Position numbers and translations under genes: made by a program. DNA of 61,864 nucleotides, filler included, from Hausera hauseri (lineage: Eukaryota): assembly GCA_046269625.1 (NCBI GenBank). It is 11 parts of 11 records of this genome, joined end to end, with 100 filler letters (N's around TTAATTAATTAA, not from the genome) between each part and the next. Parts side by side here need not be neighbours in the genome. Positions count along the whole stretch, not along the records: positions 35,792 to 41,768 come from JBJURY010159200.1; 10 more parts are not named here. One strand, 5' to 3'. This document shows, one piece after another, positions 1 to 61,864 of this stretch (position 1 is its first letter; every line of letters starts with the position of its first letter). The notes beneath the pieces are model-generated. The model saw only the letters and a list, made by a program, of their open reading frames with translations. It did not search any database and had not been told where the DNA came from.

Positions 1-1296
1 TACCATGGAATCACAATAGCTTTAGCTAAAGGTTCCAAACATGACAAGTAATCAATAACGCAATTATCCCCGACGAAATGATACTATTTTGGCAAAAGAT
101 TGACATCTTTTAATGGGACAAGCAATAAGCCGGCAGCTACAGGAAAATGTTTCTGTTCATATATATCATTATAAGGTGGCAGGACAGATTCAAAATCTGA
201 ATACACGACAAAAGCTGAGGATACAAGCTTAGACAAGTCAGTAAACTGACAGCTTTTTGATGTTGGCATGACACATAGTGTTGATGTATACTATGACTAC
301 TATATAATTTAACATGATTGTCGTATGCTTTCTGATGTCTGAAACCACGCAAACAAACCTGGCACCATGTACAACAGATTTAAATCGCCCCATTGTCATA
401 GTGTAAAAGTCGAGTTAAATTTAAAACAGCAACATAATGAAATTTGTTCGAGTCATGCAATACCAGTAGATTTACAATTTGACTTGCCGAATGATGATGA
501 TGACGATGATGATGACTTTTTGAACGATACAGAACATTGACATATGTTCTTTTGAACATTTCATGCTCCTGATCAATGGCAACATCGACATCATTATTGT
601 AGCCGAACACATCAATTACAAGCCTTTTATTTCTTGCTTCAAACGGAGAAATACCCAATAATTTCATTGGCATCTCTCTTTCTTCATAGTTTAGTTCACG
701 CATAAATGGAAGGTAATTATTTGAACGATAACGATGATGTTGAAAATTTTCGTAATGCAACAGCGAGAATTCTGTATAAAAACACTTATTATCTGAATTT
801 CGCACATTAACTATAGCTTGAGACTGAAGAAGCCCTTTTGGTGTTGCAATATATGAACGCCCGGACAAGTATATAATGTCAGATGTTTTTGTTACGGTAA
901 ATGTAAACTCAATTATCCGACACAATCTCCATTCACTGCCACATTCTGAATACTCGTCAATTTTGTCATTCAATATTTGTCCAACATCCTCAATAAAATC
1001 CTCATTCCATGCTTGTGCACGATATGACAGCCTCCATCGTTTAATGTCACCTTCATAAATTTTCTGAAACTCAACTAAACCGCCAAACTGAATTTTGCAT
1101 GTGCGTAAACGTTCCGTTTCTTCTTTTAGTTTTAAAATTATGTGTCGAGGAACATGTCTCATGTCTATTAAACCATCATTTTCAACATTAATCCTCAAGT
1201 CAACATGAGATCCGTCTAATGTCGAACATCGTTCCACATTCTGATCTTCCAAAATGAAGCGACGTTTCTGCATCACCTTATCCTAAATGGCAACAT
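1..1296 (-). pseudogene. Protein-primed DNA polymerase B (Polinton type), N-terminal part
   Basis: SGRSYIATPKGL..AIVNVRNSDNKCFY, ISPFEARN..IDVFG, VNLLVL..FHYVAVLNLTRLL, CPGCLRGF..NH, then an Exo-I-like FVVYSDFES motif and HFPVAAG. These match the conserved Polinton pPolB N-terminus. Split over ORFs 380-1276, 137-352 and 84-269 and truncated at the window start. Confidence 0.8.
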
Positions 1297-1469
1297 TATT
1301 AACTGACACGGTAATAGAGTTTTTGACGTAATAAGTAGATAAAATGTATTCATATTGCAATAATTTTTTTTACTCTCATGTAGTGTGTATGAAACGAAAT
1401 GTGCAAACAAGTTAACAGTTCGTGAAAAACAACAGCAGTAACATTAACAAGCCTTTTATTATGAAATCA

Positions 1470-2110
1470 AATTCTAAGTATTTTATAGTTATATGGACCA
1501 CGTCAATCAAAATCAATACCACCGTCACTACTACCACCACAAACGCGTCGACAGTAATTCTGAACCATATGTTTTGTTATGGAGAAACAATCTAGAGAAT
1601 TATAAGCGTTAATGTTTTTTGGTTTTCTTCCGCGACAAATTCTAAAATGATAATTATGTGCTTCGTATTGCATCCGTTCAGAATCGTCGTATTCCTTTTT
1701 ACTAATTCCAGACGACGGAAATATCCTAAGTAATTTATTCCTACATGCTGTTGGTGATAATCTGATCATGTCAGGCAATTACCTCATGTACGTAACCGAT
1801 TTATGATAATTTCTACAGGCCCCGGTCAAATTTTCCAACAGACATTGATGCTTGAATCTCATGTCGGAAGAAACTCTATTCATATAATTTTGATACCGCC
1901 AATCCAACCTCTAAAGGTTTTTATTGATGATGATGATGACGATGTTAATGCTGATGATGATGGTGGGAAAAACGCGTCGTAAATTGATTGACATTTAACT
2001 CAATTTTCAATTGACCTAGGACCGATTGGTCAGTTTCGTTTGTATAGTTTAACTGTAATAATAAGGTGTAGAATATTACGAATGTTGAATACGTTGCCAC
2101 CGTCTTTTTT
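1470..2110 (-). pseudogene. Unknown cargo gene, paralogue A
   Basis: QCLLENLTG..YMR*LPDMIRLSPTACRNKLLRI..NSLDCF..KHMVQNYCR is clearly homologous to 2810-3680. Has internal stops. Confidence 0.5.
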
Positions 2111-2809
2111 TAATGAAAATAAATTTTACTATGATGACAATGATTTTATTTTATACATATACTAAGATTATGATTTTGTTTTTGTAAAATAACTGACATA
2201 TTTTACCAAAATTGATGAACGTTAAGTCTAAAACAGTGAAAGGAGCATTTAATTCTGTTTAGTCTTCAAAAACATCACACCCAGAAAGAAAACTTAATAT
2301 TGTTTATAAAATAGTTAAATGAATAATTGATATAGTATAGTCGAATTATCTGTTTGTGGGCGACCTTTTGAAAAACTAAATTGAAACAAAATCATATTCA
2401 TTACTCTTTTTACTTAAAGTTCATCGAATCATACCATAGAAACAGGGGAGTACAAAAAAGTCATAACTCTAATGTATATATATGCAATGGTAATTACATG
2501 GTGATTTTACAAAATGTCTGGATATATATTGATTTAATTCGAAATAATAAAATCACATATTTACATTTTTTGTTTGTCATTTAGCCATACCATGTACGTT
2601 AATTTCAAACGAAATTATAACTCGAGTACCGTAACGTTTTATGAACAACTTTAATTAATATAAATGCAAATCTGACAAATCTAACTGAAATATGTGTCGG
2701 ATATCTTAATTCTTGTTACCTGTGATATTTATTAAAGAAATTGTGTAAATTCCCAAACAAAAACAACAGCCACAATAAGAATAACAAAAGGCATTTATTA
2801 TGAAATCAG

Positions 2810-3680
2810 ATTCTAAATGTTTTGTACTTAAAAGACCCACGCCAATCCAAATCAGTACAATTAACTCACCGACAGTAATTATCAACCATGTTTTACTAAT
2901 TTAAAACAATTTAATGAATTATCGTCATTGATGTTCTCCTCTTCATCATAGATCCTGTTGTATTCGACATATTTCGTTTCATTAATTTCCCATGGTAAAA
3001 CTATCCTATTCAATTTACTTATACATGCTGCTGGAGACAGTCTGATTACATCTGGTAATTTTCTTGTGTAACATGGACGATCACTTCCAGACGAGCCTGT
3101 TAAATTTTCCAATAGATATTGATTATTATAGCTAATGCTTATTGTACACGCTAATACAGATGAGCTGACTCTGCTTAAACTTTCCGCAAGTAGCATTCTC
3201 TCCCAGTCCTCGGTCAAAACTGAGTGGAATTTGGAAAAGAATGGATAATCAGTGATGATACAAGTTGATGTCAATGAATGTGTTCCACATTGTAGGAGTC
3301 TTTTTGACATTTTAGAATCTTGTCTGTCTTTGGTTTTATCGGATTTTGGTCTCTCACAACAATGACGTCCGATTACCCGATAGAAATTCGAACAAATTCC
3401 AAAACGAACCAAACCAGAATCTTCCTCCGTAAAAGTAAACACGAACGACGTTCTCTTGCAAGCAAAGCCGTCTGTTGAAATTTGTCAAACATCCATCCGG
3501 TTGACGAAGTGGAACAAGGTCAACAGACAATATAAAATTTAGGTAATCCATTGGAGGATACCGACGTAACAATTTCGGTGAATGTACTTGTTCCTGGCAT
3601 AGGGCTATTTTGATCCAACAATAACGAGATAATCAATGAATTGTGGACACGACTCTAGATTGTTGAGTAGAAAACTCATT
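2810..3680 (-). pseudogene. Unknown cargo gene, paralogue B
   Basis: QYLLENLTG..YTRKLPDVIRLSPAACISKLNRI..NSLNCF..KH. ORFs 3354-3572 and 2882-3442 are joined by a frameshift. Shares its 3' tail and AATAAA with paralogue A. Confidence 0.55.
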
Positions 3681-4205
3681 TACAAAATTAATGAACGACA
3701 AAATTTGACGATAAAACAATTTCTTTATTTTCAATTATTTTTTTAAACTAAAATAAAAAAATCATATACAAGGCTTGCCAATCCGTAAATATGGGCAAAT
3801 CACTGTATGTACGGAACAACCCAAACAATCACCAAAGTAGCCACACAATCAATAGTCCATTTCCTTACAAAATAATAATCACAACTATTTCATGTATCAT
3901 CATCATCATATAAGACAAAGGATACTAGAGTAGCACAGAAAATGTCAACACTAAATCAACAGTTAAGATTCAATTGTCTTTGACTCTGTTTTATACATCG
4001 GTGGATTATATGATTAATTGTGCATACTCTGAATTTGATCTAGACCCGTTAGAAAACGAGACTGGGGTTTTCGGAATGCGTTTGGCGGTTCTGTATATGA
4101 CCGAAAATAAATGTCTGGCGTTCTATTATTGATATTATGACTGTTTTGCATAGTATGGACAAAATATTTCGTTGATTTTAAAATCCATCAAACGGAAGCC
4201 ACATC

Positions 4206-4655
4206 TTATCGATGGCTAAAGTATGCATGGTGCATAATTACGTTACAATGCAGTTTACGTCTTTCATTGAAGTAACTCCAGCAATAAATACGCGTTGTTT
4301 GAAGGTCTAGAAAATTTGAAATGGCCCCTTTTAATAAATTATTAGCCAATTGCTTAAAATATGGGTTGTGACTTATTTTAACGTGTTCATTGAATTTGTC
4401 TTCACTCCAGTACGGTACATCACACACCATACAGACATGCATGCCTTTGTCAAAATTCATTTTCGTAGCATGCTTACGTATGACATGGGGATGGAATTGA
4501 TCATTACTTGGCAGAACTTCTGAACAAGCAATGCATGCATACGGCTGCCGTTTGTTACTATCATTTATCATTTGAATTAGATACGATAATTCGAATCCAT
4601 AAGTGTTTACCAATAATGTGATTATCGAATTGACTGTCACACTCTGGTAATTCAA
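4206..4655 (-). CDS. Small two-finger C2H2 zinc-finger protein (Polinton cargo)
   Basis: CIACSEVLPSNDQFHPHVIRKH and CMVCDVPYWSEDKFNEHVKISH; intronless; the true start codon is uncertain. Confidence 0.6.
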   Translation of the reverse strand: MNYQSVTVNSIITLLVNTYGFELSYLIQMINDSNKRQPYACIACSEVLPSNDQFHPHVIRKHATKMNFDKGMHVCMVCDVPYWSEDKFNEHVKISHNPYFKQLANNLLKGAISNFLDLQTTRIYCWSYFNERRKLHCNVIMHHAYFSHR

Positions 4656-4869
4656 ATGGATCGGGCCTTTTGTCGGATTTACTTTTTTTTATTGGAAACG
4701 AACATTCCCCACAGCGGTTCGAATAAACTTTCTTTGGCGAACGACAACACAACAGGCGAACGACAACACAACAGGCGAACAAAAGCACAACCCCCGAGTG
4801 AAACCTCCTACCTCGGCGTAATAAGCAAACAAATGGGAGACCGAATTTCACTGAACTCTTACATAAATG

Positions 4870-5298
4870 CTCAATGTGTAGATTTATGCTTAAGACAATC
4901 ATGGTCCTGGGCAGAATGTTTGTTGATTTTGAATTTACAGATTAGGCAGGTGAAATAATCACGATCTTCATGGCACTGAGTTACCAGATGGCTATAAAGA
5001 CTGGATTCATTATTTCAAATGCAACTACACGAATAACAGGAACAATCGGTTTTCGTTTGAGTGGCGTGGTCTGTTTTATCACCATGGGAATAGATTCTAT
5101 ATCTGAGTCTTGACCTGCTAGTAGTTAGCATATTTTGTCAATAATAAAATCCATTCTCATGAACAGATCCACTTGAGCATTGACGAAGAGATTGCAACTA
5201 AGTTGGTCATAAAGCATCAAAAAATATGTTGCAATTTGCTAATAGAACATCGTAATTTGACGATATAACCGTTGTCTTTGTTCCGCAGAAAATTTAAG
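4870..5298 (-). pseudogene. Degraded zinc-finger-like gene
   Basis: Manual translation gives CYSCSCI*NNESSLYSHLVTQCH..FTCLICKFKINKHSAQDHDC with stops. Confidence 0.3.
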
Positions 5299-5398
5299 NN
5301 NNNNNNNNNNNNNNNNNNNNNNNNNNNNNNNNNNNNNNNNNNTTAATTAATTAANNNNNNNNNNNNNNNNNNNNNNNNNNNNNNNNNNNNNNNNNNNN
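5299..5398. other. Artificial contig linker (N44-TTAATTAATTAA-N44)
   Basis: The same 100-bp spacer, with stops in all six frames, recurs at 9966-10065, 17343-17442, 23356-23455, 30795-30894, 35692-35791, 41769-41868, 46186-46285, 51851-51950 and 57791-57890. Confidence 0.99.
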
Positions 5399-6293
5399 TC
5401 ACATCACAGACTCCTTCTTGCGGGCTAACAGCTTGCTGCTACTTCTTCCAGCAAATATCAAACAGCAAATCAATAATCTGGCCGAGATACTCAACTCTTC
5501 AAATCCATACGATATGCTTCACGAATAAGTTCTGCATATCACCGACCCTTCCATTGACAGCATAATTTTGAAATACTTTAATGAACATGCCATCGGAAAT
5601 CAAAAACCGTCGGATTTTCTTAAAACTGCAATCGCGCAACTGAGCTCCTTAGGCGTCACCCCTACAAACAATGCCGATCTTCTTTGTCGGTATTTTCTTT
5701 TACCTTTGCCAACCTCTACCAGAGCATTGCTCACGGTAGTAGACGACTCAACGGCCCTTCAAAAGCTCGCCTTATTGGCAGACAAAAGTTTTGACATTTT
5801 GCAATATAATAGTTCACAGCCACTAGCTACAGCAACCGCTCGCGCACTGTCACACAGTGATAACACTTTTTTTTCACAACAACTGCATATGATACAGAAG
5901 CAAGTCGACACACTTCAATAGGCAGTCTATGCGATCACAGCCAAACTCAGAGACTTATCCGTGCCTCGAAGAAACGAAAGCCATGCTTCGTGCAATCGTA
6001 GCTTTTCCAGGCACACCTCTCGGTCCTAATCTCGAGATGGTAGAGTAATTTGCTTTTATTACAATAAATTCGGTAGAGACGCAAGAAAGTGTGTTTTAGG
6101 CTGTCGATTTTACGATGAACGTTATACAGTAGCCAATCCAATCTGCATCTATCACACAAAGTATTAGTCTAAGGCTAGGTTATGTGTGCCAGAATGCATA
6201 TATTATAAAAAGAATTCTAGTTTTTCTCCATCTTCTTCGCCTCCTCGTACTCATTATTCCTTTTCTTTATCCCAACAATCCTCGAAAACTAAT

Positions 6294-9200
6294 AATGCCA
6301 GCAAATGCCACGGCACATTCTGGCACAGGCAATATCGCTCAAACTTCTTGCCGTTTCGACACCTCTTGCAGCCTTTATGTTAAAAGCTAAAATGTTATTT
6401 GGAGACACCTCACACATAGACTTCCTTATCGATTCAGGAGCTGCCTTTTCACTTCTTTCTTTGTCCTTCGCTCCTGCATCTAACACAGTTTTCTCTCCTC
6501 CACTCTTTACTGCCTCTGGTCAACCCTTGAACATTGTAGGTATCACTAAACTGTTTTTCACATTCTCCAACCTTCCAAGGAAATTCTCCTGGAAATTTCG
6601 AATAGCCAATATCAGATCGCCCATAATTGGCTCCGATTTCCTGGCTGCACACGATTTGTTAGTCGACTGTAAGCATAAATGCCTCCTGCGTAGAACCTTG
6701 TTGCAAACACCAACAAATGCTCACCAAACGACCAGTCGGACACTTTGTTTTCCTCTGTTCACTCAAATGTCAATTTGACATGTTGCTCATCGACTGATAA
6801 CAACACGCTTAATAATTCATCAATGTTTTCAATTTCATCAAGTGAGAACAAATCAATCTTGAAACAATCGATTTAACCGAATATCATTAACAAAGTGTTC
6901 CGTGATTCTACATTAAATACAGCCACCGACTCTTCCACTAATATGCCCTCATCATTTTTATCGCTGGAATCCAATCTTAAATCCTTCATCAAAACTTCAT
7001 GCTTCCGTACTCTTAAGAAGGACATATATTTCAAGCCCTATTCTACAACTTATCACCACACAGTCACCGAACATCAAAGACCTATCAGACAAAAGGTAAG
7101 GTCACTGTCACCTCGCATACGAAAAGCCGCTAAATCAGAGTTCAATGAACTCAAAAAGGCTGGCATTATTCGAAGATCCAATTCACCATGGGTTTCACCG
7201 TTTCATGTAATAACAAAGAAAGATGGCACTTACAGACCATGTGGTGACTATCGTCAATTAAATAATCTAACAGTCCTAAATGCTTACCCTCTACCTTTCA
7301 TAAACGACATCCTGCACAGTCTTACCAACATTAACACGTACTGCACAATTGACTTGCATAAAGCATATCATCAAATTCCGGTTGCACATGATGATATTCC
7401 AAACACTGCTATTATTACTCCATTTAGTCTCTACGAATATATCTTTATGCCATTTGGTTTACGTAGTGCTTCTCAAACTTTCCAACGGCACATTGATACC
7501 GTACTTTCAGGCCTTGACTTCTCTCATCCATATATTGATGACATATTAGTTGCCTCTACGTCTGTCAAACAACATCAAGAACACCTTCATATTATCTTTC
7601 ACAAATTACATCATAGCAATTTGCAAGTTAACTTCTCCAAGTGTCATTTCTTTCAAAAAAGTGTAAATTTCCTAGGTCACATCGTCACTCCTCACGGCCA
7701 CTCTCCACAACCGGATCGACTACAATAATTGAAGAATATAACTCTATCAACGACTACCACGGACATGAGAAGCTTCTTAGGCACATTCCACTTTATCCAC
7801 AAATATGTACCTCAGTGTTCTGAGCTCACATCACCTTTTGCACATTTATCATCCGGGAAAAGAGGCAGTTGATCCACTAGACACCCGATTTAGTTACTAA
7901 GTTTGACCACTTACGCGATGGCCTAAAATCCGTCGAAATATTGTCCTATCAAAAGCCCAAAGCAGATCTTATACTTACCATCAATGCCTCGACCACAGCC
8001 ACCGGTGCGGTACTACACCAAATTTCCAACGGGGTTGATGAACCACTATAATTTTACTCTAGGAAGCTTACACAACCTGAAAGCTGCTACTCAACATTTG
8101 ACCGTGAGTTACTCGCCATAGTTCCGGCAGTAAAACATTTAAACATCTACATCTTACTTGTCCATTTGTGATTCAAACTGATCACAAGCCTCTCCTGCAC
8201 ATCATGTCGATAAAACAGCCATCACCGAGGCGAGAGAGACATATATCATACCTGTTCACGTTCAGTTTTGTTTTGGAATACATCTCAGGCACAGATAATT
8301 TGGTAGCAGATTTTCTATCGAGGTCGGTTGGCTCCATCACTGTTGAGCCGATTTTTTCATCCGAAGTTTTGAAGGCAAATCTACCGTCTGCTGACTTCCT
8401 TAGTTCTTTCAAATCCTTCGAGATTATTGATGGCATTGCTTATGTAACGTCGAATACCGGTAATAAAAAGATCATTCTAACACCACCTTTACAAAAGCCT
8501 GCTTTCGTTCATACTCACTCACTTCATCATCCGAGTTCAAAAGCAACCTTTCGCCTGCTTCAACGTAATGTAGTATGGCCATCAATGCGCAAAGATGTAC
8601 AGGGCTGGATTAAAGAATGCATAACCTGTCAAAAATACAAAATCAACAAACACCTCAAACCCCTGCTGTACCATTTTTCCTGCACATCACGTTTCCATAC
8701 GGTTCATCTTGATCTAGTTGGTCCTTTACCTTCAGACAACGGATATCAACATATACTTATCATGATGGATCGTGCTTCTCGCTGACCTGAAGCCGTTTTT
8801 TTTCGTTCAAAGAACACTTCAGTTGCCGACGCTTTTATTAAAATCTGAATCAGTCGCTTTGGTTCACCACGTCACATAATAACGTATTAAGGTCCACAAT
8901 TTGAGTCGGACCTTTTCAAATCACTTGTCAAGCGTTTGGGAATATCTCATTTCTATACAACTCCATATCATCCTCAAGCAAATGGCTTCCTGGAAAGGTT
9001 CCATAAAACAATCAAAGTTTTCTTAAAAATCTTGGCTGACACTCATCGCAATTGGACGTCCATTCTACCATTTGTTCTACTAGGTTGGCGCAACACACCC
9101 TCAACCACTACCGGTTGTGCTCCAGCCGAAGCACTCTTCGGGATTCCAATTCGGACCTTGTTTGAACTTTCTGATCTCTACGACAAACCCACAGACGAAA

Positions 9201-9500
9201 ACATTCGTGTAGCACAATTTCAATTCGTCGAGGTCAGCTCAGACTTATTCTGTCGCCTCTTTAACAACAATAAATCCTACATTCCGAAGGATTTATATTC
9301 CGCCAAGTTTGTGTAATTGAAGGATCAATCGCCTTCAGGCTTTAGACCTTAATATTTTGGTCCGTACAAACTGCTAAATCTTTCATCTCACATAGCTACC
9401 GTTTTACACCAAGATAAACCTTATAACGCCCACATTTCGAATCTGAAGCCAGCTTTCTTTATTGATGACAATCCGAATGCCAATGCTGCCACCAATTCAA
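6294..9500 (+). pseudogene. pol: pol (PR-RT-RH-IN) of gypsy copy A
   Basis: ORFs 6305-6778, 6895-7728, 8168-8785 and 8936-9316 are broken by stops and frameshifts. Confidence 0.93.
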
Positions 9501-9899
9501 ACTCAATTCCTACTCATACCGACTTTCTAAACGATCTTGAGTCATTGCAGCAATCACCGTTCGATCACACTAAATCATCATTTCCTCCATCTATCTCGCC
9601 TCCCTCTCTTCCCTCATGCTCACTAACTTCTTCACTTCCCTTTTTGCTTGACTCATCTTCGCTATCATCTCCATCACAAAATATCACTCAACAGCCCAGC
9701 ACAAATCCATCAAGTAAGGTACGCAGTGACATTCAATACGTATAGCAGAGAAAAGATCTTTGATGGCACACAACGTCTGACCCGTACTAAAACCTGATAG
9801 GCACCGAACATGGTTACCTGTTGCGACTCATTCTTTTCATCCATCTTATTTTCATCATTTTTATTTTTTTTCGTCTTCACATCGTTTCTTTTCTGCCAT

Positions 9900-9965
9900 G
9901 GGGGGGTGATATGGTGCCGTGATTGCGAAAGTAGCTCGTGCTCCGTCAACACCCAATTCTGTGCA
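9900..9965 (+). repeat. Polypurine tract (G7) and probable start of the 3' LTR
   Basis: GGGGGGG at 9900-9906 is followed by TG, downstream of the integrase and a pyrimidine-rich 3' region. Confidence 0.55.
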
Positions 9966-10811
9966 NNNNNNNNNNNNNNNNNNNNNNNNNNNNNNNNNNN
10001 NNNNNNNNNTTAATTAATTAANNNNNNNNNNNNNNNNNNNNNNNNNNNNNNNNNNNNNNNNNNNNACAGCATCCAGAGCAAAGTGCTTTCAGTCTCTAGG
10101 GGAGAGTGCCAGACAGCGTGTCCATTATCAGGGATTAATGGAGAACTTTTTCTCTTTGCTGTCCATTAATGCCAAATTACAGACACCTCAGAGGACATTA
10201 TCACGAGTATACAGATAAATATAGTTCAAAAGCTCAAAAGCTGAAAGGCTCAAAGCTGATTCTAAAAATGAAAAGATCATCTGCAGACAGAAGACTGTCA
10301 CAATGTAACTCAAAACAGGGAACAGAACAGTTTTATTTTGCTGATTTGCTTGATAGTCATCTATGTTTATGTTACTGGGTCAGATACTTATAGAGACAGT
10401 AGTTTGTGAGACTTGTTGGTAGAAATACACATGACAGCATGGTACATACTTGGTAATAATCTGGTGCATTTTTTGTACATACCTGGTACCCACTGGACCA
10501 GTGTGTAATTGACGCGTTACCTACCAGGTACTTACATAATATCTATTGAGTATATATTTGGTATCTACAGGGACAGGGCTGTATTATGAAGTCACTTGTG
10601 ACCATGCACTTTCCTGCTACATACCTGTTGGCTTCCTGGTATTTGCTCAGTACTTACTGGGGACTTATCTGTAAAATGAAGTGACATGTTACTCTGTACT
10701 TAGTAATATGTATCTGATAATACCTGGTATTTACTGAGTATTTACCTTATACTTTATTGGTACTTATGAGGACAGGACTGAATTATGAAACGACTTGTTA
10801 CCTTGTACTTA

Positions 10812-11438
10812 TGGTTAGGGTATATGGGGATGGGTGAAACCCATGTGAGTGGAGCCTCATAAGTGGACCCATTACTCCCCCCCACAGAGATACTGAGCTT
10901 TTAATCAAACCTTTGCGTCCCTCAGAAGAAGGACACCAGGTTAGAAACACTCAGTGTTCTGAGCTTCTCAGGATCCATACAAGCTGCCCCGGGAATTTTT
11001 TCCCTTTGACTACTCAGGGCCAAGCACTGGCCCAAGTAGTGCAGAGAGGTCTCTAATTCAATGCCACAGACATCACACAGACCATTTTCATGGAGTCCCA
11101 TTACCATTTTATGGAGATTGAGCAAGGACTCTGTTAGGACTCCAACCAGGGTACTTAGAGTTTTCCTTGTCAGGGCAAGAAGGGCTTTTCCAAACCAAGG
11201 ATTTGGGCCTTTTATCAGTTCTCATGCCTGTCTACAGTCCGTCAGCTCCCTCCAACAGATCAAGTGTTGACGTCTGATCCAGGCCAGTAGGGCAATCCTA
11301 CAGACTGTTGTTGAAATGCCTATAGCAGGCTCTGGTCCTTTAAAGCGGGCTTGACTGCCAGCTTTTGCAAGGTAGTCAGCTCTCTCATTACCCTTAATGC
11401 CAGTATGTCCTGGTACCCATTTAATAGTAACACTGTTG
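10812..11438 (-). mobile_element. 5'-truncated non-LTR retrotransposon (RNase H + CCHC end, LOA/Lian-like) with a 12-bp TSD
   Basis: VTIKWVPGHTGIKGNERADYLAKAG..GPEPAIGIS..CDVCGIELETSLHYLGQCLAL. Flanked by ACCTTGTACTTA at 10800-10811 and 11439-11450. The 3' end reads CCCTAACC. Confidence 0.75.
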
Positions 11439-13159
11439 ACCTTGTACTTACCTGGTACTTTCTAGATTTACTTTGTCAGTAACAAGTCAATAAAATATCA
11501 GTATCGCATACATACCAGATAAATACAAGCTTGATACCAGTTTGTATTATGTATTGCTATCAAATTGTCTTCTAGTTGGATTGCTAACTAGTCTAAATGC
11601 ATGACTGAACACAAACAAACAAACAAACAAACAAGTTCTTAAAATAAAAACACAAACAGCACATCATTTCAATACTTTGTGTTTAAAAGCTTTTACAAAA
11701 ACGTTTTTTCTGACTTCTGTGCTTGAACCCAGCTTCTGTCTGGTGGCTAACTCTTTATTTCAAAAGGCTAATCAAGTCAGCAGCCCCAAGATTTCACCAC
11801 TTCCACATATCCACTGTGCTTATACCTTCACCATTGACATAAAAAGCTGGTCCTGACTCCATAATCTCCTCCTGAAGTGAAGCATTCGGAGCAGTGGCGA
11901 TGAATCTGAAGCAAACAGCTTTCATTCCTCGGACACATTCTAATTTGAAATGCTCCAGGGAAATCAGGTAGGGTGGTCGGTGTCGAAAAAAATGACAGCA
12001 GCTTTCATGTTGGCGAAAGCACAGAAATGGCAGAGCTCCCCCTCCTCCTGTTTCAAGGGGTATGTTTAAGTTCAGAGCATGTGAGACTTGTCCCGTCGAG
12101 ACAAAACAATCGTCCAGTTCCGGGTCCAATTCATCAAAGTGACAGTGCTTGGCCACATGGAAATGAATGAATAAATAAAAAGGAACAGATTCAGGGTGTG
12201 GATAAAGAAAAGCCTGATGGGCAGATGCTGTCAGAAAGGACTGTCACTAGCTATACTGTTCAGCCCTTGTTAGCAGAATGACATCCACAGACACAGAGAC
12301 ACTTGCATAAATCACAAATAAATGGCATTTAATGGCTAAAATAAGATTTCCTCATCACAATGCCCCCTTTCACCTCTTATCCAATAATACAGCAGTGACT
12401 GGACTCACGTCAGATCTGTTGCATCTAGACTGATGGAAGAAAGATGAAAGCACCTGTCTTTGGAAAAATCAAACTTCAGCATCCTTTTATTGACTCTGAC
12501 TGTTGGAAATCTTTGAAAGTACCTCGTGTGGATACAGATAATCTGCTTTATCCTGATCATACCAGTGCACTATTACTTCTCAAATAAAAATGACATTTTT
12601 ATCTGGTCAGAGATGACATTTAGAAGCATTTAAAAATTACTCAGTTTCAAATGATGTAGCTTAATTAAAAAACACTTTCATGTTTGTATAGATTAAAAAA
12701 GGCTTCAGGATGATACAGTTATAGTATTAGTTTAACCTGGTGTGAGACTCTTTTCACAGATCTGGAGTTTTATTCCAGAGACATGACAAAGAAAAAAAAA
12801 CAGTTCTAAATCAAATCCATGAGTCAAATTTCCAGGAAGAATTTTCTGGAGGAGTATGGAAGCTCTGGCTCAGCTCAGCCAATCCACAAGCAGAAATCGG
12901 CGATGTCAAAATCGTAAATGTCCTAGTTCTGTTGGAACTGGAAACACATTTGACTGAGACTGAACTAAAGAGAACGGCACACATGGAGAGGGGGCCTTAG
13001 ACTTTGACTTTGATTGTGTCATAGCTCATGTGTGATACCCATAGCATTAGCATGGCATATGATCTTCCAGGGGGCTCTTTAAAGGGTAGACCATGGTCCA
13101 GTTTCTGACTCAAATTAAGTTTTATCTGTACCCAGATCTGTCATTATGTTTTTTTTGTA

Positions 13160-13265
13160 GTGTTTTCAACTGAATATAGGTTGAAAAGGATTTGTAAATC
13201 ATTGTATTCTGTTTGTATTTATGCTGTATGCATCATCCCAACTTTATAGGAATTAGGGTATTATT
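13160..13265. mobile_element. Tc1-like transposon terminal fragment (fish type)
   Basis: AAAAGGATTTGTAAATCATTGTATTCTGTTT..TCCCAACTTTATAGGAATTAGGGT resembles common teleost Tc1 TIR ends (recognised from memory). Confidence 0.55.
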
Positions 13266-15449
13266 GTGGTAATATGTTTCAGCACAGCTCTTTACAGTTT
13301 AGGATGCAATATTTTAGACAACACAGTTTTTTTAGCATTTATGGTCACTTATTTTATACAATGCAGCTTTTGTACGCTGTATAGTAATTTATTTGAGTTG
13401 ACGCAACCTTTCCAGCATTCATTTCAAGGTAAAAAAAAAGAACAAAATCAAAATGTGTTTCTTCATTTTTATTAACTCAGAGCATCTGTTAAAATAAAAG
13501 ATAGCTATTTTATTATCTTTATATAAGGATACATAAAATCAAACATTATTTTTGCCAAAAGTGTAAGGGGAAGACCGATTTACAGCTCAAGTCTTTAAGA
13601 TTTAATTTGCCTCATTTAAACCCAACTTCAGTGTGGAATTAATCTATCATCACATGAACCATCAAAGCGGTACAAGCAGAAAGTTTCTTCTCTTATAAAG
13701 AATAAGGACCCTTATTTTCTTTACGAGCTGAGCTCCCTCAGCCGTGGCTTATCACTCTGAGAGTGAAACCTTCATCATGTACAGATGTGAAGCCTAATGG
13801 CAACCAACCATAGCCTGGGGTTGGAAGTGGGTGGTTTGGGGACTCTGACGGTGGATGGTTGCACATGGAACCATATTGATTACCACTCATGTTTTCTTAA
13901 ATCAATGTCCATCAGCCATTGGCCATTTTGTTCTATATGTTTCATTGAAAAAGATGATCGATGGAGGTGGCTGGCTTCATTTAGGGAGCTTATCTAGAGA
14001 ATTGCAGGTTCCTTCAGGAGATTTAGCATGTTTCCATCGCCACCATGACTGGCATCTAAAATAAGGGCAAATAGTTATCGATGGATGTAACCCTGTCATC
14101 ATCCTTCACATCTCACATTTCTTCTATGCACCCCCTTGAGGATTCAAAAACACCATCTACATACATTGGCTAGCATATGGACAACTATATGGTTATATAC
14201 ATATTGTGCATCAAACCTGTTCCACTGTAAATACATGTATGCATAAATACATAATTGTGGTAAAAAATAACAACAATCTGTCTAATCCATAAACATAATG
14301 TCTGGCACTGACATGCCTTTTCACACCTTTGCACCACGTCTTTCTTGATCCAAATTTGAAACAATGGAACATTTTTCAGGTCAATCAGCAGCTTTGACAG
14401 GTTATAAACCCCAAGGCTATATTTCACACACCCCAAAAGTCCCTACTTTCAGCTAACCCCCACATTTTGTATTCATTCTAAAACACAATCTAACTTTTGA
14501 TTGTTCCTTTGTAAGCCAGGAGATGCAGGTTTGAGGCTCTGCGAGGAGCGGATCTCGCTTGGCTGTTGTCAGCCAGATTTATTTTTCCTCCCAGCACTGA
14601 GGCTCGGTTAGCACTCAGCACAGCCCAAACCCCCTGGTGCTCACGCCAATCTATCAAGTCTATCAGTGTTTCATGTAGCCTGGAGGACACTGGCTCACAG
14701 CCTGAATGAGCTCACTCATCTAACTTCTCTTCCTCTCTCCACCATTGCTATGCTGTCCCTGTGCCACACGTCTGAGCGATAGATGTCTGTCTGGACTTCA
14801 TGTGAAAAAACAAGCAAGCTGAAGAAACCTTAACATTACAGTCTTTAATCAAAATAGCTGAAAATAGTAAAGAGAGGAGCATCCAAACAGTTAAACTCAG
14901 AGGAGAGCATTATTTTGTTCTAGAGGTCCATTTGGACTTATTTACAGCAATCAAATGGCCACTCACTAAACTGAAACAATCCCACCTCATCATAACTAAA
15001 GTGGTACTAAATAAACAAAAAACACTTGCAATGGTTTGCTTGTATGAAAGCACCGTACATTTCTATTCATTAATACTTGACTGGATCATAAAAAAAGGTA
15101 GAAGAAGTGTTTAGTTTATATTCTCTTTTAGTTTCCAGTGGTCAGTAAAAATATGTTTGTAGTATAGTCAGAAGGCTTATTTGAATGACAGCAGTACTTT
15201 TATGACAAAGTCAAAAGATTTCGCATTTGAGCTCAATTTTGACAATAAATATTAATATTTTAATATTAAGACAATTAGCACTCAAACAACCAATCTTAGG
15301 TAACAAACAGTATAAACAGTATATAAGCAGCTGAAAGAGGTAGCTCAGTGCATCCCAAATTTTTCAATATTGATATCTTAATATAACAATATAGGACAAC
15401 ATTACTGCCTTTAAAATCGTTATTTTTTTTTGCTTCTGCAGTATTGCAG

Positions 15450-15850
15450 ATTCTGTACCGGTCTGTTGTGGTGAAGAGGCAGCTGAGCTGTAAGACAAAG
15501 CTCCCTGTTTACAGGTTGGTCTATGCTTCTACCCCAACCTAGGGTCATGCATTTTTAGTAGTGGAATGTATTCATGAATAGAGAGTGTGAAATTAATTTT
15601 CTCCGCAGGATAGCTGGACTCTCCCTTAGCGACATAGGGTTAGATGTTCAGTTATCCAGGAGACACTCAAAGTAAAACCGCTGCTCCTCCACATCGAGAG
15701 GAGCCAGTTCAGGTGGTTCAGACGTTGGTAAGTTTGCCTCCTGGATGCCTCGCTATAGGGAGGTGCTTCAGGGATGCCCAACTGAGAGGAGACCCCCAAG
15801 AGAGACACAGGACACACTGGAGATACTATGCCTCTCATCTTGCCTGGAAA
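15450..15850 (+). mobile_element. Rex3/Expander (RTE-clade LINE) 3' fragment
   Basis: GTTGTGGTGAAGAG..GAGCTG..CTCTCCCTTAG..CCGCTGCTCCTCCACATCGAGAGGAGCCAG..TGCCTCCTGGATGCCTC..AGGACACACTGGAGA is typical teleost Rex3 sequence. Confidence 0.8.
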
Positions 15851-18029
15851 TTTTAAATGCTGCACTTTTACTCAACACATTTACTTTTAATACTTAAAAC
15901 ATTTTATATCAGAAATTTACTTCTAATGATCAAGTACAGTAAATGACTCAAGAAAAATTCTTAAAAAAGACTAAATTTAACCAAAGTCATTTTATTGTAA
16001 GATACTGTACTTTACTTTAATTTTCACTTGGAGTTAGTGCACAAGAGTCAAAATGTTCATGTATTGAGGTGGCCACAGGTTCTCTGTACCTGCCACTTAT
16101 TTTTGTCCTGATATATTTAAGTCATCGCTGTTTTGCTTTTGGTTTTATTGTACTCTATGTTCAGGGATTTTTTATTAAGGTTGTTTTATTTGTAAAGTGT
16201 TAATTATCTCTCTTCATGGTGTTGCAGGAGTGGTCATGGAGGGGTGGATTAAGAGAAAGGTAGTGGGGCTGCTCACTGTGGCTTTTTCTTTTATTTTAGA
16301 AAGTTTGTGTTGTGTGTGATGATGTGTATATGCCACATCATGGGGGCAATTTTCAAGACAAACAGATCCTTGGAAGGACCTGATGTTCCTTATGGGGTAC
16401 AAATACAGATCTTTGCTGAGGGGTTAAGCTTAGGACCAAGGTGTGAATTGGTTTCAGGCTAGGTTTAGGGTTCTGTTAGATTCTGTACAGTGATTTTCCT
16501 ACCGCTTCAAACTGGTTTTCTGTTTAGTTATAAAAGTGACTAATATCAGTCACAGACAGCTAAAGAAATACTTATTGGCATGTAATGAACTGTTAGTTAA
16601 TGTATGTTTCATCATGTTAAAATGCTACAAATCTTACTGGCAAACACATGGGACTACAATAAAAAGGCCTGTCTGGACAAGAAATGTTGATTTTAATGCT
16701 AGTATAGCTGGTGCCATATTGTTTCTCAGCATACTAGGAGAAGAGAAACGTTTTCACTTCAGGTGATGTTTGGTATACATGTTCAGATAACTTCAAGCCA
16801 ATATATTTTATGCTCTTCTGTTATCTGGTCAAAATATTTATTGTGTGTCTCTTTAAATGAACCCATGTTGATGGGTTGATCATCATCTGTTTTTGCACAG
16901 TGGAAACCAGACCCTGATTTGTCTCTTGAATTTTGTGATGTTTGACCAGAAGCTGAGTTCTAAAAGAACAAATTTGCACACACTGTGATTATGCTCTCAA
17001 AGGGTCACCGTGGTGAAAAGTGCTCCTGATCATGTATCTCCATTAAAACCAGAAAGAAGTGGATTTGAACAACCCCCAGAGGTCTTATTATGTTCTTGTT
17101 GCTTAGTGACGGGGTTTCCTGGGAGACATTTAGGGGATGTTGACCTCTCATGCTTCAATGTAAACCACACATTTATACTCCTGAAGAGAAATAACATATT
17201 AATCGTGTTCGTTTACCGAGACGTGTGCAGGAATTGTGCTGAAAATGTAACAGTGCAAGAAAGTGATACGGGAGATACTTAGTCGTTTTAAGGAGCTCCT
17301 TTGAGAAGGCTCGAGTTTTATTCTCAGCGTTCTGAGTTTTATNNNNNNNNNNNNNNNNNNNNNNNNNNNNNNNNNNNNNNNNNNNNTTAATTAATTAANN
17401 NNNNNNNNNNNNNNNNNNNNNNNNNNNNNNNNNNNNNNNNNNTTATGTCTGTTTGCTTTAACGGATGTCGATTTGTGACTGATACTCTGCATATGAGATA
17501 TCTTGTTCAATTTATTTTTTATTTGGCGTACGCTAAATTTCCTATCATATAAAACATTTTTTTTCTCCGCCTTTCTCGGTTTCCGGGCATTTTTAAAGTG
17601 GATTACGTAAGCATGGATGTGTGGTTCTAATGCGTTGGAGTTTTATTAAATCAGCACTATTTTTGATAAAATTTTTACGAAGTTATTTATTTACATGTCT
17701 AGAAAGTCCGATTGGAAAAACGAAAATTTATGTTGTGGGAACTGGAATTCTTTATTTAAATTAAAAATGTAAAATATTAAAAGTATAATTTAAATTTGGA
17801 ATTTCGGAAAATTTGTTTAAAAATGAGTATTTTGAGATAAAATAAAAATTTTCAACAACTAGTCTTACTTTGCAATGAGTAATTACCAGGGGGCGGGGAT
17901 TTTCCAACCCTACCCAAGCTGGGAAATGATGTGGACTTGCCCGCATCCAACATGGCGAACCAATTGTTTCATAACAAATTCAGGAAAGGAGACGACGTGG
18001 AGAAGTTCATTAAAGGATGTGAAAAATTC

Positions 18030-19270
18030 TATCACCTACATATAATCCATATTGTACCCATATTTCACCTATATTTCCCATGTTTTGTCTACAAATTTTC
18101 TATACAAAAGGCCAATGTATCCAAATATCACCACATTTTACCAATATATTACTTATATAACACCCTGTATTTGATCATATTTTACTAATATCACATGTAT
18201 TTTTAATTTACCCATATAACTTATATATTACATTGTCCATATTTTAGCCATATCATATTTTACTATCCATATAACTCATGTTTTACCTAGATTCTATGTA
18301 TTAGCCACATTTTACTTGTATTATATTTTACATATATTTCTCTGAAATGGTCTGTATTTTACTATATATGGACCATATTTTATCAACGTCACTTTACCTC
18401 CATTTCATCATTACACATGAAATACAACAAAAATCATGCCCATCTATTGAGAAATATATGAAGACATTACATAAAGACATGTGAAAATAAAGGAAACATT
18501 ACAGAAATAGTCCAGATTGTCTAGCTTTGATTTTCAATTAAACACATGTTTTTGGAACTCTAAGACTGCTTTATTCATGATAAAAAGGGCATTCTATCAG
18601 TCAAATACCTGTTAAAGAAAGCCAGAAGTTCTAGTTATTCCACCTGTATTTTCTATATATTGAACAAGTTGATTGTAATTTATCTATCAGGGAAATATTT
18701 GGATTCATGTGATGATACTCAGTAGTTAAAGGCTTATGGGGTAATACTGTCAAACCAATTATATATGCAAATACCAATTTAATTACCAATACATCATCTC
18801 TATTTTGTCCATATTTTACATACATGATGCTTATGTACCTTGTATATTACCCAAATGTCAATCATATTTGGCCAATATTTCACTCATTCCCTACATATCA
18901 TCAATATATTACCCATATTTCACCGCATAATGCATATGTTTTTCCCCATATTTGGCCTTTATTAGGTACATTTTATATGCATTACCCATATATTTCCTAT
19001 TATTTATTCATCTTTTGCCTATAATTTACCTGTATTACCCGCAATCACGTATTTACCCGTGTTACCAATATATTTCCTGTTATTTAGTCATATGTTGCCC
19101 ATAATTTACCTGTATTAGCTGCATTTCACCAATGCTTTACACAAGTCACCTAAATATTTCCTCCATTTCACCCGTATTATACCAGTATCACCTAGATATT
19201 ACTTACATGTTAGCCATTTTACATGCATATTTTACTATACATTACCCATATAACTCATGTTTTACCTAGA
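18030..19270. repeat. Degenerate AT-rich low-complexity/satellite-like region
   Basis: Recurrent TTTACC/CCATAT/TATATT motifs; CCATATAACTCATGTTTTACCTAGA occurs near 18267 and 19246. Confidence 0.5.
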
Positions 19271-19972
19271 CCTTTCTTCATTAAATTGATTTGTGCATCG
19301 GTTAATTTGGAAAACAAACGCCAGTTTCTATTCATTTGTGAATTTTGATTTAAAATTAATTCGATTCGTGCATGAACTTTGATGGAAAACGTTAGCAATT
19401 CAATGTGTGTCTTGTTACTATATATGTTACTATATATGTTGTCATATTGTTCCGCGATTCTGAAATAGGGTTAGGGGAAATGAACTTAATTATTTTATAC
19501 ATTATGGTATTTTTTTCATATTTCACTATAAATTTTACAGAATCTCATAATTTATTCATGCAAAAAAATCTATATGTAATTAATACAAACATCCGAAATG
19601 CCATTTGCATTAAAGAAGAAATTATTATTTTTGTCATATCAGTTGCAAAAGGCATCTTTCAAAATTAAAAGATTTGAAAACAACGTAATAATCTATTTGG
19701 TAGTATAAAAAGCTGGGAAAATCATTTCTTTATACAAAATTTAAAATTTTGGTTTAATATTCAATTTGATAACCTCTAGACATTGGACAGTGTAAAGGAA
19801 CAGATGAATAAATCTAATACACACATTCATAACATGCCATACACACAACAGTGAACTGTAAAGAATATACCTAGCACCAATAGAAATGGTTTGAACTGGG
19901 CATTTGCAACATAATTTTTGCTTTCAAGTTTTATCAAACATACAGTTTTCATTTGGTTAGTTGATTATTTTA

Positions 19973-20715
19973 ATGCAGTACAGTTTGAACCTTGATCAAA
20001 ATTTAATCGAAACCGTTCGAAAACAATTAGCTGAAAAGGAAAAGAAAGATAAATTACGTTCTTTCTATTACGACGAATTATGTCGAATTGTTTCAGCTTT
20101 GAATATCGAGTTTGTTCATTTATTGTTGAAATGTGTTCCATTATATTAATTTAGTAATTTCGATGGTGCATTTTCCCCAACCAGTTTACAGAATTTATCG
20201 AATGACCTTTGCGACGGCCAGGTGTTTGAAATCATAAAAGGTCTTCGAGAAGAAAAAAACCAATATTTGAAGTTGCAAAGTCTCAGAAATGAACATTCTA
20301 GTTGTGAAAATTATATTCTATTGGAAATAATACAGGATGTTTAGAGAAAATCCAAACACTTATTCACGCCCAACGAGAAGAATTGTTGACAATTAGAGAT
20401 CGTGGAATTTGGGAGAATTCCAAAGCTCGTCAGCAAACTGAACGAAAAGTAATCAATATCTTTTTCAAAATATTCATATTGACGTTCGTTGAGATGCTAG
20501 AAAAGCTACATGCCGAAGAAATGCGTAAGTTACAAATGAAAATTATTCTCGCATTGGATGAAAAGGTTCTCGAACAACAGAAAGCCCTTTTGTTGGCAGG
20601 ATTGAATCAATTTTCCATAACAAGTGATTCGGAAAAAGTCAAAATGCAAATGAAATTGTTGGATATTCTAATTCAACTTAGTTTAAAAGATCCAAAAGAT
20701 GTTGTTAGTTGTTAA
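19973..20715 (+). CDS. DGCR6: DGCR6/gonadal (gdl) family protein, spliced
   Basis: Removing GT-AG introns 20110-20154, 20301-20344 and 20449-20493 gives ..LQNLSNDLCDGQVFEIIKGLRE..LRNEH..KIILALDEKVLEQQKALLLAGLNQFSITSDSEKVKMQMKLLDILIQLS, matching DGCR6 motifs (DGTVFEIVQGL; KIVLELDRKVADQQ..LQMNLL). The start codon is uncertain. Confidence 0.8.
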
Positions 20716-21259
20716 GAATTCCGTTATTTACGTTTGGAATTTAATATTAATGGGGTTGTACATACGTTTTTGTATTTAATTAATTTCCAAAATGGTAGAT
20801 TTTTATATTGTCATACAATGAGTTTCTTTTATTTTATTGTTTTTGCTGTTCAGTTGTTCTAATAGAACTTTTTATGAATTATTTTAGAACATTTCTAATT
20901 GATCTCATGGAATGTTTATGATTTGCAACGGTTTTGATTGTTCTAAAGAAATGATTGTGTGTTCTAATGGAACACTTATTTGTTTTGTTATTGTTCTTAA
21001 GGAATGTCTGTGTTCCAAAGGAACTTTTGTGTTCTATTCGAACGTTTTTGATTATTTTCTGTAATGTACATGAAATTCCATTTATACCATGTCAAATGGT
21101 GAAAATATTTATATCGAACGACAAAACAACTATAAATATTCCAAATGTATTTCTGTGACAAAGAACTGTAATTGGTGGTTTGACGGTTCGAAACCTTTTT
21201 AAAAAAAATCATGTCTTGTTTATGATATTATCTAACTCCAATTTATGATAGAAATGTTA

Positions 21260-23060
21260 TTAATTTTTTGGGTCTGTTATCAATCTGAATTTGTTGCAAA
21301 TCGTAGTTGTATCGAATTTGGAATTCATGTCGGCAAATGGTACTTGTCCAAAGTTAGACTATCTGGATTTATCGTACTGCCAGTTTACATCGTTGTCTAT
21401 GTCAACATCCCTACCGTCACATGGCAATAATTGATGAAATGATGTTACATCGAATTCCTCGCCTTTTATGAAATTAAAACAAAATTATCCAATTTTATGA
21501 CAGGAACGATCAGTGAAAAATTAAATCAATGTTTGTTAAAAGAACATTAATATTCAAAGTAACTGATGAAAAATTAATTAATAAATGGTCCAAATGTTCA
21601 TTTGAAAATCGACTTTATTCCATTTTATATGTATTCTATATAGTTACATCACACTTTACAACGAGACGGAATTTGTTGGTGCAGTAATTTTATTCGCATT
21701 TCCACAAATCATTCAAATCTTCTTCATTTCTCAATAACAATTTCTGAAATCTGTGTTAACATTTCCATGCATAATTTAAAAATATAATCAATAATCATTT
21801 TTAATTTGAATATTTTGTGAAGTCTTTGATACGGCTATGACGACAAACATATTCCGTCCACGGTAATTAGGATCAAAACTATGAATTCGCATACCTTGCT
21901 GGGATCTGCCATCTGTTCTTTTTTATTCCATTTCTTTGTTGAACTGACAACCATATTTTTATAACCATAAAACCTCCATACTAAATATCGGTCAATGGTG
22001 AATTCTAAACAACAAATTTCACACGTTTGTTCCGCATTTTTATGTCGATCTTCTGTGCCTAAATATTTTGAATGTTTTTTCTATACCTTTAATTTTGCAT
22101 TGATTTCATTGGGCGCACAGAAAAATTTGCTTAGCCATTATTTGTATGGAATGCATAATACATCAGTGAAATTGTCTATTGATTTCTGAATTAATTAGCA
22201 AAATTTTGATAAATGAATTATATTGAAGATCTAATTAAATGAAAATGCGAATGAATGTACAAAATAATTTCAACTGTTCATAATTTTGGTACGATAAATT
22301 CATCACCAACATAGATCAATGACACAGATTACGACGAACATGACGATTAATAGTAATATTCGATCTACATGTCCATCAGAATTCATCAAACAAGATCAAG
22401 AATTCTGTCGAAATTGCAGCATCATTAATGACAAACCGGAAATTGGCCATTGTGTTTAGTTAATTTCAATTTATCGGTTTACTTAAATTAGCACATACAA
22501 ATTGATAAATTTTGACGAATACACTCGACGTATAACATTCTCTCATTATTTATTTACTCGCTAATGATGAAATGAGTTTGAATTATAGATTCAATGCGGG
22601 ATGGATTACTGTTCGTGCTACTTTTTGTGAGTTTCTTACATGAGAAATTGCGTGATATTAAGGATATGTTCCAGGTACTGTCCTGCTGTTTGGGGTTTAT
22701 GTAAATGGTCAATTCCTTCATGGAATAATTACTGGTACATTCATATTTCACAAATCCATGAAACTATCAGTTAAATTGAATAAGACTGATGGATTGCTGA
22801 TGTTTGGTAGGGATTCATTGGATAATAAATTGATGGTGGAATTGAATTTCGATACCATTTCTTTGGTATTCAATGAGGACAAGGATAGTCGTGATTTTGT
22901 GGAGTTTTGTACGTTGACGATCTTTCTAATTCCATTGATTTGCATTGCAGGTCGTTGCCATAAACATTGCATTGGTCATTTATTGATTTTATCTGTTACC
23001 ATGACAACAAGTAGTGGGACAATTAATGAAATAACAATGACATGCAATGGTGGTAAACAA
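21260..23060 (-). pseudogene. Possible decayed signal peptide-ectodomain-TM-RING gene
   Basis: Hydrophobic start (VISLIVPLLVVMV), ORFs 22748-22972 and 22554-22751, a TM-like ILLLIVMFVVICVI and a CEICCLEF RING-like start near 22025. The rest of the RING was not recovered. Confidence 0.25.
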
Positions 23061-24619
23061 TCAATGCTAATCACCATCAAGAAGGTCGCAAGTAAGTTTC
23101 GTAACTTTACACTGGAACAATTTGAATAGTTGTTTCGTATTAATTACAAAATTATTGGTCACGATATGCGATAAATGAATTTTACAAATCTTACTTCGTG
23201 GGGCAATGCAATTTGCCTATGTTGACATTGACTATTGGGCCTATGACATTTAAATTCATAACAGGCTAAATTTATTTTACATAGACACTAAATACAAGTT
23301 TTAATAAAGTCACTAATTACATTGTCCAGTTCCTTCTGACTGCTTTGTAATTCATNNNNNNNNNNNNNNNNNNNNNNNNNNNNNNNNNNNNNNNNNNNNT
23401 TAATTAATTAANNNNNNNNNNNNNNNNNNNNNNNNNNNNNNNNNNNNNNNNNNNNATAAGATTATTCAAGATCATTATCCATATTTAAAGCAATAAAGGT
23501 CATGATCGGGGAGGTACATCCGAATGTTTATGAATATTATATATATATATATATATATATGCACACTTTCTGAAATCTTATTACGCACCTGTGTCGCATA
23601 TAATGTGCCGAGTGTTCCTTCGAGTTGAGAAATTTCGTTTGATATTAGGTCTCGGGCATGTTATCGACTGTGTGAGAAAAAATTTACTTAAACCATGATC
23701 TACCTGATTGCAGGGGTCACCCCAGAATACCCGATGGGAAATCAGGTGAATGAATGATATGATGTGGGAATCTAGGGATTCCAGGTTTATGTTAGTTATC
23801 GCTGTTGGGTAGGTTCTATTAAAAGTAATTTCGCTATTACGGGAATGCATACTTTCGGTAAATAATTTCCAGGGATTCTAAGACCTTTATTTTTATCCTA
23901 TGTATAATCATAGGACATAAATGTGCCAAACATTCATTTATCACATTTCATAATTGTCATCCAGGCATTTTTATCTTGTTATAATAAATCACTTAATGCA
24001 AATATTACCCTATTTAGCCACCTGTTATGATTATGTACAAATAGTTTAGCATATTAAAATTTGATTAGTTATTACAACGGCAAATTGGAATATTTTTGTG
24101 AAGGCTTCGAGAATCTACACCTCATTGTACGAGCTAAGTAAGAGCATTTCATTAGTTCTTTGGAGATGTTAGGTGCATATTCCTACGTGTTTGGGCAAAG
24201 AAACTAGCATCTTAGATTCACGTATTCTAGAGCGATGGGTTTTTTAATTTTTATTGGTTTTGTTCTTAGATTGTTTAATTAAAGGTTGTCTCGGTTCTAC
24301 CGTGATTTATGTAAACAGAAGTTTGTATTGTGGTGCGTTTGGATTGTCCCTATTAGCGCTTATTCAATATAACTGAAATTTGACACGTTAATTTTTCACC
24401 CGTGTTGAATCGGCACCTTTTTTCCGATTTCCTCGACGTCGTTTTAGTGCTTCATTGTTCGCTAGGGTTTCAGAGATGGTTGCATATAGCGTACTCATTG
24501 CCTATTAAAAACGGCATGTGTGAGTGTGCGTTCTGGCACTGTGGGTTTGATCCCCACCTGTTTTGGTGCGGCGTTTATACTACATGCAACCACGAATTTG
24601 CTTCTTGTCACTGTAGGGT

Positions 24620-27600
24620 TTCAATGAAGTCGGGGTATCTTGACTGCACTCCTAGTGCAACTCGATACCGGTGCGACAGGGATTTGCTTTCGTATTGTCG
24701 TCCGTTCCGTTTCCGGAAGTACGGGCGTTGGGGTAATGTGTGTTTCAATTTGGACCGGTGTTGGGTCATATGCTACGGTAGTGTCCATGTTGAATGGATC
24801 AATTTTCTCATAGTTTTCTCGAAGCTTGTTTACTTCTGACATGTTGGGTGCGTCTCGTTGGATAGGACCTTCCGTATTGGAATCATGATAGCCGAACGCG
24901 GGTTTTACATTAGACAAGTGTAATATATGTTCGTCATCGTCGCGTAATATTTTGGCGTTGGGCTCAGTGATTTCTATGAGCTTGTAGGGGCCCGTGTCTT
25001 TGTTGTCTTTTAAGCCAGACAAAGGATGCATCTTGTAGGTTCTTGGGCATGATTGGCTTTTTGTGATTGTTGTAGAATGCAGGGTTCGTGTCTATTGACA
25101 GGAATTGCTCACGAGCTTTGTTGACAGCAGGAATGGAAGTTACTTCCTCGTTGCTCACCAGATCTTGCGGGAATGTGAGGTGGGCACCAAATAATAGTTG
25201 TGCTGGAGAGGCATCAGTGCTAGTATTGGGCGTGTTTCTTCACCATAATAGCGCAATGGGTAATGCATCCAGCCAGTTCTTGTTATCGTGGCATGGGATT
25301 CGTAAGGATGATTTGAGAGTACGATGATATCGTTCAATCAAGCAATTCTCCTGCGGGTGATAGGGTGATGTGTATAAGTGCTTTGGACCAAGCGATTTGA
25401 TTAATTGTTTAAACATGGCTGATTTAAATTGGGTACCTTGATCTGTTATAATGTTTTTAGGTACTCCAAACCGAGAAATTTATGTATTTAGCAACACAGC
25501 CACAACGCTTTGCGTTGTTATTTGGCGGATTGGAATGGCTTCGGGCCATCTTTTTTTCCGGTTGAGAATGGTTAGGATGTGCTGATATTTGCTACATTCG
25601 GGAAGTGGTCCTACTATGTCCATGTGGATGGTTTCAAACCGTGAGCCAGTAGGATAATGTAGGATTGGTTGTTGTATAATCTTGTTAATTTTATACTGTT
25701 GGCAAAGTAAACATTCTTTTGTCCACTGCTTTATGTCGCTTAGCATGCGAGGCCAACAAACTCTGTTACTTAATAGGCGAGCTGTGGCTTGGTGTGTGAA
25801 TGGTGTCAAGCGCCTGTTTCCGTAGGTTTTCTGCCAGAATTGGGCGTGGACAACCATTGAGGATAGTGTTGTAGTGTATTCTATCTTTTGTGTCGACTGT
25901 TTTGACGAACGTAACATCATCTTCATGTGGAGGGTTCGATCGTAGAACCTCTTCCGTGAAAATTGGGTCAAAGGATATTGTCGATATCCAAGTTCTGGAA
26001 AAGAAATCAGCAACTGTTATCTTTTCCAGTTATGTGTTCTATCTGAAATAAGAATTCCGACAGAAATGAGATGTGTCGTTCTCGACGAGATGATGGGTTT
26101 TTAATACTCATCATGTGTATGAGTGGTTTGTAATCCGTGCAAATTGTGAATACATTTCATTCGAGGAAATGTCTCAAGTGTTTGACACTGAGAATTATGG
26201 CTAGTAATTCTTGGTCGAACGTTGAGTAGCTTTGCTTAGCTGAACTGAATTTGTGGGAAAAGAATTCAATGGGAGCATTTTTTCCATCTCTTGACTGGGA
26301 AAGGATGGCGCCTGCAGCGATGGTGGATGCATCTGTTGTTAAGATGAACCTTGCACCTCGTTTAGGATAGTGTAGTGTAGGTATGTGAAGAAGCGCCGTT
26401 TTTGCATTGGCAAATACCTGTTAAGCTTCATCTCTCCAATTTATCTGGGATTTCTTGGGTCCTTGGCTTAGAGCAGATAGAGATAACAGGATTTCCGAGC
26501 AGTGCGGAATGTAGCGATGGCAGAAATTGATCGTGCCAAGGAAGCTGCGAAGTTTAGTCACTGTGGATGGCTTCGGTATTTGTTTGATGGTCTTTAGTCG
26601 CTTAGGAAGAGGACTGTGGCCATGTGGTGTTAACCGAAGTCCGCGAAATATGGCCTCAGTTTTAAAGAATGAACATTTGTTTATGTTCACCTGTAGGTTG
26701 TTTTCATTCAACCTATGAAACACATGTTCGAGGTGTATTTTGTGAGTCGCTTCATCGGGTGATGCAATTAATATGTCATCTATATATGGGATTACATAAG
26801 CCTTTTCGATGAGGACTTGGTCTATGTGGCATTGGAATGTTGGACTTGCATTCCTTAAGCCGAAAGGCACGCGTAGATACTCGAACAAACCAAAAGGCGT
26901 TATTACGGCCGTTTTTGGAATGTCTTTAGTAGCCACTTGGATCAGATGGTATGCCCTTTCCAGATCGATTGTGCTGAAGATTGCGGCACCATGCAGGTGA
27001 TACAATTTGTCGGTTACCAACGGTTTTGGGTATGAATCGTGGATAGTGACGATATTTAACATTCTGTAGTCACCACAAGGCCGGTATGATCCGTCCTTTT
27101 TGTGAACCATGTGCAATATTGATGCCCACGGTGATGTGGAGCGGTGTATGATGCCTGTTTTTTCCAGGTGTCGGAATTCGGCTTCCGCGGCTGCTGTATT
27201 GACAGGGTCAAGCTCCCTCCGGGGTTGCCGAATCGATCGATCACATGATGTGACGAGAAAGTGTGATGTTTTCACCTCTTTCTGTGTTGGTTGTGTTGAG
27301 CGTTTCAACTAGTTAGGGTATTACGCTTGGAGCAATGGTGCGATATCAATGGGATTTGCGATTTTTATACTTGTGACTGCGTTTATAGTTAGTGTGAATG
27401 CGGGTGGAGGTAATAGATTGCTCCCGTTAGTGAGTTTTTGATTTCGGCAATCAATTCTGAGATCGTAGTGATCTAGGAAGTCAAAACCAAGGATTGGTTA
27501 CATGACATCGGCCAATATGAATGACCAAGCGTATGGTCGGCCTTGTAGATAAAATTGCAGGTACAGTGTACCTGTGGTTGATATTCGCGTGCCATTGGCA

Positions 27601-29180
27601 GCTTTGAGCGTTGCATGCGAGACGAGCGTAGGTCTAGCGTATGCGCTAGGTATCAGCGATAAAGCTTCACCAGTGTCGATTAGAAAATCGAGTTGTTTTG
27701 AGATATCAGAGTGTAGTGGCTCCGCCTCGAGAGTGAAAATAGCATTGAAAATGCGTTCGCTATTTGTACACGGCAGTTGTGGTGATTGAGTTTCCAGTCG
27801 ACGTGCCTTTGGTCGTCTGGGCCTATTTAGTTTTTTGATGACTTGTGAAATTTGCAGCCGGCTCGACAGATTTTTGCATCTTGATAGAAATGATTGTGAT
27901 AAGTGCAAGTGTCTTGCATTTTTATATTTGCGGGTGGCTTGTCGAATTGACAACCATGGTAACATTTGTAGGCGGATTTGCCAAATCGTGTATGGAAATG
28001 GCAAATTTTGGAAAATTTGCCTTTCTTTCTCTTGGATGATTGGCGCCGAGATGCCGGTTTGTCTCTGGCTAGCGGATTCTTGTGCGTTACGAGTGCCTGC
28101 AGTGCGGCAATAATTGTGTCCAGCTAACTTTTCTGGGTCGCTGTGACGGAGTTGATGTTTTCCGTCAGTGCGGATTCTTCGGTGCCTTTAGTGCTCTCAT
28201 ATTTTGTCGGCTTTTGATGCCATATCGTACAATGTCGTGTCGGGCGGTAATAGCACAAGGGCCGCTTGAATTTGGTTTGGCAAACTACTCAGGAAGTAGC
28301 GCCGTAGTATGTGCTGGTTACTGTGGAGGTCCAACTCAGCATTGCTCAAGTCTGAGCGTAAATTTTGAAGCAGAGCAGAAGGTTTTATATTCCCTGTCTG
28401 TCGCTTGGTAAAAACCAGATTGAATTGGTCTTGTTGGGATGGCAGATATGCTTTGTATATGGCTGCTTTGATTTTGTCAAACGGCTTTTCATCCGACAGT
28501 AACGTGTCCAGATCCGTTATTGCTGCAAACGTTGTTGGCTGTAGGTATTGTATTAATTTTAAGGCCTTGTTTAGTTGGCACGTGATGTTGTATTGAATAG
28601 CCCATGTTTCGAACACGAACCACTTCAATGGAGTTCTGTCCGAACCTATGAAGAAGGTGGAACACGCTAATTTGGGAGGTTTGGCCTGTGCTGATGATGC
28701 AGTTTCGGCTTTTTTGTCGGGTGTAATCGTGTCATTTTCTCATTTCATTTTAGGTGTTGCGAGCAGTGTCTCATTGTGTGTTTGGAAATAGTCCGAAATG
28801 GGATTATTCCATGGCCTCAAGATGTTTGCATTATGTGAGAAATAGTGGTCCGGATAGGAGCTCGCGAGTTGTTGTGGCATCGCCTTCACTGACATAGTAG
28901 ACGAGAAACGATATGCTGTCGTGTTGTGTAGGCCACGCACAAGAAGCTGGATTTCTCGCGGTGTCGTCGTTTTACCGGATTTGTGCGTCGAGTTAGTGTT
29001 ATCATTGTGCGTGTTAGTGCTAGTATAGTTTAGCACTTGTTCAGAATCGCTCATTGTGATTTTCTTGTTGGCGGTCTATGGTTAGCGGGTATTTTGTCAT
29101 CACGTTTAGTGATGTGGGTATTTGCGGTCGGATTGTTTTCGACGGCATTAATGAGTGTATTTACCGGATTAATTTCCATG
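24620..29180 (-). mobile_element. Ty3/gypsy LTR retrotransposon copy B (decayed) with UBL-Gag
   Basis: Gag (NIKPSALLQNL..LRRYFLSSLP), two CxxH..C..C knuckles, protease FLIDTGEALS, RT YRPCGDYR..YIDDIL, RNase H, integrase HMDIVGPLP. Confidence 0.95.
28737..28952 (-). other. Ubiquitin-like domain in frame with Gag (copy B)
   Basis: IQLLVRGLHNTTAYRFSSTMSVKAM..DHYFSHNANILRPWNNPISDYFQTHNETLLATPKMK*E. The single TGA at 28740-28742 is followed in frame by Gag (ORF 28197-28628). Confidence 0.65.
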
Positions 29181-29309
29181 GTGTTTCTGTAAGTTTGAGC
29201 CGGATTACTATCAGCGGTTGTTTTTCAAAATGCCCGGACCAGTATGTACGGTTCTGTGCGAAAGGGACGTGTGTGCGGTATTCGCTGCCATCATTTTAGA
29301 GTAATTAGA

Positions 29310-30190
29310 TCATATAAAACGGTCGAATAAAATCATAGGATACAACGCAAAACAAAAAATAAAGAACAAGTAAGATTTAAAACATTTATTTTGTTCCACC
29401 ATTGGTTCGTCAGCCGAGGCGCATGATGCGTCCGTCGACGATAGTGCCGGATCAGTTTGGAGATTTCGACGTGTGCAAGTCGGAGCGTTGTCCGAGCTTG
29501 AATCCAACGGCGCGGGTTTCCTTCGTGCCTCGTCAGAACGGCGCCTGAGACGCAGGTTCGGTAAGTCGTCTGGGCTCGACATCTTAACCTGCCGTTGTTC
29601 GGAGTGTCGGTGTACCGGGATCAGCTGGCTCTCCAAAAGAGCTAATGATTCGTAGAGGCGGTCGGTTGCCATCATCAATCTCAAAAAGACCGGAAGGAAA
29701 ACCGGCGAGTCAAAGAGACGTCGATTCTCCCCATCCTCGTAGAACCGATGGAATGTTCCCACGAGTAAACAGTACGGGTCATCTCGCCCCAACTTTACTA
29801 GGTATCGTATGAAGCGGCTCCATTGCAATAGCTCCCGTATCGTCAGAAAGTCCGAGTAGGACCGATACGGCCTTGATTGTCGTTGTTGCGGCGTCGTTTT
29901 CTGCGGGAGGCGGCGTCTCGCCGGGTCGGGCATGGCTGCTCTGGCTCAAGAGTTGAGATTGGACTGTTATCCGGGTCTTGTGTTCTCGCCAGTTTTGGTT
30001 GGGATTCTTTTGGGATCCGGTGTTCTGATGTCAAATTAATAACTTTGTTGACTTCCGGTTTCGAAGTGATTGCCACACCTGGTTTCCGGGTGATAGGTTC
30101 ACCGATTTTCGGTTTGACGTGAGGCGGCACAGACATAAATGACTTCTCCGTCGTGCGACCCTTTCCAACTGTATTCGACGTTTCCGACAT
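29310..30190 (-). CDS. Orphan Pro/Arg-rich gene (two overlapping ORFs, probably one frameshifted gene)
   Basis: ORFs 29843-30190 and 29310-29933 form a GC-richer island with an ATG after an AT-rich promoter-like region and AATAAA near 29385. No family recognised. Confidence 0.35.
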
Positions 30191-30894
30191 TAATGTAGAG
30201 ATTTTTTTTAATAATTTTCATCTTTTTTAAACTGTTGATTCAAACAAATAGATTTGAATCTACATTTTTTGATTGTTAGTTTTTTATTTATTACAAGTGC
30301 AGGTTACTTTGGCACTTGTGATTCCAATTTTTAATTTTTCTATTTTGTATTTTTGTATGTTAGAAAATTTGATTTTGGTCTATTTTATTTGACCGAATCC
30401 GTGAAAATAAATTGTGATTTTAAATTTTATGTTATTGTAAGGTGAAACCTTACAACTGTTTTGGTTTTCAATCGTTAAATTGGACNNNNNNNNNNTCTGT
30501 TTGTGCATTTTATTAATATGAACTAAATTCTTTTAAAACTTCACACTCGCACTTCTATTTATACTTATTTTTAACCAATCAGAATGACATATATAAACAA
30601 ATTAGTATAAATACACAGTTGAAAAGAAATCATTTATGCAAAATGGAATACAAACCATACTGTCTTCGAATTGACACTGACAACAATAGTAAAGTCGTAA
30701 TTATTAACCAAAATGACACATAACAATTTAATTATATAGCTGATGCCACAGAAAATTTGAAGAAATAGCTGATGATTCAGAACAATTTAATGAANNNNNN
30801 NNNNNNNNNNNNNNNNNNNNNNNNNNNNNNNNNNNNNNTTAATTAATTAANNNNNNNNNNNNNNNNNNNNNNNNNNNNNNNNNNNNNNNNNNNN

Positions 30895-31524
30895 GCAATG
30901 ATGATGAAATTATTCAAGTTAGTGACGCAAATTTAGTTAGTGACACAATTGTGCAGCTGGATGGGGAAAGTTATCAGGTTATTACCGATGATAGTGGCCA
31001 AACGTATTTGGCTCCCGTTAGTCAGACAAATGTTTCATCGAATATTGCCGTTTCTCAAAACCTTGATAGCAATGGAATAACATATCGTTGTCCATCTTGT
31101 CCGCAGTCGTATCAAAACGCTAATGCGTTCACGAAACATATGCGTGAAAAGCATTTCGTCAATGTCTACACTTGTCGTCAGTGTGAGCCATTCCATGAAA
31201 CACTGGGTCAATTATTTTTACATGCACGACGAACTCATGTCGATCCAAAAAAACCGAAAAAGAATCCGGGAAATTTCAAATTCTATTGTCCTGGTTGTAA
31301 TTATATGACGAATAATGGCGGAACAATGGAACATCACAGGCAGGCCCATACGGATGTGAAACCGTTTTCTTGTGATATCTGTGGAAAACATTTTGCTCAG
31401 AAAGCCAACATGAAAACTCAAAAATCGTCACATTCATAAAGATCGAATTTCCCGTTGTGAAACGTGTGGGAAAGCGTTTAATTCGTACGATATTTATTTT
31501 ACACATTTGCGAACGAGAGAACAT
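30895..31524 (+). pseudogene. Multi-C2H2 zinc-finger protein (frameshifted)
   Basis: CPSC..HMREKH, CRQC..HARRTH, CPGC..HRQAH-TDVKPFS-CDICGKHF, then after a 1-nt shift near 31437, CETCGKAFNSYDIYFTHLRTREH. Confidence 0.8.
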
Positions 31525-33944
31525 GAATTATGGGAAATATTTAGTTATGGCCAATCTTCAATGAATATTTCTATTGAGGAATCAATGAGAAGCCAAGAGA
31601 ATTCTAAAATTTCCCGTCTTCCGGCACCAGATATATGTTCAAATGTTATATTTGGTGTTATTCGATCATGTTGGGCAGATCAGCCGTCATCCATACCGTC
31701 GTTCAACGATATATCAAATCACTTAGAAGGACCGCAACCTGAAGAGCTTGTTGCGTTATGTGATGGACCGGATAACATTCCTTGTCATCGAACTGATGAT
31801 ACTAACGAACACAGTGATGGGTTTTATTCGCCTTTAGGCAAAATGCCGATATTGCGTTATAATAAAGATGACACTGTGATTATTTTAGATAGGCATATGA
31901 GTCAGTATAAAGACTTTTGGAGAGGATGTTTATTGAATAGCGACTCTGGATTGTTCAAATGGGAAAATATGCGTATATTTAGTAGAAATCAAAGCTCTAA
32001 TAATAGTCTTCAGGAAAAGTCAAAAACTTTAACAAATTGCTACGGTCCCTTCCATCTACAAACAATTCTAACCGAACGAAAAGTGTTGAAGATGCATTTT
32101 CAAAACTGCGCATAAGCAGACAAGAATCAGATCGTAAAGCAAAACCCAGTAGACTATCTGCGGATATGATAAGTCCCCCAATCGGTGATTTTCGGCATGT
32201 TGGTTATGTCGGTTGTAACGGTGAGGCGTTCGGTGATGTTACACCCTTATACACCATTATTGCTCAACAGAATATAAAATCCGGTGTTTTATCAATAAAT
32301 TCGAAATTAGATTCATCAACGTGCTTATCAGAAACTGGTAGTATCAGATCTTCGTCAACTTTGAATACAGCCGGTGATGATACCCCACCTTATGCAACAA
32401 TAGATAATGAACCATGGAAATCGCAATTGAATTCTTTAGAAAAATGCAACAAATTTTCGAAATCTGCTTATAAAGACGATAATTTGTTTATTTCACTACC
32501 ATTGCCACCGGTACGGAGTAATAGTTCAGATGATGATAAATGCATATCGAAATCACTTGATGATGTCATGTCAACTCAGTTTAATACTTGCAATAGTGAT
32601 TTTTCTTTGTTTGATGAACTTTTCCAAGCATGGGATTCTCAATCATTTAAATTGCATTCCTTTGATTCAGTTTCAGTGACAAAAGATTCGTTACCAATCT
32701 GTGAAAAACAGTCGAACATCGAAAAACGTTCAAAGCATTCAATCCTAGGCAATCCATACGCACACAATGAATATACACCAGCATCAAAGATATCATTAGA
32801 TTTTATAACTAGTTCTTTCAATAACAGTAATGCCTCCTTGTACGTCTCATCATCCTCTAGCGATACTCACGTTTCACAAGCATCGAACATTCGCAGTTCT
32901 ACATTTACATGTCAGTCTCCGACAACGGTTACAAAAATAACAAAACCGATTACGACTCCGACAAAATCCACCGGTTTTCTTAGTAAATTCAAATCGTTAG
33001 GCACAAATAAAACACCGAAAATTAAAGAAGACAAAAAATCCGAATCTCCAATCTATGCAAAAACCACTAAGTCGAACAAAACCAAGAAGCAAACTGATCA
33101 GTCAAATGCCAAGAAAAATAGTATCAGCAGTCCAGTCCTCATATCAGCTCCAATAATTACCGCAGAATCTGTTAATAATGAAGATTGCTTTCTCGATTGT
33201 TCCTCTGAAGATTCTAGTCTTCAACCGAGTCCTCGAGATTCATTAATATGCTTAACAACGGTGTCATATAATCCTTCCTTGTTGCAAAGTGACAACAGCA
33301 TGTATTACAGCAGACAGAACAGCAATATGACATGTGGTTCCAGAGACAAAAATAGTGATTCAGCAACAACTGTACCTCCTGCATTACCTTTTGCATCTTT
33401 GACGTCAGTTGCAAGTACAAATGTGCTTCAGGGTGGTGCTGCTTTGAGAGCTCTTAGAAAAGGTGATGGAGTGTTTAGAGCACCATCTACTGTCAATGTA
33501 ATGGGGCGTAAAAGGTCTTCGACTAGTGGCCAGAATGACCAAAATTTACTGCAAGGCACCTCGTCAAGGAATCGTTTGCCACTATTTCCAACAGCCTTCA
33601 GAGGCGTTTGATTGCAGTCGTCAACTGTGGATCGCAGATTATCTCAGCTAAGAGTAAATCACGGTAGTGAACAGTTAGAACCTGTTTTAGATACATTTAA
33701 TCGGCTTATGGCATTAGCTGACAAGACAATCGGCATTGAATCAAAAAAGCAAGTTAAATTGGAGTCATCGAGCGGTCTTGGTTGTGGCGTGGGAGTTTGG
33801 CGCAAAGACGAAACAATTTTGCGAGATGAAAAAAATCTCAGTGTTGTCGAAACACCAAAGGATGATGTGCAGCTCCATTCTCCAAAACTGGCAAATCTGA
33901 ACGAAACGTATTTGAAATACTTGTCCAATTATGGTGAATATTAG
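31525..33944 (+). pseudogene. TNK2: ACK-family non-receptor tyrosine kinase, C-terminal part (kinase end-SH3-CRIB-low complexity tail)
   Basis: LWEIFSYG..RLPAPDICS..SCWADQPSSIPSF (kinase subdomains IX-XI), SH3-like LRYNKDDTVIILD..FWRG..GLF, CRIB MISPPIGDFRHVGYVG..FGDV. This domain order is diagnostic of the ACK family. Frameshift near 32040 and in-frame TGA at 33609-33611. Confidence 0.78.
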
Positions 33945-34017
33945 AATAGTATTGCTGATCAGATAAGGCGTATTTCAAACGAATATTCTGCTGCAACACA
34001 CAAAGTAAGCTTACTGA

Positions 34018-35691
34018 TTGGACACCTTTTATAGCCTTACAGTCTCTACTTTATCCGCTCCAGATACTTATGTGCGACTGCCCAATAAAGCTGATGAACC
34101 CAGATTCATTAAACGCAGTAAAACAAGTAAGAATTCGGCCACCCTGCATTTGGGGCCCGTCGTACCGGGGTGGAAGTTACGACCGTCAACCCTGCGCCGG
34201 TAGGTCGGACGGCGCTTTTCGCGTCAGCTTTACATCACGCCCCCAGGCACACCACTTTTCCCCCTCTATTTTCTTTCTCAATAATACACATTTACACCCT
34301 CACTACATCACATCCACACATTCCCACCTTTCGGACCTCCATTTCCTCTTTACTTAACTCTTCCGAAATTTATCTCACCCATAACGGCCCTATCATACCT
34401 CTCACCGGAACCCTACCATCTTTCTCAAGCCACATTTGCCTCCACATGCATCTCCATAATCGTGATGGCATGAACTCTTCGCCAACCCTTGACACCACAA
34501 ATAAAACCACCATAAATCCAATACCTGTAATATTACTCCAAAAACCCACTCTTAACTCTGCTAGCAACCTCACAGCCACTACCTCTTCATCTCCTTTACC
34601 TAACTGCACCGAGTTTTTCTTTGCCAACCAAGGCTCTAGCAAAACTTGGTTGCTATTCCATCAGCTATAGCTACAGGCAAATAACGTCACTGACTCCCTA
34701 ACAGAGGCACATAACCTTTTTTTCTTTCTCCCTAATAACATCAAGAACCGCATTCACAACATCATCGAAATCTCTCAACTTCCAGACCCATATTCCCAAC
34801 TTTCTAACGCAGTCCTAAAGATCACGGAACCTTCCATGGACACGATCATCCAGCGTTTCTTCCACGACAACGTTATAGGCATCCAACGGCCATCAGAATT
34901 CTTACGTACATCCTTAGCGCATCTACATACTCTTGGATTCACTAAAGAGCACAACCCAGAACTACTGCGCCACTATTTCCTTAATGCGCTACCTATCCAA
35001 ATCCGGGCTTTACTTACCGTTGTGGGGGACTCCACGCCATTTGAGAAATTGGCCGAATTAGCCAATAGGACATACGATGTCCTACACGTAAATTCTTCAC
35101 CAGTAGTTTTAGCATCAGTTGCAGCTAGCGATAATATATCCATAGAACAACAACTTAATCAGCTACGTATTGAAAACATGCAACAATAAACAACATCAAC
35201 ATTAAATTAAACGAATTGTCTCTGTCCCGCTAAGGGGGTTTTGCCGCTGACCGCGCCCATTCTGTGTCTAGAAACCGCTCACCATCGCCTGTGCATTCGT
35301 CGATCTGCTATTACCACAGCAGATTTAATAATAAGGCTCAGAAGTGCTGCCTAGGGTGCAAATTTTATAACAAAAATTTTTCCTCAGAAACTGTTGTTTG
35401 CATTTACCATGCAAGGTTCAAAAACCAAGCTCGTAAATGTATTCCAGGCTGCACTTTCCAATCCAACACGAACAACGGACGTACTGCCTTTCCTTTTAAT
35501 AGTCGTCCTAATTTACCCTTTCAAAAAAACTAAGTTCGCCGCCAGAAGTCACGGCAACCTCTGGCAAAGGCACTATTTCACTTTCTGAACGCCGACACGT
35601 CTCTTTTGCTGTCCTTACTCTAAAGGCTGCAAACACTGCTCCTACAACGCAATCTGTTGACTTCCTCATTGATATAGGTGCAGCGATTTCT
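34018..35691 (+). mobile_element. Ty3/gypsy copy C, 5' part (UBL-Gag, frameshift site, protease start)
   Basis: CTEFFFANQGSSKTWLLFHQL, QRPSEFLRT..LLRHYFLNALP, two CxYH..C..C knuckles, AAAAAAC-TAA, then VDFLIDIGAAIS at the contig end. Confidence 0.9.
34260..34469 (+). other. Ubiquitin-like domain before Gag (copy C, degenerate)
   Basis: ..EIYLTHNGPIIPLTGTLPSFSSHICLHMHLHNRDG|M aligns with copy D NFYLTHNGFIL..HLCIHVNLRVRGG|M. Confidence 0.6.
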
Positions 35692-35957
35692 NNNNNNNNN
35701 NNNNNNNNNNNNNNNNNNNNNNNNNNNNNNNNNNNTTAATTAATTAANNNNNNNNNNNNNNNNNNNNNNNNNNNNNNNNNNNNNNNNNNNNTCGTTCAAC
35801 TTTAAGTCCATGTTTAATTGACTTAAAGCTTGTCAAGTTTCGCAACATTTTTACTCCATAGCTACTTCACATGGTAACTGTACCTGGATGTGGTCAACAA
35901 CACCGGATCATTCAAGGAAATATGTACGGTCGTTTTCAGATAATGCATATCATACTT

Positions 35958-36426
35958 TCATAAACGTCGCGTCGGTAAAAATGTCAGTGTTTGATATGTG
36001 GGCTTTAATTGTCGTTTTTGTATTCCATTAGTCATTCGCGCCTGTCGCTTTAATGTAGGCTCTACTAATTGTTTGACAGGTTCTATTCCTGGTTCAATAC
36101 AGTTGACATTAGAATTGTTGTCACCAAGCACTCGTAACAAATCGGAACTCTCGTGATCATCATCACCATTGAGTATTATCGCTCTATCTTCGTCTGACAT
36201 GCGTTTACCAGAAATAATTCTCCCTTACCGTTTTAATATCGGTTTTACGAATTCCTGGACAGATTTCGGTTCTAGACAATTGACATTGTCCTTCTTGTAA
36301 CCAAACAGCCATGACCAATCTGTACTTTCGTCATTGTCAGAAGTATTATTGAGCAGAATCGTTTTGTCGTCGTTTTCCATCGTATTAATGTCTGAAAGAA
36401 TATGAGAATGATATTTATAGTCCATT
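35958..36426 (-). pseudogene. Polinton cargo protein with an internal ~60-aa tandem repeat
   Basis: MENDDKTILLN..NVNCLEP..VKPILKR*GRIISG and MSDEDRAIILN..NVNCIEP..VEPTLKRQARMTNG are in the same frame, separated by one TAA (probably from CAA). Confidence 0.55.
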
Positions 36427-36439
36427 GGCCAGAGTATAT

Positions 36440-36904
36440 TACTTTGATTTAGTGAAACATTAATGTGGTGTTTAATTTGATTAACAGTCGTCTCATAGTT
36501 GATTGACGGAATTCCCAATACGACAATTTTTCCTCTGCTAAACAAATTGGCACAAAGCGGGCGGAATAGTGTTAGTCGCAGTGCAGGAAACAGTTCGGGC
36601 TCATAGATGCATTGGGTAACCATTAATAATTTGTGCAGATCAATTAATGGTGGTGGTGGTAGTGAGAAATCTAAGTCAGTCGTTACCGTTATTGATTGAA
36701 TTTGGTCAATGACAATTTCGAATGGTAGATGTCATTTGTGACTGGTTTGCGACAACCCATAATACAACACTTTCCCGATGGAAATATGATGCGTGTAATA
36801 TCTAGTGGACATTTGTGGACATACTGCCTTGGTTTCCATTAATTAAATGGCAATGCATTAATACATTCGGTAACATATCCGCTGTAGTTGATATTGGCTA
36901 TCAT
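36440..36904 (-). pseudogene. Divergent TATA-binding-protein (TBP)-like gene
   Basis: Repeat 1: MIANINYSG..RIIFPSGKCCIMGCRK. Repeat 2: IQSITVTTDLDF..IDLHKL..CIYEPELFPALRLTLFRPLCANLFSRGKIVVLG, against canonical TBP YEPELFPGLIYRM..LIFVSGKIVLTG. One stop and one frameshift. Confidence 0.8.
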
Positions 36905-36960
36905 GATTGATCGAAACAGTGCTTATGCGGCACCTATTTATATATGTGATTATAAACAAA
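36905..36960. promoter_or_regulatory. Putative bidirectional promoter between the TBP-like gene and the ATPase
   Basis: 56 bp between divergent ATGs. TATATAAATAG on the minus strand (about 36934-36944) and TATAAA on the plus strand (36951-36956). Confidence 0.45.
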
Positions 36961-37599
36961 ATGTATGAGAAATGCATCACCAACGACATGAAGCTGCAGA
37001 ATAGTGACATTTTCCAGATTGTGGGCCCAGGTGGAAGTGGCAAAACACACTTTCTTTGAAAATTGCTGCAGAACCACCATGACATATTCCAAGCGCCGCT
37101 GTTCAATCACATTTACTGGCATCAGGGCGGTAGTGATTATGGGGAGTCCAGTTTGACATATCAAGCATTTTGTAAACTGAAATCGATAACGGTAATTGAT
37201 TGGTTTGATGAAAACTGGTCTGTACAATTAAGCAACGCTGACGTTATTGTTAATGACAATTTATTTCCAGAAGCAACAAAACAAACTGAATTCAAAAACC
37301 TGTTTGCGAAGATTGTACGGCACCGTGGCGTGGCAATTATTTTCATTACGCAAAATATGTTCCATCAGGGTGGACAGCATCGAACAAGAAATTTAAATGT
37401 ACGCTATTTGATTTTGTTCAAAAATTTCCGTGATCAGACTAGCATTGATTATGCTGCACGACAAGCATTTTCCCACAATCGAGCCTACTTGATAGAAGCA
37501 TATTATGATGCTACGAACAAACCGCATGGATATCTGTTTATTGACTTTATACAACAGTGTCCCGATGACATGCGTATACGAAAATACATTTTCAATTAG
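36961..37599 (+). pseudogene. A32-like/FtsK-HerA genome packaging ATPase (Polinton)
   Basis: Walker A IVGPGGSGKT, decayed Walker B VIVNDNL, RHRGVAIIFITQNMF..NLNVRYLILFKNFRD..KPHGYLFIDF. One in-frame TGA at 37057-37059. Confidence 0.9.
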
Positions 37600-37796
37600 A
37601 GAGGTGTATGTGTATATAAACAAATTCGAAAATCGACGATGATGAAAATGAAGAATTTCCGAAAAACGATTGTTAAACCTAAACCTACCAAACGGATGTC
37701 CAGCAAGAAAAGTGTATCAAAACGAACCGCTACAGTCAAGCGATAAATTAATTCTGTGCTTCGAACAACAACAACTAGACGCAAATTACCGTCAAA

Positions 37797-38186
37797 GTGG
37801 CAACGGTTAAAAACAACTACGTCTCATCAGCTTCAGTACATCCAAAAATGCGATTCAAACTTAGACAGTTATACTTTATTGCTTTGCTTAAGGCACCTAT
37901 GACACATAAGCGAAACATGCTTCGATCATTCCCGAGGTTTGTAGTAGACGATTTGGTGGAAATTTTATATAATATTGTTGTGGGTCACGTTGATATTGGT
38001 AGTGGAAAGCGGAATTTACTAATGTATCAAAAACGACTCATTGGCCTCACCAACACTTGTAGTAAACGGCTCAAGCGAGAGGTCATGTACCAGCAAGATG
38101 GCGGATTCCTTGGTGCAATTCTATCGTTTCTCACGTCATTACTGGATGGTCTCACCGGTACTGAAGCAGCACAGTATAAACAATGA
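37797..38186 (+). CDS. Conserved Polinton small protein with a QxGG|F amphipathic C-terminus (putative core/membrane-active virion protein)
   Basis: LVEILYNIVVGHVDI..QQDGGFLGAILSFLTSLL; GG|F resembles an adenain-type maturation site. Confidence 0.65.
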   Translation: MATVKNNYVSSASVHPKMRFKLRQLYFIALLKAPMTHKRNMLRSFPRFVVDDLVEILYNIVVGHVDIGSGKRNLLMYQKRLIGLTNTCSKRLKREVMYQQDGGFLGAILSFLTSLLDGLTGTEAAQYKQ

Positions 38187-38284
38187 CGGTGATCATATGG
38201 TAATTTGCTATATAGGTGCATGGTTTTTATCTTTTTGTCTCATTTTACCGAATCTTTCATTTACATTTCGTTAAAATTGTTGTA

Positions 38285-53395: not shown

Positions 53396-56300
53396 CATAA
53401 ACATTTTAAAAATGCCAGTTTTCTTACATTTGCATAAGTGTGCAGTCCTTTGTGGCCCTCTGATTTTGTCAACAAAAAATTGTGGCCCCTTCCATCATTT
53501 ATGTTGCCCATCCCTGGTTTTAAGTGAAGGATCAGGGATATGCTGTAGAGATGAATAAAAGTCAATGCAAGTCCACACATGGACAGTAAAACCCTACAGG
53601 TGTTCACTACCTGTCTGTTAGCAAAATATTTTTTGAACTACTGGAGAAAAAATAATTTTTGTGTGCATATCTACAACGACTGAGTATTATAGTCAACCCA
53701 ACTCAACAGATTAGACGTTAGAAAACAAATTAACTAAATTGAAGTCAGTTTTACAGATTTTGGGCTGAAAGTTTGTGTGGTAGTAGCTGAGGCTCATCCT
53801 CAACACATACACCTCATGCTCACAGATCAAACAAAACGTTAAAGTATTGTGTGCAATCCAGAGTCAGATTATTTAAGATTTTACCATATTTACCTCTGAA
53901 CACATAAAAGATGGTGAGTGATATGCATTATTTCAAGAAATGTTAGGGCTTTAATATCCCAAATCAAAAAAAACAGTAGTTGATGCTTTATGAACAACGC
54001 AGGTTCCAAACTTGTTTTTATGCACAAAGACAAAGACACACTGGCAAAAACACACAAAAATAAAGCAACACACATCACTCCCATGGGAGAAGTACTTCCC
54101 CTCCTTAAAATATCTGTCAGATGTTTCCTCTTGATCTCTTCCCTCATATGATACAATCTGCTTTTTCAAATCTTACAAGGTGGATCAGGAAACAGAGAGG
54201 AAATACTTATTTATTTTGGACATTATATGTCACCGCACTCATCATATTTACAACTGAATTTACACAAATCCCATGTCAAATGAAAATGCATTTTATACAC
54301 TTACTGTATGTTTTACTCCTTTTGGTAAAAGCAATGATCACTGTTCAAGTGCTTTTATATAAAAGCATAATCTCTCTCCGTTACCTCTGGGTTAACCCTT
54401 ACAGTTCTCTTTACATCCACCTCCAAAACCCCCTTATTACCCATTTAATTCCTTACCAGCAATTGCTTCAATAAATTCAGATTACAGCTCCTCCCCCTCC
54501 TCAGACCCTCTCCTCTTTTTTCATAAATAGGTTCTCACACAGAACCAGTTTTTCCCTCTGCAGTGCAGCCGGTGTGTCCCCATGGAGAGGATCATCACTT
54601 TTTCCATGAATATGAAAGAGATGTGTGTGTATATGAGAAGAGTGATTTGCTTTGCTTTTCTGAGTCCTTACTTCATTAGAATAAAAACTTACAAATAAGA
54701 CACTTGTCTACAATCATGTCCTGTGTGCAGGTGGATGTGGAAGAGGGTAAATGTTCCTTCTTCATCATGAAGTATTTCTTTAAAATACAGTGAAAAAACT
54801 AAATTGGCAACCCACTCGGGAATTTGCTTGGCCACTTACGAGTCTAAATGGTCTTGAAATGAAAACAAAGGTAATAAAATGACAAGTTTGTTCATGAGAG
54901 ACATGGGAACAACAGGGGCAAAAAAATCTGTCCTTCAAACAACTGTTCTTTACTACAAAAGACAATCAGACAGCAACTTGTTCACCAGAACTGTGGAATG
55001 AAACAAAGCCTCTAAAAGGTCACAAAACATTTGCAATTTTTATGCAGGAGTTGTAGGATCTCACACTAATATTGATGGAGTTTTAAACAAGTTTCAAAAT
55101 TTGTGAGATGCATTTTTCTCAAATAGCAACAGAATCTTCTTCAATCCTACTAATCCTCCTTAATTAAGTTTCCATAACTCTAGACAGAGCACAAAGCTTG
55201 ATGACAGAAGACAAGAGGCTACAACCATGAATGTCCAGGTCTATTAATATTAATAATAATAATATAATTATTATTGATAATTTTCCAAGTTTACCTATTT
55301 TTATTTCAAAATGTACTCCATCAGCTTCAATTACAAATATGAGTATGGGTACAATGTGGGCAGAGATGAGCACTTTCTGGCAAGGATATCCTGTGGACTC
55401 CTTCCAAGGGAGGTCATGTCCCATTGGGAGAAGATCCCATGACCTCTAGAAAAGAATAAACTTCCAGTCACATCCTCTTATTCAGTGTCTCTGTTCTTCT
55501 CCTTTTTATATACAATGCACATCAGCATAGAAATCATCCAGACTATGAAGGAACCCCAAACCCAAAAGCACCAAACACACCAAACATATGACCCAGATTC
55601 TAAACCACTCAAAGCAGGTATTTCTTGCTCCGACCAAAGTCGTTCACACTCTTTGGAACTCCTCCAACATCGCTGGGAAACCCTTCCAGGTGATGACAGA
55701 ACCTCATGAGGCTGAGAGACTGGCATGAGTTTGCAGCTGTAATAAAAGCTAAAAGGTGCCCACCTTGAACAATCCAAAACGTATCCTGGTTTGTTCAACA
55801 CCTCCAAGCTCCCTACATGGCTCCTTGTGTTCCTTCGCAGTCTGAACAACCCCCGCACCGACCCACGACGTAGGAAAAGAAGAAAACAATAAAAACATAG
55901 AGAAAGTTTGTCCAAACATTCGTCTGGTGGTATCTCTCGGCTGGGAAAAGCTTGGAGACCCTCCAGAAGAGCTGCGTGAGTTTGGATGTTGATGTATCAA
56001 CATCATTTTCTTCCCACATCGCTGGGACCGAATGCAACATGAGGGATGACCTCGCTAATCAGTGATCCCATTTTGTTATTTCATTGAATTTCGAGAAACT
56101 CTTCTGACGCCTTCGTTCCAAGTTGTATTATGATCTGAAACATCATATTTTATTACCCATGGGGAAAATGTTTTAATGTGTGTCTGACAGTCACTTGTCA
56201 CATCTTGTGTGAGGGGATTTGTTTCCAAAACAAATGTCCACATGTTTTTTAATAGCATTCCTTGAAAGATTTTCCAAGACACAACAAGTTGATTTGATCT

Positions 56301-57323
56301 TGCAGTTTGGTGACATGAGCCTTTATCTTTTCTGTTACTTTTAATGGATTTTGTAACATATTCTTGTTTTTACTAAATGCTTCCAAAAAACAGAGCAGAT
56401 GAACTATTTTTATAAATTTTATGGCAATGAGCAACGATAGAAAAGAAAAAAAAATAATAAACAAGGAGAAATGGTCACAAAGGTCCCTTTGGTTTAGCTC
56501 TGAATTATAGCAGAAATCATGACGTTTTGGCTGGAAGTTTTCTGGACAAATACATCCATAACTTCTTTAATGCTTAAGATAATCACATGATTTTGATGTT
56601 ATTTAAAAGGATGTTCTTTTTGAATTCACTGTCCGATTTGATATGATGGGATGAAATTATCCACATCCCTGAGAACGGATGTCTGAGCACCTTCGATATT
56701 AAGCAGCAGAAAATGAAAAGATATTTGAAAAACTTACAAAGCTGTTTTTTTTCAATGCATTCTGCGGAAGGATGATGATCCATTCTTCTGGTTCTGGCCC
56801 TCAGGCCATCTGTTGACCATGTGTGCAGTGGGACTTTGAATGTCTGTCACAGCATTACGTTTTAGGCAACTTGTGAAATTGTTGGCAGACTTTGAAAAGG
56901 TCTGCGCTGAAGATGCAATAAAAGAAATCTATCTATAATTAAATGAAATATTCACAAGTTGTCTAAAACGTTAGTGTGACGAGGCCTTTAGAAAGTTAAA
57001 ACAAAGAAACTTTGAGCTTCTGCATCCTGACAGCCACTAACCTAACAACAGTGTGGAAATTTAAGGAATGATGCAAAGAGCCAGAAACTCTCAAACGCAA
57101 CCGTGCAGGTTTTTTATTTTCTTTTTTTTACTGAAGGCTGAGATGCCTAAAATACCACCGCTAGAGAGAAAATGTTCACATAAATAGTCACATAATCTCT
57201 TTTAAAACAAACTTTTACCTAATCAGAATTTAGCTCATATCAGGTCACAGGTGAGGAGCAGGTATGTGGGAGAAAAAAAGTTTGGGATAGTCTGATCTTT
57301 GCTCTCTTAAAGAGACCCCCTAC

Positions 57324-57405
57324 CTTCCAGTGTCACCTCCTTCCCAGCCCGCTTCAGCGCCTGCACCGCCTCGTCGTGCGTCGATTCCCGCAGGTTCACG
57401 TCGTC
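57324..57405 (-). pseudogene. Beta-syntrophin PDZ exon fragment
   Basis: DVNLRESTHDEAVQALKRAGKEVTLE followed by a G|GTAGG donor, as in vertebrate SNTB1/2. An in-frame TGA lies just upstream. Confidence 0.7.
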
Positions 57406-57713
57406 TCAGCCTGCTGAGTGACACCAGACCTGCAGAAGTAAAACAAACTCGTTATTTGCATCAGAGACAGAACAGCTAATCAGACATGTGTGTAACTCTC
57501 CTAAACATCTTGGAGGAAAACTTTCTGTAACATGTCAAGCTGTGCAGCTCGTTTTTATTCTCACTCACAAAATAGAACTTCATTTAATATAAAAAAACAG
57601 CTCTGATGCGGGAATTTAAATACATTTCTGCGCAATTAATAAAATTTAACGTGTGCACTTTGAAATTGGAATCTTTGTAAACGCGCTTTAAAAAAAACTT
57701 AGCTAGAAAAGCT

Positions 57714-57788
<75 letters not shown>

Positions 57789-57790
57789 AA
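57714..57790. repeat. (GAAA)n microsatellite
   Basis: Pure tetranucleotide run up to the contig end. Confidence 0.97.
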
Positions 57791-60700
57791 NNNNNNNNNN
57801 NNNNNNNNNNNNNNNNNNNNNNNNNNNNNNNNNNTTAATTAATTAANNNNNNNNNNNNNNNNNNNNNNNNNNNNNNNNNNNNNNNNNNNNAATTCCCTAT
57901 ATGTACTCCAAACTATCAGTCCAAACACAAAACTAGATCGCAAATTGTAACCAATTTAATCCCAGAGTATATGATCCTAAACATTGACGACTGATCGGTG
58001 ATCCCAATAAAACTATGACTTTATATGATCAACCCAATATTATAGACTATGACTGTGTATATTATTGTGATAATTAATGGACCTTGTATATAATCGTCTT
58101 ATTTTCATATTAATGTTAAACCCATGATGGGTGTCTCTGCCACACTTTTTTGTGTATACGAATTGTTACCAAAAGCGGCGAAATAATTAATCAAATAATT
58201 AACATAACTTAAAGATTTAAGCAATGACCATACAAACATACTTGCTTTAGAACTACAAAGAATAGAACATTAACCAGGTAACAGAACGATTACCCAACCT
58301 ACCACTACAAACAGCTTATAGGTTTCGTCATAAAATCCCAGAACTGTGTTCATTAAGTATGCCTATAGAAAATCAATTATTTTATTTCTCTATGGAAGCC
58401 GAGCATGGTAACTGTCAATTATTCTGGCACAATGTTTATCTAAAATGCCAGAATTATTTTAATCTATCTACAGAAACCAGAGTTATAATAAACACAATAC
58501 TTGTCCAAGCTGTCAGAATTATCAGAACAAATTCAAAATTCAATTACAATAAACGAATTCCATAATAGAAACACTCGTCTGAAATCAAGGAAGCAAATAG
58601 AAAAATATATACAATAATACCAAAATCCGAATCGCTCAAGTGGTAATCAAATTTCCTAAATAGATAATCAAATTTCCAAATAAACAATCAGGTTTCAAAT
58701 AAACCATGAACAGTATAAGACGCACTCAGTAAGACGAAAAACAAAACATTTTTACCGAAATAAAAATCTTAATTTTACATTGAGAAGAATCTTCACTGGA
58801 ATACAGATCCTTGGGTAGGTTGCATTTCTTATCAAAGGATTAAGGATTGATATTTTGTTAGAAAACAATTACAGAGCCAATTGAACAAAATAAGAGTAGT
58901 ACAAGATCCAAATTCGAGCAATTCATATCGTCAATACCCGATCTACCTAAATTTAATTAGTATTATTTACTCAGAGAAGGACTGAACGAAATGCTAATCA
59001 ATTAGGAGTACCAGAAGAACTTTCGGTTAAATTCCTTCTCTTATTATTTGAGAATTTTAACTTATAGTTGCCAAAAATTGATTAAAATATTACATTAAAG
59101 TAAAAGCCGCTGAAATTTTGTATATTCGATTTTTTATTATTAATAAATCTTCCCAATGGAATAAATTTGCTTAATGATGTGTATGTTCTACTGCACAGAT
59201 GATTTTGGTTGTTAGCATTTAATGAAAAGCAAATTCGTTTACCCAATGTAGTAGCGGTTCAGTCCAAGCAACTTAGCGTGTCGGTGAACCTGAACTACAA
59301 ACAGAGCCTGATCCCTACTGTATTGATGTATAGAGTAACAGTGAAATTTGGAACGAGGCATTTGGTAGCCAATACGAATAGCCAGTGATACAAAACAACC
59401 CATACTCAAAGGGATGAGTTATTTGCTGATCCCGTCCGGCCAAGGACGATGGATAAAGGATGTCTCCCGGATACATGTCAATTAACATATAATTTACAGG
59501 TCAGGGTGTTAAATTGACGGGTAGTCTAATGCGCATGAGATTCGATCTCTCAATAATAGCAGCAGTGGCGACCAATTATAGATTGACGAATAGGAAAGAG
59601 TGATAATGCATGTTAATTTTATATATTACTCAACGAATCGAGAATTAAAAACCCAATACATTTAATGTTCCAATAATAACATGATTCTGTTAAAAAACTT
59701 TAAATGCGCAATTGAAACCTTAATTCGTCTCGTATTTATGCTCATTCACGTCATGCCAGGAGGAAAATTATAAACATCCCCATCCATTAACTTTGTTTAT
59801 TTAACTGGTTTCGTGGTGTGCGAGTGAATTGTGGCGATCGTAGAATTACGCTCTCTGTAGTCGCATGACGTGGTAAGGGAGCTTAGGTGGCATCAATCTT
59901 ACACCGTGGAATTGTTGTAAATTGCGTGATCCATCTTAATGGGATATTAAAATTGCATCTTTCGTTTATTAAAAACATTTAGTTACTCTGAACCTAAATT
60001 CCATCTATAATAAAGTTAAAAATCTTCATGTTGCTGACATTAAACGAGTTTCGAAATTGGATAGTCACATACAGAGAAATTCAGTCTGTTTAATTAATCA
60101 TTAAAAATCTCCGACTTTATAATGTTCAACTCCATCCCAACAATAGTATTACTCGTCTAATCATGATCCGCGACGCTCAATAAACTAACCGTTGTTCTCC
60201 TAATTATCACCCTTATAGTCTGAGGAATTGGAATATAACGGTATCCCAATTACATGCAGTAGATGGTTGAAGACAACATTCCACAACAGTCGATTCATTG
60301 GAATGAAATGTGGTTATTTGAGGGTTGGGGCGTGTTCTTATTATGTGAACGCGAGAAGAGATGGACTACTACACCAATGGCGCAGTCTGGCACCGACCAC
60401 CGAACCACCGGAACTCATCCTTCAGGACATCACTCACTAAATTAAAAGAGACACGGTTTATATGTTGATAGTATGCCTCGAGAACTTCCAAACCATCAAA
60501 CATGATAGCTATCAACAAAATCATCGTCGCTGATCTTTTTTACCAACAGACTATATTTCACTGGTTTGATTTTGACCGTTTGCGTCAATGGCAATTAAAT
60601 AGCGTTGCGTAGATAATGTAAGTTGTATCCATTGTACAACCGGGAATTTTTGGGCAATTATTCGCTCCACCGTGGCCTTTTTGTGAGACTCACGGAACTG

Positions 60701-60876
60701 TCACCTGCTGAATTGTTTTCCAAAGACATTGTTTAAATAAGACAAATGTGAAATGAAATTGCATCCCTATTAATATCAAATTTGTTCATACCGGTTTGCT
60801 TTCATTGCAAACAATAGATATTTACTTCGTGAGTATTGTCTCATCAGATTGATACAAATTACCTCCACGTCCCAGT

Positions 60877-61864
60877 TCATTCGTAATAAATGTGTACAGT
60901 TTCCATTATAGAATATTTACATTCTTGACATTGGTGGGTTGCTTTGGTGAAACACATTTGACAAACAGCGAGATGGCCGCACATTAAGAATACCGTATCC
61001 ACTTTTTGTTGTTTACATAGTACATACATAAACTAACAGTCTCGTACTTTGTCCATTATTTTCTCTTTCAAGTTTTTTAATTCACAGCGTACCTTTTCAA
61101 CAGTATTAAAATAATTTGTATCATACAATCGTTGAATGTACATTTGATTTAACACAACAATTAAATTTTCTATAGAGCTGCAATTTGTTGTTGTTGCTCT
61201 TGTTGTCATCAATGCTATTGACGCAAAATCTTCTTTAAATCCAAAATCATCTGCTGCTCTTGCAATTAGATCACTATCAAGTACTTGCCAACATCGTACC
61301 AAGTCTGGAATTGATAGTCCATTAAAATTTTGCAATTGCTTCAATTAATTAACGATTTTCATGATGATTATTATGATTACTATAACTTACCCGTATTTGT
61401 AGTTTTCGAACTATTCAACTGATCAATACGGCGGACCTGATTTACATATATTTATTTGCATAAAATATAGTTAATACAAAGCGGTAGACATTTTTATAAG
61501 CACAATTCGGTCCATGATCACGATACTGACATATAATATTGTCAGGTACTATCTCCAGCGAGCTGTTCGATGTTGAATACGTCGTAATTCGTAACTCGGG
61601 AAAGTGTGAATGGAGTTGTGTAAACATTTGTCCGTTAATATAATCTTTAATGTAAAATATATTATTTTCAATGTGAACACGATCACAAATCTCCCCCATA
61701 ATACACGTCACACAGAAAATTGAATTGCCTTCATACCAATGAAATCCATGACGACGTCGAAAGAGAAATCCATTTGTACATTTCGTTTTTTCCGTCAGGT
61801 CATTCCACACAATGCCGGGCTTGAATACGTACACAAGCGGTTTGAAAATGTTACTGACGTCCAT
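60877..61864 (-). pseudogene. IAP-like gene (degenerate BIR-like region, UBA-like region, C-terminal RING)
   Basis: After the TAG at 61033-61035 the frame continues FMYVLCKQQKVDTVFLMCGHLAVCQMC..CQECKYSIMETVHIYYE* (IAP-type RING). Upstream ARAADDFGFKEDF..SIENLIVVL is UBA-like, and GFHWYEGNSIFCVTC..DHGPNCAY is BIR-like. Confidence 0.6.

Follow-up and report, generated by a model that had tools for sequence, protein, structure and literature searches.

LTR elements normally rely on their own protease to process Gag, and where they have captured host domains, these are usually located in pol or in extra ORFs. A reading frame that passes from a ubiquitin-like domain directly into Gag raises the questions of whether the resemblance to ubiquitin is real, how old the fusion is, and what the domain does in front of Gag. 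Here we analyse such a frame in a window of 61,864 nucleotides (the whole stretch of DNA studied, filler included) from the Hausera hauseri assembly GCA_046269625.1. The window consists of short contigs joined by N44-TTAATTAATTAA-N44 spacers, so that neighbouring contigs are unlinked and may stem from more than one organism. The contig at 23456-30794 carries one gypsy element on the minus strand, referred to as copy B.

Results

The stretch is the 5′ part of the gag gene of a decayed Ty3/gypsy element on the minus strand, and the pieces in the window follow the Ty3/gypsy order of gag, then PR-RT-RH-IN (Table 1). Frame 29075-28197 (minus strand) was confirmed as initially translated, with a single stop (28740-28742) at the junction and no shift into a DUF7041-type Gag. 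Copy B is dead, with frame breaks in the leader, the stop at the junction, a break near 28200 and more in pol. Its gag terminates in an A-rich slippery-type site, and the same end motif is found in 8 of 8 loci checked. No LTR pair appeared in a self-comparison of copy B, and no 3′ LTR was found within the contig. The ATG at 29054, which the initial annotation took as the start, probably does not serve as one, because the relative P0004 lacks that Met and homology extends upstream to approximately 29369 across frame breaks; the domain is usually internal, behind a leader, and not N-terminal. Related copies from sequencing run X1 have an extra base near 29074 (833 of 885 depth units, 1 contig). 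The probable LTR region contains a stop-free frame of 211 aa (29310-29945, minus strand) that had no Pfam match.

Table 1. Positions of the features of copy B and of the other Gag-bearing copies in the window.
Feature	Positions	Strand	Evidence
Probable 5′ LTR, limits not fixed	29294..29700	-	Position upstream of the primer-binding site
Primer-binding site, tRNA-Leu type	29283..29293	-	10 of 11 first bases identical to the mouse tRNA-Leu(AAG) probe of PMC7997516
Decayed leader with frame breaks and stops	28965..29369	-	Pieces match P0004 residues 104-225, in changing frames
Ubiquitin-like (beta-grasp) domain	28743..28964	-	Profile, fold model; 38% identity to the P0004 domain
Junction codons, with stop where the relatives' domain ends	28737..28742	-	Translation, X1 contigs, P0004
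Linker and Gag capsid region (DUF7041-like)	28200..28736	-	Pfam E 0.0012, below cut-off; 83% identity to P0004
Gag C-terminus with two CHCC knuckles, after frame break	27827..28201	-	73% identity to P0004 525-648
Aspartic protease region	27498..27760	-	Weak Pfam gag-asp_proteas match, E 0.24; LIDTG motif
Reverse transcriptase	26421..27308	-	RVT_1, E 7.8e-27
Integrase zinc-binding region, broken	25480..26016	-	Integrase_H2C2, E 5.3e-9
Copy A, Gag of the same branch; 5′ part lost at contig gap	5400..6221	+	Gag tree
Copy C, frameshifted ubiquitin-like domain before Gag	34287..34469	+	E 0.034; last 40 aa 11 bits
Copy D, intact ubiquitin-like domain and di-glycine, in frame with Gag	43506..43721	+	Profile 22.9 bits, E 2.9e-8, six-frame scan

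Taken alone, the sequence of copy B is a borderline case of ubiquitin likeness. Its domain had no match in Pfam and a sole match in PDB, the di-ubiquitin-like domain of OASL (E 0.59); against the Atlas ubiquitin and Rad60-SLD clusters it scored 0.88, under the lead threshold, and AlphaFold predicted no fold from the single sequence (pTM 0.26). Scored with a profile built from 31 related domains, the domain of copy B reached 9.0-9.8 bits, a level attained by 1 and 0 of 1000 shuffles. The resemblance noted initially becomes firm because of the relatives, namely P0004, the profiles and an alignment-based model. P0004 is a natural relative (64% identity) that is open across the stop of copy B and whose domain ends in di-glycine; used alone as a PDB query, it found no ubiquitin. 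From 22 diverged members, none of which singly gives a match to Pfam ubiquitin at E<=0.01, a profile was built that recovers chains of ubiquitin, ubiquitin-S27a and ISG15, each at E 1e-6 to 3e-4. When AlphaFold was given a 34-row alignment, residues 1-70 were modelled at pLDDT 86-95 in beta-grasp order, the top Foldseek matches of the model being OASL, ISG15, FAT10 and ubiquitin; VIA-align of the model with ubiquitin-fold chains gave Z 10-10.8 and rmsd 1.5-2.2. Since this alignment contained two near-ubiquitin rows able to pull the model, the test was redone by profile without them. As modelled, the domain has the ubiquitin fold, and the profile of diverged members gave the same answer. The capsid half is helical in the model and was barely covered by the fold searches.

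Ubiquitin proper, defined by a Pfam score above cut-off and the Ile44 patch, is found in P0072, P0107, L001, L003, L004 and L005 (68-86 bits; hereafter near-ubiquitin members) and neither in copy B nor in P0004. The C-terminal di-glycine is broken in copy B and present in P0004, copy D and 17 of 18 loci of relatives. In run X1, which contains a very large family of related copies, the position of the stop codon is occupied by sense codons in 17 contigs (199 of 225 depth units), and the codon after it is sense in 7 contigs (93 of 110 depth units). Open frames and a di-glycine had been expected in related copies; P0004 shows both, and most X1 contigs are open at the junction.

Copy B, with X at the stop, was searched against 1.84 billion representatives, which yielded 160 matches, 150 of which were listed. 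One of these, P0005, which ranked second by score, was excluded as a repeat protein that lacks Gag. Among the 149 Gag relatives in the matches listed, 32 carry a ubiquitin-type di-glycine tail 19-58 residues before the capsid core, as chosen by eye; P0025, P0045, P0052, P0056, P0074, P0078, P0111 and P0118 have Gly-Gly without such a tail and were not counted. Pfam ubiquitin matched 11 of the 47 proteins scanned, 3 of them above cut-off. Word-based protein searches with copies B and D found nothing (P0004 lies outside the length range searched), a scan of viral contigs returned 0 loci, and a metagenome scan with P0156 returned none. The 20 clusters and 9 further matches that were looked up all came from ENA, JGI or Logan assemblies.

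In a quick Gag tree of 151 rows (P0002, P0062 and P0064 omitted as too short), which is unrooted and built on matches picked by likeness to copy B, the 32 tailed relatives, copies B and C, and 7 further rows make up one side of a branch (SH-aLRT 86); a full-search tree (LG+G4) with only 40 of the 108 other rows supported that branch at 100/98. The 7 further rows are all shortened: P0116 starts with the domain tail, P0039 is nearly a copy of P0016, the start of four others coincides with that of Gag or falls within it, and copy A runs into a contig gap. Copy B and P0004 form the deepest branch of the ubiquitin-Gag side (95/70). An independent character agrees with the single branch and thereby supports it: two CHCC knuckles are present in 28 of the 29 knuckle-bearing proteins of the ubiquitin-Gag branch, and one in 72 of 73 other matches, the exception being P0062, which is absent from the tree. 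The Gag of copy B is only distantly similar to that of copy C, as first described (25% identity over 168 aa). Judged from these sequences, the layout is clade-wide in a diverse group of gypsy elements and not local to the window.

Scanning with an alignment of one subclade gave 18 DNA loci (L001-L018). The domain, the di-glycine and the start of Gag share one frame in 15 of them, with leader, domain and Gag contiguous in DNA; L016 and L018 have the domain in broken frames, and L002 begins past the junction. In five loci the pol frame is open over 1092-1126 aa, and pol is intact with RVT_1, RNase H and integrase in L002 and L010. The overlap of pol with the A-rich gag end (34-88 nt in 8 of 8 loci checked) fits −1 frameshifting as a putative mode of expression. 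In 7 of 7 permuted contigs checked, the polypurine tract of the relatives is followed by 369-729 nt up to the primer site, and the primer sites of the group match the tRNA-Leu(CAA) and tRNA-Leu(AAG) probes printed in PMC7997516. In 8 of the 10 loci with a primer site, the gag frame can be read without a break to the domain from a point inside the LTR, 109-387 nt before that site; the leader is interrupted in L005 and L012. Of 15 loci, only one has Met at ubiquitin position 1, and L001, L007 and L015 have in-frame ATGs solely upstream of the primer site. The leader is approximately 20-35% identical between most families and too diverged for reliable dN/dS. Some database gene calls show host domains upstream of the ubiquitin-like domain: Rrp44 cold-shock and CNOT1 (P0007/P0154), histone H2A (P0018), SCC3 HEAT (P0036) and 5′-nucleotidase (P0040). 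Because they are known from gene calls alone, these may be gene-call chimeras.

Most domains are highly diverged, with a mutual identity near 15% (median pairwise identity 16%). Hydrophobic core positions 26/30/43/50/67 are kept in 97-100% of domains, and Ile44 is kept in 2 of 31, mostly Thr or Ser otherwise. In a set of 33 domains, Arg72 is present in 23, Leu73 in 26 and Arg74 in only 11; the di-glycine in 33/33 is a consequence of how the set was built. The residue following the di-glycine is small in 28/33 (35% in the linker) and Pro in 0/33 (10% in the linker), the rows of the set being related, so that p values are overstated. Pro after the di-glycine blocks cleavage.

Values of dN/dS were 0.16-0.50 for the domain (12 computable of 14 locus pairs) and 0.00-0.12 for Gag (10 computable of 14), with dS near saturation in most pairs and the pairs sharing branches and thus not independent. 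In the closest informative pairs, domain and Gag gave 0.48 vs 0.10 and 0.30 vs 0.03. Among the X1 differences listed inside the domain, 8 of 11 fall at third codon positions, and copy B and P0004 are 38% identical in the domain vs 83% in Gag. The sequence comparisons support purifying selection on the domain, relaxed relative to Gag. The initial proposal that the fusion is old and was retained under selection is supported by the single Gag-tree branch, the shared double CHCC knuckles and dN/dS <1 in all 12 computable pairs; it needs amending in that retention appears weaker on the domain than on Gag and that the domain was apparently replaced by fresh ubiquitin in some lineages.

Such replacement is suggested by the near-ubiquitin members. 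The P0107 domain is identical to ubiquitin at 57 of 75 positions, and P0072 and P0035 are 70% identical in Gag vs 20% in the domain. The positions of these members in the tree are deep, surrounded by diverged forms whose derived motifs also occur in outer branches; near-ubiquitin L005 is sister to the diverged L006/L009 on the Gag tree (95/98) and to L006 on the RT tree (98/98), which is without a usable outgroup. Keeping the Gag subclade together is compatible with the domain tree, which does not reject it (p-AU 0.33), and a single near-ubiquitin clade is likewise not rejected by the Gag tree (p-AU 0.25). Otherwise, the domain tracks Gag in that subclade (2 changes vs 7.3 in shuffles), with a Mantel rho of 0.15 (p 0.02) and no signal among distant pairs. 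Between L001:1491-1718 and L004:193-420, dS is 0.63 for the near-ubiquitin domain and 2.67 for Gag, a gap that is smaller in other pairs and is as expected if there had been a recent exchange or capture. The near-ubiquitin domains were probably re-captured; replacement of the domain by fresh host ubiquitin, followed by exchange between families, would be the simplest reading, short of proof. We asked whether near-ubiquitin copies lose lysines preferentially and discarded the idea: position 48 differs between P0107 and P0159, a member of the same cluster, and most lysines are retained in P0072.

Copies A, C and D lie on other contigs than copy B, and such reverse transcriptases as they have are 51-58% identical. 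The sequence upstream of copies C and D yielded no primer site, so it is not possible to assign the host pieces in that sequence to the interior of the element. One of these pieces is a decayed, intron-free DPAGT1-like stretch (42556-43300, plus strand), the last part of which (E 1e-4 to human DPAGT1 285-358) shares its reading frame with the domain and the Gag of copy D; it may be either leader cargo or a chance neighbour. Upstream of copy C lies an intron-poor mosaic (30897-33944, plus strand) with C2H2 zinc fingers, a piece of a kinase C-lobe and a weak CRIB match. Fragments at 36225-41824 resemble what we take to be ATPase, integrase and structural genes of the Polinton type. A long uninterrupted VCP/p97 frame (48490-50589, plus strand) had its best PDB match in 9ox9 (1339 bits vs 1319 for the next), an entry cited in a paper on Schistosoma mansoni p97 (PMC12415213), which points faintly to a flatworm.

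Discussion

We consider it probable, on the sequence evidence, that host deubiquitinases cut after the di-glycine and free Gag from the leader, the domain serving as a processing signal. Translation would start upstream of the domain, near the 5′ end of the RNA and often inside the LTR, and the ribosome would pass through the primer-binding and packaging region, giving a poorly conserved, disposable leader. Cleavage behind the di-glycine by host deubiquitinases would then likely leave Gag with a defined N-terminus. The domain would have been captured once from host ubiquitin and kept as a folded cleavage signal rather than as signalling ubiquitin; it would evolve at several times the rate of Gag, and fresh ubiquitin would have taken its place on at least one occasion. 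This reading is favoured because the features that a C-terminal hydrolase reads are the conserved ones. Against it, host hydrolases usually read ubiquitin surfaces, and they may not recognise most of the domains because these are so diverged.

Engineered ubiquitin-Gag fusions have been built to send HIV Gag to the proteasome (PMC3914991), and a domain that stayed attached could likewise act as a ubiquitin mimic that routes Gag to ESCRT membranes or the proteasome and thereby governs the release of particles or the amount of Gag. All members retain the fold, and the diverged domains may escape hydrolases, two points in favour of such a mimic. However, receptors of ubiquitin bind the Ile44 patch, which is polar in most members, and the cleavable tail and the small next residue are kept, so we regard permanent attachment as unlikely. 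Were the domain itself the active product after release, conjugated by the host ubiquitin system or jamming it as a counter-defence, cleavage would leave it the free di-glycine end, and its fast-evolving surface (38% vs 83% for Gag between copy B and P0004) would be as in host conflict. Yet residues 42, 44 and 70, which E1/E2 enzymes use in ubiquitin, are mostly replaced, and dN/dS of the domain exceeds 1 in no pair. The planarian Burro elements, which bear several ubiquitination-linked domains according to the portions of PMC6431247 that describe them, lend such a released modifier some plausibility; with the replaced residues counted in, it is nevertheless quite improbable.

The junction might also be cut by the aspartic protease that the elements themselves encode, the domain being only a folding or solubility partner. 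Ubiquitin fusions do raise protein yield, but the Arg-Leu-x-Gly-Gly tail kept across the branch is the signature of host hydrolases and not a retropepsin site, which makes a cut by the element's own enzyme a poor candidate. It is very hard to believe that the domain is a neutral leftover, or that gene calling has joined host ubiquitin genes to nearby Gag: many database proteins do have odd N-terminal extensions, some with host domains, but the DNA is contiguous in 15 of 18 loci and in copy D of the window, the position of the junction is fixed, dN/dS is <1, and pol is open over 1092-1126 aa in five loci.

Processing by host deubiquitinases, if it occurs, would free Gag whatever lies upstream, so that the leader could be translated from inside the LTR and may carry host gene fragments. 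A wider scenario, which we put forward as a tentative and rather doubtful one, is that the clade has outsourced Gag maturation to host deubiquitinases, renews its ubiquitin from host mRNA, and has a leader translated from the LTR and able to carry host fragments. Candidate leader cargo consists of DPAGT1, in frame in copy D, and of DIS3L, CNOT1, NT5C and SCC3 pieces upstream in database relatives.

In cells, UBA52, RPS27A and FAU join a ubiquitin or ubiquitin-like domain through di-glycine to a cargo that hydrolases release. The ubiquitin-Gag layout resembles these fusions, and chains of this type are among the matches of the diverged-member profile; these cellular genes, however, begin with the domain itself and have no leader. 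A captured in-frame ubiquitin upstream of a polyprotein product is also known from cytopathic pestiviruses (BVDV Osloss, CP1, CP Rit), where, in the account given in PMC8310069, cellular hydrolases cutting the ubiquitin generate the N-terminus of NS3. What is demonstrated there is conjectured here, and the pestivirus ubiquitin is described in that account as sporadic, recent and near-identical to that of the host, whereas in the ubiquitin-Gag elements the domain is a constant feature of a deep clade, has diverged in most members and stands before a structural protein. The giant planarian gypsy element Burro/GYPSM1 has a ubiquitin-fold (PF11976, SUMO-like) domain in its polyprotein as well, but it is internal and downstream of a CCHC Gag in a 4,873-aa ORF, and the description in the relevant part of PMC6431247 includes no di-glycine junction before Gag.

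Among gypsy elements, the group is closest in character to the CsRn1 clade (CsRn1, PwRn1, AgCR), with which it shares, as far as the clade is characterised in the corresponding sections of PMC2582038, the CX2HX9CX3C (CHCC) knuckle, the helical DUF7041-type capsid, the PR-RT-RH-IN order and, in some members, the gag/pol overlap. It differs in that the single CHCC knuckle of the clade is doubled, the primer site is of the tRNA-Leu type where that of the clade is tRNA-Trp, and a ubiquitin-like domain and leader precede Gag. Because its primer site is not of the tRNA-Trp type, we class the group as a CsRn1-like gypsy lineage and not as a member of that clade. A literature search confined to open papers returned no account of gypsy elements with a ubiquitin-Gag fusion, so a prior mention in subscription papers or supplements, or in Repbase, Dfam or GyDB, is possible; the main text of PMC3248453 does not mention ubiquitin. 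The group is apparently undescribed. Pfam misses the domain in most members, so that it would escape annotation.

A deep clade with ubiquitin fixed before Gag would be a natural, long-running version of the strategy used sporadically by pestiviruses. Its members span a range from approximately 75% ubiquitin identity to the limit of detection, and such a set would allow a direct test of how much drift is still compatible with cleavage.

What the first reader, a model, noticed from the sequence alone, without database searches (positions are those of the whole stretch)
36440..36904. Polinton/Maverick encoding its own TBP-like factor
Seen: a compact two-repeat TBP-like protein (IFPSGKC.IMG; YEPELFPAL..NLFSRGKIVVLG) with no N-terminal extension or introns, whose start lies 56 bp from the packaging ATPase start on the same contig. 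Established: TBP homologues occur in some large DNA viruses, but the standard Polinton gene set (pPolB, INT, ATPase, protease, MCP, penton) does not include one. Inference: a viral TBP could redirect host Pol II to late/structural promoters or compete with host TBP. Repeat 1 is much more diverged than repeat 2, which hints at altered partner or DNA specificity.
Basis: partly seen in the sequence, partly recalled or inferred. Interest (0 to 1): 0.82.

Follow-up and report, generated by a model that had tools for sequence, protein, structure and literature searches.

The report
Polinton's own TATA-binding late-gene switch
A virus-like transposon in an animal genome carries a now-broken copy of its own stripped-down TATA-binding protein, and its intact relatives put a non-standard TATAAAC box in front of most capsid and packaging genes but almost never in front of this gene, so the protein likely acts as the element's private switch for late genes.

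Summary
Confirmed. The gene is a decayed TBP homologue on a 6-kb Polinton/adintovirus contig, head-to-head with the packaging ATPase. It is not a host retrocopy. It belongs to a large element-borne family (240 clusters at 90% identity; one clade, 99/98; dN/dS about 0.2; TBP fold), and 40 of 80 related loci carry Polinton core genes. The head-to-head layout is incidental (2 of 27 loci). Repeat 1 is shortened across the family, not just by decay. Three of four intercalating Phe and the TFIIB-binding glutamates are kept, while the DNA face carries fixed polar swaps. A strand-specific YATAAACR box precedes virion genes (ATPase 22/23, MCP 9/10; about 1 or fewer by chance). The TBP gene has it in 1/52 but a canonical TATA in 24/52. 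Both boxes lie back-to-back in this window's spacer. Best model (65%): an early viral TBP that drives late genes, like herpesvirus vTBP/TATT. Binding is untested and no TBP-less Polinton control was available. Starrett 2021 labels a TBP on a MELD-virus map; ten paper searches found no description of this family or box. This scan noted the same system earlier on other DNA.

The parts
36414..36904 (-). TBP-like pseudogene. Shortened repeat 1 about 36734-36904, full repeat 2 about 36440-36731. In-frame stop at codon 22, one frameshift between the repeats, a short proline-run insertion in repeat 2, no stop where relatives end.
   Evidence: PF00352 E 1.2e-8; 66% to intact P0003 over repeat 2
36935..36944 (-). 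Canonical TATA box (TATATAAATA), 38-40 nt before the TBP-like start; likely host-type early promoter
   Evidence: class enriched before family TBP genes, 24/52 vs 5.7 shuffled
36951..36958 (+). YATAAACR box (TATAAACA), 37 nt before the homologue-supported ATPase start; likely late promoter
   Evidence: 22/23 related ATPases have it, modal distance 32-38 nt
36988..37599 (+). Packaging ATPase (FtsK/A32 type), broken by an in-frame stop at 37057-37059
   Evidence: 56-63% to the nearest group of relatives; E 4e-80
37615..37622 (+). Second YATAAACR box, before a basic ORF and the pVII-like gene
37857..38186 (+). pVII/pX-like core protein with a GGF protease-site motif
   Evidence: weak PF05829 hit (E 0.011) in a relative
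38175..38182 (+). Third YATAAACR box, before the integrase region
38282..39270 (+). rve integrase, broken
   Evidence: (PF00665 E 1.4e-5)
39316..41520 (+). Penton-like (minor capsid) gene(s), broken; label from gene order only, not tested by fold
   Evidence: (family F11)
41522..41767 (+). Start of a pX-like gene running into the N-terminal part of the major capsid protein (internal deletion against relatives); cut by the contig end
   Evidence: MCP family weak PF16903 (E 0.007) in a relative
35826..36011 (-). SSB-like gene (family F3), broken; found in 24 of 80 TBP loci, mostly next to the TBP gene
   Evidence: model of a relative resembles T7 gp2.5/Enc34 SSB (prob 0.97-0.99 but E about 0.1)

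Best explanation
This is a dead copy of a Polinton/adintovirus gene for a compact TBP-fold protein that, in intact elements, likely works as the element's own late-gene promoter factor. Shown: the gene travels with Polinton core genes, is under purifying selection, folds as a TBP saddle in the model, and keeps three intercalating Phe and both TFIIB-contact glutamates while swapping a fixed set of DNA-facing residues. Shown: virion and packaging genes carry YATAAACR about 35 nt upstream, and the TBP gene instead often carries a canonical TATA with an initiator-like TCA. Inferred: host TFIID transcribes the viral TBP (and SSB-like genes) early. Inferred: the viral TBP then binds YATAAACR, a weak site for host TBP, with its remodelled repeat 1 reading the fixed C at position 7, and recruits host TFIIB and Pol II. 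Inferred: loss of the repeat-1 helices in this subgroup frees it from TAF1, Mot1 and TFIIA control. In this window the two promoter types sit back-to-back in an 83-bp spacer, but this copy cannot make the protein.
For: Family: 240 proteins at E<=0.001 among 251 candidates; profile search 743 at E<=1e-10 among 1.84 billion representatives, a count that includes some ordinary TBPs. Context: 40/80 loci have a core gene, 37 only shared accessory genes, 3 short ones nothing; 13/15 loci of 5 kb or more have core genes. pPolB, INT, protease, PLA2 and KilA-N confirmed by Pfam. Fold: pLDDT 95, all 44 PDB matches at E<=0.001 counted and every listed one a TBP; hhalign to ordinary TBPs 99.7%. One clade 99/98 with a 0.69 stem, apart from cellular TBPs. 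dN/dS median 0.20, range 0.05-0.42, 70 non-independent pairs. Residues (Arabidopsis numbering, recalled; groups of 164, 19 and 104 sequences): F74, F148, F165 94-100%; E144, E146 88-100%; V80 to R 94-100%, T82 to M 97-100%, L163 to N 99-100%, N117 to S/T 97-99%, V119 to T/S 98-99%, V29 to N 57-98%; F57 replaced by a Pro conserved in 90% or more. Promoters (non-redundant 100-nt upstream regions, observed vs shuffled): ATPase 22/23 (1.0), MCP 9/10 (0.3), pVII-like 14/17 (0.7), INT 11/14 (0.5), PLA2 10/12 (0.4), pX 5/6, penton-like 4/7 and 5/6, protease 4/6; reverse complement 0 in all of these. TBP gene 1/52, canonical TATA 24/52 (5.7). ATAAAC is the top 6-mer in an unbiased count, 53/59 vs 4.9. 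Of 126 late upstream regions, 74 hold TATAAAC and 29 CATAAAC, against 6 TATAAAA and 9 TATAAAT; 42 of 131 sites lie inside the upstream coding sequence and only 25 overlap its stop. Precedent: KSHV ORF24 has a polar DNA face and reads TATTWAA late promoters (PMC12529657 passages).
Against: No binding or expression data. No Polinton lacking the TBP gene could be fetched (empty), so the link between box and protein is a co-occurrence inside elements selected for having the gene. Wild-type TBP can bind a position-7 C variant of the TATA box (1QN3 is listed as the C(-25) variant complex), so host TBP could read TATAAAC. One intercalating Phe is lost and repeat 1 lacks two helices in this subgroup, whereas ORF24 needs all four Phe. 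28 of 52 TBP genes show no canonical TATA within 100 nt. The box also precedes 1 of 3 pPolB and 2 of 17 SSB-like genes, so the classes are not clean. TBP and ATPase co-diverge overall (rho 0.63, 0/2000) and in the PLA2 group (0.91), but not significantly in the window's own group (0.30, 205/2000). 'Early' and 'late' are inferred from gene type only.
Confidence: 0.65

Rival explanations
1. Host TBP reads YATAAACR, and the viral TBP is a decoy or repressor: it ties up TFIIB or sits on host or early TATA boxes and so shifts Pol II towards the element.
For: TFIIB-contact glutamates kept while repeat-1 partner surfaces are deleted; host TBP tolerates a position-7 C (1QN3 title); one Phe lost.
Against: A decoy would not need a fixed new set of DNA-facing residues held over a family that diverges to 25-30% identity. 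29 of 126 late regions hold CATAAAC, a doubly non-standard box. The gene's own promoter avoids the box (1/52).
Confidence: 0.15
2. YATAAACR is a general Polinton late signal read by another factor (another element protein or a helper virus, as virophages use helper promoters), and the TBP-like gene is an unrelated accessory.
For: No TBP-less control was available. The described adintovirus gene sets do not list TBP as a core gene (PMC8502044 sections 7, 8 and Fig. S2 text). The gene's position varies.
Against: A TATA-like box, at TATA-like distance, in elements carrying a TBP with a re-tooled DNA face is the simpler pairing. The changes in repeat 1 fall on the side that contacts the 3' half of the box (established TBP-DNA geometry, recalled).
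Confidence: 0.12
3. The protein binds or bends DNA for a purpose other than starting transcription, such as replication at the termini, packaging or choice of integration site.
For: An SSB-like gene occurs in 24/80 loci, mostly adjacent; the ATPase is often close downstream.
Against: The TFIIB-contact glutamates are conserved; the boxes sit at gene starts, strand-specifically (65 of 102 sites in ten long loci within 100 nt of a start, where 7-12% of sequence lies).
Confidence: 0.06
4. A recent host TBP or TRF retrocopy that fell into this locus.
For: Intronless, broken, inside an animal genome.
Against: Only about 19-28% identical to solved TBPs but 72% to an intact element-type relative; own clade; purifying selection; 23,784 contigs of one run lie on this contig, all 30 bins covered, the TBP gene included.
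Confidence: 0.02

Closest known systems
Beta/gammaherpesvirus vTBP (KSHV ORF24; PMC12529657, 12 passages read)
   Same: Viral TBP-fold protein with a more polar DNA face; non-standard TATA-like box (TATTWAA) on late structural genes while early genes keep host-type promoters.
   Different: ORF24 is a large multidomain protein that binds Pol II directly, needs five other viral factors, keeps four Phe and lacks the TFIIB glutamates. This one is 145-185 aa, keeps three Phe and both glutamates, and no partner set was seen. BcRF1 and UL87-type models match only weakly (E 0.005 or worse).
Cellular TBP (PF00352)
   Same: Two-repeat saddle; F74, F148, F165, P149, E144, E146 kept.
   Different: About 20-28% identity; F57 to Pro; polar swaps on the DNA face; repeat 1 shortened (N27-F74 37 aa vs 47; G83-Q116 20 aa vs 33 in this subgroup); no N-terminal domain.
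'TBP' label on a MELD virus map (Starrett et al. 2021, PMC8502044 Fig. 5 legend)
   Same: A TBP-like gene in a midsize virus with adintovirus-like PolB.
   Different: Only a legend entry, in the section on non-animal datasets. I could not see the figure, so which element carries it and whether it is this family is unknown. No family, residue or promoter analysis in sections 7, 8 and 10.
TBP homologues of large DNA viruses (Nucleocytoviricota, mirusviruses)
   Same: Virus-encoded TBP fold (22 BFVD matches at E<=0.001).
   Different: The large-virus TBPs fetched mostly keep canonical DNA-face residues and fall outside the family clade; two long-branch ones sit next to it without firm support.
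Polintons/Mavericks/adintoviruses
   Same: ATPase, rve integrase, GGF core proteins, penton-like and MCP genes here; pPolB and adenain-type protease in relatives.
   Different: Own TBP-like gene and a two-class promoter layout, not found described in the papers searched.

Membership tests
TBP superfamily (PF00352) | Profile match above the curated cut-off | tested here: met
   35.1 bits vs cut-off 22.9 for repeat 2; 57-64 bits for four intact relatives
TBP superfamily (PF00352) | Two-repeat saddle fold | tested here: met
   Model of intact P0003 pLDDT 95, TM up to 0.71 to solved TBPs; hhalign 99.7% over 160 columns; repeat 1 lacks helices H1 and H2 in this subgroup
Canonical TBP (TATA-reading, TFIID subunit) | Four intercalating Phe | tested here: not met
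   Three kept; the F57 position is a conserved Pro
Canonical TBP (TATA-reading, TFIID subunit) | Hydrophobic DNA face with the Asn/Thr pairs N27/T82 and N117/T173 | tested here: not met
   Only N27 kept; V29, V80, T82, N117, V119, L163, T173 swapped family-wide
Canonical TBP (TATA-reading, TFIID subunit) | Acidic stirrup for TFIIB (E144, E146) | tested here: met
   88-100% conserved; actual binding not tested
TRF2/TLF | Groups with animal TRF2/TLF in a tree | not tested
   No TRF2/TLF or intact animal TBP sequence was retrieved (one search returned mostly plant TBPs)
Herpes-type vTBP system (works-like comparison) | Distinct TATA-like box on late genes, absent from the factor's own gene | tested here: met
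   YATAAACR before virion genes, 1/52 before the TBP gene
Herpes-type vTBP system (works-like comparison) | Factor binds the box and is required for late transcription | not testable with these tools
   No protein-DNA prediction or assay available
Herpes-type vTBP system (membership) | Pol II-binding N-terminal domain and a six-protein viral complex | tested here: not met
   Protein is 145-185 aa with no such domain; not a member, only an analogue
Polinton/adintovirus | Packaging ATPase, rve integrase, capsid genes | tested here: met
   On the window contig; capsid labels rest on weak Pfam hits and gene order
Polinton/adintovirus | pPolB and cysteine protease | tested here: inconclusive
   Not on the 6-kb contig, which ends inside the MCP; present in 8/80 and 13/80 related loci
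Polinton/adintovirus | Terminal inverted repeats and target-site duplication | not testable with these tools
   The contig is an internal fragment and no genome is held

The most novel reading that the evidence does not exclude
A wide group of animal Polintons runs its own early-to-late transcription switch with a single minimal viral TBP: host TBP makes it from a canonical TATA, and it alone re-targets host TFIIB and Pol II to YATAAACR promoters. This would be the smallest known viral promoter-specificity factor of the TBP type, a natural altered-specificity TBP without the repeat-1 regulatory helices, and a sign that these elements have a true lytic programme.
Probability: 0.55. Interest if true: 0.85.

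Novelty: new variant of a known kind. Interest (0 to 1): 0.72.

Why it matters
Whether animal Polintons are real viruses with a regulated lytic cycle is an open question. A dedicated late-promoter factor and its box give a direct handle: the box marks virion genes, and the factor predicts when capsids are made. The protein is also a natural experiment on TBP, with a rewritten DNA face and a stripped N-terminal lobe but an intact TFIIB stirrup, so it tests which TBP surfaces Pol II initiation needs. If specific, the small factor-box pair could serve as an orthogonal promoter system. The copy in this window is itself dead; the value lies in the family.

Tried and rejected
No whole genome is held for the window. 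IMG/VR scans found no family member with P0003, one ordinary large-virus TBP with the family alignment, and no relative of the ATPase or MCP; the phage collection had no ATPase match. So no TBP-less Polinton control exists here. The distant-group alignment was too variable to scan with. No RNA holder listed. Cluster look-ups of 22 family proteins gave no host names; none came from NCBI or UniRef. The Atlas gave only TBP-domain clusters with uninformative taxa. The MAFFT column for F57 shows a Phe in most near relatives; I rejected it as a misregister caused by the helix deletion, following hhalign. A first FastTree put one long-branch viral TBP inside the family; the IQ-TREE run on 53 of the 323 collected rows put it outside (one intended row, L072, was missing). 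The deeper origin (host or large virus) is unresolved. 'The box is just a stop codon or poly(A) signal' was rejected: 25 of 131 sites overlap an upstream stop, and AATAAAC occurs in 5 of 126 regions. YATAAAC is not enriched over the whole window (31 vs 27.8 expected); only its placement is informative. No clear initiator was found downstream of the late box. CCAAT enrichment before TBP genes is weak (12/52 vs 8.0). Two VIA-align jobs and one Atlas call for the SSB-like gene did not complete.

Full report
1. Observation. The window is a string of unrelated contigs joined by spacers. The finding lies on contig 35792-41768. On the - strand an ORF starts at 36904, has an in-frame stop at codon 22 and changes frame near 36732-36740. 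Its second half matches PF00352 at E 1.2e-8; the first half alone matches nothing in Pfam, but a family profile hits both. The rest of the contig is a decayed Polinton/adintovirus: ATPase, GGF core protein, rve integrase, penton-like gene(s) and the start of the MCP, nearly all broken, plus an SSB-like gene downstream of the TBP gene. pPolB, protease and termini are not on the contig. The ATPase start supported by homologues is 36988, so the spacer is 83 bp, not 56. Host genes on other contigs point to an animal.

2. It is a family, not a stray copy. Repeat 2 found an intact 160-aa relative, P0003 (66%). P0003 found 240 proteins among 251 candidates, mostly 145-160 aa; none of the 120 listed comes from NCBI or UniRef. 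A profile of 106 of them found 743 representatives at E<=1e-10, a count that includes some ordinary TBPs. Of 173 confirmed metagenome matches the best 80 were kept: 40 carry a Polinton core gene, 37 only accessory genes shared within the set, and 3 short ones nothing (the family profiles were built from these same loci and named through Pfam). In 27 loci with both genes the ATPase is downstream on the same strand in 24, divergent in 2 and upstream in 1, at 15 bp to 5.7 kb. The head-to-head layout here is therefore not the rule. In one public run 23,784 contigs lie on this contig at 80% or more, and 1,226 in a second, with all 30 bins covered; the first run may be the source organism, so this shows high copy number, not independent spread. 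dN/dS is 0.20 (median of 70 pairs that passed identity >=60% and dS 0.05-1.5, from 78 ORFs). In a 53-row IQ-TREE the 29 family rows form one clade (99/98) on a 0.69 stem, apart from 5 eukaryotic, 9 viral or unassigned and 10 archaeal TBPs. No animal TBP or TRF2 was in the tree, and the origin is unresolved.

3. Anatomy. The model of P0003 (pLDDT 95) is a TBP saddle. Repeat 2 is complete. Repeat 1 keeps four strands but lacks helices H1 and H2 in this subgroup; the more distant group keeps most of them. In Arabidopsis numbering (positions and roles recalled, mapped on P0341): F74, F148 and F165 are kept in 94-100%, F57 is a conserved Pro, and the TFIIB-contact E144 and E146 are kept in 88-100%. 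The DNA face has fixed swaps: V29 to N, V80 to R, T82 to M, N117 to S/T, V119 to T/S, L163 to N, and I152 mostly to R. I152 and L163 correspond to two of the three positions of the yeast altered-specificity mutant TBPm3 (recalled). The window copy also differs from the family at one of these invariant positions, as expected of a pseudogene.

4. Two promoter classes. Reading upstream regions by eye showed YATAAAC before ATPases. Counted on non-redundant 100-nt regions against dinucleotide shuffles: ATPase 22/23 (1.0), MCP 9/10 (0.3), pVII-like 14/17, integrase 11/14, PLA2 10/12, pX 5/6, penton-like 4/7 and 5/6, protease 4/6, exonuclease-like 19/24; reverse complement 0 in each. The modal distance is 32-38 nt and the next base is A or G in 97%. 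The TBP gene has it in 1/52, but a canonical TATA in 24/52 (5.7), with TCA about 30 nt after the TATA start in most of 23 cases. Other small families (F9 4/6, F12 6/8) also use canonical TATA. Exceptions: pPolB 1/3, SSB-like 2/17, zinc-finger gene 3/8. The C at position 7 is nearly fixed (74 TATAAAC and 29 CATAAAC against 6 TATAAAA and 9 TATAAAT in 126 regions), and 42 of 131 sites lie inside upstream coding sequence. In the window the spacer holds a canonical TATA on the - strand 38-40 nt before the TBP start and TATAAACA on the + strand 37 nt before the ATPase; two more boxes precede the next genes.

5. Mechanism. Most likely (65%) the intact protein is an early-made viral TBP that binds YATAAACR and brings in host TFIIB and Pol II for virion genes. 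In solved complexes repeat 1 contacts the 3' half of the box (recalled), which is where the box departs from TATA and where the family has its Arg, Met, Asn and Pro swaps. Loss of the repeat-1 helices would remove surfaces used by TAF1, Mot1, Brf1 and TFIIA (recalled). Shown: family, linkage, selection, fold, residues, box placement. Inferred: binding, TFIIB recruitment, timing. The main gap is the missing control: no TBP-less Polinton could be fetched. Rivals: decoy or repressor with host TBP reading the box (15%; 1QN3 is listed as a C(-25) variant bound by wild-type TBP), another reader of the box (12%), a non-transcriptional role (6%), retrocopy (2%).

6. What is known. Ten full-text searches found no paper describing this family or the box; subscription journals are mostly outside the library. 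[quoted passage not shown] 5 legend on MELD viruses. The figure, Fig. S1 and the GenBank maps were not visible and may show this family. Its preprint 10.1101/697771 has the same label (2 passages). PMC12220804 and PMC10675990 (passages) do not concern Polinton TBPs. PMC12529657 (12 passages) describes KSHV ORF24: polar DNA face, TATTWAA late promoters, four Phe required, TFIIB glutamates absent. This system works like that one but is not a member of it. Other papers were seen only as search listings. Four earlier notes of this scan describe the same kind of gene on other genomes, one with the same TATAAAC box. I saw them; they are unchecked notes, not support. The p53/CREB-like motif of one note was not tested.

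7. Verdict. Real and correctly spotted. New variant of a known kind: viral TBP late-gene switches are known from herpesviruses, and a TBP label exists on one MELD-virus figure, but a minimal TBP with its own promoter box in animal Polintons was not found in print. Interest 0.72; this particular copy is dead.

Noticed in passing
window 1-61864: The window is a string of unrelated contigs of 4-7 kb joined by N44-TTAATTAATTAA-N44 spacers; neighbourhoods across spacers mean nothing.
   Followed up: yes
window 57891-61864: A second Polinton-type fragment on another contig: an exonuclease-like family F1 gene (61472-61861, -), an SSB-like F3 gene (60517-60681, -) and a RING-like Cys/His stretch (60877-61032, -). 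No TBP hit on it.
   Followed up: partly
L007, L012, L013, L016, L018, L027 (families F9 and F3): The SSB-like gene beside the TBP gene looks spliced: F9 ends at a GT-like donor and F3 starts after an AT-rich stretch with an AG acceptor. The window's short ORFs at 36225-36380 and 35958-36200 (-) may be its upstream exons.
   Followed up: no
L013, L017, L023, L033, L040, just upstream of the integrase: A small ORF starting Met-Gly (possible myristoylation) and ending in Cys-Cys overlaps the integrase start; the box 53-96 nt before the integrase probably serves this ORF first.
   Followed up: no
L061-L081 versus L002-L060: Two element groups carry the gene. The PLA2/KilA-N group keeps most of helices H1 and H2 of repeat 1; the window's group has lost them, which suggests stepwise stripping.
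   Followed up: partly
window 41522-41767: The start of the pX-like gene runs straight into the MCP; the two matched parts lie about 400 nt apart in relatives.
   Followed up: partly
window 48490-50589, 31414-33611, 20308-20715: Host genes on other contigs: VCP/p97 with best matches to animal p97, a kinase fragment with a weak PBD hit, and DGCR6. They point to an animal host; I did not resolve it further.
   Followed up: partly
window 6877-9316, 25480-28739, 44858-46038: Broken LTR-retrotransposon-type RT and integrase genes on three other contigs.
   Followed up: no
L088, L089, L116, L091 (genome contigs): Bacterial MAG contigs encode eukaryote- or large-virus-type TBPs, probably binning contamination.
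   Followed up: no
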